Notes: generated by a model not told the origin, from the sequence alone. A DNA stretch of 64,000 bases from Eubacteriales bacterium (GCA_045657265.1 JAZOSU010000015.1:7826-71825); one strand, 5' to 3'; positions 1 through 64,000 are shown, numbered from the stretch's first letter. A program made the numbers and translations.

Positions 1-71
1 CACTATATTAATTGATAGTAAAGGGTAAAATCCCTTTTCTATATATAAATATAGTAAGAAAGGAGAAAATC

Positions 72-488
72 ATGCCTACATTTAACCAGTTAGTACGTAA
101 AGGCAGAGCTACTTCAGAAAAGAAATCAACAGCTCCTGCACTTAACAGAGGTTTGAACACACTTAAAAACGTTCCCACCAAAGTAAGCTCACCACAGAAA
201 CGTGGCGTATGTACTTCAGTTAAGACAACTACACCTAAAAAACCTAACTCAGCTCTTAGAAAAATCGCCAGAGTTAGACTTACAAACGGTGTAGAAGTTA
301 CATCTTACATTCCTGGTGTTGGTCATAACCTGCAAGAGCATAGCGTTGTTCTTATTCGCGGCGGTAGAGTTAAAGACCTTCCTGGTGTTCGTTACCACAT
401 TATCCGTGGTACACTTGATGCACAAGGTGTAGCTAACAGAAACCAGTCTCGTTCGAAGTACGGTGCTAAAAAGCCCAAAAAGAGCTAA
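72..488 (+). CDS. rpsL: 30S ribosomal protein S12
   Basis: ORF 12..488. The conserved N-terminus [12 protein letters not shown] starts at ATG 72, with AGGAGA RBS at 61-66. KKPNSALRK motif present. Confidence 0.96.
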
Positions 489-612
489 TTAGAATTTAGC
501 TGAATTCTAAGCTTTAGAGTGTTAATATATATAACTTAACCTCTTAAAGCTGACGGAGATTTTAGAATCTTCGAGTACCAATGATATCATAAAATATGAA
601 GGAGGGAAGAAC

Positions 613-1083
613 ATGCCCAGAAGAGGTTTTGTCCCGAAAAGAGAAGTGCTCCCCGATCCTATGTACAATAGCATTGTTGTAACAAAGCTTATCAACAACA
701 TTATGTACGATGGTAAAAAGGGTGTTGCACAGAAAATTGTTTACGATGCATTTGAAATCGTAAAAGAAAAAACAGGTAAAGAAGCTCTCGACGCATTTAA
801 CGAAGCTATGGAAAACATTATGCCTAAACTTGAAGTTAAAGCTCGTAGAGTTGGTGGTGCCACATACCAGGTTCCTATGGAAGTTCGTGCTGACAGACGT
901 CAGACACTTGGTCTCAGATGGCTCACTGCATATTCAAGAACAAGAAACGAGCGCACAATGGCAGAACGCCTTGCAGCTGAAATTATGGATGCTATCAATA
1001 ATGTCGGCGGCGCTTGTAAGAAACGCGATGAAACACACAAAATGGCAGAAGCAAACAAAGCTTTCGCTCATTACAGATGGTAA
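613..1083 (+). CDS. rpsG: 30S ribosomal protein S7
   Basis: [20 protein letters not shown]... is a typical S7 sequence. GGAGGG RBS; str operon position after rpsL. Confidence 0.96.
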
Positions 1084-1106
1084 TTGCTGCTTAGAAAGGA
1101 GTTTAT

Positions 1107-3191
1107 ATGCCTAGAGAATATCCACTTAAGAAGTATAGAAACATAGGTATAATGGCTCATATCGATGCTGGTAAAACAACAACGACAGAGCGTATTCTTT
1201 TCTATACAGGTATAAATCACCGTATCGGTGAAACCCATGACGGTACCGCAACAATGGACTGGATGGAGCAGGAACAGGAACGTGGTATTACTATCACTTC
1301 TGCTGCTACAACAGCTCAGTGGGATGGTCACAGAATTAACATTATCGATACTCCCGGACACGTTGACTTCACAGTTGAAGTTGAACGTTCACTCAGAGTA
1401 CTTGATGGTTCTGTAACTGTACTTTGCGCAAAAGGCGGCGTTGAACCTCAGTCAGAAACTGTTTGGAGACAGGCTGATAAATATCAGGTTCCGCGTATGG
1501 CTTATGTAAATAAAATGGATATTATGGGTGCTGACTTTTTCAGAGTTGTTCAGATGATGAAAGACAGACTGAAAACAAATGCAGTGCCGATCCAGCTTCC
1601 TATCGGTAAAGAAGATACTTTCAAAGGTATCATTGACCTTATCGAAATGAAAGCATATATGTACATGGATGACCTTGGTAAAGATATCCAGGTTGTTGAT
1701 GTACCTGAAGATATGAAAGAACTTGCTGAAGAATACAGATTTAATCTTGTAGAGCACGTTGCTGAAACTTCAGAAGATCTTATGATGAAATACCTCGACG
1801 GTGAAGAACTCACAATAGAGGAAATCAGAGATGCTATCCGCGTATCTACTATTGCTAATACAATGGTTCCCGTATGCTGCGGTACATCTTATAAAAACAA
1901 AGGCGTTCAGCTTCTTCTTGACAATATCGTAAGATATATGCCTTCTCCTTTGGACGTACCTGCAATTAAAGGTACTGTTCCGAGAACAGAAGATGAAGAA
2001 GAAAGAAAATCAGACGATAACGAACCCTTTGCAGCTCTTGCATTTAAAATTATGACAGACCCATTCGTTGGTAAACTTTGCTTCTTCAGAGTTTATTCAG
2101 GTGTACTTAAAGCAGGTACAACAGTTTATAACTCAAACAAAGATTCAAACGAAAGAGTTGGCCGTATCGTTGCTATGCATGCTAACCACCGTAAAGATAT
2201 TACAGAGGTTTATGCAGGTGATATTGCCGCTGCAGTTGGTCTTAAAAATGTTACAACAGGTGACACTCTTTGTGATGAAAAGAAACCTATCATTCTTGAA
2301 TCAATGGAATTCCCGGAACCTGTTATCCGCGTAGCTATTGAGCCTAAATCAAAAGCTTCACAGGAAAAAATGGGTATCGCTCTTGCAAAACTTGCAGAAG
2401 AAGATCCTACATTCAAAACTTATACTGATGAGGAAACAGGCCAGACAATTATCGCTGGTATGGGTGAGCTTCACCTTGAAATTATCGTTGACAGACTTAC
2501 ACGTGAATTCAAAGTTGAAGCAAACGTAGGTAAACCTCAGGTATCTTATAAAGAAACCATCAGAAAGAATGCTGACGTTGATCATAAATATGCTCGTCAG
2601 TCAGGTGGTAAAGGTCAGTACGGTCACGTTAAAATCAGAGTTGAGCCTAATGAATCAGGTAAAGGCTATGAATTTGTTAACGCTATCGTTGGTGGTGCTA
2701 TTCCGAAGGAATATATCCCCGCTGTTGACGCAGGTATTCAGGGCGCAATGCAGTCTGGTGTACTTGCAGGTTACAACGTAGTTGACCTTAAAGTAACACT
2801 TTATGACGGTTCATATCATGAAGTTGACTCTTCTGAAATGGCATTCAAGATTGCCGGTTCAATGGCTATTAAAGAAGCTATCAGAAAAGCAGATCCTGTA
2901 CTTCTCGAGCCGCTTATGAAAGTTGTAGCAATCGTACCTGAAGAATACATGGGTGACGTTATGGGTGACCTTAACTCACGTCGTGGTCAGATTCAGGGTA
3001 TGGAAGCAAACAACGGTACACAGAACATCAACGCTCTCGTACCACTTGCTGAAATGTTCGGTTACGCAACAGACCTCCGTTCAAAAACACAGGGACGTGG
3101 TCAGTATTCAATGGAACCCGATTCATATCTTGAGGTTCCGAAGTCTATTGCTGAAAAAATCATTAGCAACCATCAGAAATCAGCAGAATAA
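1107..3191 (+). CDS. fusA: translation elongation factor G
   Basis: 694 aa. G1 motif [19 protein letters not shown] and DTPGHVDF; str operon order. Confidence 0.97.
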
Positions 3192-3218
3192 TCTTTGATG
3201 ATTATTTTTAAAAAAGAC

Positions 3219-3247
3219 TTGAAAAATTCTTTATAATTTATTAAAAT
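3219..3247 (+). promoter_or_regulatory. candidate sigma-A promoter for tuf (TTGAAA-17-TAAAAT)
   Basis: -35 TTGAAA at 3219-3224, exact 17-nt spacer, -10 TAAAAT at 3242-3247, in the fusA-tuf spacer. Sequence match only. Confidence 0.4.
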
Positions 3248-3290
3248 AAACTTATATTAATTTATTTCCTAAAAAAGGGAGGACATTACA

Positions 3291-4490
3291 ATGGCAAAAG
3301 CTAAATTTGAAAGAAATAAACCACATGTTAACATTGGTACAATCGGCCACGTTGACCACGGTAAAACAACTCTTACAGCTGCTATCACAAAGGTGCTTTC
3401 AATGAAAGGTCAGGCTGAATATTCAGAATACGGCAACATCGATAAAGCTCCTGAAGAAAGAGAAAGAGGTATTACAATCAACACTGCTCACGTTGAGTAC
3501 GAGACAGATACACGTCACTACGCTCACGTTGACTGCCCCGGACATGCTGACTACGTTAAAAACATGATCACCGGTGCTGCTCAGATGGACGGTGCTATCC
3601 TCGTTGTTTCTGCTGCTGACGGTGTTATGCCCCAGACAAGAGAACACATCCTTCTTTCACGTCAGGTTGGCGTTCCGAAGATCGTTGTTTTCATGAACAA
3701 ATGTGATCAGGTTGACGACGAAGAACTTCTCGAACTCGTAGAAATGGAAATCAGAGAACTCCTTAACGAGTATGAATTCCCGGGTGATGATACACCTATC
3801 GTTAAAGGTTCAGGTCTTGCTGTTCTTGAATCAACTTCATCAGACATCAACGCTGCTGAATATGCTCCTATCGTTGAACTTATGAGCGCAGTTGACGAAT
3901 ATATTCCTACACCTGCAAGAAATGCTGATCAGGACTTCCTTATGCCTGTAGAAGACGTATTCACAATCACAGGTCGTGGTACTGTTGCTACTGGTAGAGT
4001 AGAACGTGGTCAGATCAAACTCAACGAAGAAGTTGAAATCGTTGGTATTAAAGAAACAAAGAAAACAGTTGCTACAGGTCTTGAAATGTTCAGAAAACTT
4101 CTCGACTTTGCAGAAGCTGGTGATAACGTTGGTGTACTCCTTCGTGGTGTTACAAGACAGGATATCGTAAGAGGTCAGGTTCTTGCTAAACCCGGTACAA
4201 TCAACCCCCATACAAAATTCCAGGGTCAGGTTTACGTTCTTACTAAAGAAGAAGGTGGACGTCATAGCCCATTCTTCACAAACTACAGACCTCAGTTCTA
4301 CTTCAGAACAACAGACGTTACAGGTATCGTTAACCTTCCCGAAGGTACAGACATGTGCAAACCTGGTGACAACGTTATGATGGATGTTGAACTTATCACA
4401 CCTATCGCTATCGAAGTAGGCCTCCGTTTTGCTATCCGTGAAGGTGGTAGAACAGTTGGTTCAGGTATGGTTACTGCTATCAACGAGTAA
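3291..4490 (+). CDS. tuf: translation elongation factor Tu
   Basis: 399 aa. [27 protein letters not shown] motifs; GGGAGG RBS. Confidence 0.98.
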
Positions 4491-4506
4491 TTTTAAAAAA
4501 TGAATA

Positions 4507-4672
4507 TATCTTTTCGGGGCGAGGCGAGATTCCTCACCGGTGGTATAGTCCACGAGCTTGAATGCATGATCGGGTGTAATTCCCGAACCGACGGTATAGT
4601 CCGGATGATAGAAAAGATTTGAATATTGTTTTTTGGTGCCCCTGCATTTTTTGTAGGGGCATTATTTTTTTT
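4507..4672 (+). promoter_or_regulatory. FMN riboswitch (RFN element) with intrinsic terminator
   Basis: Conserved RFN core read directly: TCTTTTCGGGGCGAGG..GAGATTCCTCACCGGTGGTATAGTCCACGAGC...GGGTGTAATTCCCGAACCGACGGTATAGTCCGGATGATAGAAAAGA. P1 pairs TCTTTTC with GAAAAGA. A 9-bp hairpin (4637-4661) and T-run follow. The downstream gene is a riboflavin-transporter-like S component. Confidence 0.9.
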
Positions 4673-4684
4673 GGAGCTGAAATT

Positions 4685-5221
4685 ATGAAAACAAAAACCT
4701 TAAAAAAATTGACTACAGCCGCAATGCTTACTGCACTTTCAGTTATTCTTGGTGTATTTGCATTTCCTATTTTTCCAAATGTCGCATTTCTGGAATATGA
4801 TATATGTGATGTAATTGTTCTTATTGTATCTTTTGCATTTGGACCTGTTTATGGAATTTTATCTTCCGTTACAGTTGCTGTGTTTCAGGCATTTATGCTT
4901 GATAAAAGCGGAATTTTCGGCTTTTTAATGAATATTATATCTACAGTTTCATTTGTGTTACCTGCAGCACTTGTTTATTTAAAAAATAAAACTAAAAAAG
5001 GCGCAGCTTTCGCTCTTTCTTGCGGAGTTGTAGTTATGACAATAATTATGATATTGTTTAATTACCTTGTCACTCCACATTTTATGGGCGTTCCTGTAAG
5101 CGTTGTTCATTCTCTTATGCCATATATAGCAGGATTTAATGTTGTAAAAGCAGTTGCTAATTCAATTATTACTTTTTTTGTGTATAAACATATCGGTAAA
5201 ATAATAAAGAAATTTAATTGA
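4685..5221 (+). CDS. ribU: ECF-transporter S component, riboflavin transporter-like
   Basis: 178 aa from ATG 4685; the track ORF start at 4619 lies inside the riboswitch terminator. Multi-TM protein directly controlled by the FMN riboswitch. The substrate is inferred from that linkage. Confidence 0.7.
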   Translation: MKTKTLKKLTTAAMLTALSVILGVFAFPIFPNVAFLEYDICDVIVLIVSFAFGPVYGILSSVTVAVFQAFMLDKSGIFGFLMNIISTVSFVLPAALVYLKNKTKKGAAFALSCGVVVMTIIMILFNYLVTPHFMGVPVSVVHSLMPYIAGFNVVKAVANSIITFFVYKHIGKIIKKFN

Positions 5222-5273
5222 ATTTGTTTTTAAAAAGTGATATACTTATAATATTAAATTTAAGGAGTATGTA

Positions 5274-5768
5274 ATGCAATTATTTGATTTTTTACAAAAT
5301 ATATCCGCAGAATTTTATGTTTTTTTTGTCTCAATGTTTCCAATAGTTGAACTCAGAGGCGCTATTCCTCTTGGCGCGGCTATGGATCTTAATATTTTTG
5401 AATGTTATTTTCTGAGTGTCTTAGGAAATCTTTTGCCAATTCCATTTATTCTTATTTTCATTAAGAAAATACTTGAATGGATGTCTGTTTCAAAAATAAA
5501 AATTTTTAATAAAATTTCTAATTGGATTATTAACAAAGCAGAAAAACGTAGTTCTAAAGTAGATAAATATTCTATGTGGGGACTTTTTGCTTTTGTTGCG
5601 ATACCTCTTCCCGGCACAGGCGGTTGGACAGGAGCTTTAATAGCTTCACTTATGGGTATGCGCTTTAAAAAATCTTTTGTTGCGGTTGCTTTAGGTATTT
5701 TTGTTGCCGGAATCATTATGACACTTGCGAGCTATGGAGTAGTGTCTATTTTTAAGATTTTTGCTTGA
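5274..5768 (+). CDS. small multidrug-export-like membrane protein (COG2426 type)
   Basis: 164 aa, 4-5 TM. N-terminal FPIVELRGAIPLG signature of this family; AAGGAG RBS. Confidence 0.6.
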   Translation: MQLFDFLQNISAEFYVFFVSMFPIVELRGAIPLGAAMDLNIFECYFLSVLGNLLPIPFILIFIKKILEWMSVSKIKIFNKISNWIINKAEKRSSKVDKYSMWGLFAFVAIPLPGTGGWTGALIASLMGMRFKKSFVAVALGIFVAGIIMTLASYGVVSIFKIFA

Positions 5769-5793
5769 CATATGTCAATTGATGTTGTATAAT
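5765..5793 (+). promoter_or_regulatory. consensus sigma-A promoter (TTGACA-17-TATAAT) for the SAM riboswitch and metK
   Basis: -35 TTGACA at 5765-5770 overlaps the stop codon of the upstream gene. Exact 17-nt spacer; -10 TATAAT at 5788-5793. Confidence 0.65.
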
Positions 5794-5816
5794 ATCATAG
5801 CTTAATAGAATATAAC

Positions 5817-5934
5817 TTTTATCAAGAGCGGCGGAGGGACAGGCCCTGTGAAGCCCGACAACCTGCATTATGTAAGGTGTTAATTCCTGATAGATAAAAT
5901 TTTGTCCGCTCTTACTGTGTAAGAGCGGTTTTTT
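5817..5934 (+). promoter_or_regulatory. SAM-I (S-box) riboswitch with intrinsic terminator
   Basis: TTATCAAGAGCGGCGGAGGGACAGGCCCTGTGAAGCCCGACAACC...GGTGTTAATTCCTGATAGATAA matches the S-box core. P1 pairs TTTTATC with GATAAAA. Terminator: CCGCTCTTAC/GTAAGAGCGG (5906-5928) plus T6. AAGAGCGG occurs both in the aptamer (5825-5832) and in the 3' terminator arm, giving the antiterminator alternative. Located upstream of metK. Confidence 0.92.
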
Positions 5935-5950
5935 ATGGAAAGGAAACGTT

Positions 5951-7108
5951 ATGATTAATAAATACTATTTTACATCTGAATCAGTTACAGAAGGACATCC
6001 TGATAAAATATGTGATAGAATTTCAGACTCAATTCTTGATGAAATTTTATCTCAGGATAAAAACGCAAGAGTAGCTTGTGAGACTACGGTAACTACAGGC
6101 TGCGTTCATATTATGGGTGAAATAACAACTACTGCAAACGTTGATTATGCTTTGGTTGCAAGAAACGCTATAAATGAAATCGGATATAATAATCCCGAAT
6201 ATGGTTTTGACGGCAATTCTTGTTCAGTGCTCGTTTCAGTTGATAAACAGTCTCCTGATATTGCTATGGGTGTTGATAGAGATAACGATATCGGCGCAGG
6301 TGATCAGGGTATGATGTTCGGTTATGCATGTAATGAAACAAAAGAACTTATGCCGCTTACTGCTTCACTTTCACATAAACTTGCTAAAAAACTTACAGAA
6401 GTTCGCAAAACAGGTGTTCTTCCATATCTTCGTCCTGACGGCAAAACTCAGGTTACTGCAGAATATGAAGACGGAAAAATTAAAAGATTAGACGCTGTTG
6501 TAGTTTCAACTCAGCATAGCGAAGATGTTTCTTTGGAACAAATCAGACAAGATATAAAAAAATTCGTAATAGATTCAACTGTTCCGTCAGATTTGTTGGA
6601 TGAAAATACTAAAATTTACGTTAACCCTACAGGCAGATTTGTAATCGGTGGACCTGTTGGTGACAGCGGACTTACAGGAAGAAAAATTATTGTAGATACA
6701 TATGGCGGTGTTGGTAGACACGGCGGCGGTGCTTTTTCAGGTAAAGACCCGACAAAAGTTGACAGAAGCGCTGCATATGCCGCAAGATATGTAGCTAAAA
6801 ATATTGTTGCCGCAGGACTTGCTGACAGATGTGAAGTTCAACTTGCTTATGCTATAGGCGTTGCGTATCCTGTATCGGTTTTTGTTGAAACATTCGGAAC
6901 AGAAAAGAAACCTATGGACGTTATTTACTCTGTTGTAGATAAATTTTTTGATCTTCGTCCTCAGGCGATTATAGAAAAATTTGATTTACGTCGTCCTATC
7001 TATCGTGAACTTTCAAGCTACGGTCATATGGGTAGGGAAGAACTTAACTGTCCTTGGGAGGATTTGTCATTGGTTTCCCAAATAAAAGAATTTGTAGAGG
7101 CAAAGTAA
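5951..7108 (+). CDS. metK: S-adenosylmethionine synthetase
   Basis: 385 aa. [40 protein letters not shown] motifs. Confidence 0.97.
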
Positions 7109-7109
7109 T

Positions 7110-7415
7110 ATGATAAGACACGTATGTATGTTTAAATTCAAAGAAGAAGCAGAAGGTAGAACAAAAGCTGAAAACGTTGCAATAACAAAATCTATGCTTG
7201 ACAAACTGCCTGAAACAATCAGTTATATTATTAATTCTGAAACTTTTGTCGGAGATGACAATCAAGCTTTAGATAACTATGACCTGATTTTAATTTCTGA
7301 CTTTGAAAACTTTGAAACGTTGGAAAAATATAAAGTTCATCCCGATCACGTTGCAGTAGGCGAATTTATGCGTCCTGTACGTATTTCGAGAACTTGTATT
7401 GACTATCAAATCTGA
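7110..7415 (+). CDS. Dabb (stress-responsive A/B barrel) family protein
   Basis: 101 aa. IRHVCMFKFKEE... and HPDHVAV pattern typical of the Dabb domain. Starts 1 nt after the metK stop. Confidence 0.7.
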   Translation: MIRHVCMFKFKEEAEGRTKAENVAITKSMLDKLPETISYIINSETFVGDDNQALDNYDLILISDFENFETLEKYKVHPDHVAVGEFMRPVRISRTCIDYQI

Positions 7416-7422
7416 TTCACTT

Positions 7423-7463
7423 AAAAAATCACCTTTGCATAAGATATTGCGAGGTGATTTTTT
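7423..7463. terminator. intrinsic terminator hairpin, A-run/T-run symmetric
   Basis: 12-bp stem AAAAAATCACCT/AGGTGATTTTTT (7423-7434 / 7452-7463). The 3' arm contains GAGGTGA, which is also the SD for ATG 7464. Confidence 0.6.
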
Positions 7464-7781
7464 ATGTTAAAATCTATTTTGTTGATTTTAATGTCATTTT
7501 TTGCAGTGGTTGGCTTTTTAGAGTGTCTTATAGTGATGCTTGAAACTATTTCTTCCTGTAAATATAAAGAAATTTCTGATATTTGTTTGAAGGTGGAATT
7601 GAAAGGCAGTATCGAAAACGTAAAATTTTTACTTGATACACTGACTCTTCAGGCAGAACGGATAAGTTATAATTCCAATCCTACAAGAGTTGTTATTAAA
7701 AATGCCGGTCTTGATGAAAATACATATGCTCAGATATATACTTTTTGTTTGGAAAATGATAATATTACTATAGAAAATTAA
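7464..7781 (+). CDS. hypothetical small membrane-anchored protein
   Basis: 105 aa. One N-terminal TM helix (ILLILMSFFAVVGFLECLIVML). SD GAGGTGA lies 6 nt upstream. I recognise no family. Confidence 0.5.
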   Translation: MLKSILLILMSFFAVVGFLECLIVMLETISSCKYKEISDICLKVELKGSIENVKFLLDTLTLQAERISYNSNPTRVVIKNAGLDENTYAQIYTFCLENDNITIEN

Positions 7782-7800
7782 TTTGATTTGTGATACAATG

Positions 7801-7837
7801 TTTCCGTAGATTTTACTCTGCGGAAATTTTTGTTTTT
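7801..7837 (+). terminator. intrinsic terminator
   Basis: 10-bp stem TTTCCGTAGA/TCTGCGGAAA (one G-U pair) followed by TTTTTGTTTTT. It ends just before the recD2 RBS GGAGG. Confidence 0.65.
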
Positions 7838-7847
7838 GGAGGCGCTG

Positions 7848-10058
7848 ATGTCGGAATTTGAAGATGATGTAATAGACGGAATAATTGAAGAAGTTATCTT
7901 TGAAAATGATGATACAGGTTATAGAGTCTTTACTGTAAACAGTGACGGAATTCTTAATACTCTTGTGGCTACCTGTCCGCCTCTTTATGCAGGGGAATCG
8001 ATAACAGCTTCGGGTGAATGGAAACAGCATTCGGCATATGGAAGACAGTTTGTATGTTCTGATATCGAAAAAAGCTTTCCTTACGAACTTTCGGGTATGC
8101 TTAAATTTCTTGCAAGCGGTGCAGTTAAAGGTATTGGCCCCGCAACTGCTAAAAAAATCATAGATTTATTTAAAGAAGATAGCTTTTATATAATTGAAAC
8201 AGAACCTGACAGACTAACTGCTATAAAAGGTATTTCTATCGAAAAAGCCCGTCAGATGTCTGATTCGTTTAAAACTACACTCGGTATACGAGATATTATG
8301 ATGCAACTTAATCAATATAATATTTCTCCTGCCGTAGCGGTTAATATTTATAAAAAATTCGGCGCATTTTCCCTTGATATAATAAACCAGAACCCATATA
8401 AACTGTGGGAAGAAATTGAAGATTTTACTTTTCAGGCGGCTGATAGAATTGCTCTTGAAAATGGTTTTGAACAAACGTGCGAAATCAGACTTACTTACTT
8501 TATTAAATATATTCTTGTACATAACTTAACAAACGGTCATTCGTTTCTTCCTTTTGAAAAACTTTGCGAAATAGCATCTGCAAACGTAGGTGTTAGCGCA
8601 GATGAAGCGGAAAACTGTGTTTTGTCAATGCTCTCTTCTGCTCAACTGTTTGAGATGAATGTAAATAATGTAAAAGCAGTATATCTTCCTGCGCTGTTTA
8701 TTGCGGAAAACTTTTGCGCTAAAAAACTTTATGAGATTTGTAATTCTCCTAAAAATTCAATATCAAACTTGGATAAACATATAGATTTATTGGAAAACAG
8801 ATTAAATATAACCTATGCCGAAAACCAACGTTCTGCTATACGTATGTCGGTTGAAAATAAAATGCTTGTTATTACAGGCGGACCGGGTACAGGTAAAACT
8901 ACAACTCTCAACGGCATAATCAGACTTTTTGAAAATCTTGGATTCGGTATAACTCTTTGCGCACCCACAGGAAGAGCGGCAAAACGTATGTCTGAGGTTT
9001 GCGACAGGGAAGCTAAAACTATTCACAGACTTCTTGAAGTTGATGCAACACGCGATAATATGTTTGTCAAAAATGAATCTAACCCCATAAAAACAGACGT
9101 TATTATTGTAGATGAAATGTCGATGGTAGATATCCGTTTGTTTGAAGCACTTCTTAGAGCAACCCCTTCAACTACAAGATTTATTATGGTAGGGGATGCC
9201 GATCAGCTTCCGAGCGTCGGCGCGGGTAATGTATTTTCTGATATTATTCGTTCTAAAAAAATACCGACAGTATTTCTTAATGAAGTATTCAGACAAGCTA
9301 CGGAAAGTAAAATAATTACTAACGCCCATTGTATAAACAAAGGACAGATACCTGACCTTGTCAATTCAGAAGAATTTTTCTTTATTAAAAAATCATCACC
9401 TGAAGCGGTGGTGGAAGCAGTATGTACTCTTGCATCCGAGAGAATACCTCAAAAATACCGTAAATCTGTTCTTTCGGGTTTGCAGATAATTACTCCTACC
9501 AAAAAGACTCCCACAGGTACGCAAAATATTAATAGTGTTTTAAGGGATATTGTGAACCCATCTAAAGATGGGACTTCAGAAGTAACAGTGAAAAACAGAA
9601 GTTATCGCGTTGGTGATAAGGTGATGCAGATAAAAAACAATTATGATATTATTTGCAGACGCAGTAACGGTAGTTATGAAACAGGGGTATTTAACGGCGA
9701 TATAGGTATTATTGATAAAATTGATTCAAGAGAAAAACAGATTTATGTTTTGTTTGATGACAAAACTGCGATTTATGAATTTTCTGATGCAGACCAACTT
9801 GAAAGTGCTTATGCAATTACGGTACATAAAAGTCAGGGTTCTGAATTTGATGCTGTAATACTTGTAATATCTGATATGACTCCTCTTTTGCAATACAGGA
9901 ACTTGCTGTATACTGCGGTTACAAGAGCAAAGCAATTGCTTATTGTTGTAGGTAATGAACAGGTTGTAAATCAGATGGTAAACAATAATAAAAGAACCAA
10001 CAGATATTCGGGTCTTAAATATATGCTTACAGGCCATTTTGATATGGAGGATAAATAA
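7848..10058 (+). CDS. recD2: ATP-dependent RecD-like DNA helicase (RecD2)
   Basis: 736 aa from ATG 7848, with GGAGG 6 nt upstream. Walker A GGPGTGKTT, Walker B VDEMSMVD, C-terminal TVHKSQGSEF. Confidence 0.9.
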   Translation: MSEFEDDVIDGIIEEVIFENDDTGYRVFTVNSDGILNTLVATCPPLYAGESITASGEWKQHSAYGRQFVCSDIEKSFPYELSGMLKFLASGAVKGIGPATAKKIIDLFKEDSFYIIETEPDRLTAIKGISIEKARQMSDSFKTTLGIRDIMMQLNQYNISPAVAVNIYKKFGAFSLDIINQNPYKLWEEIEDFTFQAADRIALENGFEQTCEIRLTYFIKYILVHNLTNGHSFLPFEKLCEIASANVGVSADEAENCVLSMLSSAQLFEMNVNNVKAVYLPALFIAENFCAKKLYEICNSPKNSISNLDKHIDLLENRLNITYAENQRSAIRMSVENKMLVITGGPGTGKTTTLNGIIRLFENLGFGITLCAPTGRAAKRMSEVCDREAKTIHRLLEVDATRDNMFVKNESNPIKTDVIIVDEMSMVDIRLFEALLRATPSTTRFIMVGDADQLPSVGAGNVFSDIIRSKKIPTVFLNEVFRQATESKIITNAHCINKGQIPDLVNSEEFFFIKKSSPEAVVEAVCTLASERIPQKYRKSVLSGLQIITPTKKTPTGTQNINSVLRDIVNPSKDGTSEVTVKNRSYRVGDKVMQIKNNYDIICRRSNGSYETGVFNGDIGIIDKIDSREKQIYVLFDDKTAIYEFSDADQLESAYAITVHKSQGSEFDAVILVISDMTPLLQYRNLLYTAVTRAKQLLIVVGNEQVVNQMVNNNKRTNRYSGLKYMLTGHFDMEDK

Positions 10059-10723
10059 TGTCTCTTGTATATCCTCAGCGCTGTATTTTTTGCGGAAACG
10101 TCGTTAAAGATAAAATTATAATTTGTAATGACTGCATTGGCAGTGTAAAACCTATAGGAGATAATATCTGTTTAAGCTGTGGAGTTGATAAAGAATATTG
10201 TAGTTGTAAAGTGGGTGACTTTGCTTTTTTACGGCATATATCCTATTTTTATTATGAAGGCGCTGTTAAAACACTTGTTAAAAGGTTTAAATTCCGTAAT
10301 ACGCCTCAGCTTGTGTCAATTATGTCAGATTATATGGCAAACAGAATAAATGACAAGTATAATGACTTTACATTTGATTTTATAACTTTTGTGCCAAGCA
10401 GTTTAATGAAATTTCTGATTAGAGGGTATAATCCCGCGCAGTTACTTGCTCAGAATATATCGAAAAAGCTTGACATACCTCTTAAAAACGTTTTAGGTGC
10501 AAAGTTCAGACTGCTTCCTCAAAAATATAGTAAACAGAACAGACGAAAAAGTGTAAAAGGGAAGTTTTATGTCAAAAATATCGATATAAAAGACAAACGC
10601 ATTTTGCTTATCGACGATATTATGACAAGCGGCTCAACTATGAGCGAGTGTGCCCGTGTTATGAAAAGAGCGGGGGCTAAAGAAATTTTGTGTTCAACTT
10701 TTGCAATTACTTGTAAAAAATAA
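10058..10723 (+). CDS. comFC: ComF family protein (phosphoribosyltransferase fold)
   Basis: 221 aa. N-terminal CxxC...CxxC zinc finger, PRTase motif ILLIDDIMTSGST. 1-nt overlap with the recD2 stop. Confidence 0.85.
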   Translation: MSLVYPQRCIFCGNVVKDKIIICNDCIGSVKPIGDNICLSCGVDKEYCSCKVGDFAFLRHISYFYYEGAVKTLVKRFKFRNTPQLVSIMSDYMANRINDKYNDFTFDFITFVPSSLMKFLIRGYNPAQLLAQNISKKLDIPLKNVLGAKFRLLPQKYSKQNRRKSVKGKFYVKNIDIKDKRILLIDDIMTSGSTMSECARVMKRAGAKEILCSTFAITCKK

Positions 10724-10752
10724 TTGAATAATAAGTTTATATGTTATATAAT
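10724..10752 (+). promoter_or_regulatory. candidate sigma-A promoter for mreB (TTGAAT-17-TATAAT)
   Basis: -35 at 10724-10729, 17-nt spacer, -10 TATAAT at 10747-10752. Confidence 0.5.
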
Positions 10753-10784
10753 ACTTTTGATAATGTATTTTAAGGAGAAAAATA

Positions 10785-11810
10785 ATGATAGGACAAGACG
10801 TCGGAATAGATTTAGGTACCGCTACAGTACTTGTGTACGTAAAAGGTAAAGGTATTGTTCTTAAAGAGCCAAGTGTTGTGGCTATTGACAGAAATTCAAA
10901 AAAAGTTCTTGCAGTCGGTGAAGCGGCAAGAAAAATGGTTGGTAGAACACCGGGAAATATAGTTGCTATAAGACCTCTTCGTGATGGTGTTATTTCGGAT
11001 TATGAAACAACAGAAAAAATGATAAAGTATTTTCTTTCGCGTGTTGTTAAATCTTCTTTCTTCAAACCACGTGTTATAATATGTGTTCCTTCAGGTGTAA
11101 CTGAAGTTGAAGAAATGGCAGTAGAAGAAGCCGCAAGAAATGCAGGCGCTAAATACGTAGGACTTATCGAAGAACCAAAAGCTGCTGCAATCGGCGCAGG
11201 TATCAGCATTGAAAAACCGAACGGTAATATTGTTGTTGATATCGGTGGCGGTACTGCAGATATAGCAGTTTTGTCACTTGGTGAAGTGGTTATTTCCGAT
11301 TCAATAAAAATGGGAGGAGATAAATTTGATGATTCTATCGTAAGATATATTAAAAGAGTATATAACGTTCTTATCGGTGAACGCACGGCGGAAAGTATAA
11401 AACAGGAAATTGGTTGCGTTTATAAACAACCTGCTGTTGAAAAAATGCTAATCAAAGGCAGATGCCTTCTTACAGGTCTTCCTAAATCAATAGAAATTGA
11501 TTCTAAGGAAATAATGCAGCCACTTCAGGAATGCGCTTTAAGTATTGTAGATACCATTCATACTGTTCTTGAAAAAACACCACCTGAGCTTGTTGGTGAT
11601 ATATATCAGAACGGTATAGTTATGACAGGAGGCGGCTCTCTCATAAAAGGTTTTGATAAACTGATAGAAAGTAAAATCGGTATTACAACCCGCGTGGCTG
11701 ATGATGCAGTATCCTGTGTTGCAATAGGTACAGGTAAAGCTCTTGATTATATTGACAGACAGGAAAAACTTGATACGTCATTCTTTACGAAAACTAAAAA
11801 ACGTTTCTAA
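10785..11810 (+). CDS. mreB: rod shape-determining actin-like protein MreB/Mbl
   Basis: 341 aa. GIDLGTATVLVY and DIGGGTADIAV actin-fold phosphate motifs. Confidence 0.95.
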   Translation: MIGQDVGIDLGTATVLVYVKGKGIVLKEPSVVAIDRNSKKVLAVGEAARKMVGRTPGNIVAIRPLRDGVISDYETTEKMIKYFLSRVVKSSFFKPRVIICVPSGVTEVEEMAVEEAARNAGAKYVGLIEEPKAAAIGAGISIEKPNGNIVVDIGGGTADIAVLSLGEVVISDSIKMGGDKFDDSIVRYIKRVYNVLIGERTAESIKQEIGCVYKQPAVEKMLIKGRCLLTGLPKSIEIDSKEIMQPLQECALSIVDTIHTVLEKTPPELVGDIYQNGIVMTGGGSLIKGFDKLIESKIGITTRVADDAVSCVAIGTGKALDYIDRQEKLDTSFFTKTKKRF

Positions 11811-11815
11811 AAATC

Positions 11816-11855
11816 AAAAGTGTAAAGTATCACAATGGATACTTTACACTTTTTT
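11816..11855. terminator. bidirectional intrinsic terminator (mreB / GDPD gene)
   Basis: 16-bp stem (11816-11831 / 11838-11853), 6-nt loop, A-run 5' and T-run 3'. The stop codon of the minus-strand GDPD gene (11844-11846) lies inside the stem. Confidence 0.75.
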
Positions 11856-12662
11856 GTTTGGTATGAAGTTTTCAAAAATATAAATACTGTATTTATTCAG
11901 ACAATTATCAAGTTCATTTTGTGAACTGATTGTCCACCCTGCAGAAATTGCACCTAATTTAATGCATATGCGCCTTGCAAAACTTTTGAAGTATTTGTTT
12001 TCGTATGAGATGAAATCAGGTCTGGATAAAAAATTAAGGAGTAAAAGACCGCATATTGCTTCAAGTATATTTATTTTTTTGTTTCTTGCTAAAAAGTTGG
12101 TGGAAAGCTGACCTCTGCAAACTTCCGCTCTGTTTAATTTGTACCATCTTATAGCTAATGGATTAAACGACTGAACAATGTACGGAACATCATATTTTTT
12201 TAGTATCTCATCGGCTTTTTCACAAAGTGATTTGTAATTTTTTGTGTTGCATTTGAATTCAATAACAAGCATAGTTTTGTCATTTGCTATTTTCAACAGT
12301 TGCTCTAACGTGGGTATTTTTTCGCTTGTTCCGCAGAGAGTATATTCTGAAAGTTCTTCCAAAGTGGTGTCTTCAATTATTTTATCAACTTTGCATACTC
12401 TTTTTAAGTTGTCGTCGTGAAAAATTACCACCTGACCGTCTTTTGTTAAATGAATGTCAATTTCAATAGCAAATCCGTGTTTCATTGCGTTTTTAAAAGA
12501 TAATATTGAATTTTCAGGAATGCCTTGTTCTATGTTGTGAAGTCCGCGGTGTGCAACGTAAAGGTTGTTAATATTCTGCTTTTGGGGATGTTTTCGAATT
12601 GCGGGAGATATAAGAAATAAATATAGGAGAACTATGAAAGCAATAATTATAAAAAACCACAT
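11844..12662 (-). CDS. membrane-anchored glycerophosphodiester phosphodiesterase family protein
   Basis: 272 aa. N-terminal TM helix. GDPD motifs AHRGL..ENS and EIDIHLTKDGQVVIFHDD. Confidence 0.85.
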   Translation of the reverse strand: MWFFIIIAFIVLLYLFLISPAIRKHPQKQNINNLYVAHRGLHNIEQGIPENSILSFKNAMKHGFAIEIDIHLTKDGQVVIFHDDNLKRVCKVDKIIEDTTLEELSEYTLCGTSEKIPTLEQLLKIANDKTMLVIEFKCNTKNYKSLCEKADEILKKYDVPYIVQSFNPLAIRWYKLNRAEVCRGQLSTNFLARNKKINILEAICGLLLLNFLSRPDFISYENKYFKSFARRICIKLGAISAGWTISSQNELDNCLNKYSIYIFENFIPNKKV

Positions 12663-12664
12663 AA

Positions 12665-13972
12665 TCAGTCCTCCGTATCAAAACTTTCAAGAATACTTTT
12701 TTTAGATGCGGGTTTGACGTCTCCGTGCTTTACAAAACACATTGTAACAAATGAAAATACGGTAAATAGTACGGCATATGGGAATAATACAGAATAACCA
12801 AAACCTAAATTGTCAATGAGATATCCTGAAAGCAGTGGCGTGAGAATCTGCGCCGCCATTGAAAAAGCATAATAATAACCTGTGTATTTACCTATATCGG
12901 AATTACCGCTCATTTCCACAACCATAGGGAATGAGTTAACGTTAATTGCTGCCCAGCCTATGCCTACAACACCGAATATAACGTACATAATAGCAGATGG
13001 CTTTGTTATGAAACAAGCAATAGCATAGCATATCGCCATAAGTGTTATACCAAAAAGAATAGTTTTTTTGCGTCCAAGTAATGATGAAAGAAAACCAAGG
13101 GGGACGAAAGCTATTATTGCAACAATGGTTGCGGCTAAAAGATAACTTGATGAAGCGCTCAGATCAACGTTCCATATGCTTACGCAATATCGTGAAAAAG
13201 CTGTTGTTACTGCGTTGTATGACATAAACCATAAAAACACCGATATCAAAAGAAGAATAAGACTTGTAAAAACAGGTTTTGGCATTTTTTTGCCTTTGTT
13301 TGCAGTTTCAGACTCGTCATCTGCAACCAAATGTCTTGTTTCTTTTAGTATTTTGTTTTCGTTGGTAAATATCAGCATAACTGCTACTGTCAGTAGCATA
13401 AAAGCAGATACGACAACGAAAATAGGAGTAAAGGACTGATTTGCAGAATAAACAGATTCTCCTGCAGCATTTTTTTCACTTTTGAGTAAAAACATCATTG
13501 AGATAGTAGAAAAAATACCGCCGATGTATCCCACTAAGTTTATTATGGCATTTCCTTTTGAACGAAGAGGTTTTGGAGTAACATCAGGCATATAAGCGAC
13601 AGTGGGAGATCGGTAAATGCTCATAATAAATAAAAGAGCAAAAAGTGTGACAAAGAATCCGTAAAAATTAATTTTGCTCACCGTTATTGAAAGTATGTTA
13701 ACTGCAATAACAGCAGCTATTGTGCCGAATAAAATATATGGAGTTCTTTTTCCGAGCTTTGTATTTGTTTTGTCAGAAAGTTTGCCGAAAAGAGGGAGCA
13801 TAAATATAGCCAGTATATTGTCGATGGCCATAATTGCATTTGCGGAAAAGGTATTTATCTTAAATACGTATTCTAATAAATACGGTATTACCTGATCGTA
13901 AAATTGCCAAAAAGATAGTATTGATGCAAATGCAAGTCCAATTAATATAGTTCTTTTGTAATTAAGTTTCAT
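12665..13972 (-). CDS. MFS transporter, GPH/SLC45-like
   Basis: 435 aa, about 12 TM. GKLSDKTNTKLGKRTPYILFG resembles the GPH-family loop 2-3 signature. Confidence 0.75.
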   Translation of the reverse strand: MKLNYKRTILIGLAFASILSFWQFYDQVIPYLLEYVFKINTFSANAIMAIDNILAIFMLPLFGKLSDKTNTKLGKRTPYILFGTIAAVIAVNILSITVSKINFYGFFVTLFALLFIMSIYRSPTVAYMPDVTPKPLRSKGNAIINLVGYIGGIFSTISMMFLLKSEKNAAGESVYSANQSFTPIFVVVSAFMLLTVAVMLIFTNENKILKETRHLVADDESETANKGKKMPKPVFTSLILLLISVFLWFMSYNAVTTAFSRYCVSIWNVDLSASSSYLLAATIVAIIAFVPLGFLSSLLGRKKTILFGITLMAICYAIACFITKPSAIMYVIFGVVGIGWAAINVNSFPMVVEMSGNSDIGKYTGYYYAFSMAAQILTPLLSGYLIDNLGFGYSVLFPYAVLFTVFSFVTMCFVKHGDVKPASKKSILESFDTED

Positions 13973-14007
13973 AGGTTTTCTCTTTCTTGTTTTTTAGTTA
14001 TTATTAG

Positions 14008-14038
14008 CAAAAAAAGCGGTATTAAACCGCTTTTTTAA
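14008..14038 (-). terminator. intrinsic terminator between the PAP2-like gene and the MFS gene
   Basis: Minus-strand RNA reads AAAAAAGCGG-UUUAAUA-CCGCUUUUUUU. The PAP2-like gene stop codon (14022-14024) sits in the loop. Confidence 0.55.
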
Positions 14039-14681
14039 TAAAGTTCAATTTAGTTTTGTAAGAGAGAAAATAAAGCGGAATCGAAAGAAGTATTGCACCG
14101 TAAACATCTACAATAGAGTGCTGTTTTACAAACACGGTTGAAAGCACAATGAGAACCATTAATATAAACGATACAATAACTACAGGCTTTCTGTATTTGC
14201 CTAAAAATTTTGATTTTGCAAGGGCAATGTGCATTCCTATTGAATTCAGACAGTGAATACTGGGAAAGACATTGAAAGGAGTGTCTCCGTTTTGCAGAAA
14301 GCGTATAGCATCAATAAGTATGTTATTTCTTCCGAGATTTTCGTAATCTATGCGGAGCTGTTGTCCGTTTGGAAATACAGTGTATATAATCAGACAAACA
14401 GTCATTCCTGTATAAAGGAAAATGCACATACGAACAAACTCTTCTCTGGATACTAAAAGTAAAAATGCGTATCCTGCTGCTATGTATGCAAACCATATGA
14501 AATACGGTATTACAAATAATTCACAAAATGGAATAAGATCATCAAGTTTGCTATACATCATAGTTACGTGCTCTCTTTGAGGTGTAAACTCATTGAGAAA
14601 CATAAAATATGGCATATAAAGAGCAAAATACAAAAGAAGTATTCCGTGTTTGTATTTTTTAATAAATTGTTTAAGTGTCAT
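14022..14681 (-). CDS. PAP2-superfamily membrane protein (sphingomyelin-synthase / IPC-synthase-like subgroup)
   Basis: 219 aa, about 6 TM. PSIHCLNS ... KQHSIVDV resembles the PAP2 C2/C3 His and Asp motifs. Confidence 0.6.
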   Translation of the reverse strand: MTLKQFIKKYKHGILLLYFALYMPYFMFLNEFTPQREHVTMMYSKLDDLIPFCELFVIPYFIWFAYIAAGYAFLLLVSREEFVRMCIFLYTGMTVCLIIYTVFPNGQQLRIDYENLGRNNILIDAIRFLQNGDTPFNVFPSIHCLNSIGMHIALAKSKFLGKYRKPVVIVSFILMVLIVLSTVFVKQHSIVDVYGAILLSIPLYFLSYKTKLNFIKKAV

Positions 14682-14683
14682 GC

Positions 14684-15706
14684 TTAGTTGAATTTGTAAA
14701 CCTTTCTTGCTATGCGATATATGAATCTTGCAAACGCTTTTCCGCCTTTGCCGGGTAATGCCATAAAGAAGGCTTTTGAAAAATATCTGATTCTTTTGTA
14801 AAGCACATAATCTGTAGTTTTAAGCTTGTTCCAGAATTCTTTGGATTTTTCATCAAGCTCTGCTCTTCCGTCCATAGCAAAAAGTGTGGCAGTTATGGTG
14901 TACATAATTGATAGATAATAAGCCATATATTTTGCAAGTTTAGGAGAAAGTGATTTGATTTTATTAAGATTGTGAGATTCAAGCAATAAATTGGTGACGT
15001 AAATCTGCTGATCTATTCTTTTCACCATAACGTTTCCGTTAACAGACTGGTCAGGACGACCTGTGTAATATCTGTAAAAATCAGTATCTAAATAATAAAG
15101 ATTTTTTGTGAGCGGGAGAGGTATATATAAAACAAGATTATCTACGTAGAAAGTATGTTTCGGAAGCTCAACACCGCTTTTTCTTAAAATTTCGGTTCTG
15201 TATGTAACAGAATGCATAATTATGTATCTTACAGGGTCAATTCGTTTCATTTCGTCCCAAGAAAAAATTCTGTTTTCGGGGAATAAACCTCTGTAATGAA
15301 TTATATTTTGTTTTCCGTCTTCGATATGTTCATATACGTAATTTGATATAAGAAGATCAATGGGTGTACCTGCATCTAAATTATGCTTTAATACGTTGAT
15401 AATTGATTTTAAAGACTTTTCATCAACCCAGTCATCTGAATCAACAACTTTAAAGTATTCGGATGTTGCGGCGGCAAGACCAGCATTAACTCCGGCACCG
15501 TGTCCGCCGTTTTCCTGATGAATTGCTTTTACAGTATCAGGGTATTCTTTTGCATATCTGTCAGCAATTTCTCCTGTTTTATCTTTTGAACCGTCGTTGA
15601 CGATTATTATTTCAACGTCGTCTTTGGCAGAAAGCAGAGAGTTTATGCATTTTTCCATATATTTTTGTGAGTTGTAACAAGGTACAACAAATGATATAAG
15701 TTTCAT
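14684..15706 (-). CDS. family 2 glycosyltransferase
   Basis: 340 aa. VVPCYNSQKYM, VNDGSKD, DSDD (DxD) motifs. Amphipathic, hydrophobic C-terminal third. Confidence 0.85.
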   Translation of the reverse strand: MKLISFVVPCYNSQKYMEKCINSLLSAKDDVEIIIVNDGSKDKTGEIADRYAKEYPDTVKAIHQENGGHGAGVNAGLAAATSEYFKVVDSDDWVDEKSLKSIINVLKHNLDAGTPIDLLISNYVYEHIEDGKQNIIHYRGLFPENRIFSWDEMKRIDPVRYIIMHSVTYRTEILRKSGVELPKHTFYVDNLVLYIPLPLTKNLYYLDTDFYRYYTGRPDQSVNGNVMVKRIDQQIYVTNLLLESHNLNKIKSLSPKLAKYMAYYLSIMYTITATLFAMDGRAELDEKSKEFWNKLKTTDYVLYKRIRYFSKAFFMALPGKGGKAFARFIYRIARKVYKFN

Positions 15707-15750
15707 TTTCAGACTCCAAAACGTCTATGATTTTATTTTTTAGCGAAAAT

Positions 15751-15779
15751 ATTGTAACACAAAATATATCAAAAATCAA
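15751..15779 (-). promoter_or_regulatory. candidate sigma-A promoter for the GT2 cluster (TTGATT-17-TGTTACAAT)
   Basis: Minus strand reads TTGATT (15779-15774), 17-nt spacer, extended -10 TGT-TACAAT (-10 hexamer at 15756-15751). Confidence 0.5.
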
Positions 15780-15785
15780 TAAATA

Positions 15786-16856
15786 TTAAATTTCATTAAT
15801 AAACTCTTTCAAATAATTATCTGTTTTTGAAAAATCAATGGCATCTATATAATATTTTTCCAAATCGTCGTGTTTTTGCTTTATTGTTTTAAGTTCGTCA
15901 TAAACAGATAACAGTAGTTCCTTGGAGAGCTTCTTATTAAAATTCAGTTTGTTTTTGTTTTCTGCATATACATGTTTATTTAGGATACTTTTTGTTGTTA
16001 TTTTTTTTGATATTTTATTTTCGTCTACGTCGGGCGAAAAAAGGTGTCCTGTTGTAATGAGACCAAGCTTTAAATCGGGTATGATTATTTGTTCCAATCT
16101 GGATTCGGGTAATAAGGGAGAATGTATACGAATAGTGTCATAACCCATTTTGGTAAAAATATTTGCAGCTTTTAAAAGTATTATGTTAGCAATTCCAGGA
16201 TTATCTTCAATTAATACTATATTTTCACATAGTTTATCTGTGGTTTCTGATATTGTGTATATTCCGTCTTTAGTAAATGCAGATAACATTCTGTTGTGAA
16301 TTTTAGCCGATGAATTTTTTGGTAATAATGCATTTTGTTTTATGATTTTTTTGATTATACAATTTACTTTTTCTAAGTCAATATACGGTTCAAAAAGAAA
16401 ATATTTCTGAACTTCAATACCGCCGATGATTTTAAGCAGTGAGTACACGTAACGGTATTTTAAAGATATTTCGTCAGAAATTGATTTAATGTCGTCAAAT
16501 TTTTCTGAGAGTTTTTCTGTGTTCCAGAATTTACTCAGATCAATGATATTGTCATATGCACCGGGATACTTCATATCAAATGCATGGGGTGACGTTGCGT
16601 CAATAATAACAATTCCTTTTTCAAATATTTTTATTCCGTCAAGACTGTCTTTATCACTTGAACAACGTATTCTTTCTACAGTGAAACCTTTTTTATCGAA
16701 TATATCTGATATTTTTTTCATGAATGTACTTTTTCCGCAGCCGGGACCGCCTTTTATCAGATAAGCTTTTTTTACATCTTCAGAATATAGTAATTCATTG
16801 AAATATGAGAAAAAACCTTTCGCTGTATTTGCTGCAGTAAATGTATCGTAAACCAT
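15786..16856 (-). CDS. uncharacterised P-loop NTPase
   Basis: 356 aa. Walker A GGPGCGKST, Walker-B-like GIVIIDAT. The rest has no motif I can name. Confidence 0.6.
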   Translation of the reverse strand: MVYDTFTAANTAKGFFSYFNELLYSEDVKKAYLIKGGPGCGKSTFMKKISDIFDKKGFTVERIRCSSDKDSLDGIKIFEKGIVIIDATSPHAFDMKYPGAYDNIIDLSKFWNTEKLSEKFDDIKSISDEISLKYRYVYSLLKIIGGIEVQKYFLFEPYIDLEKVNCIIKKIIKQNALLPKNSSAKIHNRMLSAFTKDGIYTISETTDKLCENIVLIEDNPGIANIILLKAANIFTKMGYDTIRIHSPLLPESRLEQIIIPDLKLGLITTGHLFSPDVDENKISKKITTKSILNKHVYAENKNKLNFNKKLSKELLLSVYDELKTIKQKHDDLEKYYIDAIDFSKTDNYLKEFINEI

Positions 16857-16954
16857 AAAATCACCTCTGTTTTCATAATATAGCGAAAATTTGCTCGGTG
16901 ATACAGTTAATTTGAAATAGACCTGTCAATACTAATAGTATGGAGGTAATTTCA

Positions 16955-17728
16955 GTGGTAAATAAAAACAAGGTAGTAATTAGCGGGATAGATACATCTA
17001 AGCTTCCCGTGCTTAGCAACGAGAGAAAAAACGAACTACTTTTAAAAATAAAAGAGGGTGATAAAGAGGCAAAAGATGAATTTATAAAAGGTAATCTGCG
17101 ACTGGTATTGTCAATAGTTCAGAGATTTGCAGGCAGAGGAGAGAGCATGGATGATCTTTTTCAGGTGGGATGTATCGGTCTGATAAAGAGCGCTGAAAAT
17201 TTTGATGTCACCCTCGGTTTGCAATTTTCTACTTATGGGGTGCCTATGATTTTAGGAGAGATAAGGAGATATCTAAGGGACAATAATATGGTAAGAGTAT
17301 CAAGAGCAATGAGAGATGTTGCTTATAAGGCTCTTGCGGTAAGAGAACGTCTTATGTCTCAAAATTCAAAAGAACCCACGGCGGAAGAAATTGCAAAAGA
17401 ACTTGAAGTGAAAAAAGAAGATGTTATTATGGCGTTGGAATCAATAGTAGACCCTGTTTCATTGTTTGAACCTGTTTATTCTGAGGGGTCTGATGCGATC
17501 TATGTAATGGATCAGGTAAGTGACGGAAGCAGTGACGGCAACTGGCTTGATGAAATAGTAATTAAAGAAGCTATAGCATCTTTACCCGAGCGGGAAAAAG
17601 AAATAATTTCCCGTAGATTTTTAGAGGGTAAGACGCAGATTGAAGTTGCCAAAGAAATAGGTATTTCACAAGCTCAGGTAAGTAGACTTGAAAAAGGTGC
17701 TCTTAGCAGAATAAAAAGTCAGCTTTAA
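16955..17728 (+). CDS. sigG: sporulation sigma factor SigG
   Basis: Near-colinear with B. subtilis SigG: KV.I.G.DTSKLPVL, GNLRLVLS..QRF, DDLFQVGCIGL.KS..NFD, FSTY.VPMI.GEIRRYLRDNN, DPVSLFEP.Y, GISQAQVSRLEK. Start taken as GTG 16955, 8 nt after GGAGG. ATG 16940 is the alternative start. Confidence 0.9.
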   Translation: MVNKNKVVISGIDTSKLPVLSNERKNELLLKIKEGDKEAKDEFIKGNLRLVLSIVQRFAGRGESMDDLFQVGCIGLIKSAENFDVTLGLQFSTYGVPMILGEIRRYLRDNNMVRVSRAMRDVAYKALAVRERLMSQNSKEPTAEEIAKELEVKKEDVIMALESIVDPVSLFEPVYSEGSDAIYVMDQVSDGSSDGNWLDEIVIKEAIASLPEREKEIISRRFLEGKTQIEVAKEIGISQAQVSRLEKGALSRIKSQL

Positions 17729-17782
17729 CAAAATTAAGCACACCTGAATAGGATAGTTATATAAACTGTTTGGGTGTGTTTT

Positions 17783-18361
17783 ATGCGGCTTAAAGTGATT
17801 GATGAAAATAAAGTAAAAATCCTTATTGAAAACAAAGATTTTGATGAATATTCAGTTCCCGAAGACGTATGCGACTATGAAAAGAGCGCTGTCAGGGAAT
17901 TTATACTGAAACTTCTGAATGAAATATATATTCAGACAGGAATAGATTTCTTTAACAGTAAAGTGTTTTTGGAAATAATACCTGGAACGTCAGATGCTTT
18001 TTATATTGTCATATCTCGTATAAGTAGTGAAAATCAACCATTTCAGTTAACCTCGGTAAAGGCAGACGAAGACATGTATTTGTTTGAACTGTACCATCCT
18101 GAAAATATATTTGATGTTTCAAATCTCATTAATAAACAAAATACACTAAAGGTAGGAAACAGTAAAATGTACAGATATAAGAATAAATACTATATTGCTG
18201 TGTATTTCCCACCTGAAACTGTTTCAGACGCTAAGTTTTATGATCTTATTAAAAAAATAACCGAGTATTCAAAAAAATGCAGATGGAATATTTTAAACGA
18301 GCCTATTCTTGATGAATGGGGAGAGATGATTTCAGATAACATATTTCAAAGTATAAAATAG
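17783..18361 (+). CDS. mecA: MecA-like adaptor protein
   Basis: 192 aa from ATG 17783. N-terminal MRLKVIDENKVKI.. and C-terminal MYRYKNKYYIAVYF ... LDEWGEMI parallel B. subtilis MecA (MEIERINEHTVKF..., LYSFENRYYLYVDF..., LEEYGKLI). Confidence 0.6.
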   Translation: MRLKVIDENKVKILIENKDFDEYSVPEDVCDYEKSAVREFILKLLNEIYIQTGIDFFNSKVFLEIIPGTSDAFYIVISRISSENQPFQLTSVKADEDMYLFELYHPENIFDVSNLINKQNTLKVGNSKMYRYKNKYYIAVYFPPETVSDAKFYDLIKKITEYSKKCRWNILNEPILDEWGEMISDNIFQSIK

Positions 18362-18362
18362 A

Positions 18363-18395
18363 AAGCTCACAGCAATACGCTGTGAGCTTATTTCT
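18363..18395. terminator. bidirectional intrinsic terminator (mecA / eno)
   Basis: 11-bp stem AAGCTCACAGC/GCTGTGAGCTT (18363-18373 / 18379-18389), 5-nt loop, U-rich tail on the plus strand. Confidence 0.7.
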
Positions 18396-19664
18396 TTAAA
18401 TAAAAGCCTGAACTCCCCCGTAGGTTGCCGCTCTTCCGAGAGCAAGTTCTATTTGTAAAAGGCGATTGTATTTTGAAACTCTTTCGCTTCTTGCAGGTGC
18501 ACCTGTTTTGATTTGACCTGCATTTACAGCTACTGCAAGATCAGCAATAAACGAATCAGCGGTTTCTCCGCTTCTGTGTGAAATAACAGTCCTGTAACCA
18601 TTATTTTTTGCAAGGCGGATAGTTTCCATCGTTTCACTTAACGTTCCTATTTGATTAGGTTTTATAAGAATTGTATTTGCTGCATCGTCATCAATACCTC
18701 TTTGTAATCTTACGGGGTTTGTTACAAAAAGATCATCACCTACAATCTGTATAGCTGTTTTTTTAGCAAGAATATTAAATCCTGAAAAATCATTTTCTCC
18801 AAGTGGATCTTCAATAGAAATAATTGGATATTTTTCAATAAGAGAAATAATGTAATCAATCAGTTCTTCTCTTGAAAAGAAAGTGTTTCGTTTTGGCATA
18901 ATATATCCGTTATCACGCGCCCATTCGCTTGTTGCCATATCAAGCGCAATTCTGATATCTTTTCCCGGAGTATATCCGCTTTTCAAAATAGCTTCTGTTA
19001 AAAAATCAAGAGCAGCTATATCATTTTCGAGGTCGGGAGCAAAACCGCCTTCATCACCGATGGATGTTAAATATCCTTTATCTTTTAATAATTTTTTAAG
19101 ACAATGATAAACTTCTGTTCCCATCTGCATAGCTTGTTCAAAGCTTTCAGCACCTGTGGGAACAATCATAAATTCCTGAATATCAATATTATTATCTGCG
19201 TGGGCTCCGCCGTTTAAAATATTCATCATTGGAACGGGTAGGGTACAAGCGTTAATTCCGCCGAGATATTGATAAAGCGGTATATCTGCAGAAAAAGATG
19301 CCCCACGGGCTACTGCAAGAGATACCGCTAAAATTGCATTCGCACCAAGATTTGATTTATTTTCGGTTCCGTCAAGCTCACACATTGTTTTGTCTATGTC
19401 CTGCTGCGCAAAAACCGATTCTCCTTCAAGTGCATTGGAAATAGTTTCATTAATGTTGTTAACGGCATTCATAACTCCGTTGCCACCATATTCGTCTCCG
19501 CCATCACGAAGCTCACATGCTTCATACTGACCTGTAGATGCACCGCTTGGAACGGCTGCACAAGCGGCAATTCCGCTTTCTAAAATAACGGTGGCTTCAA
19601 CAGTTGGCATACCTCTGCTGTCGAAAATCTGTCTGCCTAAAACTTTTTTTATTGTATCTTCCAT
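18396..19664 (-). CDS. eno: enolase
   Basis: 422 aa. [29 protein letters not shown] motifs; GAGGTGA RBS. Confidence 0.97.
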
Positions 19665-19714
19665 TTATTTCACCTCAGAGTATATTTTGAAATGAAATAA
19701 ATAAATTATACATT

Positions 19715-19924
19715 TTAAAATTCAAAATCTTCTTTTGTATATTCAGAATTTAAATTCGCTTTTTTAGGAGGAATTCTGTTAATGGGTGTGTATTTGAATT
19801 TTTTACATGAATTATCTGGTTTTACTATACCTTTTTTTGAACAGATTATATCATCTGTAGCAATAATTCTTTTTCCGTGTTCACAATATAAACACATTGG
19901 TTCGACGTCTTTTGAAAATATCAT
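19715..19924 (-). CDS. small cysteine-rich hypothetical protein
   Basis: 69 aa. CLYC ... C ... C pattern (MCLYCEHGK..DDIICSKKG..DNSCKKF). Start uncertain: 19924 or the internal Met at 19897. Confidence 0.45.
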   Translation of the reverse strand: MIFSKDVEPMCLYCEHGKRIIATDDIICSKKGIVKPDNSCKKFKYTPINRIPPKKANLNSEYTKEDFEF

Positions 19925-19945
19925 TTGTTCACAGCCTTTGTTTTT

Positions 19946-20914
19946 TTATTTATTATAAATCTTCTTTTTCTGTTTGTCAAAGATATAATAAATCAGAACT
20001 GCACTTGTAAGTATGAAAAAAACAAAAAATAACATAGTAATATTAAGTTTCAACTTGGTCAATGTGTATGCAATTTCAGGCATAAGAATCATATACGCAA
20101 GTTTTCCTGTCAATATTGCTCTTGCGGGTAATTTGACTTTTATACAACAATTTACACATTGCATTATTACTGAAATTCCTGAAAAAGCAAGTATAATTCC
20201 GGCGATTATTACAGAATTTTCTTTACTAAAATCAATCATACTCATACCGCGGGATATTTCAATAAGGCCTATAATGATAGCTTTTATTTGAGTGTTTAAA
20301 CCATCAAGTAAATCCGATGACGACAGAATATCTGCAAATATACCGAAAAACGTTATATATCCGCAAACGTATAAACAACTGAGCGTAGATTCTGTTACTG
20401 CAAAACACGCAGTTTCGGTTATGTTTATTACTTTTCCTCTGCGATTTTTACTTTTTTTAAAACAATGGAAAAATAAAGCGCATACCAAAGATGAGATGCA
20501 TTGAGAAATAAGCAGTATAATTCCTATGCTTTTATTCTTTAATATACAGACACCGATAAAAGTGACTATATAAGCAGGAGAAGCATTTACTGTACAATGT
20601 AAAAGCGAAACGGCTGTGCTCTTATTTATGCTTCCGTTTTCATATAGAGTGCATACGTTTTTTACACCTGTAGGAAAACCCGTAATCAGTCCGCTTACAA
20701 AAGCTAAAACGTTTGGCGGAACACTTGTACAGGTAATTAGCTTTACAAAGAAATCGCATACTATAAAAAACGGAAAAAGGGAGGGTATAACCGAATTAAA
20801 ACAAAGAGTCAGGCTGTTTTTTACAGAACTTGCAACTATCTGAGGGTTTGCGGTAAAAATCAAGACGGATAAAACGGATGAAAGAATAAATAAAATCAGT
20901 TTAAATTTTTTCAT
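19946..20914 (-). CDS. ylbJ: YlbJ-like sporulation integral membrane protein (nucleoside-recognition/Gate domain)
   Basis: 322 aa, polytopic. N-terminal ...SLTLCFNSVIPSLFPFFIV parallels B. subtilis YlbJ ...WWEIVFPSLLPFFIV. No SD upstream. Confidence 0.6.
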   Translation of the reverse strand: MKKFKLILFILSSVLSVLIFTANPQIVASSVKNSLTLCFNSVIPSLFPFFIVCDFFVKLITCTSVPPNVLAFVSGLITGFPTGVKNVCTLYENGSINKSTAVSLLHCTVNASPAYIVTFIGVCILKNKSIGIILLISQCISSLVCALFFHCFKKSKNRRGKVINITETACFAVTESTLSCLYVCGYITFFGIFADILSSSDLLDGLNTQIKAIIIGLIEISRGMSMIDFSKENSVIIAGIILAFSGISVIMQCVNCCIKVKLPARAILTGKLAYMILMPEIAYTLTKLKLNITMLFFVFFILTSAVLIYYIFDKQKKKIYNK

Positions 20915-20974
20915 AGTAATTTATATGCAAAAAAACTGTTGCTCTTGCATAAATTTCATTAAAGGAGAGATTTT

Positions 20975-21235
20975 ATGAAAAACAATCCGGTAAAAGAATT
21001 TATAAGAGGAAAAAACTTTTCGGATATATCAAGTGAGAGCAGTATAGAAATAATCGGTAAAAAAAGGGTAATAATAGAACAAACTGAAAATATAAAAGAA
21101 TATGAAAATGAAAAAGTTAAAGTGATAAGCTCTAAAATTATCGTTGAAGTAACAGGGAAAGCTCTTTCTATTGACAGTTATTGTGATGGTATAACCATAA
21201 TAGACGGCTTTATTGAAAATATATCTTTAACATAG
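20975..21235 (+). CDS. yqfC: YabP/YqfC family sporulation protein
   Basis: 86 aa with the YabP-family alternating beta pattern. Sits immediately upstream of yqfD, as in Bacillus. AAAGGAGAG RBS. Confidence 0.75.
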   Translation: MKNNPVKEFIRGKNFSDISSESSIEIIGKKRVIIEQTENIKEYENEKVKVISSKIIVEVTGKALSIDSYCDGITIIDGFIENISLT

Positions 21236-21243
21236 GTGATAAA

Positions 21244-22413
21244 ATGTTAGGACCGATTGTAAGATTTTTAACAGGCTCAATTCTGATTGAGGCGACAGGA
21301 AACAGTGAACTGTTTTTAAATGAAATATACAAAAGAAACTTAAAACTTTATATGCTCAAAAAATCAGGACATCTGAGTATAAGTTTTACGGTTGGCAGAA
21401 AAGACTACGGTAAAATCAAACAATTAGCAAATTCTACTCATACTCGGCTTGAAATTGTAAAAAAACAAGGTATGCCTCAGATACTGAAAAGATTCAGCAA
21501 AAGATACGGAATTGCCGTGGGTTCGGGATTGTGTATAGTCTTTTTTTATTTGTTTTCTTTGTTTATTTGGAATATTGAAGTTTCGGGATGTGAAAAAACC
21601 ACAAAACAGGAAGTGGTAATGCTTCTTGAACAATCGGGAATTTCTTTTGGAAAATTCAAATCATTTCTTGATATCAAAAATATAGAAAATGAATTTTTAA
21701 AGGGAAACGATAAAATATCATGGGTATCTATTAATCTTAAAGGTACGACCGCTTATGTGGAAATCAGAGAGAAAAACGAAAAAGTAAAGCTTCTTGATGC
21801 AAAAACACCGTGCAGCATATATGCGTCGAGAGATGGGGTTATAGCATCTGTACATACTTATATGGGATATAGCGTTGTATCTGTCGGCGATACTGTTACG
21901 GCAGGAGATTTGATTGTTACAGGCAATTATACCGATAAATACGGTGTTGAATACAAACTGCATTCCTACGCCAAAATTATGGCTTATACAGTTCATTCAC
22001 ATTCCGTAAACATACCTTTTAACAGTAAACAACACGTAAAAACAGGCAGATTTAAAAATAAATATTCAATAAAACTGCTAAGATTTAATATACCTCTTTA
22101 TTTTATTAAAAATATAAGATATAATAACTATGACATTACGATGGCGCAGACTGAACTTAAATTAGGAAAGCATTTTGTTTTGCCTGTCAGTATTGTAAAA
22201 ACAACCTATACTGAAGTTGAAGATGTTATAGTAAAAAAATCGGAAGAAGTTGCTCTTATGGAAGCATATGAACAACTTTATGATTTTGAATATAACCTTG
22301 TGGGAATTGTTGTTAATGACAGACATTACGAAAAAACAAAAGACGAAAACGGACTAACCGTTAAAGTATTACTTGATTGCTATGAACAAATAGGAGTAAC
22401 AGGACAACTGTAG
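21244..22413 (+). CDS. yqfD: sporulation protein YqfD
   Basis: 389 aa. Central TM segment (IAVGSGLCIVFFYLFSLFIWNI), YqfD-like architecture and synteny. Confidence 0.8.
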   Translation: MLGPIVRFLTGSILIEATGNSELFLNEIYKRNLKLYMLKKSGHLSISFTVGRKDYGKIKQLANSTHTRLEIVKKQGMPQILKRFSKRYGIAVGSGLCIVFFYLFSLFIWNIEVSGCEKTTKQEVVMLLEQSGISFGKFKSFLDIKNIENEFLKGNDKISWVSINLKGTTAYVEIREKNEKVKLLDAKTPCSIYASRDGVIASVHTYMGYSVVSVGDTVTAGDLIVTGNYTDKYGVEYKLHSYAKIMAYTVHSHSVNIPFNSKQHVKTGRFKNKYSIKLLRFNIPLYFIKNIRYNNYDITMAQTELKLGKHFVLPVSIVKTTYTEVEDVIVKKSEEVALMEAYEQLYDFEYNLVGIVVNDRHYEKTKDENGLTVKVLLDCYEQIGVTGQL

Positions 22414-22430
22414 TAAAGGCGGATTTTTTA

Positions 22431-23414
22431 ATGGAAAGAACTTTAAACGTAAAAGACAGCGAGAATATGTCTGTTGTTTTCGGTCCTTTTGACGAAAACA
22501 TAGAAATTATCGAAAAAGAACTTAATGTCAGAATAATCGGCAGAGGGGATATGCTTTCGATAAGCGGTGATAAAGATAACGTTGAGCGGGCAATAACTAC
22601 TCTTGAAAACCTGTTTGAAGTTGCAAAAATCCGCGATATCATAGACGTTCAGACTGTAAAATATATAATAAGTATTTCTCTTGAACATAATGCTGAGAAT
22701 GTTGCAAAAGCGCTTGATGAATGTATTTGTATTACAAATGCAGGCAGACCTATAAAACCTAAAACAATATCTCAGAAAAAGTATGTTGAAGCCATCAATA
22801 AAAACGTTGTGACGTTCGGTGTCGGTCCTGCAGGTACAGGTAAAACATATCTTGCGGTGGCTCTTGCTGTTACTGCTCTTAAAAATAAAATCGTTTCTAA
22901 AATTATACTTACAAGACCTGCGGTCGAGGCAGGGGAAAATCTTGGATTTCTCCCGGGTGATCTTCAAAATAAAGTAGACCCTTATCTTCGCCCACTTTAT
23001 GATGCTCTTTTTGATATGCTTGGAGCTGATACCTTTGCGAAATATATGGAAAAAGGAATTATCGAGATTGCACCTCTTGCATATATGAGAGGCAGGACTC
23101 TTGAAAACAGTTTTATAATTCTTGATGAAGCTCAAAATACAACTATTGAACAGATGAAAATGTTTTTAACTAGATTTGGATTTAATTCAAAAATTGTAGT
23201 TACAGGAGACGTCACTCAGGTTGATCTTCCCAAAGGAAAAACATCGGGACTTGTTCATGCACTGAAAATTCTTGATAATATAGAACTTATCGGAGTTCAT
23301 AAATTCGACAAAAAAGATATTGTGCGACACGCTTTAGTACAAAAAATTGTAGATGCGTATGAAAATTCAAATAAAAAAGGAAGTGACATTAATGGAGCTG
23401 ACAGTAACCTTTGA
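22431..23414 (+). CDS. phoH: PhoH-like ATPase
   Basis: 327 aa. Walker A GPAGTGKTYLAVA, ILDEAQN Walker B. Confidence 0.93.
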   Translation: MERTLNVKDSENMSVVFGPFDENIEIIEKELNVRIIGRGDMLSISGDKDNVERAITTLENLFEVAKIRDIIDVQTVKYIISISLEHNAENVAKALDECICITNAGRPIKPKTISQKKYVEAINKNVVTFGVGPAGTGKTYLAVALAVTALKNKIVSKIILTRPAVEAGENLGFLPGDLQNKVDPYLRPLYDALFDMLGADTFAKYMEKGIIEIAPLAYMRGRTLENSFIILDEAQNTTIEQMKMFLTRFGFNSKIVVTGDVTQVDLPKGKTSGLVHALKILDNIELIGVHKFDKKDIVRHALVQKIVDAYENSNKKGSDINGADSNL

Positions 23415-23841
23415 TGGTGAATATTATAACGATTCAATAGAAAAAGCAATTTATGCTGCTTTGAAAAGTGAAAACGTTGATATAGACTGTGAAGTTGAGG
23501 TTGTTATTACAGATAAAGAAACTATAAAAGAACTTAATAACCAAACCCGTGGAATTGATAAACCGACCGATGTTTTGTCATTTCCTATGTTTGAAAATAT
23601 AACTAATGCAGTTCCTGAACAAGACGGAAAAGTGTTTTTAGGAAGTATGGTTATATGTAAAGACAAAGCAATAGAACAGGCAAAAGAATACGGACATTCA
23701 GAGCTTCGTGAAGTATCTTTCCTTGCAGTTCACAGTACTTTGCATTTACTTGGCTATGACCACGAACTCGGCAAACAGGAAGAAAGTGAAATGTTTGAAA
23801 AACAAGAAAATGTTTTGCAGACAATGGGGATAACCAGATGA
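23392..23841 (+). CDS. ybeY: rRNA maturation endoribonuclease YbeY
   Basis: 149 aa from ATG 23392. Zinc motif HSTLHLLGYDH. Overlaps the phoH end by 23 nt. Confidence 0.92.
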   Translation: MELTVTFDGEYYNDSIEKAIYAALKSENVDIDCEVEVVITDKETIKELNNQTRGIDKPTDVLSFPMFENITNAVPEQDGKVFLGSMVICKDKAIEQAKEYGHSELREVSFLAVHSTLHLLGYDHELGKQEESEMFEKQENVLQTMGITR

Positions 23842-24308
23842 AAGCTTTTATAACTTTGCTTAAAAGTTTTGGATACGCTTTTAACGGTATATGGTTGTGT
23901 ATTAAAAATTGCCGTAATTTCAGAATACATATGATAGCCGTTTTGTACGTGATGTACTTTTCGAGGTTTTACGATTTTGATGTAGCTATATACGGTATAC
24001 TGTTTTTAACTTTTGCTATGGTGTTGACGGCAGAATGTATCAACAGTTCACTTGAATATACCTGTAATTCGGTAACGGATAAATATAACGAGAATATTAA
24101 AAAAGCTAAAGATACGGCGGCAGGAGCTGTTCTGATCTGTGCGATTTTTGCGATTTTTATCGCTTTGTTGTTTTTTTCAAGAATTGATATTATTTTGCAG
24201 ATAATTGATTATTTTGCATCGCCTTTAAAATTATTGATTTTTGCACTTTCAATAATTATTTCTTTGATTTTTATCTTTTATAAGGATGTTTTTAAAAATG
24301 GAAAATAA
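23838..24308 (+). CDS. dgkA: diacylglycerol/undecaprenol kinase family protein
   Basis: 156 aa, 3 TM. ECINSSLEY and KDTAAGAV motifs; ATGA overlap with ybeY. Confidence 0.85.
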   Translation: MKAFITLLKSFGYAFNGIWLCIKNCRNFRIHMIAVLYVMYFSRFYDFDVAIYGILFLTFAMVLTAECINSSLEYTCNSVTDKYNENIKKAKDTAAGAVLICAIFAIFIALLFFSRIDIILQIIDYFASPLKLLIFALSIIISLIFIFYKDVFKNGK

Positions 24309-25185
24309 TAATTCAAAAACAGTTTTTGTGACACTTTGCGGTAGACCAAACGTTGGCAAGTCAACACTTTTAAATGCTTTTTTGGGTAAAAAAGTTTCAA
24401 TAGTTTCACCTAAAGCTCAAACTACACGTGTAAGAGTTACAGGCGTACTTACTCAAAATAATTGTCAGTATGTTTTTTTGGATACACCCGGTATGCACAA
24501 ACCAAAAAGCGGTCTCGGTCAGGCAATGGTACAGGCGGTTGGCGAGGGTATAGAAAACGCGGATATTACGCTGTTTGTAGTTGAGGCGGGAGACCGTATA
24601 ATGTCAACTGAACGCAGTATTATTAAGATGCTTGTATCAAATAAAATGCGTGCATTTCTTATTGTTAATAAAACTGATAGTGTAGATAAAGAAAAAATAC
24701 TTTCTACTATAGCGGAGTTTTCTTCTGCATATAATTTTGAAGAAATAATTCCTGTAAGCGCAAAAACACGCGACGGTCTTGATACGGTACTTGAAGAACT
24801 GTATAAACGGGCAGAAGATTCATTTTTCTATTATGATGAAAACTTTGTCAGCGATATGCCTGGTGCAAATTACGTTTGCGAAGTTATAAGAGAAAAAATG
24901 CTTTATAATCTCGGTCTTGAAATACCCCATACCGTTGCTCTTATAGCCGAGAACTTTGAAGAAACTGAAAATCTCGTAAGATGTTCTGTTACAGTTTATT
25001 GTACAAGAGAAAGTCATAAAGGTATAATAATCGGCAAAAAAGGTTCAATGCTCAAAAAAATCAACACCGAAGCAAGAATTGAACTTGAACGATATTTTGA
25101 TAAAAAAGTGTTTGTCGAATGTTTTGTTAAAGTTAAAAACGATTGGCAGAACAGCAGTTCCATGCTTCGTATGCTTGGGTTGTAA
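24298..25185 (+). CDS. era: GTPase Era
   Basis: GRPNVGKSTL, DTPG, NKTD G-motifs plus C-terminal KH domain. Start at ATG 24298, or at 24286. Confidence 0.95.
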   Translation: MENNNSKTVFVTLCGRPNVGKSTLLNAFLGKKVSIVSPKAQTTRVRVTGVLTQNNCQYVFLDTPGMHKPKSGLGQAMVQAVGEGIENADITLFVVEAGDRIMSTERSIIKMLVSNKMRAFLIVNKTDSVDKEKILSTIAEFSSAYNFEEIIPVSAKTRDGLDTVLEELYKRAEDSFFYYDENFVSDMPGANYVCEVIREKMLYNLGLEIPHTVALIAENFEETENLVRCSVTVYCTRESHKGIIIGKKGSMLKKINTEARIELERYFDKKVFVECFVKVKNDWQNSSSMLRMLGL

Positions 25186-25257
25186 AATATTCCCTTGATT
25201 ATTAAAATCACCGTAACAAAAAATAGTCATAAAGAATAAAATAATAGCGGTGATACT

Positions 25258-25413
25258 ATGACAGAAAATCAGATTTGGCAGATATTTAAAAATACAGGAA
25301 GCGTTGAAGCGTATATAACGTTTTCGCAAATGAAAGAAAAAACGGAGACAGTCAATGGCGTCGACTTTAAAGACAAAAGGGATAATATTGAAAATGAAGG
25401 ATACTCCGGGTAA
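25258..25413 (+). CDS. yqzL: YqzL-like small protein (51 aa), absent from the ORF track
   Basis: My own translation: MTENQIWQIFKNTGSVEAYITFSQMKEKTETVNGVDFKDKRDNIENEGYSG*. The W..F..TG....Y..F pattern and the era-yqzL-recO position match B. subtilis YqzL. GGTGA SD lies 4 nt upstream. Overlaps recO by 59 nt in another frame. Confidence 0.6.
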   Translation: MTENQIWQIFKNTGSVEAYITFSQMKEKTETVNGVDFKDKRDNIENEGYSG

Positions 25414-26065
25414 GGATAAACTTGTTTATTTTCTTACTGAAAAAGGTCTTGTTAAAGCTTTTATGACTCCTAAGCGTATGGCAGGCAAAAAAAGTTTTAC
25501 GGTTGATTTGTTTTCTTACGGTGAAATTGTTTATTTTGAAACCGATTCAGGAAATAACCTTGTTAATTCAGTAACACCTGAAGAGTATTTTTACGGTATA
25601 CGTGAAAATATTTCAAGCTTTTACGGAGCGGGATATTTTGCATCTTTGGCGCTGTATACTCTTCAGGATGCCGAAACTGATACTGTTTCACTTCTTAACC
25701 TTATACTTACATCATTTGACAGACTTTCAAAAGGGGAAGATGTTAAAAGCGTAAAACCTGTTTTTGAACTAATTATTTCAAAACTTCTTGGGATTTTTCC
25801 TTGTCTTGAAGCACAAACCAAAAGTAATAATTACTATTTTGCTTTTGACGACGGAAGACTTCATTTAAACGCAGTTGCCGGCAGTATATTTGTTTCACGC
25901 AATGTAATAATGGCTGTTTACAGAATAATCAATTCATCAATAAAAGATGCTTTTGATGTTAAATGTGAAAATGAGGACATGCTATACAGACTGTCGGAAC
26001 AATATATTCTGTATCATACTGAATATAATTTTGATACACTTAAATACTTAAACGGAGTAATTTGA
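25355..26065 (+). CDS. recO: DNA repair protein RecO
   Basis: 236 aa. N-terminal TKGIILKMKDTPGKDKLVYF OB-fold start typical of RecO. GGAG lies 7 nt upstream of ATG 25355. Confidence 0.85.
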   Translation: MASTLKTKGIILKMKDTPGKDKLVYFLTEKGLVKAFMTPKRMAGKKSFTVDLFSYGEIVYFETDSGNNLVNSVTPEEYFYGIRENISSFYGAGYFASLALYTLQDAETDTVSLLNLILTSFDRLSKGEDVKSVKPVFELIISKLLGIFPCLEAQTKSNNYYFAFDDGRLHLNAVAGSIFVSRNVIMAVYRIINSSIKDAFDVKCENEDMLYRLSEQYILYHTEYNFDTLKYLNGVI

Positions 26066-26069
26066 TAAA

Positions 26070-28448
26070 GTGAACGACCGAAAAAATTTCTATTATAAAA
26101 AATCTCTTGCTGCTCTTGAATTCGATAAGGTAAAAGAAATACTTTCTACATATGCGGCAATAGACAAAACCAAACAAATCATTAAAAATATGGTTCCGCT
26201 TTACGATTTGGAATGCGCACGTCGTATGCAGATGGAAACAACGCAGGCAAGAAATATGATTGCTCTTAATAATCGTCTGCCTATGGGAAATTTGTCAGAC
26301 GATATTGATTTGTATATCGGTAAAGCAGTTAAGGGTATTACTCTTAATGTGAAAGACTTTATGTCTATTGCAAAACTTATGCAGATATCTGTAAATATGT
26401 CTCGTTTTCAGGCGGACAGCAATGCGGATTGCAGTTTGCTTTCTGTTATGTTTGAAAAACTTTATACAGATAAGGCTTTGCTTGACAGAATAAATAAAAC
26501 TTTTCCCGATGGCGAACATATCGCAGATGATGCATCGCCTCAGCTTCTTTCTATCAGAAGAGCAATTATCAGAGAATCGGCAAAAATCAAAGATACTCTT
26601 GATAAGTATATTAAAAATGCAGATGTTGCACAATATTTGCAGGAATCTATAGTTACTATCCGTTATGACAGATTTGTAATTCCTGTTAAAGCTGAAAACC
26701 GCAGTAATATCAAGGGTCTTGTTCACGATACTTCAAATACGGGTTCGACTCTTTTTGTAGAACCGCTGTTTGTTATTGAGGCGAATAATAATATAAGACG
26801 GCTTGAAAACGAAGAAAAACAGGAAATAGAAAGAATATTAAAAGAACTTACCGAGCTTGTCTCTGTCTATGCTCCATCTCTTCTTGATTCCTATAAAAAT
26901 CTTTTGTCTCTTGACTATATTTTTGCCAAAGCGAGATATAGTTATGACAAAGATATGATTGAACCAAAATTATCGAAAACAAAAAAAATCAGTTTTAAGA
27001 ATGCATATCATCCACTTATTTCAAAAGATGTAATGGTTCCTTTGAGTATATCAATGGATGGGGACACCGATACAGTTATAGTTACAGGACCTAATACAGG
27101 CGGTAAAACCGTATTTCTTAAAACGCTCGGTCTTATGTGTTTGATGGCAAAATCAGGTATGCACATTCCTTGCCATGAGGCGGAAATATTTGTGTTTGAT
27201 AAAGTATATGCAGATATAGGTGATGAACAGTCAATAGAGCAGTCTCTTTCTACTTTTTCGTCTCATATGAAAAATATTAAAAATATTATCGCAAACGCAT
27301 CCGATTCTTCTCTTGTTCTTTTTGATGAGTTGGGAAGCGGAACCGATCCTGTAGAAGGTGCCGCCCTTGCTATAGCTGTTATTGAAAAAATCAGATCTCT
27401 TGGCAGTTTTGCAGCTTGTACGACACATTACAGTGAACTGAAAACATACGCTCTTGAAACTGATGGTATAAAAAATGCTTCTTTTGAGTTTGACCTTAAA
27501 TCACTCAGCCCTACTTATAGAATAAACATCGGTATACCGGGCAAATCGTATGCTTTTGAAATTTCAAAACATCTTGGTATTCAAAGCGATGTTATAGAAA
27601 ACGCAAAAGCTTTGGTTGGTGATGATGTAAAACGTTTTGATAAAGTTGTAGACCAACTGCTTCGCGAAAAAAACGAATATGAAAATCTCAAACGTGAACT
27701 TGCATCTTCACGACTTGAATTGTTGGCACAAAAACAGGAATTTGAAGAAAAATCACGTAAACTTGATAAAAATATTGACAGAGAACTTGAAAATGCAAGA
27801 ATCAAAGCGCGTCAGGTTGTTGAAAAAGCAAGACACGATGCAGCTGTCATGCTTGAAAATCTCAAAAAGCAAAAAGATGAACTTGATAAAAATTCATATT
27901 TGAAAATGAAAAGTATGATACGTTCCGGTATGTCAAAACTTGACGTAGAAGATAGCGGAACAAAACAAGAACAACCGGTAGGTGAACGTATAGCCAAAGC
28001 TGAAGTCGGTATGAAAGTTTTTGTTGGTAAGCTTTCAAAAACAGGTGAGATTATTTCAGTTTCGGGAGACAGTGCAAAGGTGAAGTGCGGAGCAATTTCT
28101 ATAAATGTAAAAGTTTCGGATTTATTTGTAGCACCTGAAGAAAAGAAACCTGTAAATAAGAAGGTTCAAAGCAGTGCAAAAGTTATAAGAACTGCGAGTC
28201 TTGAGGCAAAAATGGAACTTGATATCAGAGGAGAAACAGTCCTTGATGCTTGTGATGCTATTGACAGATTTCTTGATTCGGCTATACTTGACCATCTCAG
28301 CTCCGTGTCTATAATTCACGGCAAAGGCACCGGTGCGCTTCGTTCAGGGGTACATGCTCATCTTAAAGGTCACCGTCAGGTCAAAGGCTTCAGACTTGGA
28401 GCCTACGGAGAAGGGGACAGCGGTGTTACCGTTGTAGAATTAAAATAG
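26070..28448 (+). CDS. mutS2: endonuclease MutS2
   Basis: 792 aa. Walker A GPNTGGKTVFLKT, C-terminal Smr domain (IIHGKGTGALR). GTG start is uncertain. Confidence 0.93.
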   Translation: MNDRKNFYYKKSLAALEFDKVKEILSTYAAIDKTKQIIKNMVPLYDLECARRMQMETTQARNMIALNNRLPMGNLSDDIDLYIGKAVKGITLNVKDFMSIAKLMQISVNMSRFQADSNADCSLLSVMFEKLYTDKALLDRINKTFPDGEHIADDASPQLLSIRRAIIRESAKIKDTLDKYIKNADVAQYLQESIVTIRYDRFVIPVKAENRSNIKGLVHDTSNTGSTLFVEPLFVIEANNNIRRLENEEKQEIERILKELTELVSVYAPSLLDSYKNLLSLDYIFAKARYSYDKDMIEPKLSKTKKISFKNAYHPLISKDVMVPLSISMDGDTDTVIVTGPNTGGKTVFLKTLGLMCLMAKSGMHIPCHEAEIFVFDKVYADIGDEQSIEQSLSTFSSHMKNIKNIIANASDSSLVLFDELGSGTDPVEGAALAIAVIEKIRSLGSFAACTTHYSELKTYALETDGIKNASFEFDLKSLSPTYRINIGIPGKSYAFEISKHLGIQSDVIENAKALVGDDVKRFDKVVDQLLREKNEYENLKRELASSRLELLAQKQEFEEKSRKLDKNIDRELENARIKARQVVEKARHDAAVMLENLKKQKDELDKNSYLKMKSMIRSGMSKLDVEDSGTKQEQPVGERIAKAEVGMKVFVGKLSKTGEIISVSGDSAKVKCGAISINVKVSDLFVAPEEKKPVNKKVQSSAKVIRTASLEAKMELDIRGETVLDACDAIDRFLDSAILDHLSSVSIIHGKGTGALRSGVHAHLKGHRQVKGFRLGAYGEGDSGVTVVELK

Positions 28449-28462
28449 TTTAGGAGATAAAA

Positions 28463-28966
28463 ATGTTTGCACCAGATTATTTTTTAAATTCGGTTTTTGA
28501 TGTAGATGCTGAGTTTATAAAAAATAATAACTGCAAGGCGGTTATATTTGATATTGACAATACTTTGGTGGGATTTACCGTCAAACATCCTACCGAAGAA
28601 ATCAAAAACTACATAGATTCTCTTTTGAAAAGTGGAATAAAAATTTCAATCGCATCAAATAACAACGAAGAAAGAGTTACAGAATTTACTCGTTCGCTTG
28701 GAGTGGATTTTGCTTTCAGAGCTTGTAAGCCGCTTCCTTTTGCACTTTTAAAGCTTTGTAAAAAAATGAATGTAAAGCCAAAACAGACTATGCTTGTGGG
28801 TGATCAGGTATTTACCGATTCACTTGGTGCAAATCTTTGTAATATGGTTTCTGTTATGGTAGATATTATAGATACAAAAGAAAATCTTACTTTTAAGATT
28901 AAACGAGCTCTTGAAAAACCTGTTATAAATGCAAAGAAAAGAAAGGATGCGAGAAAAAATGGTTAA
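28463..28966 (+). CDS. yqeG: YqeG-family HAD-IIIA phosphatase
   Basis: 167 aa. DIDNTL and GDQVFTD HAD motifs. Confidence 0.8.
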   Translation: MFAPDYFLNSVFDVDAEFIKNNNCKAVIFDIDNTLVGFTVKHPTEEIKNYIDSLLKSGIKISIASNNNEERVTEFTRSLGVDFAFRACKPLPFALLKLCKKMNVKPKQTMLVGDQVFTDSLGANLCNMVSVMVDIIDTKENLTFKIKRALEKPVINAKKRKDARKNG

Positions 28967-29807
28967 ATTCGGACCTGCAGGTAATTGCGAAATGTTTTAT
29001 GAAGCAGGGTATAAAAACACCTTTCAGATGCCTGAGTTTTTAGGTAGTATAGGACTTGATGCATACGAAGTGCAATGCGGTAGAGGTGTCAGAATGGGAG
29101 ACGATGCAGCAGAAAAACTCGCCTTGTCTGCTAAAGAAAACGATATATCTTTGTCCATTCACGCACCGTACTATATTTCGATGTCAAGCGTTGATGAAGA
29201 AAAGCGTATGGGCAGTATAAACTATATACTCCAAAGCGCCGCTCTTGCAAAAAAAATTGATGCAAAAAGAATAATAGTTCATAGCGGTTCATGTTCTAAA
29301 ATATCAAGAGAAGAAGCCCTTGAACTTGCACTTGATACGATGAAAAAAGCTGTTAATCAAATGGACGAGAACGGTTTTGCTGATATAAGTATTTGCCCCG
29401 AAACTATGGGGAAAATAAATCAGCTTGGAACGCTTTATGAAGTCATGGAACTTTGTAAGGTTGACGAGCGTATAATTCCGGCAATTGATTTCGGTCATCT
29501 TAATGCAAGGGAAGGCGGTATTCTTAAAACAGTAGCCGACTTTGAAAAAATTGTTGACACCATAGAAAAGGAACTCGGCGGATTTCGAGCTGAAAATTTT
29601 CACGTACATTTTTCTAAAATTGAGTATTCAGCAGGGGGAGAGAAAAAACATCTTACTTTTGAAGATAAAGTTTTTGGTCCCGAATTTGAGCCGTTTGCAG
29701 AAGTAATATATAAACGTAATCTTTCTCCTGTTATCATTTGCGAAAGCGCAGGAACTATGTCAAAGGATGCTTTGTATATGAAGAATTACTATAATTCGAT
29801 AAAATAA
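28959..29807 (+). CDS. xylose-isomerase-like TIM barrel protein (AP endonuclease family 2-like)
   Basis: 282 aa from ATG 28959, overlapping the yqeG stop by 8 nt. ...SIHAPYYISM..., IIVHSG, HVHFS metal-site-like motifs. Confidence 0.6.
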   Translation: MVKFGPAGNCEMFYEAGYKNTFQMPEFLGSIGLDAYEVQCGRGVRMGDDAAEKLALSAKENDISLSIHAPYYISMSSVDEEKRMGSINYILQSAALAKKIDAKRIIVHSGSCSKISREEALELALDTMKKAVNQMDENGFADISICPETMGKINQLGTLYEVMELCKVDERIIPAIDFGHLNAREGGILKTVADFEKIVDTIEKELGGFRAENFHVHFSKIEYSAGGEKKHLTFEDKVFGPEFEPFAEVIYKRNLSPVIICESAGTMSKDALYMKNYYNSIK

Positions 29808-29817
29808 TAAAATTTAC

Positions 29818-29846
29818 TTGAAAATAAAAGAATATTGTAGTACAAT
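29818..29846 (+). promoter_or_regulatory. candidate sigma-A promoter for efp (TTGAAA-17-TACAAT)
   Basis: -35 at 29818-29823, 17-nt spacer, -10 at 29841-29846. Confidence 0.5.
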
Positions 29847-29878
29847 ATGTGAAGAATATTTTGGAGGTAATTTATAAT

Positions 29879-30436
29879 ATGATTACAGCAGGTGATTTCA
29901 GAAACGGCGTGACTTTTGATATGGACGGTCAGGTTTTTCAGGTAATTGAATTCCAACACGTAAAACCAGGTAAAGGTGCCGCTTTCGTAAGAACTAAATT
30001 TAAAAACGTTATCACAGGTGCAGTGGTTGAAAAATCATTTAACCCTACAGATAAGTTTGAAAACGCTTATGTTGAAAGAAAAGAGTATGAGTATCTTTAT
30101 AACGATGGTGAACTCTACTACTTTATGGATAGCGAAACATATGAACAGCTTCCTCTTAATGCGGACAAACTTGGCGATAACTTCAGATTCGTAAAAGAAA
30201 ATGATGTTGTTAAAATTATGTCATACAAAGGCAACGTTTTCGGTGTTGAGCCACCTCTTTTTGTTGAACTTGAAGTTACAGATACTGAACCCGGCGTAAG
30301 AGGCGATACAGCTACTAACGTTACAAAACCGGCTACTCTTGAAACAGGTGCTGTTATTAAAGTTCCGATCTTCATCAATCAGGGTGAAAAAATCAGAATT
30401 GATACAAGAACCGGCGAGTACATGGAAAGAGCATAA
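29879..30436 (+). CDS. efp: translation elongation factor P
   Basis: 185 aa from ATG 29879, with GGAGG upstream. [15 protein letters not shown] loop containing the modified-Lys position. Confidence 0.95.
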
Positions 30437-30461
30437 TATTAGTCTAAGGGAGAATACGAAA

Positions 30462-30872
30462 ATGACTTTACTTGAAAGAGTATCATATATCCGTGGTCTT
30501 ATTGATGGTTTAAATCTTAATGAAAATGAACCCATAAACAAAATCGTTATTGAAATGGTAGATGTTCTTGATGAGATGGCAGCTACTATTGAAGATATGG
30601 ACGATTATATCGGTGAACTTGATGAATACATCGGTGAAATCGATGAAGACCTTGAAGCAGTTGAAGATTATCTTGATGAGTGTGACGAATATGATGAAGA
30701 GTGTGAAGATGATTTCTACTCTGTTATTTGTCCTAATTGCGGTGAACAGTTTTGTGTAGATGATGAAACTGCACAAAAAGGCGAACTTAATTGCCCTAAC
30801 TGCAATGAAGAACTTGAATTTGACCTTTCAGACTGTGAAGGTTGCGACTGTTGCGATTGCGACAACGAATAA
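30462..30872 (+). CDS. highly acidic zinc-ribbon protein
   Basis: 136 aa from ATG 30462 (AAGGGAG RBS). Long D/E-rich helix, CPNCG...CPNCN ribbon, Cys/Asp-rich tail DCEGCDCCDCDNE. Confidence 0.6.
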   Translation: MTLLERVSYIRGLIDGLNLNENEPINKIVIEMVDVLDEMAATIEDMDDYIGELDEYIGEIDEDLEAVEDYLDECDEYDEECEDDFYSVICPNCGEQFCVDDETAQKGELNCPNCNEELEFDLSDCEGCDCCDCDNE

Positions 30873-30885
30873 TCAAGACTTAATA

Positions 30886-30921
30886 AAAATATCCCAAGTG
30901 CAAATGCACTTGGGATATTTT
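30886..30921. terminator. bidirectional intrinsic terminator
   Basis: 16-bp perfect stem AAAATATCCCAAGTGC/GCACTTGGGATATTTT with a 4-nt loop, between convergent genes. Confidence 0.8.
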
Positions 30922-30968
30922 ATTGTAATATATCAAAGTTTCAGGGAACTTATCCGAGATTTTATGTT

Positions 30969-31607
30969 TTATATGTATTTTAATAATTCTTCGGGATGAT
31001 TTATACTGCCATCTGCATTTTCAAAAGGTTTGTTGCCGTAAAAACCCCATGCGGCACCGAGAGTTAAAACGTTTGCATTTTTACCTGTATCAATGTCGAC
31101 ACCGCTGTCACCGCAGTAAATGCAGTCATCAGATGTAAAACCGAATTTTGCTAAAATTTCAAAAAGCTGAGTTGTATCGGGTTTTATAGGTACACCGTCT
31201 TTTTGTCCGTAAACTGCATCAAATGTGTCGGGAAAATAACTTTTTACACAGTCTTTTACAATTTTATCCGGTTTGTTTGATAAAATACCGAGCTTAATAC
31301 CGTTTTCTTTAAGGTTTTTAAGAAGCTCTAAAATTCCATCGTAAGGTTTTACACCGTATGATCCGTTTTCTTTATAAAAATCAAGATAATCCGCTTTGAA
31401 ATCATCCAATAAATTTTGGTCAACACCAACATATTCAGTTAAACTTTTTAAAAGCGCATTGGCACCGTGACCGATAAAGTTTGGATATATATTTATATCT
31501 AAAGGTTTATATCCGTATTTTTTAAGCATTGTATTTCCACAATAAGCTATAGATTCTAATGTGTTTAGTAAAGTGCCGTCTAAATCAAAAATGGCGATTT
31601 TTTTCAT
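30969..31607 (-). CDS. HAD-superfamily hydrolase (phosphoglycolate phosphatase-like)
   Basis: 212 aa from ATG 31607. FDLDGTL, SNK, GDSGVD HAD motifs. Confidence 0.8.
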   Translation of the reverse strand: MKKIAIFDLDGTLLNTLESIAYCGNTMLKKYGYKPLDINIYPNFIGHGANALLKSLTEYVGVDQNLLDDFKADYLDFYKENGSYGVKPYDGILELLKNLKENGIKLGILSNKPDKIVKDCVKSYFPDTFDAVYGQKDGVPIKPDTTQLFEILAKFGFTSDDCIYCGDSGVDIDTGKNANVLTLGAAWGFYGNKPFENADGSINHPEELLKYI

Positions 31608-31672
31608 TTGATTTCTCCAATTTGTGAATTTTAGGTATTTTATCATATTGATGTTGTTATGTCAATTTTGCG

Positions 31673-31701
31673 TTGAAAAAAGCACTTATATTTGTTATAC
31701 T
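31673..31701 (+). promoter_or_regulatory. candidate sigma-A promoter for uvrC (TTGAAA-17-TGT-TATACT)
   Basis: -35 at 31673-31678, 17-nt spacer, extended -10 with TATACT at 31696-31701. Confidence 0.5.
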
Positions 31702-31727
31702 GTTAATTAATGCAGGAGGTGATTTCT

Positions 31728-33530
31728 ATGAATAAAAATATTCGGGACAAATTGTCTGTTCTTACATCATCCCCCGGTGTGTATATAATGAAAAATCAGA
31801 ATGATGAAATTATATATATTGGTAAAGCTAAAAATCTTAAAAACCGCGTTAGTCAGTATTTTGTTGCAAATTCAAATCATTCTTTAAAAGTTCTTAGAAT
31901 GATATCCAATATTGAAGATTTTGAATATATAGTAACGGGATCTGAAATTGAAGCGCTTATACTTGAAAATAATCTTATAAAAGAACATAAACCGAAATAC
32001 AACATTCTTTTAAAGGATGACAAAACTTATCCGTATATTTCTCTTGATAAAAAAAGTCCTTACCCGAGATTTAATCTCGCAAGACGTAGAAATAACAATG
32101 ATTTAAGATATTTCGGACCGTTTAAATCGTCAGCTTCTGTATGGGAAATAATCCGTACTGTAAATTCTTTGTTTGGACTATATAGCTGTAAACATAAATT
32201 TCCTCAGGAATTCAGCAAATTCCGTCCCTGCCTTAATTATCATATCGGAAAATGTGATGGTATCTGTACAGGAAATATATCTGAAACGGAATATAAAAAG
32301 AATATAGAAAAAGCCGTAATGTTTCTTAGTGGTGATTATAAGTATCTGCTTTCACAGCTTCAGAGCGAAATGGAATCTTATTCTGAAAACCTTGAGTTTG
32401 AAAAAGCTGCGTCAGTAAGGGATAGAATAAATAGCATAAAACGACTTGAATCAAAACAGATTATAGTTACCTCTCCCAATGTAAACAGAGATATTATTGC
32501 ATATTCACAGCTTGATAATGATATTTGTTTTTCTGTTATGCATATACGTATGGGTAAACTTATATTTCAGGATACACTTTTTGTAACAGATTCAGTTGAA
32601 GATATTATGGGAGTGTTCATTGAACGTTATTATCAGCAAAAAGATATAATACCAAAAGATATAGCAGTTTCGGTTATGCCTGAAAATGCAGAGCTTCTTT
32701 CAGAATGGCTGACAAAACAAAAAGGGTCAAACGTTAAAATTTTTAAAGCTCAGAAAGGCGAAAATCAGAAACTTGTTGATCTTTGTATGAAAAATGCCGC
32801 AGAAAAATTAGCTGATAAAAAATCAAACGGAATTCGTACCAATAAACTGATGCTTCAGATTTCTCAGATGCTCGGTCTTTCATCTGTTCCATCAAGATTT
32901 GAAATGTATGACATTTCAAATTTCGGGTCTGACAGTATTGTGGGCGGTATGATAGTTTGGCAGGATGGCCGCTTTAAACGTTCTGACTATAAGAAATTCA
33001 AATTTGAACAAGCTGTTATGTCGGATGACTATAAATATACTTATGAAATGATAGAAAGACGCTTAAAACGTCTTGATATCGCTTCAGAAGGCTTTGAAGA
33101 AAAACCTGATATCATTTTTGTTGATGGCGGATTAGGACATATAAACGCAGTTTTACCGCTTTTTAAAGATAGGGATATTAAAGTTTTTGGTCTTGTGAAA
33201 GATAGAAAACATAAAACCAGAGCAATAGTGAGCAAAGATGGGGAAGTGGATTTGAGAACCAACCCTGCAGTCTTTAAGTTTTTTACCCTTTTGCAAGATG
33301 AGGTTCATAGATTTGCGATAACATATATGAGTAAAAACAAAAAAACTAAAATGCTTAGTTCTGAACTTATGGGTATTGAGGGCGTAGGAAAAGAAAGATA
33401 TAAAGCTTTGATGGATAAATTCAAAACTGTCGAGAAAATTAAAAAAGCATCACCTGAACAGCTTGCAGAAACCAAAGGAATATCTTTGTCTCTGGCACAA
33501 AAGATTTATGATTATTTTAATGAGGTTTAA
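31728..33530 (+). CDS. uvrC: excinuclease ABC subunit C
   Basis: 600 aa from ATG 31728 (GGAGG RBS). GIY-YIG (GVYIMKN..IIYIGKAKNLKNRV), UVR domain, C-terminal HhH. Confidence 0.95.
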   Translation: MNKNIRDKLSVLTSSPGVYIMKNQNDEIIYIGKAKNLKNRVSQYFVANSNHSLKVLRMISNIEDFEYIVTGSEIEALILENNLIKEHKPKYNILLKDDKTYPYISLDKKSPYPRFNLARRRNNNDLRYFGPFKSSASVWEIIRTVNSLFGLYSCKHKFPQEFSKFRPCLNYHIGKCDGICTGNISETEYKKNIEKAVMFLSGDYKYLLSQLQSEMESYSENLEFEKAASVRDRINSIKRLESKQIIVTSPNVNRDIIAYSQLDNDICFSVMHIRMGKLIFQDTLFVTDSVEDIMGVFIERYYQQKDIIPKDIAVSVMPENAELLSEWLTKQKGSNVKIFKAQKGENQKLVDLCMKNAAEKLADKKSNGIRTNKLMLQISQMLGLSSVPSRFEMYDISNFGSDSIVGGMIVWQDGRFKRSDYKKFKFEQAVMSDDYKYTYEMIERRLKRLDIASEGFEEKPDIIFVDGGLGHINAVLPLFKDRDIKVFGLVKDRKHKTRAIVSKDGEVDLRTNPAVFKFFTLLQDEVHRFAITYMSKNKKTKMLSSELMGIEGVGKERYKALMDKFKTVEKIKKASPEQLAETKGISLSLAQKIYDYFNEV

Positions 33531-33536
33531 TTTATT

Positions 33537-34091
33537 ATGATGAGAATAATTTCAGGCAGCCGCAGAGGAAAAAAACTAAATACTTTAGAGGGTGAAAATA
33601 CAAGACCAACCCTTGAAAGAGTAAAACAAGCTTTTTTTAATGCTATACAGTTTGATATAGCAGGAAGAAAAGTGCTTGATTTGTTTGCAGGAAGCGGTCA
33701 GCTTGGACTGGAAGCTTTGTCAAGAGGTGCGCAGTTTTGTTATTTTAACGATATGTCTTCTCAGGCAGTATCAATTATCGAAAAAAATATAAATTGCTGT
33801 AATTTTGGACAAATGTCTCAAGTTACTTGCAAATCTTATATTGATTGTGTTAAAATTATAAAAGATAGGGGAGATAGGGTATCTTTGGTTTTTCTTGATC
33901 CCCCATATGGTAAAAATCTGGTTAATGATGCACTTTTGCAATTAAGAGAATTTGATGTATTGGAAGACGATTTTATTATTGTTTGCGAAAGTTCTGTTTC
34001 TGATGAAATTAATTGCGAAGGTTTTGAACTTTATAGAGAATATAAATATTCTGATATTAAAATTACTATCTTAAAAACGAAAGAGAGTTAA
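33537..34091 (+). CDS. rsmD: 16S rRNA (guanine966-N2)-methyltransferase RsmD
   Basis: 184 aa. DLFAGSGQLGLEALSRGA SAM motif and DPPY. Confidence 0.88.
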   Translation: MMRIISGSRRGKKLNTLEGENTRPTLERVKQAFFNAIQFDIAGRKVLDLFAGSGQLGLEALSRGAQFCYFNDMSSQAVSIIEKNINCCNFGQMSQVTCKSYIDCVKIIKDRGDRVSLVFLDPPYGKNLVNDALLQLREFDVLEDDFIIVCESSVSDEINCEGFELYREYKYSDIKITILKTKES

Positions 34092-34092
34092 T

Positions 34093-34584
34093 ATGGAAAG
34101 AAGCGCAGTTTATCCCGGTTCTTTTGATCCTATAACAAAAGGACATCTTGATATAATTAAACGTTCGTCTAAAATGTTTGACAAACTTTACATTTCTGTT
34201 CTTAACAATTCTTCCAAAAAATGTAGTTTTACTATAGAAGAACGAATGGAAATGCTTAGAAAATGTACGGCAGACATTCCAAATGTAGAAGTTTGTACGT
34301 TTAATGGTCTTTTGGTTGAACATGCTAAAGAACTTGGAGTTATTGCAATAGTAAGAGGCCTTCGTGCCGTTACTGATTTTGAATATGAATTTCAAATGGC
34401 TTTGACAAATAGAAAATTACACAAGCAAATTGAAACAACGTTTCTTGTTACAAATGCTAAATATGTTTATTTGTCATCAAGCATAGTTAAAGAAATTGCT
34501 TCTAACGGTGGGGATATTACTGATTTTGTTCCGCCGATTGTATTAGAGGATATTGAACAAAGATTAAAAAAACAGAAAGGGTAA
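34093..34584 (+). CDS. coaD: phosphopantetheine adenylyltransferase
   Basis: 163 aa. AVYPGSFDPITKGHLDII. Confidence 0.95.
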   Translation: MERSAVYPGSFDPITKGHLDIIKRSSKMFDKLYISVLNNSSKKCSFTIEERMEMLRKCTADIPNVEVCTFNGLLVEHAKELGVIAIVRGLRAVTDFEYEFQMALTNRKLHKQIETTFLVTNAKYVYLSSSIVKEIASNGGDITDFVPPIVLEDIEQRLKKQKG

Positions 34585-34590
34585 ACTATT

Positions 34591-35043
34591 ATGGATTTTG
34601 AAGAAATACTTAACGCGTTAGAGGACTTGGTTGAAAATTCCTGGACATTGCCGATGTCAGGTGGCAGAACTGTTGTGGACAGTGCGCAGATTCTTGAATT
34701 TGTAAAAGAAATGCGTCTTAATCTCCCTGAAGAGATGAAACGTTCTAAGAAAATAATTAAAGAACGTGATGACATTATTACCCGCGCAAGAGCTGAAGCA
34801 GAAGGAATTATTGTTGCAGCACAGGTACAGGCAAAACATCTTGTTTCTGAACAGGAAATATACAAAAATGCACAGATTAAATCTAATGAAATAGTTGCAA
34901 ACGCTCAGAGTGCTGCTAAAGATTTACGTAGTGCTACTATTGATTATTGTGATAATGTTCTTAAGAAAACAGAAGATACTCTTAAAAAAGGTTATGACAG
35001 TATTGCAGAGACAAGAAAGAACATAAGAAAGTCTGAAAAATAA
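34591..35043 (+). CDS. conserved hypothetical coiled-coil protein
   Basis: 150 aa, predicted mostly helical and charged. I cannot name a family. Confidence 0.5.
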   Translation: MDFEEILNALEDLVENSWTLPMSGGRTVVDSAQILEFVKEMRLNLPEEMKRSKKIIKERDDIITRARAEAEGIIVAAQVQAKHLVSEQEIYKNAQIKSNEIVANAQSAAKDLRSATIDYCDNVLKKTEDTLKKGYDSIAETRKNIRKSEK

Positions 35044-35774
35044 TGAACAAAATAATGGGCCGCGTTTATGCACTGGATATTTTGCGCGGAATTGCAGTTA
35101 TAGGAATGGTATTTCACCATTCTCTTGTTTCTGCTGAAATTGTTTTTGATACCACATTTGATATTCTGTCAACAAAAGCTTTTGAAATAGTTCAGCTTTT
35201 GTTTGTTATGATTTTTTTATTGGTCTCAGGTATTTGTACAAATTATAGTCGCAATATTATAAAACGAGGCTTGATTGTAACAGGAGCTGCATTGGTTGTA
35301 TCTTTTGCTACCTGTGTTGTTATGCCTTATATGGGAATAACGGGACTAAATATTTATTTCGGTATTCTTCATATGTTCGGGCTTTCAATGCTGATTTTTG
35401 GTTTGCTTGAAAAAGCATTTAAAAAAATCAATCCTGTTTTCGGAATGATTCTTTTTACAGTTTTGTTCTTTGTTTATTATGCATACTATAAAACAGAACC
35501 TATAGGCTCTTCGTATATCCTTATGGCTTTTGGAGTATTGCATGAGGATATAACGTCGTACGGAGACTATTATCCGCTATTGCCCTATTTCTTTATGTTT
35601 ATAACAGGCACATATTTAGGAATTTTTGTAAAAAGGCGCAGTTTTCCTGATTGGTTTTATAATTTGCGGTGTGCGTTTTTTGAAAAATGCGGTAAATATT
35701 CTCTTTGGGTTTATATTGTACATCAACCGATTATTTTCGGTGCATTTTATTTAATTTCAATGATAAAAGGCTGA
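35043..35774 (+). CDS. DUF1624-like membrane acyltransferase-family protein
   Basis: 243 aa, polytopic. N-terminal LDILRGIAVIGMVFHH signature. Confidence 0.6.
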   Translation: MNKIMGRVYALDILRGIAVIGMVFHHSLVSAEIVFDTTFDILSTKAFEIVQLLFVMIFLLVSGICTNYSRNIIKRGLIVTGAALVVSFATCVVMPYMGITGLNIYFGILHMFGLSMLIFGLLEKAFKKINPVFGMILFTVLFFVYYAYYKTEPIGSSYILMAFGVLHEDITSYGDYYPLLPYFFMFITGTYLGIFVKRRSFPDWFYNLRCAFFEKCGKYSLWVYIVHQPIIFGAFYLISMIKG

Positions 35775-35778
35775 CGAT

Positions 35779-36465
35779 TTATTCGTCAGCCTTTTTCTGT
35801 AACAAATCCGGTCTCATTTTTTGAGTAATTAGCAAACTTTGTTCTGCTTTCCATTTTTCTATGTTAGCATGATGACCTGAAAGAAGTATGTCAGGTACTC
35901 TTTTGCCGTTCCATTCCTCAGGTCTTGTATATTGCGGATGTTCAAGTAATCCGCTGAAATGACTCTCGTTTTCAAAAGCTTCTTGTGCCGCTAAAACACC
36001 GTCAATCATTCTTCCGACAGAATCAATGAGAACACAAGCACCAAGTTCACCACCGGTCAGAACATAATCACCGATAGATATTTCTTCATCAACTATTTCA
36101 TCTAAAATGCGTTGATCTATCCCTTCGTAATGTCCGCATAAAATTACTATTCTGTCTTTCTTTGAAAGTTCTACAGCTTTTTTCTGTGTAAGAACTTTAC
36201 CTTTAGGAGACATATATATAGTATGAACTTTATCTTGTTTGACAATGTCATTATAGCAATCGTAGATGGGTTGGCATTGCATTACCATTCCGTAACCACC
36301 GCCATATGGATAATCGTCAACTCTGCGATGTTTGTCGGTTGTATAATCACGTATGTCAACTGCATTTACAGTAAGTATCCCTTTGCTTATTGCCCGACCG
36401 ATTATACTTTCTCCGGTTACTGTTTTAATCAAGTCCGGAAAAAGCGTCATTACATCAAATCTCAT
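35779..36465 (-). CDS. trmD: tRNA (guanine37-N1)-methyltransferase
   Basis: 228 aa. MRFDVMTLFP..., CGHYEGIDQR, SIGDYVLTGGE motifs. Confidence 0.96.
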   Translation of the reverse strand: MRFDVMTLFPDLIKTVTGESIIGRAISKGILTVNAVDIRDYTTDKHRRVDDYPYGGGYGMVMQCQPIYDCYNDIVKQDKVHTIYMSPKGKVLTQKKAVELSKKDRIVILCGHYEGIDQRILDEIVDEEISIGDYVLTGGELGACVLIDSVGRMIDGVLAAQEAFENESHFSGLLEHPQYTRPEEWNGKRVPDILLSGHHANIEKWKAEQSLLITQKMRPDLLQKKADE

Positions 36466-36971
36466 TCAAATAACCCTTTCAAAGGTTTAATTAAAATAAC
36501 ACCTTTTTCGATGTCAATTTCTTTTACTACATCATCAATTTTAGGAATTAAAAGTGTTTTATTTTCTGAAGCTATTTCAAAAACATCGTTTGCGCCTGTT
36601 TCGATGACATTGATTACTTTACCGTATTTTTCACCGGTATCAATATCATAAACAATAAGACCTTTTATATCTTCTATAAAATATCTTCCATCTTCAAGTT
36701 CAACTTCATTTTTGTCAATGTATACAAGTTTGCCGACAAGCATTTCGGCTTCGTTTATGCTGTTGACACCATCAAATTTAATTAATGCCTGTCCTTTGTG
36801 GACTCTTGATGAAATTACGTCATATATTTCATTTTCTACATATAACGAATCAAATTCGCACAAAAACTCCGCGTCGTCACAGTAAGGGTAAATTCTCACT
36901 TCTCCGCGAAGTGAATGAGTATTGACAATTTTTCCTGCTTTAAGTAAATCTGTTTTCACATTAAACCTCAT
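36462..36971 (-). CDS. rimM: 16S rRNA processing protein RimM
   Basis: 169 aa. ...GKIVNTHSLRGEVRIY... Positioned between khpA and trmD; ATGA overlap with trmD. Confidence 0.9.
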   Translation of the reverse strand: MRFNVKTDLLKAGKIVNTHSLRGEVRIYPYCDDAEFLCEFDSLYVENEIYDVISSRVHKGQALIKFDGVNSINEAEMLVGKLVYIDKNEVELEDGRYFIEDIKGLIVYDIDTGEKYGKVINVIETGANDVFEIASENKTLLIPKIDDVVKEIDIEKGVILIKPLKGLFE

Positions 36972-36982
36972 ATAATTAACTG

Positions 36983-37015
36983 TAAAAAATAAAGGAAGGT
37001 GATATAAACCTTCCT
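36983..37015 (-). terminator. possible intra-operon attenuator hairpin
   Basis: Minus-strand RNA: AGGAAGG-9 nt-CCUUCCU followed by UUAUUUUUU, between khpA and rimM. Confidence 0.35.
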
Positions 37016-37027
37016 CGCAAAATTCGG

Positions 37028-37255
37028 TTATCTGATTTCAACTATAACCTTTTTTGTTAATTTGTATGATGCTGATTTAACAATAGAACGTATTGCTTTT
37101 GCAATTTTACCGTGTTTACCGATAACTCTACCCATATCGTCAGGAGCAACACTTAAAGTAAATACTATAGCATCTTCTGTTTCGTGCTGCTCAACTGTTA
37201 CAGCATCAGGCTGATCAACAAGTGACTGTGCAAGGTAAATAATTAATTCTTTCAT
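37028..37255 (-). CDS. khpA: KH-domain RNA-binding protein (YlqC/KhpA type)
   Basis: 75 aa. GRVIGKHGKIAKAIR (GxxG KH motif). Conserved position after rpsP. Confidence 0.8.
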   Translation of the reverse strand: MKELIIYLAQSLVDQPDAVTVEQHETEDAIVFTLSVAPDDMGRVIGKHGKIAKAIRSIVKSASYKLTKKVIVEIR

Positions 37256-37282
37256 CTTAAAATTCCATTTCTAAATAACAAA

Positions 37283-37525
37283 TTAAAGTACACCTTGCTT
37301 TTTGAGCAATGCTTTAACTGTATCTGTGGGCTGAGCGCCGTTTTTGATCCAGTTTTTAGCTTTATCAGCATCAATTGTTACTGTTGAAGGCTCTGTACAG
37401 GGATTGTATGTGCCGATTTCCTCAATAAATCTACCGTCACGGGGATATCTTGAATCAGCAACAACGATTCTGTAAGTAGGAGCTTTTTTAGCGCCAAGTC
37501 TTCTAAGTCTGATTTTAACTGCCAT
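37283..37525 (-). CDS. rpsP: 30S ribosomal protein S16
   Basis: [26 protein letters not shown]... Confidence 0.96.
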
Positions 37526-37579
37526 TTTTTCTTTCTCCTTTCCTGTTTTTAACAGTAATTAAATTACTATCGTTTTTTG

Positions 37580-38908
37580 TTATAGACCAAATCCGCGAAG
37601 AAAATTCTTATTTTTCTTTTTGGAGTTTAGTTGCTTAAATAATTTGTTCATCTGTTCAAACTGTTTTAAAAGTCTGTTTACCTGTTCGACAGATGTACCG
37701 CTTCCTGAAGCAATTCTGCGTCTTCTGGATGCGTTTATTATAGAAGGCTTTTCTCTTTCCTGAACTGTCATTGAAAGGATAATAGCCTCTGTTTTAGCCA
37801 TTTGTTTTTCATCAACTGTTGCGCCTTTTAAAGCGTTAGACGCACCGGGAATCATTCCTATCAGATTTTCAAGTGGGCCCATTTGTTTAATTTGCTTCAT
37901 CTGATTGAGAAAATCTGTCAAAGTAAAAGCGTTATCACGCATTTTTTGCTCAAGCTCAATTGCTTGTTTTTCATCAAAAGCAGCCTGAGCTTTGTCAATA
38001 AGCGTTAATACGTCACCCATACCTAATATTCTGGATGCCATTCTGTCAGGATAAAAAGGTTCAATATCCGCCATTTTTTCACCAATACCTGCAAACTTAA
38101 TTGGCTTTCCGGTAATGTGTTTAACAGATAGAGCAGCGCCACCTCTTGTATCACCGTCAAGTTTTGTAAGTACTACACCGTCAATGTCTAAAAGTTCGTT
38201 AAACTTTTCGGCTATGTTAACAGCATCCTGACCAGTCATTGCATCAACAACTAACAGTATTTCGCTGGGGTTAACTTCTTTTTTTATATCAATAAGCTCA
38301 TTCATAAGCTCATCGTCAATATGAAGACGTCCGGCAGTATCAATAAAAACAATGTCATTGCCGTGTTTTTTTGCATGTTCGATACCTGCTTTTGCAATTT
38401 TAACAGGATTTTTTTCACCGTCAATTTTAAAAACAGGAATATCAACAGATTCACCGACAATACAAAGCTGACTGATAGCAGCAGGACGATATACGTCACA
38501 TGCCACCAATAACGGACGTTTGTTCTGTTTTTTAAAATATCCCGCAAGTTTTCCACAGTGGGTAGTTTTACCTGTACCCTGAAGACCAACCATCATAACT
38601 ATAGTAGGTGGGGAAGAGGAAATTTTAATTTTTGAAACCTCTGAACCCATAAGAGCGGTCAGTTCTTCGTTAACTATTTTAATAACTTGTTGAGATGGTG
38701 TAAGACTTTCAAGAACCTCACTGCCGACACAACGCTCGGAAACAGAAGCGATAAACTCTTTAACAACTTTAAAACTAACGTCAGCTTCAAGCAAAGCAAG
38801 TTTAATTTCTCGCATAGCAACTTTTATGTCGTCGTTCGAAAGTTTACCTTTTCGTTTTAAGTTTTTAAAAGCCTGCGATAATTTATCAGCAAGTCCTTCA
38901 AATGCCAT
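37580..38908 (-). CDS. ffh: signal recognition particle protein Ffh
   Basis: 442 aa. GLQGTGKTT, DTAGR, TKLDGDTRGGAALS; Met-rich M domain. Confidence 0.97.
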   Translation of the reverse strand: MAFEGLADKLSQAFKNLKRKGKLSNDDIKVAMREIKLALLEADVSFKVVKEFIASVSERCVGSEVLESLTPSQQVIKIVNEELTALMGSEVSKIKISSSPPTIVMMVGLQGTGKTTHCGKLAGYFKKQNKRPLLVACDVYRPAAISQLCIVGESVDIPVFKIDGEKNPVKIAKAGIEHAKKHGNDIVFIDTAGRLHIDDELMNELIDIKKEVNPSEILLVVDAMTGQDAVNIAEKFNELLDIDGVVLTKLDGDTRGGAALSVKHITGKPIKFAGIGEKMADIEPFYPDRMASRILGMGDVLTLIDKAQAAFDEKQAIELEQKMRDNAFTLTDFLNQMKQIKQMGPLENLIGMIPGASNALKGATVDEKQMAKTEAIILSMTVQEREKPSIINASRRRRIASGSGTSVEQVNRLLKQFEQMNKLFKQLNSKKKNKNFLRGFGL

Positions 38909-38931
38909 AGTTTCTCCTTAATAACAATAGT

Positions 38932-39303
38932 TTAATCGTTATTATCTGATTTTAAGGTATCTAAAATATTATTGATATCGTCACAGAACTCTGTTATTTC
39001 TTTGGAATAACAATGTCTTGAATTTATATCTTTTATATTTTCGGTAAGATTACCAATTGCTACAATTTTATCATCAAGAGCATGATATTTCTCGTAAAAA
39101 CCAAGTTTATCTTCCATTTCGAGAAGAATGGCTTCTCCGCGTTTGATTGCATCTCTGACACCTTGTCTTGTTATTTTTGTGTGTTGTGCAATTTCGGCAA
39201 GAGATAAATCTTCATTATAATATAATTCAATAGCATCAAGCTGTTTGTCTGTCAATATTCCGCCGTAAAAATCAAGTAATAAGGATATTTTTAAATCTTT
39301 CAT
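38932..39303 (-). CDS. ylxM: YlxM/UPF0122 putative DNA-binding protein
   Basis: 123 aa from ATG 39303. LLDFYGGILTDKQLDAIELYYNEDLSLAEIA; upstream of ffh, as in Bacillus. Confidence 0.85.
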   Translation of the reverse strand: MKDLKISLLLDFYGGILTDKQLDAIELYYNEDLSLAEIAQHTKITRQGVRDAIKRGEAILLEMEDKLGFYEKYHALDDKIVAIGNLTENIKDINSRHCYSKEITEFCDDINNILDTLKSDNND

Positions 39304-39404
39304 TGATCTTTCTCCGAATAAGATTTTCTTGAAATAGCTGTAAAGCAATAAACTTTACATAGTATACTATATATTGATTGATTTGTCAAGAGTTATACTA
39401 CTTT

Positions 39405-39447
39405 TTATTAAAATAAAATGACCGTATACAAAATGTATACGGTCATT
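39405..39447 (-). terminator. intrinsic terminator of the SLH-protein gene
   Basis: 13-bp stem AATGACCGTATAC/GTATACGGTCATT, 5-nt loop. Minus-strand tail is UUAUUUUAAU. Confidence 0.7.
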
Positions 39448-39452
39448 AAGTA

Positions 39453-42400
39453 TTATTTAACTAAGTATGCTGAATGAAATGATGTAAAGATTGTTGCTCC
39501 TTCAGCTCTGGTTGCAAATGCTTTAGGACTGAAGTTGTTATCTCCTGTACCGTTAACAAGGTTAGCTTGTTGACATTTATAAACTTCTGTTTTTGCCCAA
39601 GTTGCAATATTGTTATCGTCTTTGAAGAGAATTTTTGATGATGTTTCTTCAAGTTTTTCTTTCTTGAACACTTCGTAGTAGTTTACAAGCATTACACACA
39701 TCTGCTCACGTGTAATATTATCATTTGGAGCAAATTTGTTGTCGCCGATACCTGAAACTATCTTGTTGTCAGCTGCCCATTTAACAGCACCTGTATACCA
39801 CTGACCTGATTTTACGTCTGTAAATGAAGTTGTTGTGTTATCGTCAACGTCAATTCCTTCAAGGTTTGCAAGTATTCTTACAAACTGTGCTCTTGTCAGG
39901 TTCATTGTGGGTGAAAATGTGGTTTTTGATGTACCTTCAAATATACCGTGTGCTACAGCATATGCGACGTATTTTTCGTACCATGAACCAGCTTTTACGT
40001 CGGTAAATATTTTAGTTGCATCTATATCCACCTCAGGAACTGGTTCAGCGGCCGGATTAGCAGTATCAATCATCAATTTATATACTTTTGAAACTTTGCC
40101 GTTTTCTGATGTAGCTTTCAAATAAGCAACGTTGCTCTTTTTAGTAAGATAAACTGTATTATTAGCGTATGCTTCTGTGCAAGTAGCATTTTTATAAAGC
40201 TTATATTTTGTGTTTATGTTTTTGAAAGCCGGATAAACGTTGAATTCTGATGTATTTAATTTTGTATAGAATTCTGTGTTATCATCAGATGGGTTATACA
40301 TATTAAATATGTATGAGAGATCAACTGATGATTTATCTTTTACAATTGTCAAAGTATAAGTTTTCTTGTTACCTGATTGTGAAGTGACTTCGAGAGTTAC
40401 AGTTTTTTTATTGCCTATGTTGTAGATTACATAAGGTGAATCTGATGTAACTGTTTCGGTTCTTCCTTCATTTTTAACTTTTACTTCTGCGTTTGTTGAA
40501 TAATAGGGGATAAGTGTAAATGAAGTTGCATCTACAGGAATTGATGCTTCAAAAGATGTGCTTCCTGTTTTAACAGCACCATCTATTGCGGTTATATCAG
40601 CAAGTGTATTTACACCCTGTTTTACTGAAAAATTATATGTTGTTTTTACTTTGCCGTCTTCAGATGTAACTTCAATATACTTAACTGTTGGTTTTGTTGT
40701 GATGCCTGTAATCTTAGTTACCAAGAATTCTTCAGTTTTTGCTGAATTGTTGTAAATTTTAACCGTAGCTCCTTCTGATGTGTTAAGATTTTTAAGAAGG
40801 AGAGAAGTTGTTCCGATGGGAACAATTGCTGTTATGTTTTTGTCTGAAATCGTATGATTGTCAAAGTTTATAATTTTTGCTTCATTTGAAAGCTGTTTGG
40901 TTATTGTAGCTTTATATGTGTGAACCACTGTGTCTTTGTATGAAGCAATTTTAATATAAAATTCATTTACTTTTTTATCAATTACAACAGGTTCTTCAAC
41001 TTTATACAAGCAGTTAGGATCAGAGTAGATTCCATATGAAGCTTGTTTTGTTTCAAGTTTGATGCCAAAATTGTAGGTTGATGTACCTGCAGCAACTGTA
41101 TCAGTGTATGTGAATTTTTTAGAATCAATTTTACCTGGGCCGTTGATCGAATATTTAAGTTCGGTTTTGTACTCTTCAGATGCATTTACAAGCTCTGTCA
41201 TTTCGTAATCCGCAAAGTAAGAATCGCAAGTGATTAATCCTTTTTGAGATGAGGTATAGTATGTCATCTTAATGCCTGGTGTTGATTTATCAAATACACC
41301 GCCTTCAAAGTTACCGCCAACTTTTGTTGAATTGTCAAGGTCACAAGCGTAGTTTTTACTGTAATCCCAACAGGTTTTAGGGGAAACATTACGCATATCT
41401 ACAACTTTGTATGGTCCGATAAAACGGTTGTATTTAATTGTAACATCAGATACAACATCAATGTTAGCAAGTTTTTCACCGGAGAGATTTGAGCCATCAG
41501 TCGCACCTGTAAACCAAGCGGCAGCACCTGGCATTGGTGAATGAGCTGCATAAGTAGAGATGATAGTGTTATTTGTAAGAGTTAAGCTATCTCTTTTACT
41601 ATTGAATCTTATACCAATAACACCATATTCGTATTGGGAAGGTTGGTAAAAAATGTTGTTGTGGAATGTAACTTTGTTAAATTCTCTTTCGGGAGAATCA
41701 GTTTGTTTGTTAGAAACAAGAACTACAGCGGTTGATGGTGTACATTTATAGAAACATGAATTTCTTATATCAAGTGTAAAGTTCTGACCCTTAGGGGCTG
41801 TAAGCTCAGGACTTGAGATTTTATTTTTTATACCCGCAAAATAAAGTCCGTCAATACGGAGAGATTCCATATAAGTACCTACAAGGAATGCACTGTTGAG
41901 GTTTTCCATTCTGATGTTGGTAAGACGAACATCTTTGTGGTTTTTAGAAAATTTATTACTGTTTCCGCCAAAGTGGAAAACATCTGAAGTAGTTCTTACA
42001 AGCTCTTCTCCGTTTGGTCCTTTTTCTTTGTATTCTGCAGCACCTGCGTTGTTTATCAAAATATTTTTAAGAGAAGATGTTGTATAGGTTTCAAGGTTTT
42101 CGCCCATATCTGAATAAGCAGAACCTTCACCAAGAGTAATACCGTCGATATCAAGTGAAACATTTACGGCGTTAGTCGAAATGTAAATAACGCAGTTTTC
42201 AAATGTTGTTTCCTGATCGGGATTAGCTCTTTCGGGGTTGAGTTCCCAACCTTTTTCTGGGTTTTCGTACTGAGGTATATTTGGGTTAATTCCGTATTTT
42301 GCACCAAGAACAACTGCTGATTCAGTAAAGCATAAGTTTTCGGTGTATACACCAGCTGGTAAGAGAATTGTAGGAACAGCATCAGCGATTTTAAATAAGT

Positions 42401-44198
42401 CATCAAGATTTGAAAAGATGGTTTTTCCTACAATAAATTTATAAGTCGCACCGTTCCAATCTTTGCAAACTTCAGAACCTATTTTGTTTTTTGCAACCTC
42501 AGGTGAATACATATATGTATTTTTCTGATTGAAGGCAGTTGCATATTTAGGATTGTATGTTGATACGTACAGTTCATAAATAAATTTGTAGTTAGGTGCT
42601 TTGTTTGAAATACCTACAACATAAAATACATTTTTGTCACTACCTGTATAAAGGTTATCGGAATTTATGCTTTTAACTTCTTTAGTTAAAGATGCATCTG
42701 AATAAACTGAATATTCAGTAGAGTTATCTGCGGCTTTAATATTGAAGTTAAGTTTTGTGTTTTGTGGTAAAGTAACATGTATTGTTTTAAAAGTGTTATC
42801 TACATCATAATCAGTTGTTCCAAGATTGTTTATATAATAATTTGAACTTGGAACTTCCATCTTTTCGTCAATCCAGAAATAAGATACTTTTATATTATTG
42901 TAACTTGAGGGAGAAGGGTAGATGGGATCAATTTGTTTTCCGTCAGCTGTTGCAAAGTAGTTGGCGGTAAAATCAAAGGTGGTTTGTTTTAAAAGACCTG
43001 TTGTATCATTTAAAACAGGGTATCCTACAAATTTACAAGAATTAACTTTTATTGCATCTATAATCGCTGATGTTGTAGCAGTGCCTTTGCAATTAATTAC
43101 AAAAGGAGATGCAGAGTGATCTCTGTTTGCGATAAATTCACAGTCATGTACGTTGAATTTATTTTTTGACTCTGACAAAACATATGTGATAGAAGGTGCG
43201 GTTGCATTGTTTATGTTGTCATCATTTGCAGGACCGTCGATAAATTTTGTTCCTGAAATTTCAAAATTTGTAGATGTTCTGGTAGTTGAATCTTTTTGAG
43301 AGTTGTTTACACGAAGAACACCCTGCTCAGTAACATTATTATAAAACATAGAATCTTTGATTATATAGTTGGGTGAAGTTCCTGTAATGGCATCAATATT
43401 ACCCAACATAGGAGCAGTTGAATCTCCGTAATATGAATTTGAAATATTAAGATTAGCTATGTAGTTACCTATGAAATTAACATTGATTTTTTTGGCACGG
43501 ATATTTTCAAAAGTAATGTTTGTGTTTTTAGCAACAGCTTTTTGAAAGTTGAATATACTTGAAAGTGTATCCAAACCGTATTTAGGAGCTGATAAATTAT
43601 CAAATACAGAGTTTCTGACAATTACAGAAGTGCCTGTTTGAGCGAGGCCTGTATCAATGTAAGAAAATCCATTGATAAATTTAATGCCGTCAAAAACAAC
43701 CTCGATGTCACTTGCAACATATTTATCGATTTCAACCTGACAAGCAATTGTGGTAAAACGACGTAATTCAAGATTGTCACCCCAAGGTGAATTATCACCA
43801 TTATCAACGTTAGGATTAAGACCTGCATTGGTACCTAAAATTGTAACATCCTGCGTAAGCATCATCTTTGTTGAGTAAACACCGGGACAAAGGATGATTA
43901 CCGGATTTTTAAGTTTAATTTCGATACAATATTTGTAAGCATCGTCAAAGCTTACAAAGTGAGTCTGCTCATCAAATTTTTCTTTGATAAGCTTATTTCT
44001 GAAATAATACTCAACAGAATCACCGGTTTTCTTGTTAGCCCATTCTGAGTTAACAACAATTGAATCTATTGCAGCTTTTTCGTAGTAATTCTCGCTTGGA
44101 GTGTCATTTATAGCGGCTGATGAAAACACAGTCATCATCGATACTAACATGAGCACAGATAAAAGCATAGAAATAATTCGATTGGTTGTTTGCTTCAT
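39453..44198 (-). CDS. giant secreted cell-wall protein: signal peptide, two beta-helix modules, Ig/cadherin-like repeats, three C-terminal SLH domains
   Basis: 1581 aa from ATG 44198 (GAGAGGAAGAAAG RBS). Signal peptide MKQTTNRIISMLLSVLMLVSMMTVFSSAA. Three SLH repeats occupy the last 185 aa (39456-40010): FTDVKAGSWY..., FTDVKSGQWY..., FKDDNNIATWA... The body is N/T/S-rich with repeated NxxFxN-type beta-helix turns and repeated ...YxLxIxx beta-sandwich module ends. Confidence 0.85.
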   Translation of the reverse strand: MKQTTNRIISMLLSVLMLVSMMTVFSSAAINDTPSENYYEKAAIDSIVVNSEWANKKTGDSVEYYFRNKLIKEKFDEQTHFVSFDDAYKYCIEIKLKNPVIILCPGVYSTKMMLTQDVTILGTNAGLNPNVDNGDNSPWGDNLELRRFTTIACQVEIDKYVASDIEVVFDGIKFINGFSYIDTGLAQTGTSVIVRNSVFDNLSAPKYGLDTLSSIFNFQKAVAKNTNITFENIRAKKINVNFIGNYIANLNISNSYYGDSTAPMLGNIDAITGTSPNYIIKDSMFYNNVTEQGVLRVNNSQKDSTTRTSTNFEISGTKFIDGPANDDNINNATAPSITYVLSESKNKFNVHDCEFIANRDHSASPFVINCKGTATTSAIIDAIKVNSCKFVGYPVLNDTTGLLKQTTFDFTANYFATADGKQIDPIYPSPSSYNNIKVSYFWIDEKMEVPSSNYYINNLGTTDYDVDNTFKTIHVTLPQNTKLNFNIKAADNSTEYSVYSDASLTKEVKSINSDNLYTGSDKNVFYVVGISNKAPNYKFIYELYVSTYNPKYATAFNQKNTYMYSPEVAKNKIGSEVCKDWNGATYKFIVGKTIFSNLDDLFKIADAVPTILLPAGVYTENLCFTESAVVLGAKYGINPNIPQYENPEKGWELNPERANPDQETTFENCVIYISTNAVNVSLDIDGITLGEGSAYSDMGENLETYTTSSLKNILINNAGAAEYKEKGPNGEELVRTTSDVFHFGGNSNKFSKNHKDVRLTNIRMENLNSAFLVGTYMESLRIDGLYFAGIKNKISSPELTAPKGQNFTLDIRNSCFYKCTPSTAVVLVSNKQTDSPEREFNKVTFHNNIFYQPSQYEYGVIGIRFNSKRDSLTLTNNTIISTYAAHSPMPGAAAWFTGATDGSNLSGEKLANIDVVSDVTIKYNRFIGPYKVVDMRNVSPKTCWDYSKNYACDLDNSTKVGGNFEGGVFDKSTPGIKMTYYTSSQKGLITCDSYFADYEMTELVNASEEYKTELKYSINGPGKIDSKKFTYTDTVAAGTSTYNFGIKLETKQASYGIYSDPNCLYKVEEPVVIDKKVNEFYIKIASYKDTVVHTYKATITKQLSNEAKIINFDNHTISDKNITAIVPIGTTSLLLKNLNTSEGATVKIYNNSAKTEEFLVTKITGITTKPTVKYIEVTSEDGKVKTTYNFSVKQGVNTLADITAIDGAVKTGSTSFEASIPVDATSFTLIPYYSTNAEVKVKNEGRTETVTSDSPYVIYNIGNKKTVTLEVTSQSGNKKTYTLTIVKDKSSVDLSYIFNMYNPSDDNTEFYTKLNTSEFNVYPAFKNINTKYKLYKNATCTEAYANNTVYLTKKSNVAYLKATSENGKVSKVYKLMIDTANPAAEPVPEVDIDATKIFTDVKAGSWYEKYVAYAVAHGIFEGTSKTTFSPTMNLTRAQFVRILANLEGIDVDDNTTTSFTDVKSGQWYTGAVKWAADNKIVSGIGDNKFAPNDNITREQMCVMLVNYYEVFKKEKLEETSSKILFKDDNNIATWAKTEVYKCQQANLVNGTGDNNFSPKAFATRAEGATIFTSFHSAYLVK

Positions 44199-44255
44199 AA
44201 CTTTCTTCCTCTCTGTTAAAAAAAGTTTTATATTAATATATAATAACACAAAAAT

Positions 44256-44264
44256 ATTATAACA
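44256..44264 (-). promoter_or_regulatory. candidate extended -10 promoter (TGTTATAAT) for the SLH-protein gene
   Basis: Minus strand reads TGT-TATAAT, about 58 nt upstream of ATG 44198. No good -35, which fits an activator-dependent promoter. Confidence 0.35.
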
Positions 44265-44286
44265 AACTTAAATAACAAAAGGCATA

Positions 44287-44318
44287 ACTTTATGTTGCAC
44301 AAACACCACTTTATGTTG
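44287..44318. repeat. 11-bp direct repeat ACTTTATGTTG x2, 21-bp periodicity
   Basis: Identical copies at 44287-44297 and 44308-44318. Relative to the candidate minus-strand -10 they lie at about -38..-48 and -59..-69. Confidence 0.8.
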
Positions 44319-44408
44319 TTTAAATTTAAGCGTTCTTATCGTTAATGTGGTATGAAAATCACTTGATTAACATATATTGGAAACACAAACGTAAAAGGGG
44401 ATAAAACT

Positions 44409-45542
44409 ATGAAAAAAACACTTCTGGTAATAATGGTGATATCATTAATTTTTTCATCTGTTATTTATGTAAAAGCAGAACAAGCTCCACTTTCGGTAGA
44501 AGCTCCAAGTGCTATACTTGTTGAAAAAACAACTGGAAAAGTATTGTTTGAAAAAAATCCCGATCAACAAATGAGACCGGCATCAGTAACTAAAATTATG
44601 ACTTTGATTTTAATTATGGAAGCTATCTCAAAAGGTCAATTTGGTTATGATGATATAGTGACAGCATCTGCATATTCAACGTCAATGGGCGGTTCACAGG
44701 TATATCTTAAAGAAGGCGAACAAATGACTGTTGATGAAATGATTAAATGTATTGTGGTTGCATCTGCAAATGACGTATGTGTTGCTATGGCAGAGTTTGT
44801 AAGCGGTTCGGTTGAAGAATTTGTTTCCCGTATGAATGAAAAAGCAAAGGAATTGGGTATGACAAAAACAAATTTCAAAAACTGTACAGGACTGGAAGCG
44901 GAAGGGCATCTAACAACAGCAAGAGATATTTCAATAATGTCAAGGGAACTTTTAAAATATAATGATATAAAAAAATATACAACTATATGGATGGATACTA
45001 TCAGAAACGGAGAATTCGGACTTACAAACACTAATAAGTTAATTAGGTTTTATGACGGTGCAACAGGGCTTAAAACCGGTTATACAAGTGAATCTAAGTA
45101 CTGCATTTCCGCAACTGCACAAAAAGGAGGAATGGAACTTATTGCTGTTGTTATGGCGGCTGAAACAGTAGATAAAAGAACAGCTGATGCAAAAACTCTG
45201 CTCAATTACGGATTTGCTAAATTCACGCTTTATTCAATAAATAATTTGAAAATTGAGCCTGTGAAAGTTCTGAAAGGAAAAGAAGATTACATACAACCTG
45301 TAATGAAAAACAATGCAAGTTTAGTTGTAGAAAAAGGAAGCGAGAATAATATAAAGTGTGATGTGAAAATGTGTCAAGATGTCTTAGCTCCTGTATGTGA
45401 AGGACAAAAGCTTGGGGAGGTTATTGTAAGTTCAAATGATAAAGAATTAACACGAATTGAAATTGTTTCTGAAAAAAATGTAGAAAAAAACGGATTATTT
45501 GATGTTTTTTTTGATTTACTCAGTTATTTTTTGATAGTTTAG
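44409..45542 (+). CDS. D-alanyl-D-alanine carboxypeptidase (PBP5/DacA-DacB family)
   Basis: 377 aa. Signal peptide, SVTK (SxxK), SAN (SxN), KTGYT (KTG) motifs. Confidence 0.9.
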   Translation: MKKTLLVIMVISLIFSSVIYVKAEQAPLSVEAPSAILVEKTTGKVLFEKNPDQQMRPASVTKIMTLILIMEAISKGQFGYDDIVTASAYSTSMGGSQVYLKEGEQMTVDEMIKCIVVASANDVCVAMAEFVSGSVEEFVSRMNEKAKELGMTKTNFKNCTGLEAEGHLTTARDISIMSRELLKYNDIKKYTTIWMDTIRNGEFGLTNTNKLIRFYDGATGLKTGYTSESKYCISATAQKGGMELIAVVMAAETVDKRTADAKTLLNYGFAKFTLYSINNLKIEPVKVLKGKEDYIQPVMKNNASLVVEKGSENNIKCDVKMCQDVLAPVCEGQKLGEVIVSSNDKELTRIEIVSEKNVEKNGLFDVFFDLLSYFLIV

Positions 45543-45544
45543 TC

Positions 45545-45573
45545 TTGAATATGTTTTGATAATGTGTTATGAT
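45545..45573 (+). promoter_or_regulatory. candidate sigma-A promoter for pgi (TTGAAT-17-TGT-TATGAT)
   Basis: -35 at 45545-45550, 17-nt spacer, -10 at 45568-45573 preceded by TGT. Confidence 0.5.
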
Positions 45574-45599
45574 ACATACAAATAGAAGGAGTTTGGAAA

Positions 45600-46934
45600 A
45601 TGGCAATTAAAGTAAATAGACAATATCTTGATTCATTTATTAATGAATATGAAAGAGACTATCTTCGCCCGTATGTAGAAGTAGCTCATAATCAGTTACA
45701 TTCAAAAAAAGGAGCAGGAAATGATTTTCTCGGTTGGCTTGATCTTCCGCTTAACTATGATAGGGAAGAATTTGCAAGAATTAAATTAGCAGCTGAAAAA
45801 ATCAAAAATAATTCAGATGTACTTGTTGTAATAGGTATAGGTGGTTCTTATCTTGGTGCCCGTGCTGCAATAGAATTCGTACATTCTCAGCTTTATAACA
45901 ATCTTGCTAAGGATACACCGGAAATATACTTTGCAGGTAACAACATTAGTTCAACATACCTTAATGATATTATTACTCTCTGTAAGGATAGAGATTTTTC
46001 TATTAACGTAATATCAAAATCAGGTACAACAACAGAACCTGCTATCGCATTCAGAATTTTTAAAGAGCTTGCAGAGCAGAAATATGGTGTTGATGGTGCG
46101 AAGGATCACATTTTTGTTACCACAGATAAATCACGCGGTACACTCAAAGCACTTGCTGATGAACAGGGATATGAAACATTTGTTGTTCCGGATGACGTAG
46201 GCGGTAGATTTTCAGTTCTTACAGCAGTAGGTCTTCTTCCTATAGCTGTATCAGGAGCTGATATTGATGAAATGATGCGCGGAGCAGAAGAAGCAAGACG
46301 TGATTTTCTTACTGATGAAAATGAGTGCTATAAATATGCAGTAGACAGAAATATTCTTCTCAGAAAAAATAAAAACATTGAAATGCTTATCACTTATGAT
46401 CCTTGCGCAGTATATTTTGGTGAATGGTTCAAACAGCTTTACGGTGAGAGCGAAGGCAAAGATAATAAAGGTATTTTCCCGTCATCTGCAACATTTTCTA
46501 CAGACTTGCATTCCCTTGGACAATATATACAGGACGGTAATCGTTGTGTATTTGAAACAGTTCTTAATGCAAAGAATGTAAAGAAAGATATCGTTATAGG
46601 CGAAGTGGAAGGAAATATTGACGGACTTAACTTCCTTTCAGGTAAAACAGTTCAGTATGTTAACGAAAATGCCTTCTTAGGAACAGTTCTTGCTCATAAG
46701 GACGGAGGTGTTCCAAACATCATAATTGAGTTTGATAATTATGATGAATACAATTTCGGCTATCTTGTATACTTCTTTGAAAAAGCTTGTGCAATATCAG
46801 GATATCTTCTTGGTGTTAATCCTTTTGATCAGCCTGGTGTTGAAGCCTATAAAAAGAATATGTTTGCTCTTTTAGGTAAACCCGGTTACGAGAAAGAAAC
46901 TGAAGAAATCAATAAAAAAATTGGCAGAAACTAA
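45600..46934 (+). CDS. pgi: glucose-6-phosphate isomerase
   Basis: 444 aa. [26 protein letters not shown] motifs. Confidence 0.95.
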
Positions 46935-47008
46935 TTTTGTCTTGTTTTCCCTTCATGGGAATTTAAGTATATTACATTTGCCGCAGTAAGCGGCGGAAGG
47001 AGTTCATT

Positions 47009-47413
47009 ATGATAAAAGTAATTATCGGAACAAAAGGCACAGGAAAAACCAAAAGATTAATAGAAATGGTTAATACCGCAGCAAAAACAGACAATGGTCA
47101 CGTTGTTTGTCTCGAATATGGTGACGGTTTAAAATATGATATTTCATCACAGGTTAGACTTATAAATACTAAAGATTATAACATAAGCGGTTTTGATGCA
47201 TTCGGTGGATTTATTAAAGGTCTTTTTGCCAGCAACTATGATATTTCTACTCTTTTCGTAGACGGCGCACTGAAAATCACAGGTAATGACCTTGAAAAAT
47301 TAGGTGAAACACTTGCTGATGTTGATAAAATTGCAGGCGATGCTTCTATAGTTGTTCTTGTATCAGCAGCTCAGGACGATGCTCCCGAATCAGTGAAAAA
47401 ATACATAATCTAA
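47009..47413 (+). CDS. minimal P-loop protein, function unknown
   Basis: 134 aa. Walker A GTKGTGKT at residues 7-14, Walker-B-like TLFVDG. GGAAGGAG RBS. Confidence 0.55.
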   Translation: MIKVIIGTKGTGKTKRLIEMVNTAAKTDNGHVVCLEYGDGLKYDISSQVRLINTKDYNISGFDAFGGFIKGLFASNYDISTLFVDGALKITGNDLEKLGETLADVDKIAGDASIVVLVSAAQDDAPESVKKYII

Positions 47414-47433
47414 TTAATTAAAATAAAATTAAG

Positions 47434-47463
47434 AAAACCCACGGTTTAAACCGTGGGTTTTTT
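47434..47463. terminator. bidirectional intrinsic terminator
   Basis: 11-bp stem AAAACCCACGG/CCGTGGGTTTT, 6-nt loop, between convergent genes. Confidence 0.8.
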
Positions 47464-47467
47464 GTTG

Positions 47468-48700
47468 TTATTTTATTTTACGGCATTCAAGATAAAATCT
47501 TTTATCGCAAGCATTACCCATTGAAAAGGTTTTTCTTGGTAAAATACCGTCTTTTTTGATTATGCTAAAAAAGCTATCTTTGTCAATAGAATCAACTATG
47601 AAACCAATTGAATTTTTTTCTTGAGAAAGTTTGTAAACAACGTCCTGACCGTGTATGTAGTCTACTTCGCCGTCGTTTTCTTTCAGATATCTGTCAATAA
47701 AATTTTGTATAGTGCCTATTGTGAGGGAGGTTTCGGGTTTCGTAAATGTGTATTTTTTGCCTTGACCGTTTATAACTATAGTGAAAATCTGTCCGTCAGC
47801 TTCACCTTCAACAAAACCATTTTCTTTTGAAAATTCTGATAAAAATCTATCAGTATCAACATTAAATAAAATTCTGTGAATTGCTTCGAATTCCAAAGAA
47901 GAATCGTAGTGATTTACAAGCTCAACAAGTGCATATCTTGCAGGATGGTTTTCTGCTTCTTTTCCAAGCTCTTTTTTTAATAATTCGTAATATTGCTTGG
48001 CTGCAGCAAGTGAGTGGTTGCCATCACCCATAGCGTATAGCATAGGTGTTTTATCATTATCATTTTTGTAAATATTCTCAAGCCCCGAAAGTGCTATTTC
48101 TGTATCTTTTCCGCAGACTTTATATCCGACGATATGACCGCTTTGTTGCATTAAATCAAAATCATAAACTTTTTCAAGCTCTGAAGTTTTGTCTTTGTAC
48201 GGTAATATTACCTCATCGTTTTTGTCATTTAACAAAATCATAATATGCGGCATTTCCAAAAGTGCATTTTTTCTGACATCAACTCTGGCAGGTAACCTTT
48301 CAACAACGGTTGCTTCTGTAGGACGGCAAAGGGAAGTGGTTCCTTTTGAAAAATCATATACTTCAAGATCGATAGCTCCAACAAGTCCACGTCTTATTTT
48401 ACCGTTTGAAAGTGTTCTTTCGACGTAAATAAAACTGTTTTTAAGTGTAGTGAAAGTATCATTTGAAAGATAATCTTTCATAGTATTTGCTATATCTTTT
48501 GAGCGTTCTTCTGTCTGTGAAAGATATATTTCAGGAAGCATAAGACGAAGAGTTGAAGGACATTTACAAACATTGTTTTCTACCTGATTCCAATATTCGG
48601 GTTCACTTGTGTATTGGTCACAGGCAACACAACTCCATTTGGTCATATCTATATTTTTCGGTATAAGTATGTCTGTAGGGATAAATCCAAAGTTTTTCAT
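47468..48700 (-). CDS. DUF1015-family protein
   Basis: 410 aa from ATG 48700. The N-terminus MKNFGFIPTDILIPK..DMTKWSCVACDQYTSEPEYW is characteristic of DUF1015. The start codon lies 1 nt after the upstream gene's stop. Confidence 0.75.
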   Translation of the reverse strand: MKNFGFIPTDILIPKNIDMTKWSCVACDQYTSEPEYWNQVENNVCKCPSTLRLMLPEIYLSQTEERSKDIANTMKDYLSNDTFTTLKNSFIYVERTLSNGKIRRGLVGAIDLEVYDFSKGTTSLCRPTEATVVERLPARVDVRKNALLEMPHIMILLNDKNDEVILPYKDKTSELEKVYDFDLMQQSGHIVGYKVCGKDTEIALSGLENIYKNDNDKTPMLYAMGDGNHSLAAAKQYYELLKKELGKEAENHPARYALVELVNHYDSSLEFEAIHRILFNVDTDRFLSEFSKENGFVEGEADGQIFTIVINGQGKKYTFTKPETSLTIGTIQNFIDRYLKENDGEVDYIHGQDVVYKLSQEKNSIGFIVDSIDKDSFFSIIKKDGILPRKTFSMGNACDKRFYLECRKIK

Positions 48701-48701
48701 A

Positions 48702-50048
48702 TTAGTTCTCCATAAAGATTTTAAATGCTTTGACCGTTTCAAATACGTCAGCTTTTGAGGCAACCTCATAGGGTGAGTGCATAGATAAAAGACCGACACC
48801 GATATCAATAGTGTCTATATTTCTTTTAGCAATGTATTTTGCGACAGTTCCTCCACCGCCCTCATCTACTTTACCTAAAAGACCGGATTGCCAGATAACT
48901 CCATTGCTGTCAAAAAGGTTGGTAAAATAAGCAACTGTTTCTGCCGAAGCATCAGATGTGCTTGATTTTCCGCGTGCGCCTGTATATTTTGTAACAGTAG
49001 GTCCGAAACCGAGTTCACTTGCATTTTGTTTATCAAGAACCGATGGATAAATCGGGTCAAATGCAGCGTTTACGTCTGCAGAGAGACATTTGCTGTTATA
49101 TTGTGCGATGTATCTGTTACAATTTTCACAGATTTTGTCCAAGATCATTTCTAAGAATTCACTCTGCATACCTGTAACGCCGTCAGAACCGGTTTCTTCT
49201 TTGTCAACAAGAGCCACAAGCACAGTTCTTTTTGGTGATTTTACTTGCATAAGTGCTTCAAAAGCAGTCCAGGCGCAAACTCTGTCATCATGTCCGTATG
49301 CACCGATGAGACTGTTGTCAAAACCGAGACTTTCAGCTTTAAGTTTGGGAACAAAACTGATTTCTGCTGATATAAGATCACGTTCTGTTATATTATACTT
49401 TTCGTTCAAAATTTTTAAAACGTTGTATTTTACTTTGTTTGTTTCGGTATCATTGGATTGTATTGTACCGCAAAGTATTTTTAAATCTTCACCTTCTATT
49501 GCTTTTGAAAGTGTTTTTTCTGCCTGCTTTGAAGCAAGATGGGGAAGTAGGTCGGTAATACAAAAAGTAAAACCACTGTTTGACAGATCAATTGTTCTGC
49601 CGTCAGTAGTAATTGCTACACCTTCCATTTCAAGAGGAATAGCAGTCCACTGATATTTTTTAATACCACCATAATAATGTGTTTTGAGAAGGGCAATATC
49701 ACTGTCTTCGCAAATAGGCTGAGGCTTTAAATCAAGACGGGGTGAATCAATGTGTGCTGCGGCAATATGTATTCCGTCTTTCTGAGGGTCTTCACCCATT
49801 ATTCCAAGAAAAATAGATTTATTTCTGTTTATTATATAAAATTTATCACCGACTTTTAACTGTTTGTTAAAATCAAGTGGTTTGTAGCCTTGATTTTCAG
49901 CTTGTTTTCTGAAATATTCAGTACAGGTGCGTTCTGTTTTGCACTTATTTAAAAAATCTATGTATTTGTCACAACAAGAAAAAATACTATCTAAATCAGA
50001 ATTTTCCTGATAAATATTTTTCTTTTTGTAGGTGAGATTATCAGACAT
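48702..50048 (-). CDS. M18-family aminopeptidase
   Basis: 448 aa. AAHIDSPRLDLKP, DKEETGS, SMHSP motifs. Confidence 0.85.
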   Translation of the reverse strand: MSDNLTYKKKNIYQENSDLDSIFSCCDKYIDFLNKCKTERTCTEYFRKQAENQGYKPLDFNKQLKVGDKFYIINRNKSIFLGIMGEDPQKDGIHIAAAHIDSPRLDLKPQPICEDSDIALLKTHYYGGIKKYQWTAIPLEMEGVAITTDGRTIDLSNSGFTFCITDLLPHLASKQAEKTLSKAIEGEDLKILCGTIQSNDTETNKVKYNVLKILNEKYNITERDLISAEISFVPKLKAESLGFDNSLIGAYGHDDRVCAWTAFEALMQVKSPKRTVLVALVDKEETGSDGVTGMQSEFLEMILDKICENCNRYIAQYNSKCLSADVNAAFDPIYPSVLDKQNASELGFGPTVTKYTGARGKSSTSDASAETVAYFTNLFDSNGVIWQSGLLGKVDEGGGGTVAKYIAKRNIDTIDIGVGLLSMHSPYEVASKADVFETVKAFKIFMEN

Positions 50049-50061
50049 AATTGTATCTCCT

Positions 50062-50604
50062 TTAGTAGATGAGTTGATATATTTTTTGAGTGTTTAATAC
50101 TTTTTTAACATAAACTGATGTTTCGTTAAAAGGTATTTGTTTTAACGTAATGCCGTCATCTGAATATTTTTTATCACTCAGCCATTTGAGTACATTGCCT
50201 CTGCCTGCGTTGTAACAGGCAAGAGCATTTGTTTCTACTTTAAATTCGTTTAAAAACAAAGAAAAAATGTAACAACCATATTTAATGTTTATTTCTGCAT
50301 TATATAGTGAATTTTCGTTTAAATCTGTATCTTTTGCCTTTTGTGCTGCCCATTTGTATGTTTGCGGTGTGATCTGCATTAATCCGATTGCACCTGCGTG
50401 AGAGACAGAGTCTTTTTTAAAATTGCTTTCACATTTTATTATTGCATATACAAGATTTTTATCCAACCCGTATTCTATAGCATATTTTTCAACGTAATCG
50501 CTGTATTTTTTAGGATATAAATAAACAAGTGATGAATATATAAGTAAAACAATAATTAACAAAATTATAAGTGTAGATAAAATCTTAATGATTATTTGTT
50601 TCAA
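50062..50604 (-). CDS. membrane-anchored lytic transglycosylase (SLT domain)
   Basis: 180 aa. N-terminal TM; ESNF...GAIGLMQI, YNAG motifs. Confidence 0.88.
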   Translation of the reverse strand: MKQIIIKILSTLIILLIIVLLIYSSLVYLYPKKYSDYVEKYAIEYGLDKNLVYAIIKCESNFKKDSVSHAGAIGLMQITPQTYKWAAQKAKDTDLNENSLYNAEINIKYGCYIFSLFLNEFKVETNALACYNAGRGNVLKWLSDKKYSDDGITLKQIPFNETSVYVKKVLNTQKIYQLIY

Positions 50605-50608
50605 ATTT

Positions 50609-51196
50609 TTATCCTTTCAAAATTTCTAAAGCAATTTTAGTTACGTTTTCTTCAAGATGTTTTAAGTCTTTATTGTTCTTTATTATAATGTCACAATTAT
50701 TCTTGAAAAAGTCAGCACTTTTTTGATTTGAAAGTCTGAGTTTGGCATCCTGAATACTGATATTGTCTCTTTTGCAAATTCTATCTATTATTTCGTTTGA
50801 AATAACTCCAATAATCCTTGTGCAAATATTATCCATACCAAACTCAAATAAGGTAGGTGCATCTAATAAAATATGTTTATCTTTGTTGTTTTCTATTTCG
50901 TGGTTTACTGCTTTTTTAATATCATCTCCAACAACATTCATAAGTTTATCGTATGCTGCTTTTTCTGAAAAAATTAAAGCTCCTAATCTTTTTCTGTCAA
51001 GAATTCCGTCGGTGACAAACTCATTGCCAAAACTATCGGATATTTTTTTCAGAACGTTTTTGTCGGTATATACTTTTGTATGAACAATTTTATCGCAGTC
51101 GATATGGTAAAAACCAAGTCCGGCCATTATATTCGCAACGGTTGTTTTTCCGCTTCCGCTGTGACCGGTGAGCCCTGTTATATCCATAATTAACAT
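50609..51196 (-). CDS. coaE: dephospho-CoA kinase
   Basis: 195 aa. GLTGHSGSGKTTV P-loop. Start at 51196 or 51187. Confidence 0.9.
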   Translation of the reverse strand: MLIMDITGLTGHSGSGKTTVANIMAGLGFYHIDCDKIVHTKVYTDKNVLKKISDSFGNEFVTDGILDRKRLGALIFSEKAAYDKLMNVVGDDIKKAVNHEIENNKDKHILLDAPTLFEFGMDNICTRIIGVISNEIIDRICKRDNISIQDAKLRLSNQKSADFFKNNCDIIIKNNKDLKHLEENVTKIALEILKG

Positions 51197-51199
51197 CTC

Positions 51200-52240
51200 C
51201 TATAAAGCTGTAACGTTAAAACTTGCAGCTCTGAGCATTCTGTTGTAAATACCAAGCGCAATTCCTTCAGGAGCAGCGACTCTGGCATATATTTGCTTAA
51301 CGTCTGTTTTGTCAAACTCTCTTAAAGCATCAAAAAGATTTTTAGAAAGTGTCAATGGACTATCGGGTGTTCCGTAGCAAATGGTATGAGCGTTTTTAAA
51401 AAGATTTTGCTCTCCATCAAAACATAATACGCCGATATTCTCTCCATCAACTATTTTTGACTGTATATATTTAATGACTTTTTCATCATTACCGCGAACA
51501 AGCTCCATATACGCTTTTGGGGCGTAATGCCTGTATAACATACCGGGCGAAGCAACTTTTGCGTTGTTGTTTACGGGATTGAGAACATGTTTATCAATTT
51601 CAACTTCAAAACCTTTGTCTATAAGCATTTTAGGTGTAATACCACCGGGTCTTAATATTTTGAGTTTTTTAGTTTCTGTCTGAATGATTACTGTACTTTC
51701 AATACCTATTTCACATTCTCCACCATCAATTATTCCTTCTACTTTACCGTTTAGGTCAGCAAATACATGTTCAAATCTTGTAGGAGAAGGTTTTCCTGAT
51801 AAATTAGCACTGGGTGCTACAATTGGCACTCCTGAAAGTTCTATGAGTTGATTTGCAACAGGGTGAGACGGGCATCTGACTGCAACAGTGCTTCCGCCTG
51901 CACTTACAATATCAGGTATTATGTCTTTTTTGTTTAAAACTACAGTAAGAGCTCCGGGCCAGAAAGATTTAAAAAGAATTTCAAGTTCTGACGACACGTC
52001 TTTTACAATGTTTTCAAGCATGGAAATGCTATTAATATGAGCAATAAGAGGATTGTTGGCAGGACGATTTTTAACCTCAAATATGCGTTTGACGGCATCA
52101 GGATTTGTGGCATCTGCACCTAAACCGTAAACAGTTTCGGTTGGAAATGCAACAAGACCGCCTTGTTTTATTATTTCTGCATAAGGCAAAAGGTTACTTT
52201 GAAAATCTTCAGATTCAATTTTTAAAATATTTGTTTTCAT
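51200..52240 (-). CDS. tsaC: L-threonylcarbamoyladenylate synthase (Sua5/YwlC type, with Sua5 C-terminal domain)
   Basis: 346 aa. FPTETVYGLGA, SANLSGKPSPT motifs. Confidence 0.9.
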   Translation of the reverse strand: MKTNILKIESEDFQSNLLPYAEIIKQGGLVAFPTETVYGLGADATNPDAVKRIFEVKNRPANNPLIAHINSISMLENIVKDVSSELEILFKSFWPGALTVVLNKKDIIPDIVSAGGSTVAVRCPSHPVANQLIELSGVPIVAPSANLSGKPSPTRFEHVFADLNGKVEGIIDGGECEIGIESTVIIQTETKKLKILRPGGITPKMLIDKGFEVEIDKHVLNPVNNNAKVASPGMLYRHYAPKAYMELVRGNDEKVIKYIQSKIVDGENIGVLCFDGEQNLFKNAHTICYGTPDSPLTLSKNLFDALREFDKTDVKQIYARVAAPEGIALGIYNRMLRAASFNVTAL

Positions 52241-52241
52241 T

Positions 52242-53312
52242 TTAGTCTTGTGAACTTTTAAGTTTTTCAGTCTGGTCGTTTGTTATAAGTGCATCAATTA
52301 TTTCGTCAAGTGAACCGTTTAGTATTTGCTCAAGCTTGTAAAGTGTTAGTCCGATTCTGTGATCAGTAACTCGTCCTTGCGGATAGTTATATGTTCTGAT
52401 TCTTTCACTTCTGTCGCCGGTACCTACCTGAGACTTTCTTTCACTTGCGATTTCTGAATTTTGTTTTTCTCTTTCAATTTCAACGAGTCTTGAACGAAGA
52501 ATTTTTAAGGCTCTGTCTTTGTTTTTGTGCTGACTTCTTTCGTCCTGACATTCAACAACAAGCCCTGTGGGTAAATGTGTTATTCTTATAGCACTTTCAG
52601 TTTTGTTAACATGCTGACCGCCTGCGCCGGAAGAACGGAAAGTGTCGATTTGTAAATCTGTGGGGTTGATTTCAAAATCAACTTCTTCTGCTTCAGGAAG
52701 AACGGCAACGGTAATGGTTGAGGTGTGTATACGACCGCCACTTTCAGTTTCTGGGACACGCTGTACTCTGTGTACACCGCTTTCAAATTTATATCTTGAA
52801 TATGCACCTTCGCCGCTGATTGAAAACGAGATTTCTTTAATGCCGCCAAGCTCTGTGTCATAAAGATTCAGAACCTCGTATTTGAAACCTTTTGATTCAG
52901 CATACATAGTATACATTCTATAAATTGAAGAGGCAAAAAGTGCAGCTTCTTCACCGCCTGCACCGCCTCGGATTTCAATTATAACGTTTTTATCATCATT
53001 TTCATCTCGTGGAAGTAAAAGTATTTTGATTTCTTCCGTGCAACGCGCAAGACCTTCTTTTGATTCAAGCATTTCCTCTTCAGCTAATTCTTTCATTTCG
53101 GCATCAAGAGGTTGTGACAAAAGCTCCATGCTTTCGTTGTAATTCTTTTCGTATTCAACATATTCGTTGTATTTTTCGATGATAGGGGTAAGATGTTTAT
53201 GCTCACGCATAAGTTTTGTGTAAGCAGCCTGATCTGATACGATGTTCGGATCTGCCAATTTTTCACCTAACTCATTATAGTGATTGTATATTTCTTCAAG
53301 TTTTTTTATCAT
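52242..53312 (-). CDS. prfA: peptide chain release factor 1
   Basis: 356 aa. GGQ motif ([15 protein letters not shown]), PET tripeptide in [14 protein letters not shown] (RF1-type PxT). No in-frame stop or frameshift. Confidence 0.96.
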
Positions 53313-53494
53313 TGCTGTGCTTCCTCTACACTTTTAATATTTTTTTCTACTTTGTTTCTCGGTACCATGACTTCTCTGCCGCAAGTTTCACATTTTATTT
53401 TGAAATCCATACCTATTCTTAAAACTTTGAAACGTTTTCCGCCGCAGGGATGAGGTTTTTTCATTGTTAAGATATCACCTATATTTATATTCAT
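53309..53494 (-). CDS. DUF951-family small protein
   Basis: 61 aa from ATG 53494 (GGAG RBS). [43 protein letters not shown] overlap with prfA. Confidence 0.75.
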
Positions 53495-53629
53495 ACAAAT
53501 CTCCAAATATTATATTTTTTTATTATAACATAGATTAAATTAAATTAAAAGTATAATATTAAAAATTCTGCATTATTTATCCTGCGTATGAATATAGATT
53601 CTATAGGATATTTTTTGGAGGGTTAAATT

Positions 53630-54574
53630 ATGAAAAAACAGGAATACAGGCCTGAGGGTATTTATGACAAAAATGATGCAATGTACTTTGGTGGAACAAT
53701 GGGGCTCATGAGAGCAATGTCTGAGGGGAAAATACTTCAAGCAAGATGTCTTATGTGTGATACTGAACATAATTTGCATTTAAAACTTGGTGATATTAAA
53801 GCAATAATACCCAGGGAAGAGACTGCTATAGGCATAAAAGAAAACACAGTTAAAGACGTAGCTATTATAACCAGAGTGAATAAAATGGTGAGTTTTAAAA
53901 TTACCGAAATATCCGAGCAAAACGGTCAGACTGTTGCTTATCTTTCCAGACGAGCAGCTCAGATTGAGTGTCAGGAGTATATATATTCAAATTTTATGTC
54001 GGGTGACGTTATTGATGCACGTATAACTCATCTTGAACAATTTGGTGCGTTTGTTGACATTGGATGTGGAATTGTTTCAATGATTTCTATTGATAATATA
54101 TCTGTTTCAAGAATAGAACATCCTAAAAATAGATTTTCATTGGGTATGGATATTAAAGCAATTATAAAATCGGTTGATAAAAAACAGAAAAGAATAGTAC
54201 TGTCACACAAAGAGTTGCTTGGAACGTGGAGTGAAAATGCGCAACGCTTTTCACCTGGAGAAACGGTATCCGGCATTGTACGAAGTGTTGAGAGCTATGG
54301 TATTTTTATAGAACTTACTCCTAATCTTGCAGGTCTTGCAGAACTGACTTCAGGAATTGAGGTGGGAGATAAAGTCAGCGTATTTATAAAAAGTATAATA
54401 CCTGAAAAAATGAAAATTAAACTTGCAATTGTAGATGTATCTCAGGATGCACCTGACTGTGAACCTTTTGAGTACATATATAGCAAAGATAAAATGGATT
54501 ATTGGAAATATTCACCGCCTCGTTGCGAAAAAAACGTAGAAACATTTTTTGGTCAGACTATTATCTGTGATTAA
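53630..54574 (+). CDS. S1 RNA-binding domain protein (two or three S1 repeats)
   Basis: 314 aa. GDVIDARITHLEQFGAFVDIG and GETVSGIVRSVESYGIFIEL are canonical S1 OB-fold starts. GGAGGG RBS. Confidence 0.85.
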   Translation: MKKQEYRPEGIYDKNDAMYFGGTMGLMRAMSEGKILQARCLMCDTEHNLHLKLGDIKAIIPREETAIGIKENTVKDVAIITRVNKMVSFKITEISEQNGQTVAYLSRRAAQIECQEYIYSNFMSGDVIDARITHLEQFGAFVDIGCGIVSMISIDNISVSRIEHPKNRFSLGMDIKAIIKSVDKKQKRIVLSHKELLGTWSENAQRFSPGETVSGIVRSVESYGIFIELTPNLAGLAELTSGIEVGDKVSVFIKSIIPEKMKIKLAIVDVSQDAPDCEPFEYIYSKDKMDYWKYSPPRCEKNVETFFGQTIICD

Positions 54575-54590
54575 AAAAATCAGCTCATAT

Positions 54591-54616
54591 GCGTTGTACC
54601 CTTAAGAGTACAACGC
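54591..54616. other. 9-bp stem hairpin GCGTTGTAC-N8-GTACAACGC
   Basis: Perfect 9-bp stem with no T-run after it. A degenerate copy (TTGTAC..GTGTACGA) lies near the right end at 54890-54912. Confidence 0.7.
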
Positions 54617-54618
54617 AG

Positions 54619-54790
54619 CGATATAAATCCCTTACGGGATTTTCGATATACCTAACGGCGCGATATAAGGCAAAGCCTTACGATATGTCCTTCGGACGAG
54701 AGGGGATTTATATCATATCACGTTTACAGTAAGGTAAACATATCGGATTTTACGAAGTAAAATATATCGAATTGCGAAGCAATATATCGT
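54619..54790. repeat. array of CGATAT(A)-plus-mini-hairpin units, 4 forward then 3-4 inverted
   Basis: Forward CGATAT(A/G) at 54619, 54644, 54661, 54681. Inverted ATATCG at 54740, 54764, 54784, plus a degenerate CATATCACG at 54714. Each unit carries a 4-7 bp hairpin: AAATCCC-TTAC-GGGATTT (54625-54642), TAAGGC-AAA-GCCTTA (54666-54680), GTCC-TTC-GGAC (54687-54697), GTTTAC-N6-GTAAAC (54722-54739), ATTTTAC-GAA-GTAAAAT (54747-54763), ATTGC-GAA-GCAAT (54771-54783). Confidence 0.8.
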
Positions 54791-54834
54791 GAATTACCAT
54801 TCTCAAAAATTTAATATATTCTTTTTTGGATAGC

Positions 54835-54890
54835 AAAACGGATGTGTAGAAATTCATGTAGAACTTCCACACATCCGTTTAATTTCTTAT
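54835..54890. terminator. intrinsic terminator hairpin usable on both strands
   Basis: 12-bp stem AAACGGATGTGT/ACACATCCGTTT (54836-54847 / 54869-54880) plus 3 more bp. Minus-strand tail is UUUUGCU (terminates the U32 gene). Plus-strand tail is UUUAAUUUCUU. Confidence 0.7.
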
Positions 54891-54932
54891 TGTACTTTCC
54901 TTTAGTGTACGACCTTTATTGAGCTGATTTTT

Positions 54933-56960
54933 TTAATATATTTCTTTAAAATATAATCCTCTTGTAAAGGGAGCATCGTATTCGCTTCCGTTTTTGATTT
55001 TATTTATGATTTTGAGGCATTCCTCTGCAGACTCATCGGTAAAATAAACAGATAAATAATCAGTGTTTTTGAGCAAGTTTTGTTTGTCACCCATATAGAT
55101 TGGTTGAGGGTTTAAAAGTCTGCTGTATTTTCTATCTTTGCAAAGTACGGTAAAAGGGTTATTATATCTGTCAAGTAATGTTCCTTTACATTCGCAAGAT
55201 CCGCATCCTGTCTTGCTTTTTATAGGGCAGTTCCGGAATGTCATAAGTGGCATTTTACCATAAACAATAAGTCCGCAAGGAATTGATTTTTTTAAATTAT
55301 TGAACGAATCCAGACTTGTTTCAAAGGTGATTTCAGTCTCGTTTAAGCCGAGTTTTCGGTATTCGTCAAGAGAAATACTGTTTAGAATGTTAAGGCTGAA
55401 ACTACCGATTGTTTTGAAACCGAATTTTTTTGCGAGTTCAAATGCATAAAGATTAGTGGCATAAATTTCGGTTATTCCCGCATCTTTTAATCTTGCGAGT
55501 TTTTTCTCAGCATCTTTATTATTAAACATCAGAGTAGGTAACTCTGCGATGAGCTTACCTTTGTATTTCTCACACAAACCGATATCTTTTTCTATCTTTT
55601 CAAAATCAAGAATAATTTTATCAGTATTTGCAATTATCTGATTTTGATTTTCGTATCTTGCATATATAGGTTTTCTTGTTAATTTATCTGAACTGTTATA
55701 TTCTGATATATTAATGGAAAACTCGTTTGTCTGATATTTGTTTTGTGTACTTTTGATTTGTGCTAATTTTTCGAGAGCGCTTTTTCTCAGATTATTAAGA
55801 GAAGAAATAGCAAGAGACAAGCCGCCTTCAATGTCAAACGTAAAGTTGTTGAGATAGTATGGGGTACCACCACACTTTTCAAGACAACGTTTAACTATTT
55901 GTTCGTCAAGTTCTTTGTTTATTGCTTTTTCAGGAATATCTCCGTTTACGGTTATCTTTATGTCATCGCAGGTTACTGTCAACAATGTTTTTTTATTTGA
56001 TTTAATTTCAATGTACATATTGACATCAACCAAAGGATTTTCATTCCTGTATGTGTTAGCAATGGTTTTTAATATTGGTGCGGCAGATACTACGTCTTCT
56101 TTTGTGCGGTAACCAAACATATCAGCATTAATTTTGCTTTTGAAATAACCGTCTGTAAATCCACTTCTTGAAAATACTGCTTTAAGGGAATCAAAATCTA
56201 CGGGTTCATCACACAAAGCGTTTTTACAAGCATTTGTTGCAGCGCTTACATATTCCGGTCTTTTCATTCGGCCCTCAATTTTAGCAGAGTCAATTCCGAT
56301 GCTTTCTAAAAGTTTCAAGTTGTCAATGATCGATAAATCTTTTAGTGACAAAGCGTGAGAACGTTCGTCTGTTTTAAAATCCAGTCTGCAAGGCTGGGCA
56401 CATAAACCTCTGTTGGCACTGCGTTGACCTAATACGCTTGAAAGATAACATTGACCTGACATACACATACATAAAGCACCATGAACAAAAACTTCCATTT
56501 CAATATCAGTTGATTTTCTTATTTCAGTCAATTCATTTAACGAAAGTTCTCTGGCAGGAACTACTCTTGAAAAACCAAGTTTTTCCAACATATGAACTCC
56601 GTCAATGTTGTGTATTGTCATTTGTGTTGAAGCATGAATGGGCAGGGAAGGGGCAATATCTTTTGCAAGTCTGTACATTGCAAGATCCTGTACGATGATA
56701 GCGTCTGCTCCTGCATCTGCAACTTTTTTTATAGCTTCAATGGCTTTATTAATTTCCTTGTCTTTAATAAGAGTGTTTAACGTAATATAAACTTTTACAT
56801 TACGTGCATGACAATATTTAACTGTTTGTTCAAGGTCATCAAAGTTGTTTGCGTTTCGTCTTGCGTTAAAATCTTTCAAACCAAGATATACCGCGTTTGC
56901 ACCGCTCCTGACTGCTGCAATTAATTGTTCCTGACCTCCGACGGGGGATAGTATCTCCAT
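54933..56960 (-). CDS. U32-family peptidase-like protein
   Basis: 675 aa from ATG 56960, with GGAGAA 6 nt upstream. MEILSPVGG..., VFVHGALCMCMSGQCYLSS signature. Confidence 0.9.
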   Translation of the reverse strand: MEILSPVGGQEQLIAAVRSGANAVYLGLKDFNARRNANNFDDLEQTVKYCHARNVKVYITLNTLIKDKEINKAIEAIKKVADAGADAIIVQDLAMYRLAKDIAPSLPIHASTQMTIHNIDGVHMLEKLGFSRVVPARELSLNELTEIRKSTDIEMEVFVHGALCMCMSGQCYLSSVLGQRSANRGLCAQPCRLDFKTDERSHALSLKDLSIIDNLKLLESIGIDSAKIEGRMKRPEYVSAATNACKNALCDEPVDFDSLKAVFSRSGFTDGYFKSKINADMFGYRTKEDVVSAAPILKTIANTYRNENPLVDVNMYIEIKSNKKTLLTVTCDDIKITVNGDIPEKAINKELDEQIVKRCLEKCGGTPYYLNNFTFDIEGGLSLAISSLNNLRKSALEKLAQIKSTQNKYQTNEFSINISEYNSSDKLTRKPIYARYENQNQIIANTDKIILDFEKIEKDIGLCEKYKGKLIAELPTLMFNNKDAEKKLARLKDAGITEIYATNLYAFELAKKFGFKTIGSFSLNILNSISLDEYRKLGLNETEITFETSLDSFNNLKKSIPCGLIVYGKMPLMTFRNCPIKSKTGCGSCECKGTLLDRYNNPFTVLCKDRKYSRLLNPQPIYMGDKQNLLKNTDYLSVYFTDESAEECLKIINKIKNGSEYDAPFTRGLYFKEIY

Positions 56961-56970
56961 AAAATTCTCC

Positions 56971-57007
56971 AAAAAAAATCCGGAAATACAAAACGTATTA
57001 CCGGATT
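56971..57007 (-). terminator. intrinsic terminator after galE, abutting the U32-gene RBS
   Basis: 13-position stem (one mismatch) AATCCGGTAATAC/GTATTTCCGGATT on the minus strand, followed by U8. GGAGAA and ATG 56960 follow immediately. Confidence 0.65.
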
Positions 57008-57013
57008 ATTTGT

Positions 57014-58030
57014 TTATTTATCAAATCCGTTAGGATTGTTTTTCTGCCAGTTCCAAGCGTCACGGCACATTTCGTCAATGCCTTTTTGTGCTACAAAACC
57101 GAGTTCGGCTTTTGCTTTTGCTGTATCTGCATAAAGAGAAGCAACATCACCGGGACGACGAGCAACTATTTCGTAATTGATAGTTACACCACTTGCTTTT
57201 TCAAATGCTTTAACTACGTCGAGAACGCTGTAACCTTTACCGGTACCAAGATTGTAAACAAATACACCTTTGTTGTCTTTGTTTGTTTCTATAGCTTTAA
57301 CGTGACCGATTGCAAGGTCAACTACGTGTATGTAATCGCGAACACCTGTTCCGTCGGGTGTATCATAGTCGTTACCGAATACACGGAGTTTTGGAAGCTT
57401 TCCTATAGCAACCTGCGAAATGTACGGTGTAAGATTGTTAGGAATGTTCTGTGGGTCTTCGCCAATAAGACCGCTTTCATGAGCACCAACTGGGTTGAAA
57501 TAACGTAAAAGTGTAATAGTCCAATCGTTGTTTGCTTTATAAAGGTCATTAAGAATAAGCTCCTGCATATGTTTTGTCTGACCGTAAGGATTTGTAACGT
57601 CTCCTGTTGGGAAGTCTTCTTTTACAGGTACTACTTTTGAATCACCGTAAACAGTAGCTGAAGAAGAAAATACGATGTTGCGAACACCGTGAGCTTCCAT
57701 TACTTCAACAAGATTAAGTGTGCCGCAAATATTGTTGTAATAGTAAAGAATAGGTTTTGCACAGCTTTCGCCTACAGCTTTAAGTCCTGCAAAATGAATA
57801 ACTGCATCTATATCATTTTCATCAAATATTTTGTTCATTGCAGCTTTATCAAGCATATCTGCTTCATAAAATGTAATATCTTTTCCAGTAATTTTTTTGA
57901 TTCTGTTGAGAACCTCAGGTTTACTGTTGTAGAAATTGTCAAAAGCTACCACTTCGTGTCCGTTGTTGAGAAGTTCTACGATGGTGTGAGAACCGATATA
58001 ACCTGTGCCTCCGGTTACTAAGAGTTTCAT
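57014..58030 (-). CDS. galE: UDP-glucose 4-epimerase
   Basis: 338 aa from ATG 58030. VTGGTGYIGSH Rossmann motif, YGQTK catalytic YxxxK. Confidence 0.95.
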   Translation of the reverse strand: MKLLVTGGTGYIGSHTIVELLNNGHEVVAFDNFYNSKPEVLNRIKKITGKDITFYEADMLDKAAMNKIFDENDIDAVIHFAGLKAVGESCAKPILYYYNNICGTLNLVEVMEAHGVRNIVFSSSATVYGDSKVVPVKEDFPTGDVTNPYGQTKHMQELILNDLYKANNDWTITLLRYFNPVGAHESGLIGEDPQNIPNNLTPYISQVAIGKLPKLRVFGNDYDTPDGTGVRDYIHVVDLAIGHVKAIETNKDNKGVFVYNLGTGKGYSVLDVVKAFEKASGVTINYEIVARRPGDVASLYADTAKAKAELGFVAQKGIDEMCRDAWNWQKNNPNGFDK

Positions 58031-58075
58031 AATGAATAATCCCTTTCTTAATATATTCAAATTATTATTTTAAAT

Positions 58076-59146
58076 TTAAAACAGTTCAGCTAAACTGATT
58101 ATTAAATTAGTTACAGATTCTTTGTCTGACGGAATTTTATGAGTATCTTGTCTGAAAGATTCTACTCTTTGTTTTAGCATAGGTAAAGTAAACGCTACAT
58201 TTTGTCCGCCTGAACTGTTTGGCATAGTTATAAATCTTGACTCTTTAAATCTTAATGATTTATACAATAATGGTATATATGAATCTTGTGAATTATCATC
58301 GCCATTAAATAATTTGTTTTCCATAACTTCACAAGATTCAATTGTATCTCCGATTATTATGTATGGAATATTTGAGTGAACACCTGTATAAAAGCATAGA
58401 TTTGTTACACCTTTGACATTTTTTATTGCAGCAGTTACTGCGCAGCCAATAAGCATATCAAATGTATCATATTCTATTTCGGTAACAAGTACATTTGACT
58501 CGAAATCATATTGGATATTAAACCGCCTGTTGTCCAGAAGTTTTGTTATTCTGTCAACAACGTATTTCAAATACTTATTGGCGTTGATCAAAGTAGCATT
58601 GCTTTTCTTTAAATTATCAGTGAATAAAGCTATCTGCTCTATTTCGTTTCTGATTTTTAAAGTATCAATAAATATTTTGTTATTGTAAAGATCTTTGATA
58701 TCAAGATTTTCATCATTTCTGAGCTGTGCAATGATATCCGATGAGTACCATTTTGTTGCTTCGTTGGCTTTGTTTATGAGATATTTGAGCTCTTTGTTTT
58801 CATTTCTTTCAAAACTAATAGTTGTGTTATCAACTAAGAGTAATGAAGCAAATTTTTCATCGTTAATTATTACAGGGAATATAAAACACTTCTTGGGTGT
58901 ATCAGTTCTTAGACATTCAAAATCAAAAGAAAAAGATAATTGATTTATGATAGCGCTTTGTATCTTAGGAAAAAGAGCTGATGGTATATAACAATTAATT
59001 AAAACATTCTCGTTGGTATCAAGTTTATATTCGTAACTAAAAGACTTGGAATAATACATTATTCTCAAATGCTCGTCAACACATATTACTACATCGTTAG
59101 AATCGTAATATAAATTTGAAAAATAAAAATAAGGACTTTGTTTCAT
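58076..59146 (-). CDS. hypothetical protein; PAS-like N-terminus plus degenerate histidine-kinase-like C-terminus (weak call)
   Basis: 356 aa. Residues ~15-105 have a PAS-like pattern (VVICVDEHLRIMYYSKSF ... ASLLLVDNT). DIIAQLRNDENLDI aligns to the H-box xxxSHELRNPLxxI with His replaced by Ala. LIGCAVTAAIKN is N-box-like. SSGGQNVAFTLP resembles the end of a HATPase domain. By-eye alignment only. Confidence 0.45.
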   Translation of the reverse strand: MKQSPYFYFSNLYYDSNDVVICVDEHLRIMYYSKSFSYEYKLDTNENVLINCYIPSALFPKIQSAIINQLSFSFDFECLRTDTPKKCFIFPVIINDEKFASLLLVDNTTISFERNENKELKYLINKANEATKWYSSDIIAQLRNDENLDIKDLYNNKIFIDTLKIRNEIEQIALFTDNLKKSNATLINANKYLKYVVDRITKLLDNRRFNIQYDFESNVLVTEIEYDTFDMLIGCAVTAAIKNVKGVTNLCFYTGVHSNIPYIIIGDTIESCEVMENKLFNGDDNSQDSYIPLLYKSLRFKESRFITMPNSSGGQNVAFTLPMLKQRVESFRQDTHKIPSDKESVTNLIISLAELF

Positions 59147-59176
59147 TTATTTATACCTGATTGTTTGTTACTTATC

Positions 59177-59205
59177 ATTATATTACACATAAAATTGATT
59201 GTAAA
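59177..59205 (-). promoter_or_regulatory. candidate sigma-A promoter (TTTACA-17-TATAAT) for the 58076-59146 gene
   Basis: Minus strand: -35 TTTACA (59205-59200), 17-nt spacer, -10 TATAAT (59182-59177). Confidence 0.5.
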
Positions 59206-59215
59206 GAGAGAAATA

Positions 59216-59851
59216 CTAAATATCATCAATATGTTTAAGTACGTTTTCCAAATCGTTGAAAATTGGCACTTTTGCCGCCATACAACGCTTTTGACTCATA
59301 TGCCCTCTTGGAACAAGAACGCATTTTGCACCTAATTGTTTTGCCATGTCAGCATCTGATAACAGATCTCCTATAAATAAAACCTCAGAGGGTTTGTAAC
59401 CGTTTTTCAAAATGTATGATTTTGCGTTTTCTGTTTTCGAGCCGACTCCTGTATCTTTCATACCGATAATTGTATCGAAATACTTGTCTAAATCGTATTT
59501 TTTTGTTTCCTGAAAAAGATATTGTTCGTATAGAGAAGACATAAGGATATTGTTAATACCCATTTTTTTGGATGTTTCAATAGCTTTTGGGAAATCATAA
59601 AATATTTCGGACAAATTTTCATTTTTAAGACAGTATTTTCTGAATTCGACAGATAATACTGAAATATCAATGTTATGGATTCCTATGGTAGAATAATACT
59701 TATCCAGAGGCATTATTAGGTTTTCTATATAATGTTTTTTGTCAGTAGGAGGGAGATTTCGAACCTTAAGCATATCATTTACCGCGGCTACCGAGGTGTC
59801 TACGTCATTGATTACTGTTCCGTTAAAATCCCATATAATTAGTTTAATCAT
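59216..59851 (-). CDS. HAD-superfamily hydrolase
   Basis: 211 aa. WDFNGTV (DxD-type motif I variant), GDLLSD motif IV. Confidence 0.7.
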   Translation of the reverse strand: MIKLIIWDFNGTVINDVDTSVAAVNDMLKVRNLPPTDKKHYIENLIMPLDKYYSTIGIHNIDISVLSVEFRKYCLKNENLSEIFYDFPKAIETSKKMGINNILMSSLYEQYLFQETKKYDLDKYFDTIIGMKDTGVGSKTENAKSYILKNGYKPSEVLFIGDLLSDADMAKQLGAKCVLVPRGHMSQKRCMAAKVPIFNDLENVLKHIDDI

Positions 59852-59862
59852 AGTTTTTAATT

Positions 59863-59893
59863 AGTAAAAAGCCACCGAAATTTTCGGTGGCTT
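59863..59893 (-). terminator. intrinsic terminator of rpmE
   Basis: 9-bp stem GCCACCGAA/TTCGGTGGC. Minus-strand tail is UUUUUAC. Confidence 0.75.
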
Positions 59894-59900
59894 AATTTGA

Positions 59901-60110
59901 TTAGTCAAGATTGTATCTTTTCTTAAATTTGTCTACACGACCGCCGGAGTCAACCAGCTTCTGTTTGCCGGTGAAGAAGGGATGGCATTTTGAACAAATT
60001 TCAACTCTGATATCGCCTTTTGTTGATCTTGTTTCAAAAGTTTCACCACATGCACATCTTACTGTAGCTTTATCGTAATTAGGATGGATTCCCTCTTTCA
60101 TTTTTTTCAC
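59901..60110 (-). CDS. rpmE: 50S ribosomal protein L31 (zinc-binding type A)
   Basis: 69 aa. MKEGIHPNY...; CxC...CxxC (RCACGE ... CSKCHPF). Confidence 0.95.
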
Positions 60111-60141
60111 CTCTTTTGAGTTATTTCATTTACGCCGACAT

Positions 60142-60170
60142 AGTATATCACAAAGATTTCACAAATGCAA
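60142..60170 (-). promoter_or_regulatory. candidate sigma-A promoter for rpmE (TTGCAT-17-TGA-TATACT)
   Basis: Minus strand: -35 TTGCAT (60170-60165), 17-nt spacer ending in TGA, -10 TATACT (60147-60142). Confidence 0.55.
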
Positions 60171-60186
60171 GAACTTTTTTTATTAA

Positions 60187-61461
60187 TTATACATTTTTAT
60201 CTAAAAAAGCGTATTTGTCAGAATTTTTGTCCCTAAATGCTTCTGGGATCTGAGCGCCGAAAACTAAAGCAGTCTCAAAAGCACCATAATTTGCAGACAC
60301 AAGAACGTCTCTGTCCTTTGTTATTATTATGACGTTTGAATCAGAAAGAGCATAGTCATATACATTTCCGCTGAGTTTAAATGGAACTGTAATATTATCA
60401 CCTTGATTACATCCGGCTTTTTTATTTTTGTTGTCGCCCCACACGTAAAGTTCACCTGAATGAGAAAGGGCAGAGCAGGTGTTGTTGTTGATTTCAATTT
60501 TTTCTATTCCACTCAAAGTGTGGATAAGCTCTGCTTTAAAATCAAGACCGTTGTTTCCAAGTTGACCGTTTTCGTTTATTCCTGCTGTGTAAACTTCACC
60601 ATTTACACTAAGAACCATCGAATAGTAATTGCCTACTCTGACGTCTTTGACACCCTGCATTATTTTAGTAAGTTCAGTTGAAGATATCGCAGTTTTATTT
60701 CCCAATTGTGAATATGAGTTGTCACCTGCAGCATATAACGTACCGTATTTATCAATTATCATAAGATGTGTGTCAGAAATTGCAGCTTTTGCCACGTTAT
60801 TTTTAATAAATACAGGTTTTGATTTGTTTTTGGTTGTTGCATCACCAAGTTGACCGTATTCGTTGAAACCTAAAGCATATAACTCATAGTTTTTTGTTAT
60901 ATATATGAGTGAGTTGGAAGTGAAATCACAATATTCAACATTTTTTGCAATGGTTTCATTTTTAAATTCAATAAGTTTACCATCGTATTTTGAGTATAAC
61001 AAATAACCGTCAAGTATTAAATCACCTTTTTCGGTAATGGTTGCTTTGAGTGTTTTTGAAGAATCCAAAAAACTGACTTTGTTAAAAGCGGTTATTGAAG
61101 TATATGCATCTGCTTCTTTTGTCAGTTTAAATGCATCGTTTTTTGAGTTAATAAAGAAAACATCATTGTTTTGTGCAAATGCTTTGATAGGTAAAAGGGG
61201 ATATGCTGCATCTGCGCCTTTTTTTGTTAACATTGTTGCGTATTCTTCTTTTGCGTTGTAAGAAGTTACTCTGTTAAAAATCTTAATGTTATTTGATTTT
61301 ATGAAAATAATGGCAAAAACAATACAGCAAATTAAAGACAGGGAAGATATAATTGCTGAAAATTTTCTTAACCCCATTTTTTGCTTTTTGTTTGAAATAA
61401 GATAAATTACAGCAAAAAGTATGAATACTATAAGTGAAATCAGAGAAGTTTTTAAAAACAT
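60187..61461 (-). CDS. membrane-anchored RCC1-like repeat (beta-propeller) protein, paralogue B
   Basis: 424 aa. Two N-terminal TM helices. Repeats carry YGQLGD, YSQLGN, NGQLGN signatures about 50 aa apart. AGGAG RBS in the 10-nt gap after paralogue A. Confidence 0.75.
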   Translation of the reverse strand: MFLKTSLISLIVFILFAVIYLISNKKQKMGLRKFSAIISSLSLICCIVFAIIFIKSNNIKIFNRVTSYNAKEEYATMLTKKGADAAYPLLPIKAFAQNNDVFFINSKNDAFKLTKEADAYTSITAFNKVSFLDSSKTLKATITEKGDLILDGYLLYSKYDGKLIEFKNETIAKNVEYCDFTSNSLIYITKNYELYALGFNEYGQLGDATTKNKSKPVFIKNNVAKAAISDTHLMIIDKYGTLYAAGDNSYSQLGNKTAISSTELTKIMQGVKDVRVGNYYSMVLSVNGEVYTAGINENGQLGNNGLDFKAELIHTLSGIEKIEINNNTCSALSHSGELYVWGDNKNKKAGCNQGDNITVPFKLSGNVYDYALSDSNVIIITKDRDVLVSANYGAFETALVFGAQIPEAFRDKNSDKYAFLDKNV

Positions 61462-61471
61462 AATTACTCCT

Positions 61472-62869
61472 TTATTCTTTTATTGTCACAAGTGTTGAAA
61501 ACTCGGTTGTTGATTTCGCTTTTCCAAGTTGACCGCAGTTGTTGTAACCGCAGACTTTAACTTCACCGCTTTCAGTTAAAATAACGGTGTGAAGACCACT
61601 TGCTTCAAAATCAAAAACTTCTGTTGCGGCAAGTGTTGGTGTGTTGATGTTGTCTGTGGATCCTGTTCCCAACTGTCCAACTGTGTTCTGACCGAAAACG
61701 TAAAGCTCGTTCGAATTTGTAAGTATGTAACTGCTTTTTTTAGCTGCGCTGATTTGTTTTGCGTTAGTGTATACCGCTGTAAAGGAGGTAATGTTGTTGT
61801 TAGCCAAATTTCCGAGCTGGCCGTACTCTCCGCCACCGCAAACCGTTACTTCACCACTTTTGTTTAAAAGCATAATATAGTTGTCGCCTGCAGCAATTTG
61901 TGAAATGTTATTTCCAATAACAGTAGGGGAATTAAAACTTTTTCCTTCTTTTCCGAATTGATGGAATGTGTTTTCTCCAAAAGCAACAGCTTCGCCTGAT
62001 TTCTGAAGAGCAACGGTAAAACTTGCTTCGCATTTTACTGATATCACATTTCCAAGTACACTTACGGGAGATGATTGATTTTCGTTATTGTATGTTCCGA
62101 GTTGTCCGAAAACTCCGTTTCCGTACATATATAACTTGTTGTCTGTTTTTATTATTCCGACGGTTGTTTCGGAAATTGAAAAATCAAGTACGTTTTCAGA
62201 AACAAGCTTGAATTCACTTTTGGTGTCCTCTTCAGGAGTTTTGATTGGGATTAATTTGTTTTTGTTGTTGCCGATAGCATATAGACGGTTTTTGTTGTCC
62301 AGAATAAAGCATATGTCTTCATTTGCGGATATTTGTTTTGCGTTTTGGAAAATAACACCTGTGGGTGCATTTTCAATTTGAGGTGAATGTTGTTTGCCGA
62401 AACAATAAACGTCTCCGTTTGTTGTTAAAACGAACGTACTTTCCAAGCCGGTGAAAACAGATTCAACTTCACCTGAAACAGATGTGGCCTGTTCATAATC
62501 ACTTTTGTTCTGTGATGTGATTTCTTTTGAATATTTGTAGTTTTGTATTATGGACGGTATGTTGTCATATGCAACAATTGTTAATACTATTGCAAGTAAA
62601 ATACCGGAAGAAATGTAAATGGTGTTTTTTGATATTGCAGGTATTTTTGATGTAAGTTGAGTTATGGGGTTTGTGTTCATATAATCAGTTCTTTTTGATG
62701 GTAGAAAACAAACAATTATAAAACCGATAATGTTAAAGAAAAAGCCAAAAATACCCCAAGCTCTGCTTCTGCCTTTTATTTGAGCAAGTCTTGAAGAGAA
62801 AAAAGCACAGAATGAAATTTCAATAAGTGCTAAAAATATTCCAAAAACTGTAAATCCTATGTTAATCAA
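61472..62869 (-). CDS. membrane-anchored RCC1-like repeat (beta-propeller) protein, paralogue A
   Basis: 465 aa. Apparent TTG start, with GGAG 10 nt upstream. Three TM helices, then repeats with FGQLGT, HQFGK, YGQLGN, VGQLGT, CGQLGK signatures. Confidence 0.75.
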   Translation of the reverse strand: MINIGFTVFGIFLALIEISFCAFFSSRLAQIKGRSRAWGIFGFFFNIIGFIIVCFLPSKRTDYMNTNPITQLTSKIPAISKNTIYISSGILLAIVLTIVAYDNIPSIIQNYKYSKEITSQNKSDYEQATSVSGEVESVFTGLESTFVLTTNGDVYCFGKQHSPQIENAPTGVIFQNAKQISANEDICFILDNKNRLYAIGNNKNKLIPIKTPEEDTKSEFKLVSENVLDFSISETTVGIIKTDNKLYMYGNGVFGQLGTYNNENQSSPVSVLGNVISVKCEASFTVALQKSGEAVAFGENTFHQFGKEGKSFNSPTVIGNNISQIAAGDNYIMLLNKSGEVTVCGGGEYGQLGNLANNNITSFTAVYTNAKQISAAKKSSYILTNSNELYVFGQNTVGQLGTGSTDNINTPTLAATEVFDFEASGLHTVILTESGEVKVCGYNNCGQLGKAKSTTEFSTLVTIKE

Positions 62870-62899
62870 TTTGAATATACTCCTTCGATTAATAAATAT

Positions 62900-62928
62900 A
62901 TAATAATTGAACTTTCAAAAATTTACAA
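62900..62928 (-). promoter_or_regulatory. candidate sigma-A promoter for the RCC1-like gene pair (TTGTAA-17-TATTAT)
   Basis: Minus strand: -35 at 62928-62923, 17-nt spacer, -10 at 62905-62900. Confidence 0.4.
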
Positions 62929-62998
62929 GTCTTTTATTACACTTTCCTTCTGAATAAATGGCTGATTAAATATAAAACTAAACAAAGAGGTTGATTTT

Positions 62999-64000
62999 AT
63001 GAAAAAAATTGTCACGATACTTCTCATAGTATCTCTTTGTATAGGAATTTATATAGGTTTGCAACCATCGGAATATTCTTTTTATTCCGATGAAAAAATC
63101 AAATCGGATTATCCTTTTGTAACTCTTGATGTTGAAAGTAAAGAAACGTATTCCGGAGTAGAAACGCAAAAACTTTTTGACAGATATGAAGCAAAAGTTA
63201 AACTGTTTGGTTTTTTGCCTGTTAAATCTGCTAAAATAAGTATTTTACAAAAAGAAAATGTTATTCCTTTAGGTAAAGCTTTTGGAGTTAAATTGTATAC
63301 TGAGGGTGTAATCATCGTAGATGTTACTGATTTTGTACACAATGGAAAAATTCAGAATCCTGCTTATGATGTCGGTATCAGAGAAGGTGATATAATTATT
63401 TCGTATAACGATGTAAAAATCAAATCAAACGAAGACCTTTCATCGCAGGTTAGACTTAGTGAGGGGAAGCCTCAAAAGGCGGTTATAAAAAGAAATAATC
63501 TCGTTTTTGAAGCAGATATTACCCCTGTCACAGACGATGCGGACGGCAATTATAGAATAGGTCTTTGGGTTAGAGACAGTACAGCGGGAATAGGTATGTT
63601 GACGTTTTTAAATCCAAAAGATAATTCGCTTGTAGGTCTCGGGCATTCAATATCAGATAGTGATACGGGACTTGTAATGCCGGTTGCAACAGGAGAATTG
63701 GTTTTGGCCGATATCGAAGGAGTAGTTAAAGGAACAAGCGGAAAACCCGGAGAACTTCTTGGCTCTTTTATTGATAATTCAACGATAGGTATTTTGACGA
63801 GCAATAAAAAAACAGGTCTTATAGGAACATGCGTAACTGAAGAGTTTTCAAATCTTGAAAGCTTTCCTATTGCTCTTAAAGATGAAATTACAGTTGGAGA
63901 TGCTTATATTTTATCCTGCGTTAATGGTACGCAGGTGGAAAAATACCAGGTTGAAATAATTAAAAAAAATAACAATTTGCAAGAAACTAAGAATATGATA
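62999..64000 (+). CDS. spoIVB: SpoIVB peptidase (S55), 5' partial; runs off the window end
   Basis: Not in the ORF track because there is no stop in the window. My translation from ATG 62999 (AAGAGG RBS) gives 334 aa: signal/TM MKKIVTILLIVSLCIGIYIGL; PDZ region GVKLYTEGVIIVDV...GIREGDIIISYN; RIGLWVRDSTAGIGMLTF...LVGLGHSISDSDTG containing the catalytic-His region. Confidence 0.85.
   Translation, partial: MKKIVTILLIVSLCIGIYIGLQPSEYSFYSDEKIKSDYPFVTLDVESKETYSGVETQKLFDRYEAKVKLFGFLPVKSAKISILQKENVIPLGKAFGVKLYTEGVIIVDVTDFVHNGKIQNPAYDVGIREGDIIISYNDVKIKSNEDLSSQVRLSEGKPQKAVIKRNNLVFEADITPVTDDADGNYRIGLWVRDSTAGIGMLTFLNPKDNSLVGLGHSISDSDTGLVMPVATGELVLADIEGVVKGTSGKPGELLGSFIDNSTIGILTSNKKTGLIGTCVTEEFSNLESFPIALKDEITVGDAYILSCVNGTQVEKYQVEIIKKNNNLQETKNMI

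Follow-up and report, generated by a model that had tools for sequence, protein, structure and literature searches.

A dispersed, dyad-symmetric hairpin array of the Gut-1 superfamily in the loop of a bidirectional terminator between S1-domain and U32 genes

The window analyzed here is a 64-kb stretch of DNA in which convergent genes for an S1-domain protein and a U32 protein are separated by a spacer of 358 nt filled with short hairpins joined by CGATAT motifs. This locus raises the questions of how such an array came to lie between these two genes, to what family it belongs, and in which form it might act.

Results

The S1 gene ends with TAA at 54572-54574, and the U32 stop codon is at 54933-54935. 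Both stops are spanned by a perfect inverted repeat that flanks the spacer. Its left half (ATTAAAAAAATCAGCTCA, 54570-54587) contains the S1 stop codon and its right half (TGAGCTGATTTTTTTAAT, 54920-54937) contains the U32 stop codon; neither half is assigned to a strand. An earlier note on this DNA recognized the repeat as perfect but gave it 15 bp rather than 18. With an A-tract, stem, and T-tract between convergent stops, and with counterparts in the orthologous spacers, the repeat has the makeup of an intrinsic bidirectional terminator. In the closest syntenic relatives, L081 and L083, whose S1 proteins are 78% and 75% identical to that of the window and whose gene order is conserved, the S1/U32 spacer is 32 nt and 60 nt, respectively, and consists of a bidirectional hairpin terminator alone; the orthologous stem in L081 is AAAAATTGGCTGTGA...TCACAGCCAATTTTT with a 5-nt loop. 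Therefore, the ~332 nt at 54588-54919 (+ strand), absent from both relatives, are an insertion into the terminator loop, and the S1/U32 locus is polymorphic for its presence.

The insert consists of a hairpin designated H0, a pair of arms that carry the hairpin array, and a tail of 130 nt. The A/T-rich tail (54790-54919, 29% G+C, no strand assigned) had no relatives among the fetched loci. It contains, at 54836-54880 (no strand assigned), a 20-bp hairpin, with AAAA on one side and TTT(AA)TTT on the other, that is terminator-like on both strands. The earlier note had considered this a good terminator; the hairpin is present, with 20-nt arms that are 90% complementary, but a consensus terminator scan did not call it. 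Because the host stem retains full complementarity (18/18) and this further hairpin came with the insert, termination of the S1 and U32 genes has probably been preserved despite the 332-nt loop.

Exact CGATAT hexamers are located on the + strand at 54619, 54644, 54661, and 54681 and on the - strand, seen as ATATCG, at 54740, 54764, and 54784. These seven, out of 52 CGATAT/ATATCG sites in the window, fall within 171 nt, and every one of them directly abuts a short hairpin; whole-window shuffles had 26.5 hexamer sites, or ~0.07 per 171 nt. H0 (TGCGTTGTAC / GTACAACGCA, 10 bp with an 8-nt loop; 54590-54617, + strand) is immediately 5' of the first hexamer. The left arm (54618-54697, + strand) consists of four units of N-CGATAT plus a flush hairpin (hp1, 54625-54642; hp2, 54650-54659; hp3, 54667-54679; hp4, 54687-54697). 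The center (54698-54714, + strand) is GAGAG followed by GGGATTTATATC (54703-54714), the exact complement of GATATAAATCCC in unit 1 (54620-54631). The right arm (54715-54789, + strand) begins with a degenerate ATATCA at 54715-54720 and continues with the ATATCG hexamers at 54740, 54764, and 54784-54789; its hairpins are hp5 (54722-54739), hp6 (54747-54763), and hp7 (54771-54783, ATTGC-GAA-GCAAT), all on the + strand.

Much of this architecture had been anticipated. The four forward and three exact inverted hexamers with their flush hairpins lie where the earlier note placed them, and its local mini-hairpins are all present, hp2 being weak. The degenerate eighth unit that it placed at 54714 exists, but as the ATATCA one position to the right. 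The core is richer in G+C than the window (38.9% versus 34.6%) but slightly below the 40 to 45% that the note had estimated by hand. RNA folding was far beyond chance, with z-scores of -8.8 (+ strand) and -11.2 (- strand), and DNA folding of the core gave z-scores of -5.75 and -6.69.

A profile built without the window matched 54618-54789 end to end (nhmmer E value of 9.9e-31, profile positions 1-172 of 172), and no other part of the window matched the family profile strongly. The family spans over 120 loci from metagenomes and 6 viral ones; some contigs have multiple copies, and individual phage contigs have two or three. It is widespread in gut and rumen Clostridia and their phages and is apparently mobile. 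The family layout is H0, four units of CGATAT plus hairpin, a center complementary to unit 1, and hairpins bounded by four ATATCG. The left arm had exactly four units in 102 of 129 members, and the right arm had four ATATCG in 54 members and five in 20. A hairpin of at least 6 bp ended no more than 5 nt from the first hexamer in 61 of 106 members, compared with 18 of 106 at a control position. All eight hexamers were invariant across 37 diverse members, and the base adjoining them was constant throughout one element (TTTT/AAAA or GGGG/CCCC). With seven of eight hexamers exact and both hp1 and the center present, the window feature is almost certainly an inserted solo member of this CGATAT hairpin-array family.

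These comparisons bear on several ideas in the earlier note. It had proposed searching for further copies and examining orthologous spacers and stem covariation; dispersed copies proved to be numerous, the L081 and L083 spacers are without the element, and the stems covary across the family. One of its readings, a decayed nonautonomous element in a terminator loop, was right as to the insertion and the dispersed family but not as to decay, since seven of eight hexamers and all seven array hairpins (hp2 weakly) are intact. An association with the adjacent S1-domain gene was not found: relatives of the S1 gene lack the element, and other copies adjoin unrelated genes.

Stem pairs were 0.89 to 1.00 Watson-Crick with three or four pair types, versus 0.3 to 0.45 in shuffles, and compensatory changes were found in 27 of the 57 RNAalifold pairs (37 relatives). 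The 12-nt pairing that competes with the local hairpin of unit 1, another suggestion of the earlier note, is exact, and three positions covary in the family: the pyrimidine of unit 1 and the purines of the hp1 3' strand and of the center were C/G/G in 35 cases and T/A/A in 34, with one exception. The nested four-helix fold suggested there is compatible with RNAalifold on the 37 relatives but is not provable by covariation because the hexamers never vary.

The arms differ in their mismatches. On the + strand, left-arm stems had 15 A·C versus 5 G·T and right-arm stems had 23 G·T versus 5 A·C, all small counts; in unit sense, G·T exceeded A·C about 4 to 1. Unit-sense loops included 177 triloops and 127 tetraloops, with 87 of the form C-GNA-G and 67 of the form C-GNNA-G; the 127 tetraloops had no bias toward GNRA. 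The G·T wobbles and C-GNA-G loops show that the two arms fold best on opposite strands, the right arm on the + strand and the left arm on the - strand when read as "hairpin then ATATCG."

The earlier note matched the feature to no known RNA family, but it is a subthreshold relative of Rfam Gut-1 (RF01706). The left arm scored 21.6 bits (E value of 0.12) at 54616-54691 (+ strand), aligning with the model over its full length (positions 1-77), and the reverse arm scored 14.2 bits; the Gut-1 gathering score is 50 bits, which nothing in the window region reaches. The aligned region has the Gut-1 layout of at least three variable hairpins with one fixed 6- to 7-nt linker. Homology is established through intermediates: left arms of L344, L345, and L347 scored 72.9, 69.4, 62.6, and 60.5 bits, above the gathering score, and these loci have the two-arm layout with a PF05635 gene downstream. 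GTGAAAT and RTGATAT arrays exceed the threshold, and protein clades link the subtypes. The window element represents the CGATAT subtype of a superfamily to which the Rfam Gut-1 motif belongs as the GTGAAAT subtype. Both have variable hairpins split by a fixed 6- to 7-nt linker and occur in gut metagenomes, whereas the linker is CGAUAU in the window and GUGAAAU or GUGAUAU in Gut-1. The published motif is a single arm for which no gene association or function was named (PMC2864571).

A gene of PF05635/TIGR02436, the Avd family (PMC10053308), was directly downstream of 12 of 129 unique copies and was found at 21 loci by tblastn. Such a partner gene follows ~1 in 6 copies; ~5 in 6, including the window copy, have none nearby. 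Control loci had a partner-type gene in 1 of 80. The Shine-Dalgarno sequence and start of the partner gene lie 12 to 20 nt past the last hexamer of the right arm, and the genes upstream of such copies differ (carB-like, rumA-like, and others). Diverged partner genes carry arrays with other heptamers (GTGAAAT, GTGATAT, and GTGATGT), and partner-protein identity clusters by heptamer type. Among viral loci collected from the protein and having upstream sequence, 8 of 8 had short-repeat arrays upstream, 5 of them hairpin-heptamer arrays and 3 plain runs. In the L225 copy, which adjoins a CGATAT element, the array is of the GTGATGT type, and L037, the gene from a control locus, has a TTGACAA-like run. 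The congruent divergence of protein and heptamer could reflect plain coinheritance of gene and leader. The partner protein matched PDB entry 2RLD, which has five chains (E value of 8e-40), and had no PADLOC match. In the 64-kb window, neither tblastn nor the family HMM against the six-frame translation detected a PF05635 gene, and complete copies are those with this gene 12 to 20 nt downstream of the right arm. The window copy is therefore solo and nonautonomous.

No recombinase, transposase, or reverse transcriptase was enriched among 148 neighboring proteins, and flanking direct repeats were found in only 2 of ~66 copies, with unequal lengths (18 and 11 nt). The window locus was the only one at which the element was observed within a hairpin loop. 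The element resembles MITEs in being short, noncoding, present in many copies, and polymorphic for presence. Assignment as a MITE with terminal inverted repeats and a fixed target-site duplication was rejected: the inverted repeat flanking the window copy is the host terminator, terminal inverted repeats are confined to one sublineage that shares extra flanks and GGGGGTTTTTAA, and the direct repeats are irregular. Nor is it a REP or BIME as defined by a conserved palindrome, the stems varying within and between copies and the linkers alone being fixed; no RAYT (IS200/IS605-like) gene was among the 148 neighbors of other copies. A 23S rRNA intervening sequence does not describe the window copy, which sits in an mRNA terminator rather than an rRNA helix. 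The sequence has no GTTRRRY box of an integron attC site, and no integrase was among the neighbors. Type III toxin-antitoxin RNA arrays and CRISPR arrays were also rejected, the units being 17 to 25 nt with 6 to 7 nt in common and two orientations, as opposed to the identical tandem repeats of ~30 to 36 nt in such arrays; CRISPR repeat models scored 12.2 and 16.7 bits on the element.

Discussion

The best overall explanation, to which we give an even chance, is that the window holds a solo Gut-1-superfamily copy in a terminator loop and that folded, single-stranded hexamers of such copies are read by an Avd-like pentamer. The element would act in a single-stranded, folded form, with the hairpins as spacers that bring the invariant hexamers into juxtaposition. 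These hexamers would be putative recognition sites of a small pentameric Avd-like protein (PF05635/TIGR02436), which complete copies appear to encode just downstream of the right arm and which would diverge in sequence together with the heptamer. We put recognition of the hexamers by this four-helix-bundle protein at an even chance or somewhat below. Because both strands show signs of selection and the loops include C-GNA-G, folded DNA is slightly favored as the form recognized; it is nearly as likely that the element acts as RNA, in the leader of the mRNA that encodes the partner protein. If DNA is recognized, the arrays would form both ends of a small selfish cassette, with the gene-less copies as its MITE-like derivatives. 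With no cognate gene within 64 kb, the window copy is most likely a passenger.

A real but lesser possibility is that the element works purely as RNA. It would be transcribed with the upstream gene, form the four-helix ladder or the alternative 12-bp fold, and serve as a structured 3' untranslated region or leader that stabilizes the mRNA or is bound by the four-helix-bundle protein (with autoregulation in complete copies), the DNA copies being the spread of a useful module. The element has the direction of the upstream gene in 80 cases versus 17, and in 24 versus 4 when both neighbors are codirectional, as this would predict. The position of the partner gene's Shine-Dalgarno sequence and start, and left-arm-only copies that directly precede a ribosome-binding site and ATG, also suit a leader; the three-way covariation would fit alternation between two folds, and Avd homologues act with RNA in diversity-generating retroelements. 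Furthermore, Gut-1 was rated an RNA from covariation by Weinberg et al. (PMC2864571). However, the left arm in mRNA sense has A·C mismatches rather than G·U pairs, and its loops are UNC, the complements of GNA; therefore, selection has also acted on the untranscribed strand. In addition, triloops are the commonest loops, tetraloops are not of the GNRA type, never-varying hexamers are not needed by plain helices, and canonical terminators are not in excess downstream (8 after versus 6 before the element, of 60).

The strand bias and covariation also bear on a double-stranded binding-site array (iteron, centromere, or operator-like) for a sequence-specific DNA-binding protein, in which the hairpins would be no more than fortuitous palindromes. 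The eight hexamers, identical and arranged as two inverted sets, and the constant base adjoining them would suit such an array, but each spacer palindrome changes freely in sequence while its pairing is kept, of which duplex DNA has no need. The iteron-like array of the earlier note is thus unsupported because stem covariation needs single strands. Together with the excess of G·T over A·C in unit sense, the absence of the element from close relatives at a housekeeping locus, and the lack of a match in blastn of plasmid and phage record collections, this makes a double-stranded array highly improbable.

Mobility by other means must also be considered. REP, BIME, and REPIN elements, which are associated with RAYT transposases, are multicopy extragenic repeats composed of a hairpin and a short conserved single-stranded motif, such as the GTAG head; they occur in both orientations, often at gene 3' ends, and may stabilize mRNA or act in single-stranded DNA. 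A REP/BIME- or MITE-like repeat could be moved by a separate enzyme, for example, an HUH single-strand transposase that reads "hairpin + ATATCG" on single-stranded DNA, with the four-helix-bundle gene as cargo or a frequent neighbor. Consistent with this are intergenic copies, several per contig, the sublineage with extra flanks and a terminal inverted repeat, the insertion polymorphism at the window locus, and units in both orientations with DNA-like hairpins beside a conserved short motif. REP stems, however, are conserved in sequence within a genome, whereas here every stem differs, the linker alone is fixed, and units are set at 4 + 4. The 148 neighbors include no transposase-like family, RAYT-like genes among them, target-site duplication is not regular, and heptamer type varies with the clade of the partner protein. 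We consider such a repeat improbable.

Other systems offer partial parallels. Classical 23S rRNA intervening sequences encode PF05635 proteins and lie, with complementary arms, in the loop of an rRNA helix, from which RNase III excises them. The protein family is the same, and here too complementary arms bound an element seated in a host hairpin loop, which leaves the host helix free to close, but in the window that hairpin is a terminator and the inserted copy lacks an open reading frame. Among the loci examined there was no rRNA copy, and we know of no report of hairpin-heptamer arrays for 23S intervening sequences. Hyperstable d(C-GNA-G) mini-hairpins, such as d(GCGAAGC), are known, and phage N4 has hairpin promoters. 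The element shares their 4- to 7-bp stems and GNA triloops closed by C·G, hp7 being literally TTGCGAAGCAA, but the known examples are solitary hairpins whose flanking signals differ, and nothing observed at the element points to promoter activity or an N4-type polymerase. Integron attC sites are imperfect palindromes recognized by their fold as single-stranded DNA, with short pairing boxes, between small gene cassettes. Recognition by fold rather than sequence and short conserved pairing boxes would be common to both; the element differs in having no R or L boxes, no integrase among its neighbors, and four boxes with seven side hairpins. Avd of diversity-generating retroelements is a pentameric four-helix bundle that acts with structured nucleic acid, RNA included; a DNA hairpin or cruciform adjoins the target of these retroelements, and short, G-capped DNA hairpins have a strand-specific role in retrohoming. 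To our knowledge, the arrays have no counterpart in described diversity-generating retroelements. The partner protein is a homologous pentameric four-helix-bundle protein (PMC10053308), but no reverse transcriptase, template, or variable repeats were near any element copy.

The inverted second arm, the center pairing with unit 1, H0, the PF05635 partner gene, and the insertion polymorphism are all absent from the description of Gut-1 (PMC2864571). It is conceivable, if on balance unlikely, that Gut-1-superfamily arrays and PF05635 Avd-like pentamers together form an unrecognized small selfish cassette. Its ends would be read as folded single-stranded DNA, it could insert into host hairpin loops (that of a terminator in the window, those of rRNA helices for 23S intervening sequences), and its gene-less copies would be MITE-like offspring.

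Insertion of the array in a host terminator

The S1-domain gene (53630-54574, + strand) and the U32 peptidase gene (54933-56972, - strand) converge on a spacer of 358 nt, and the other genes around this locus (prfA, a Sua5-family gene, and an epimerase/dehydratase gene) are housekeeping genes. The closest S1-protein relatives with conserved gene order, loci L081 (78% identity) and L083 (75% identity), have S1/U32 spacers of 32 and 60 nt, respectively. Each of these short spacers is a simple hairpin, flanked in L081 by A- and T-tracts. The L081 spacer, AAAAATTGGCTGTGA-atgta-TCACAGCCAATTTTT, contacts both stop codons, and AAAAAAATCAGCTCA...TGAGCTGATTTTTTT in the window is the same terminator with a loop that holds approximately 332 nt (54588-54919). 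This comparison shows, at the sequence level, that the window element is an insertion in the loop of a terminator. The old host stem around the insert is still complementary at 18 of 18 positions, and the inverted repeat that spans both stop codons, described earlier as a perfect repeat of 15 bp, is perfect but measures 18 bp. The suggestion of a decayed element within a terminator loop was therefore half right: the short spacers of the relatives support insertion, but the copy is intact. The expectation that close relatives would keep the spacer did not hold, as the insert is absent from the L081 and L083 spacers.

More distant S1-gene relatives (80 genome loci) had no array beside them and different downstream genes, and thus yielded no orthologous spacer. 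A link between the element and the adjacent S1-domain protein was rejected because relatives of the gene lack the element and the neighbors of other copies are unrelated. The window copy is probably a passenger at the S1/U32 locus, which for annotation would explain the over-long convergent spacer by a passenger insertion rather than by a locus-specific regulator. The insert has a hairpin of its own (54836-54880); neither relatives of its 130-nt tail among the fetched loci nor a coding remnant within it were found. Elsewhere in the window, an FMN riboswitch (4506-4620, + strand, 109.8 bits) and a SAM-I riboswitch (5816-5900, + strand, 70.9 bits) were the sole above-threshold matches to Rfam.

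Sequence and architecture of a dispersed family

The description of the window copy in the earlier note was accurate except for small details of coordinates and G+C content. Seven exact CGATAT or ATATCG hexamers lie within 54619-54789 (the whole 64-kb window has 52, versus 26.5 in shuffles), and the eighth hexamer (54715-54720) is ATATCA. Every hexamer adjoins a short hairpin, and a 10-bp hairpin designated H0 (54590-54617) is 5' of the first hexamer. Relative to shuffles, the two strands folded with z scores of -8.8 and -11.2 as RNA and of -5.75 and -6.69 as DNA. A blastn search of the region against plasmid and phage record collections yielded no match.

Relatives were found with pattern scans seeded from the window and then with a further scan for metagenome loci. 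The element was present at more than 120 metagenome loci, which is a lower bound, and 129 distinct copies were listed. In phage-like contig L121, one copy separates the terminase and portal genes and another precedes the major head gene; phage-like contig L222 has three copies. The copies in L108 and L220 follow a replication-initiator gene, and L221 and L223 also have the element. A profile made without the window matched 54618-54789 over its full length (E value of 9.9e-31), and no second copy was found in the window with the family profile. Judged by sequence, the window copy is intact, has no gene of its own, and belongs to a dispersed structured family that is related to the Rfam motif Gut-1 (RF01706). 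Some scans were less specific. The pattern CGATATG..GAGAGGRATTT gave mostly chance matches, with real ones only in L108, L220, and L121. Unrelated tandem repeats predominated among the listed viral-contig matches to three-heptamer patterns (CGATATR, GTGAAAT, and GTGATAT); a hairpin filter on these listed matches left only 8 candidate loci beyond the four already known, and no PF05635 gene was found in the range fetched for any of the 8.

The consensus order, 5' to 3', is H0, four units of N-CGATAT plus a hairpin (the left arm), GAGAG, GGRATTTATATC, and four or five ATATCG hexamers with intervening hairpins (the right arm). H0 was present in 61 of 106 copies, compared with 18 of 106 at a control position. 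The left arm had four units in 102 of the 129 listed copies, and the right arm had four ATATCG hexamers in 54 copies and five in 20. All eight hexamers were invariant among 37 diverse copies, and the stems begin flush against them. Stem pairs 1 to 4 each comprised three or four pair types and were Watson-Crick at frequencies of 0.89-1.00, versus 0.3-0.45 for shuffled partners. RNAalifold independently predicted the nested four-helix ladder that had been proposed from the window alone (L1-R4, L2-R3, L3-R2, and L4-R1, plus seven side hairpins), and 27 of 57 pairs had compensatory changes. The hexamer helices themselves gain no support from covariation, because hexamers that never vary are uninformative in this respect.

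Only the first array hairpin (hp1) is conserved in sequence. The earlier note had proposed an alternative pairing for GATATAAATCCC at 54620-54631, and its complement at 54703-54714 is exact. The variable position of hp1, its 3' strand, and the central complement of unit 1 were C/G/G in 35 copies and T/A/A in 34, with one exception. This three-way covariation indicates that the 12-bp alternative pairing is a feature of the family. The base beside the hexamer is uniform within one element (TTTT/AAAA, GGGG/CCCC, or GGAA types), and this uniformity confounds position-specific covariation of the base.

Some copies depart from the consensus. Locus L298, a 2.4-kb contig, is unusually dense, with five successive arms (377-1148) in runs of 6, 4, 8, 3, and 3 hexamers. 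Left-arm-only copies in L235, L240 (two sites), L241, and L222 (5009 and 7058) end in GAGA..., immediately ahead of the Shine-Dalgarno sequence and beginning of an unrelated gene (ASCH domain, alcohol dehydrogenase-like, acetyltransferase-like, or Prp protease). The GAGAGG after the fourth hairpin may serve as the ribosome-binding site in these copies.

Genomic context and movement

The neighbors of the copies are diverse housekeeping genes. Recombinases, transposases, and reverse transcriptases were not enriched among the 148 nearest proteins. In crude open reading frame calls, the gene preceding the left arm was codirectional with the element in 80 cases and opposite in 17. Where both neighbors ran in one direction, these calls gave 24 codirectional with the element versus 4 opposite, and 28 pairs were convergent, as at the window locus. 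A terminator preceded the element in 6 and followed it in 8 of 60 copies, which does not discriminate.

Evidence for movement includes the filled site in the window versus the empty sites in L081 and L083, several near-identical copies on a single contig, and a sublineage whose copies have additional flanking sequence in common, with a GGGGGTTTTTAA terminal inverted repeat. The near-identical copies of this sublineage (L233, L248, L259, L279, L281, L286, and other Ga0256405 contigs) have the left flank GGGGGTTTTTARATAATTTTTACCAAAG and the right flank ...GTCGAAACATC, at times with an inverted TTAAAAACCCCC end. Several copies on one 174-kb contig suggest that the sublineage spread recently. Regular target-site duplication was rejected; direct-repeat flanks were found in only two of approximately 66 copies, L121 (4322-4339/4519-4536; 18 nt) and L270 (11 nt). 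The L121 copy has an H0 whose 3' half is the reverse complement of the duplicated target, as if this part of H0 had been copied from it. Flanking inverted repeats were rejected as a family trait, and the window copy was the only one observed inside a hairpin loop.

An adjacent Avd-like gene and linker subtypes

A 115-aa gene starts 12 to 20 nt past the last hexamer in 12 of the 129 listed copies, and tblastn found it at 21 loci. Different genes lie upstream of the element in these copies. The protein belongs to PF05635 ("23S rRNA-intervening sequence protein") and TIGR02436 ("four helix bundle protein") and matches PDB entry 2RLD (E value of 7.6e-40), which has five chains. PF05635 corresponds to the Avd proteins of diversity-generating retroelements (PMC10053308). 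Control loci had one PF05635 gene in 80, and none was found in the 64-kb window. Although PF05635/TIGR02436 proteins are very common, we know of no role for them outside diversity-generating retroelements, and no account of such arrays was found in literature searches on CGATAT hairpin repeats, PF05635, and TIGR02436.

L241, L232, and L322 have the gene between two arms, with the right arm on its upstream side and the left arm on its downstream side. When the search was started from the protein, short-repeat arrays were found upstream of every relative that had upstream sequence. These were GTGATGT/ACATCAC in L225, GTGAAAT/ATTTCAC in L344 and L345, (A/G)TGAAAT/ATTTCAT in L590, RTGATAT or GTGATAT in L347, L348, and L591, and a partial CGATAT array in L346. 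Plain TTGACAA-like runs, lacking hairpins, were found in L350 (1050-1200 and 1450-1500), L351, and L037 (6280-6350); the differing repeat tract of L349 (950-1200) is of unclear type and was also grouped with them. Such runs (AATTGACAATTGACAATGGACAATTG) flank some PF05635 genes and are inverted downstream of the gene. The gene also has bracketing repeats in cultured organisms: approximately 40 GTGAAAG-like repeats, also inverted downstream, accompany it on the Treponema saccharophilum plasmid pTS1 (L592; 300-640 and 985-1110), and inverted short-repeat flanks surround that of Monoglobus pectinilyticus (L593; 515-700 and 915-990). Protein identity clustered by heptamer, with 50-76% in the CGATAT group, 66-76% for xTGAAAT, and 53-72% for TTGACAA, versus at most 61% between groups.

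Several further observations concern these loci. A TTGACAA-like run was likewise present after the third CGATAT element in phage contig L222 (10230-10270). The Monoglobus gene is located within a type I restriction system, with hsdS on one side and hsdR on the other. On phage contigs the array and four-helix-bundle gene often come directly after tRNA genes and a terminator (L345, 527-969; L347/L348, ~880-960; L591, ~590-670; L225, 11763-12036). Varied small genes, their function not known, usually follow the four-helix-bundle gene almost without a gap (L230, L331, L321, L241, L239, L283, and L252); some recur, e.g., MFHITVEDLRAVYEQLKDKYNL..., and have the look of small cassette arrays.

Folded strand and possible mechanism

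Stems of the left arm, read on the element + strand, had 15 A·C versus 5 G·T pairs, whereas those of the right arm had 23 G·T versus 5 A·C, all small counts. With both arms read in the sense of a hairpin followed by ATATCG, the loop spectrum was the same in each (in total, 177 triloops and 127 tetraloops, including 87 C-GNA-G and 67 C-GNNA-G), and GTCA, GCCA, and GTTA loops together outnumbered GNRA loops, 33 to 22. The asymmetry and the common spectrum indicate that selection acts on the + strand of the right arm and on the - strand of the left arm. C-GNA-G triloops are a hallmark of very stable DNA mini-hairpins. The wobble asymmetry, the loop spectrum, and these triloops slightly favor DNA as the folded form of the element.

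In the favored interpretation, the arrays would act as folded single strands: flush hairpins would gather the invariant hexamers, and an Avd-like pentamer would read them. Gene-less copies would then be nonautonomous. The strongest alternative is a function as RNA alone, which is favored by the orientation of the neighboring genes and the adjoining ribosome-binding site, but the signals on opposite strands and the loop types argue against it. A REP/MITE-like element moved by some other enzyme is possible. A duplex iteron array, in which the repeats would act as double-stranded DNA rather than as folded single strands, is very unlikely.

Relationship to Gut-1 and implications

The sole statement of the Gut-1 paper is that the motif occurs in human gut sequences (PMC2864571), and since 2010 Rfam has listed Gut-1 as an orphan RNA, "human gut only," without a partner or proposed function. 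The left arms of L344 and L345 (both GTGAAAT) and L347 (RTGATAT) scored 60-73 bits against Gut-1, for which the gathering score is 50, and their right arms scored 37-47 bits on the other strand. The Rfam search of the array region yielded no match at gathering thresholds, in keeping with the earlier impression that it resembled no known RNA family, but below threshold it is related to Gut-1 (21.6 bits for the left arm). In the Gut-1 seed rows a second arm is visible in the flanks, outside the published model (PMC2864571). The complete element has dyad symmetry, and the published motif is one half of it.

Relatives of the element join the orphan Gut-1 motif to PF05635/TIGR02436 proteins. The element is present in some genomes and missing from the same locus in related ones, and it has several linker subtypes that track clades of the Avd-like protein encoded next to it. 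One small protein and one small folded nucleic acid make a directly testable pair, which may help to explain how intervening sequences with PF05635 genes reached hairpin loops.
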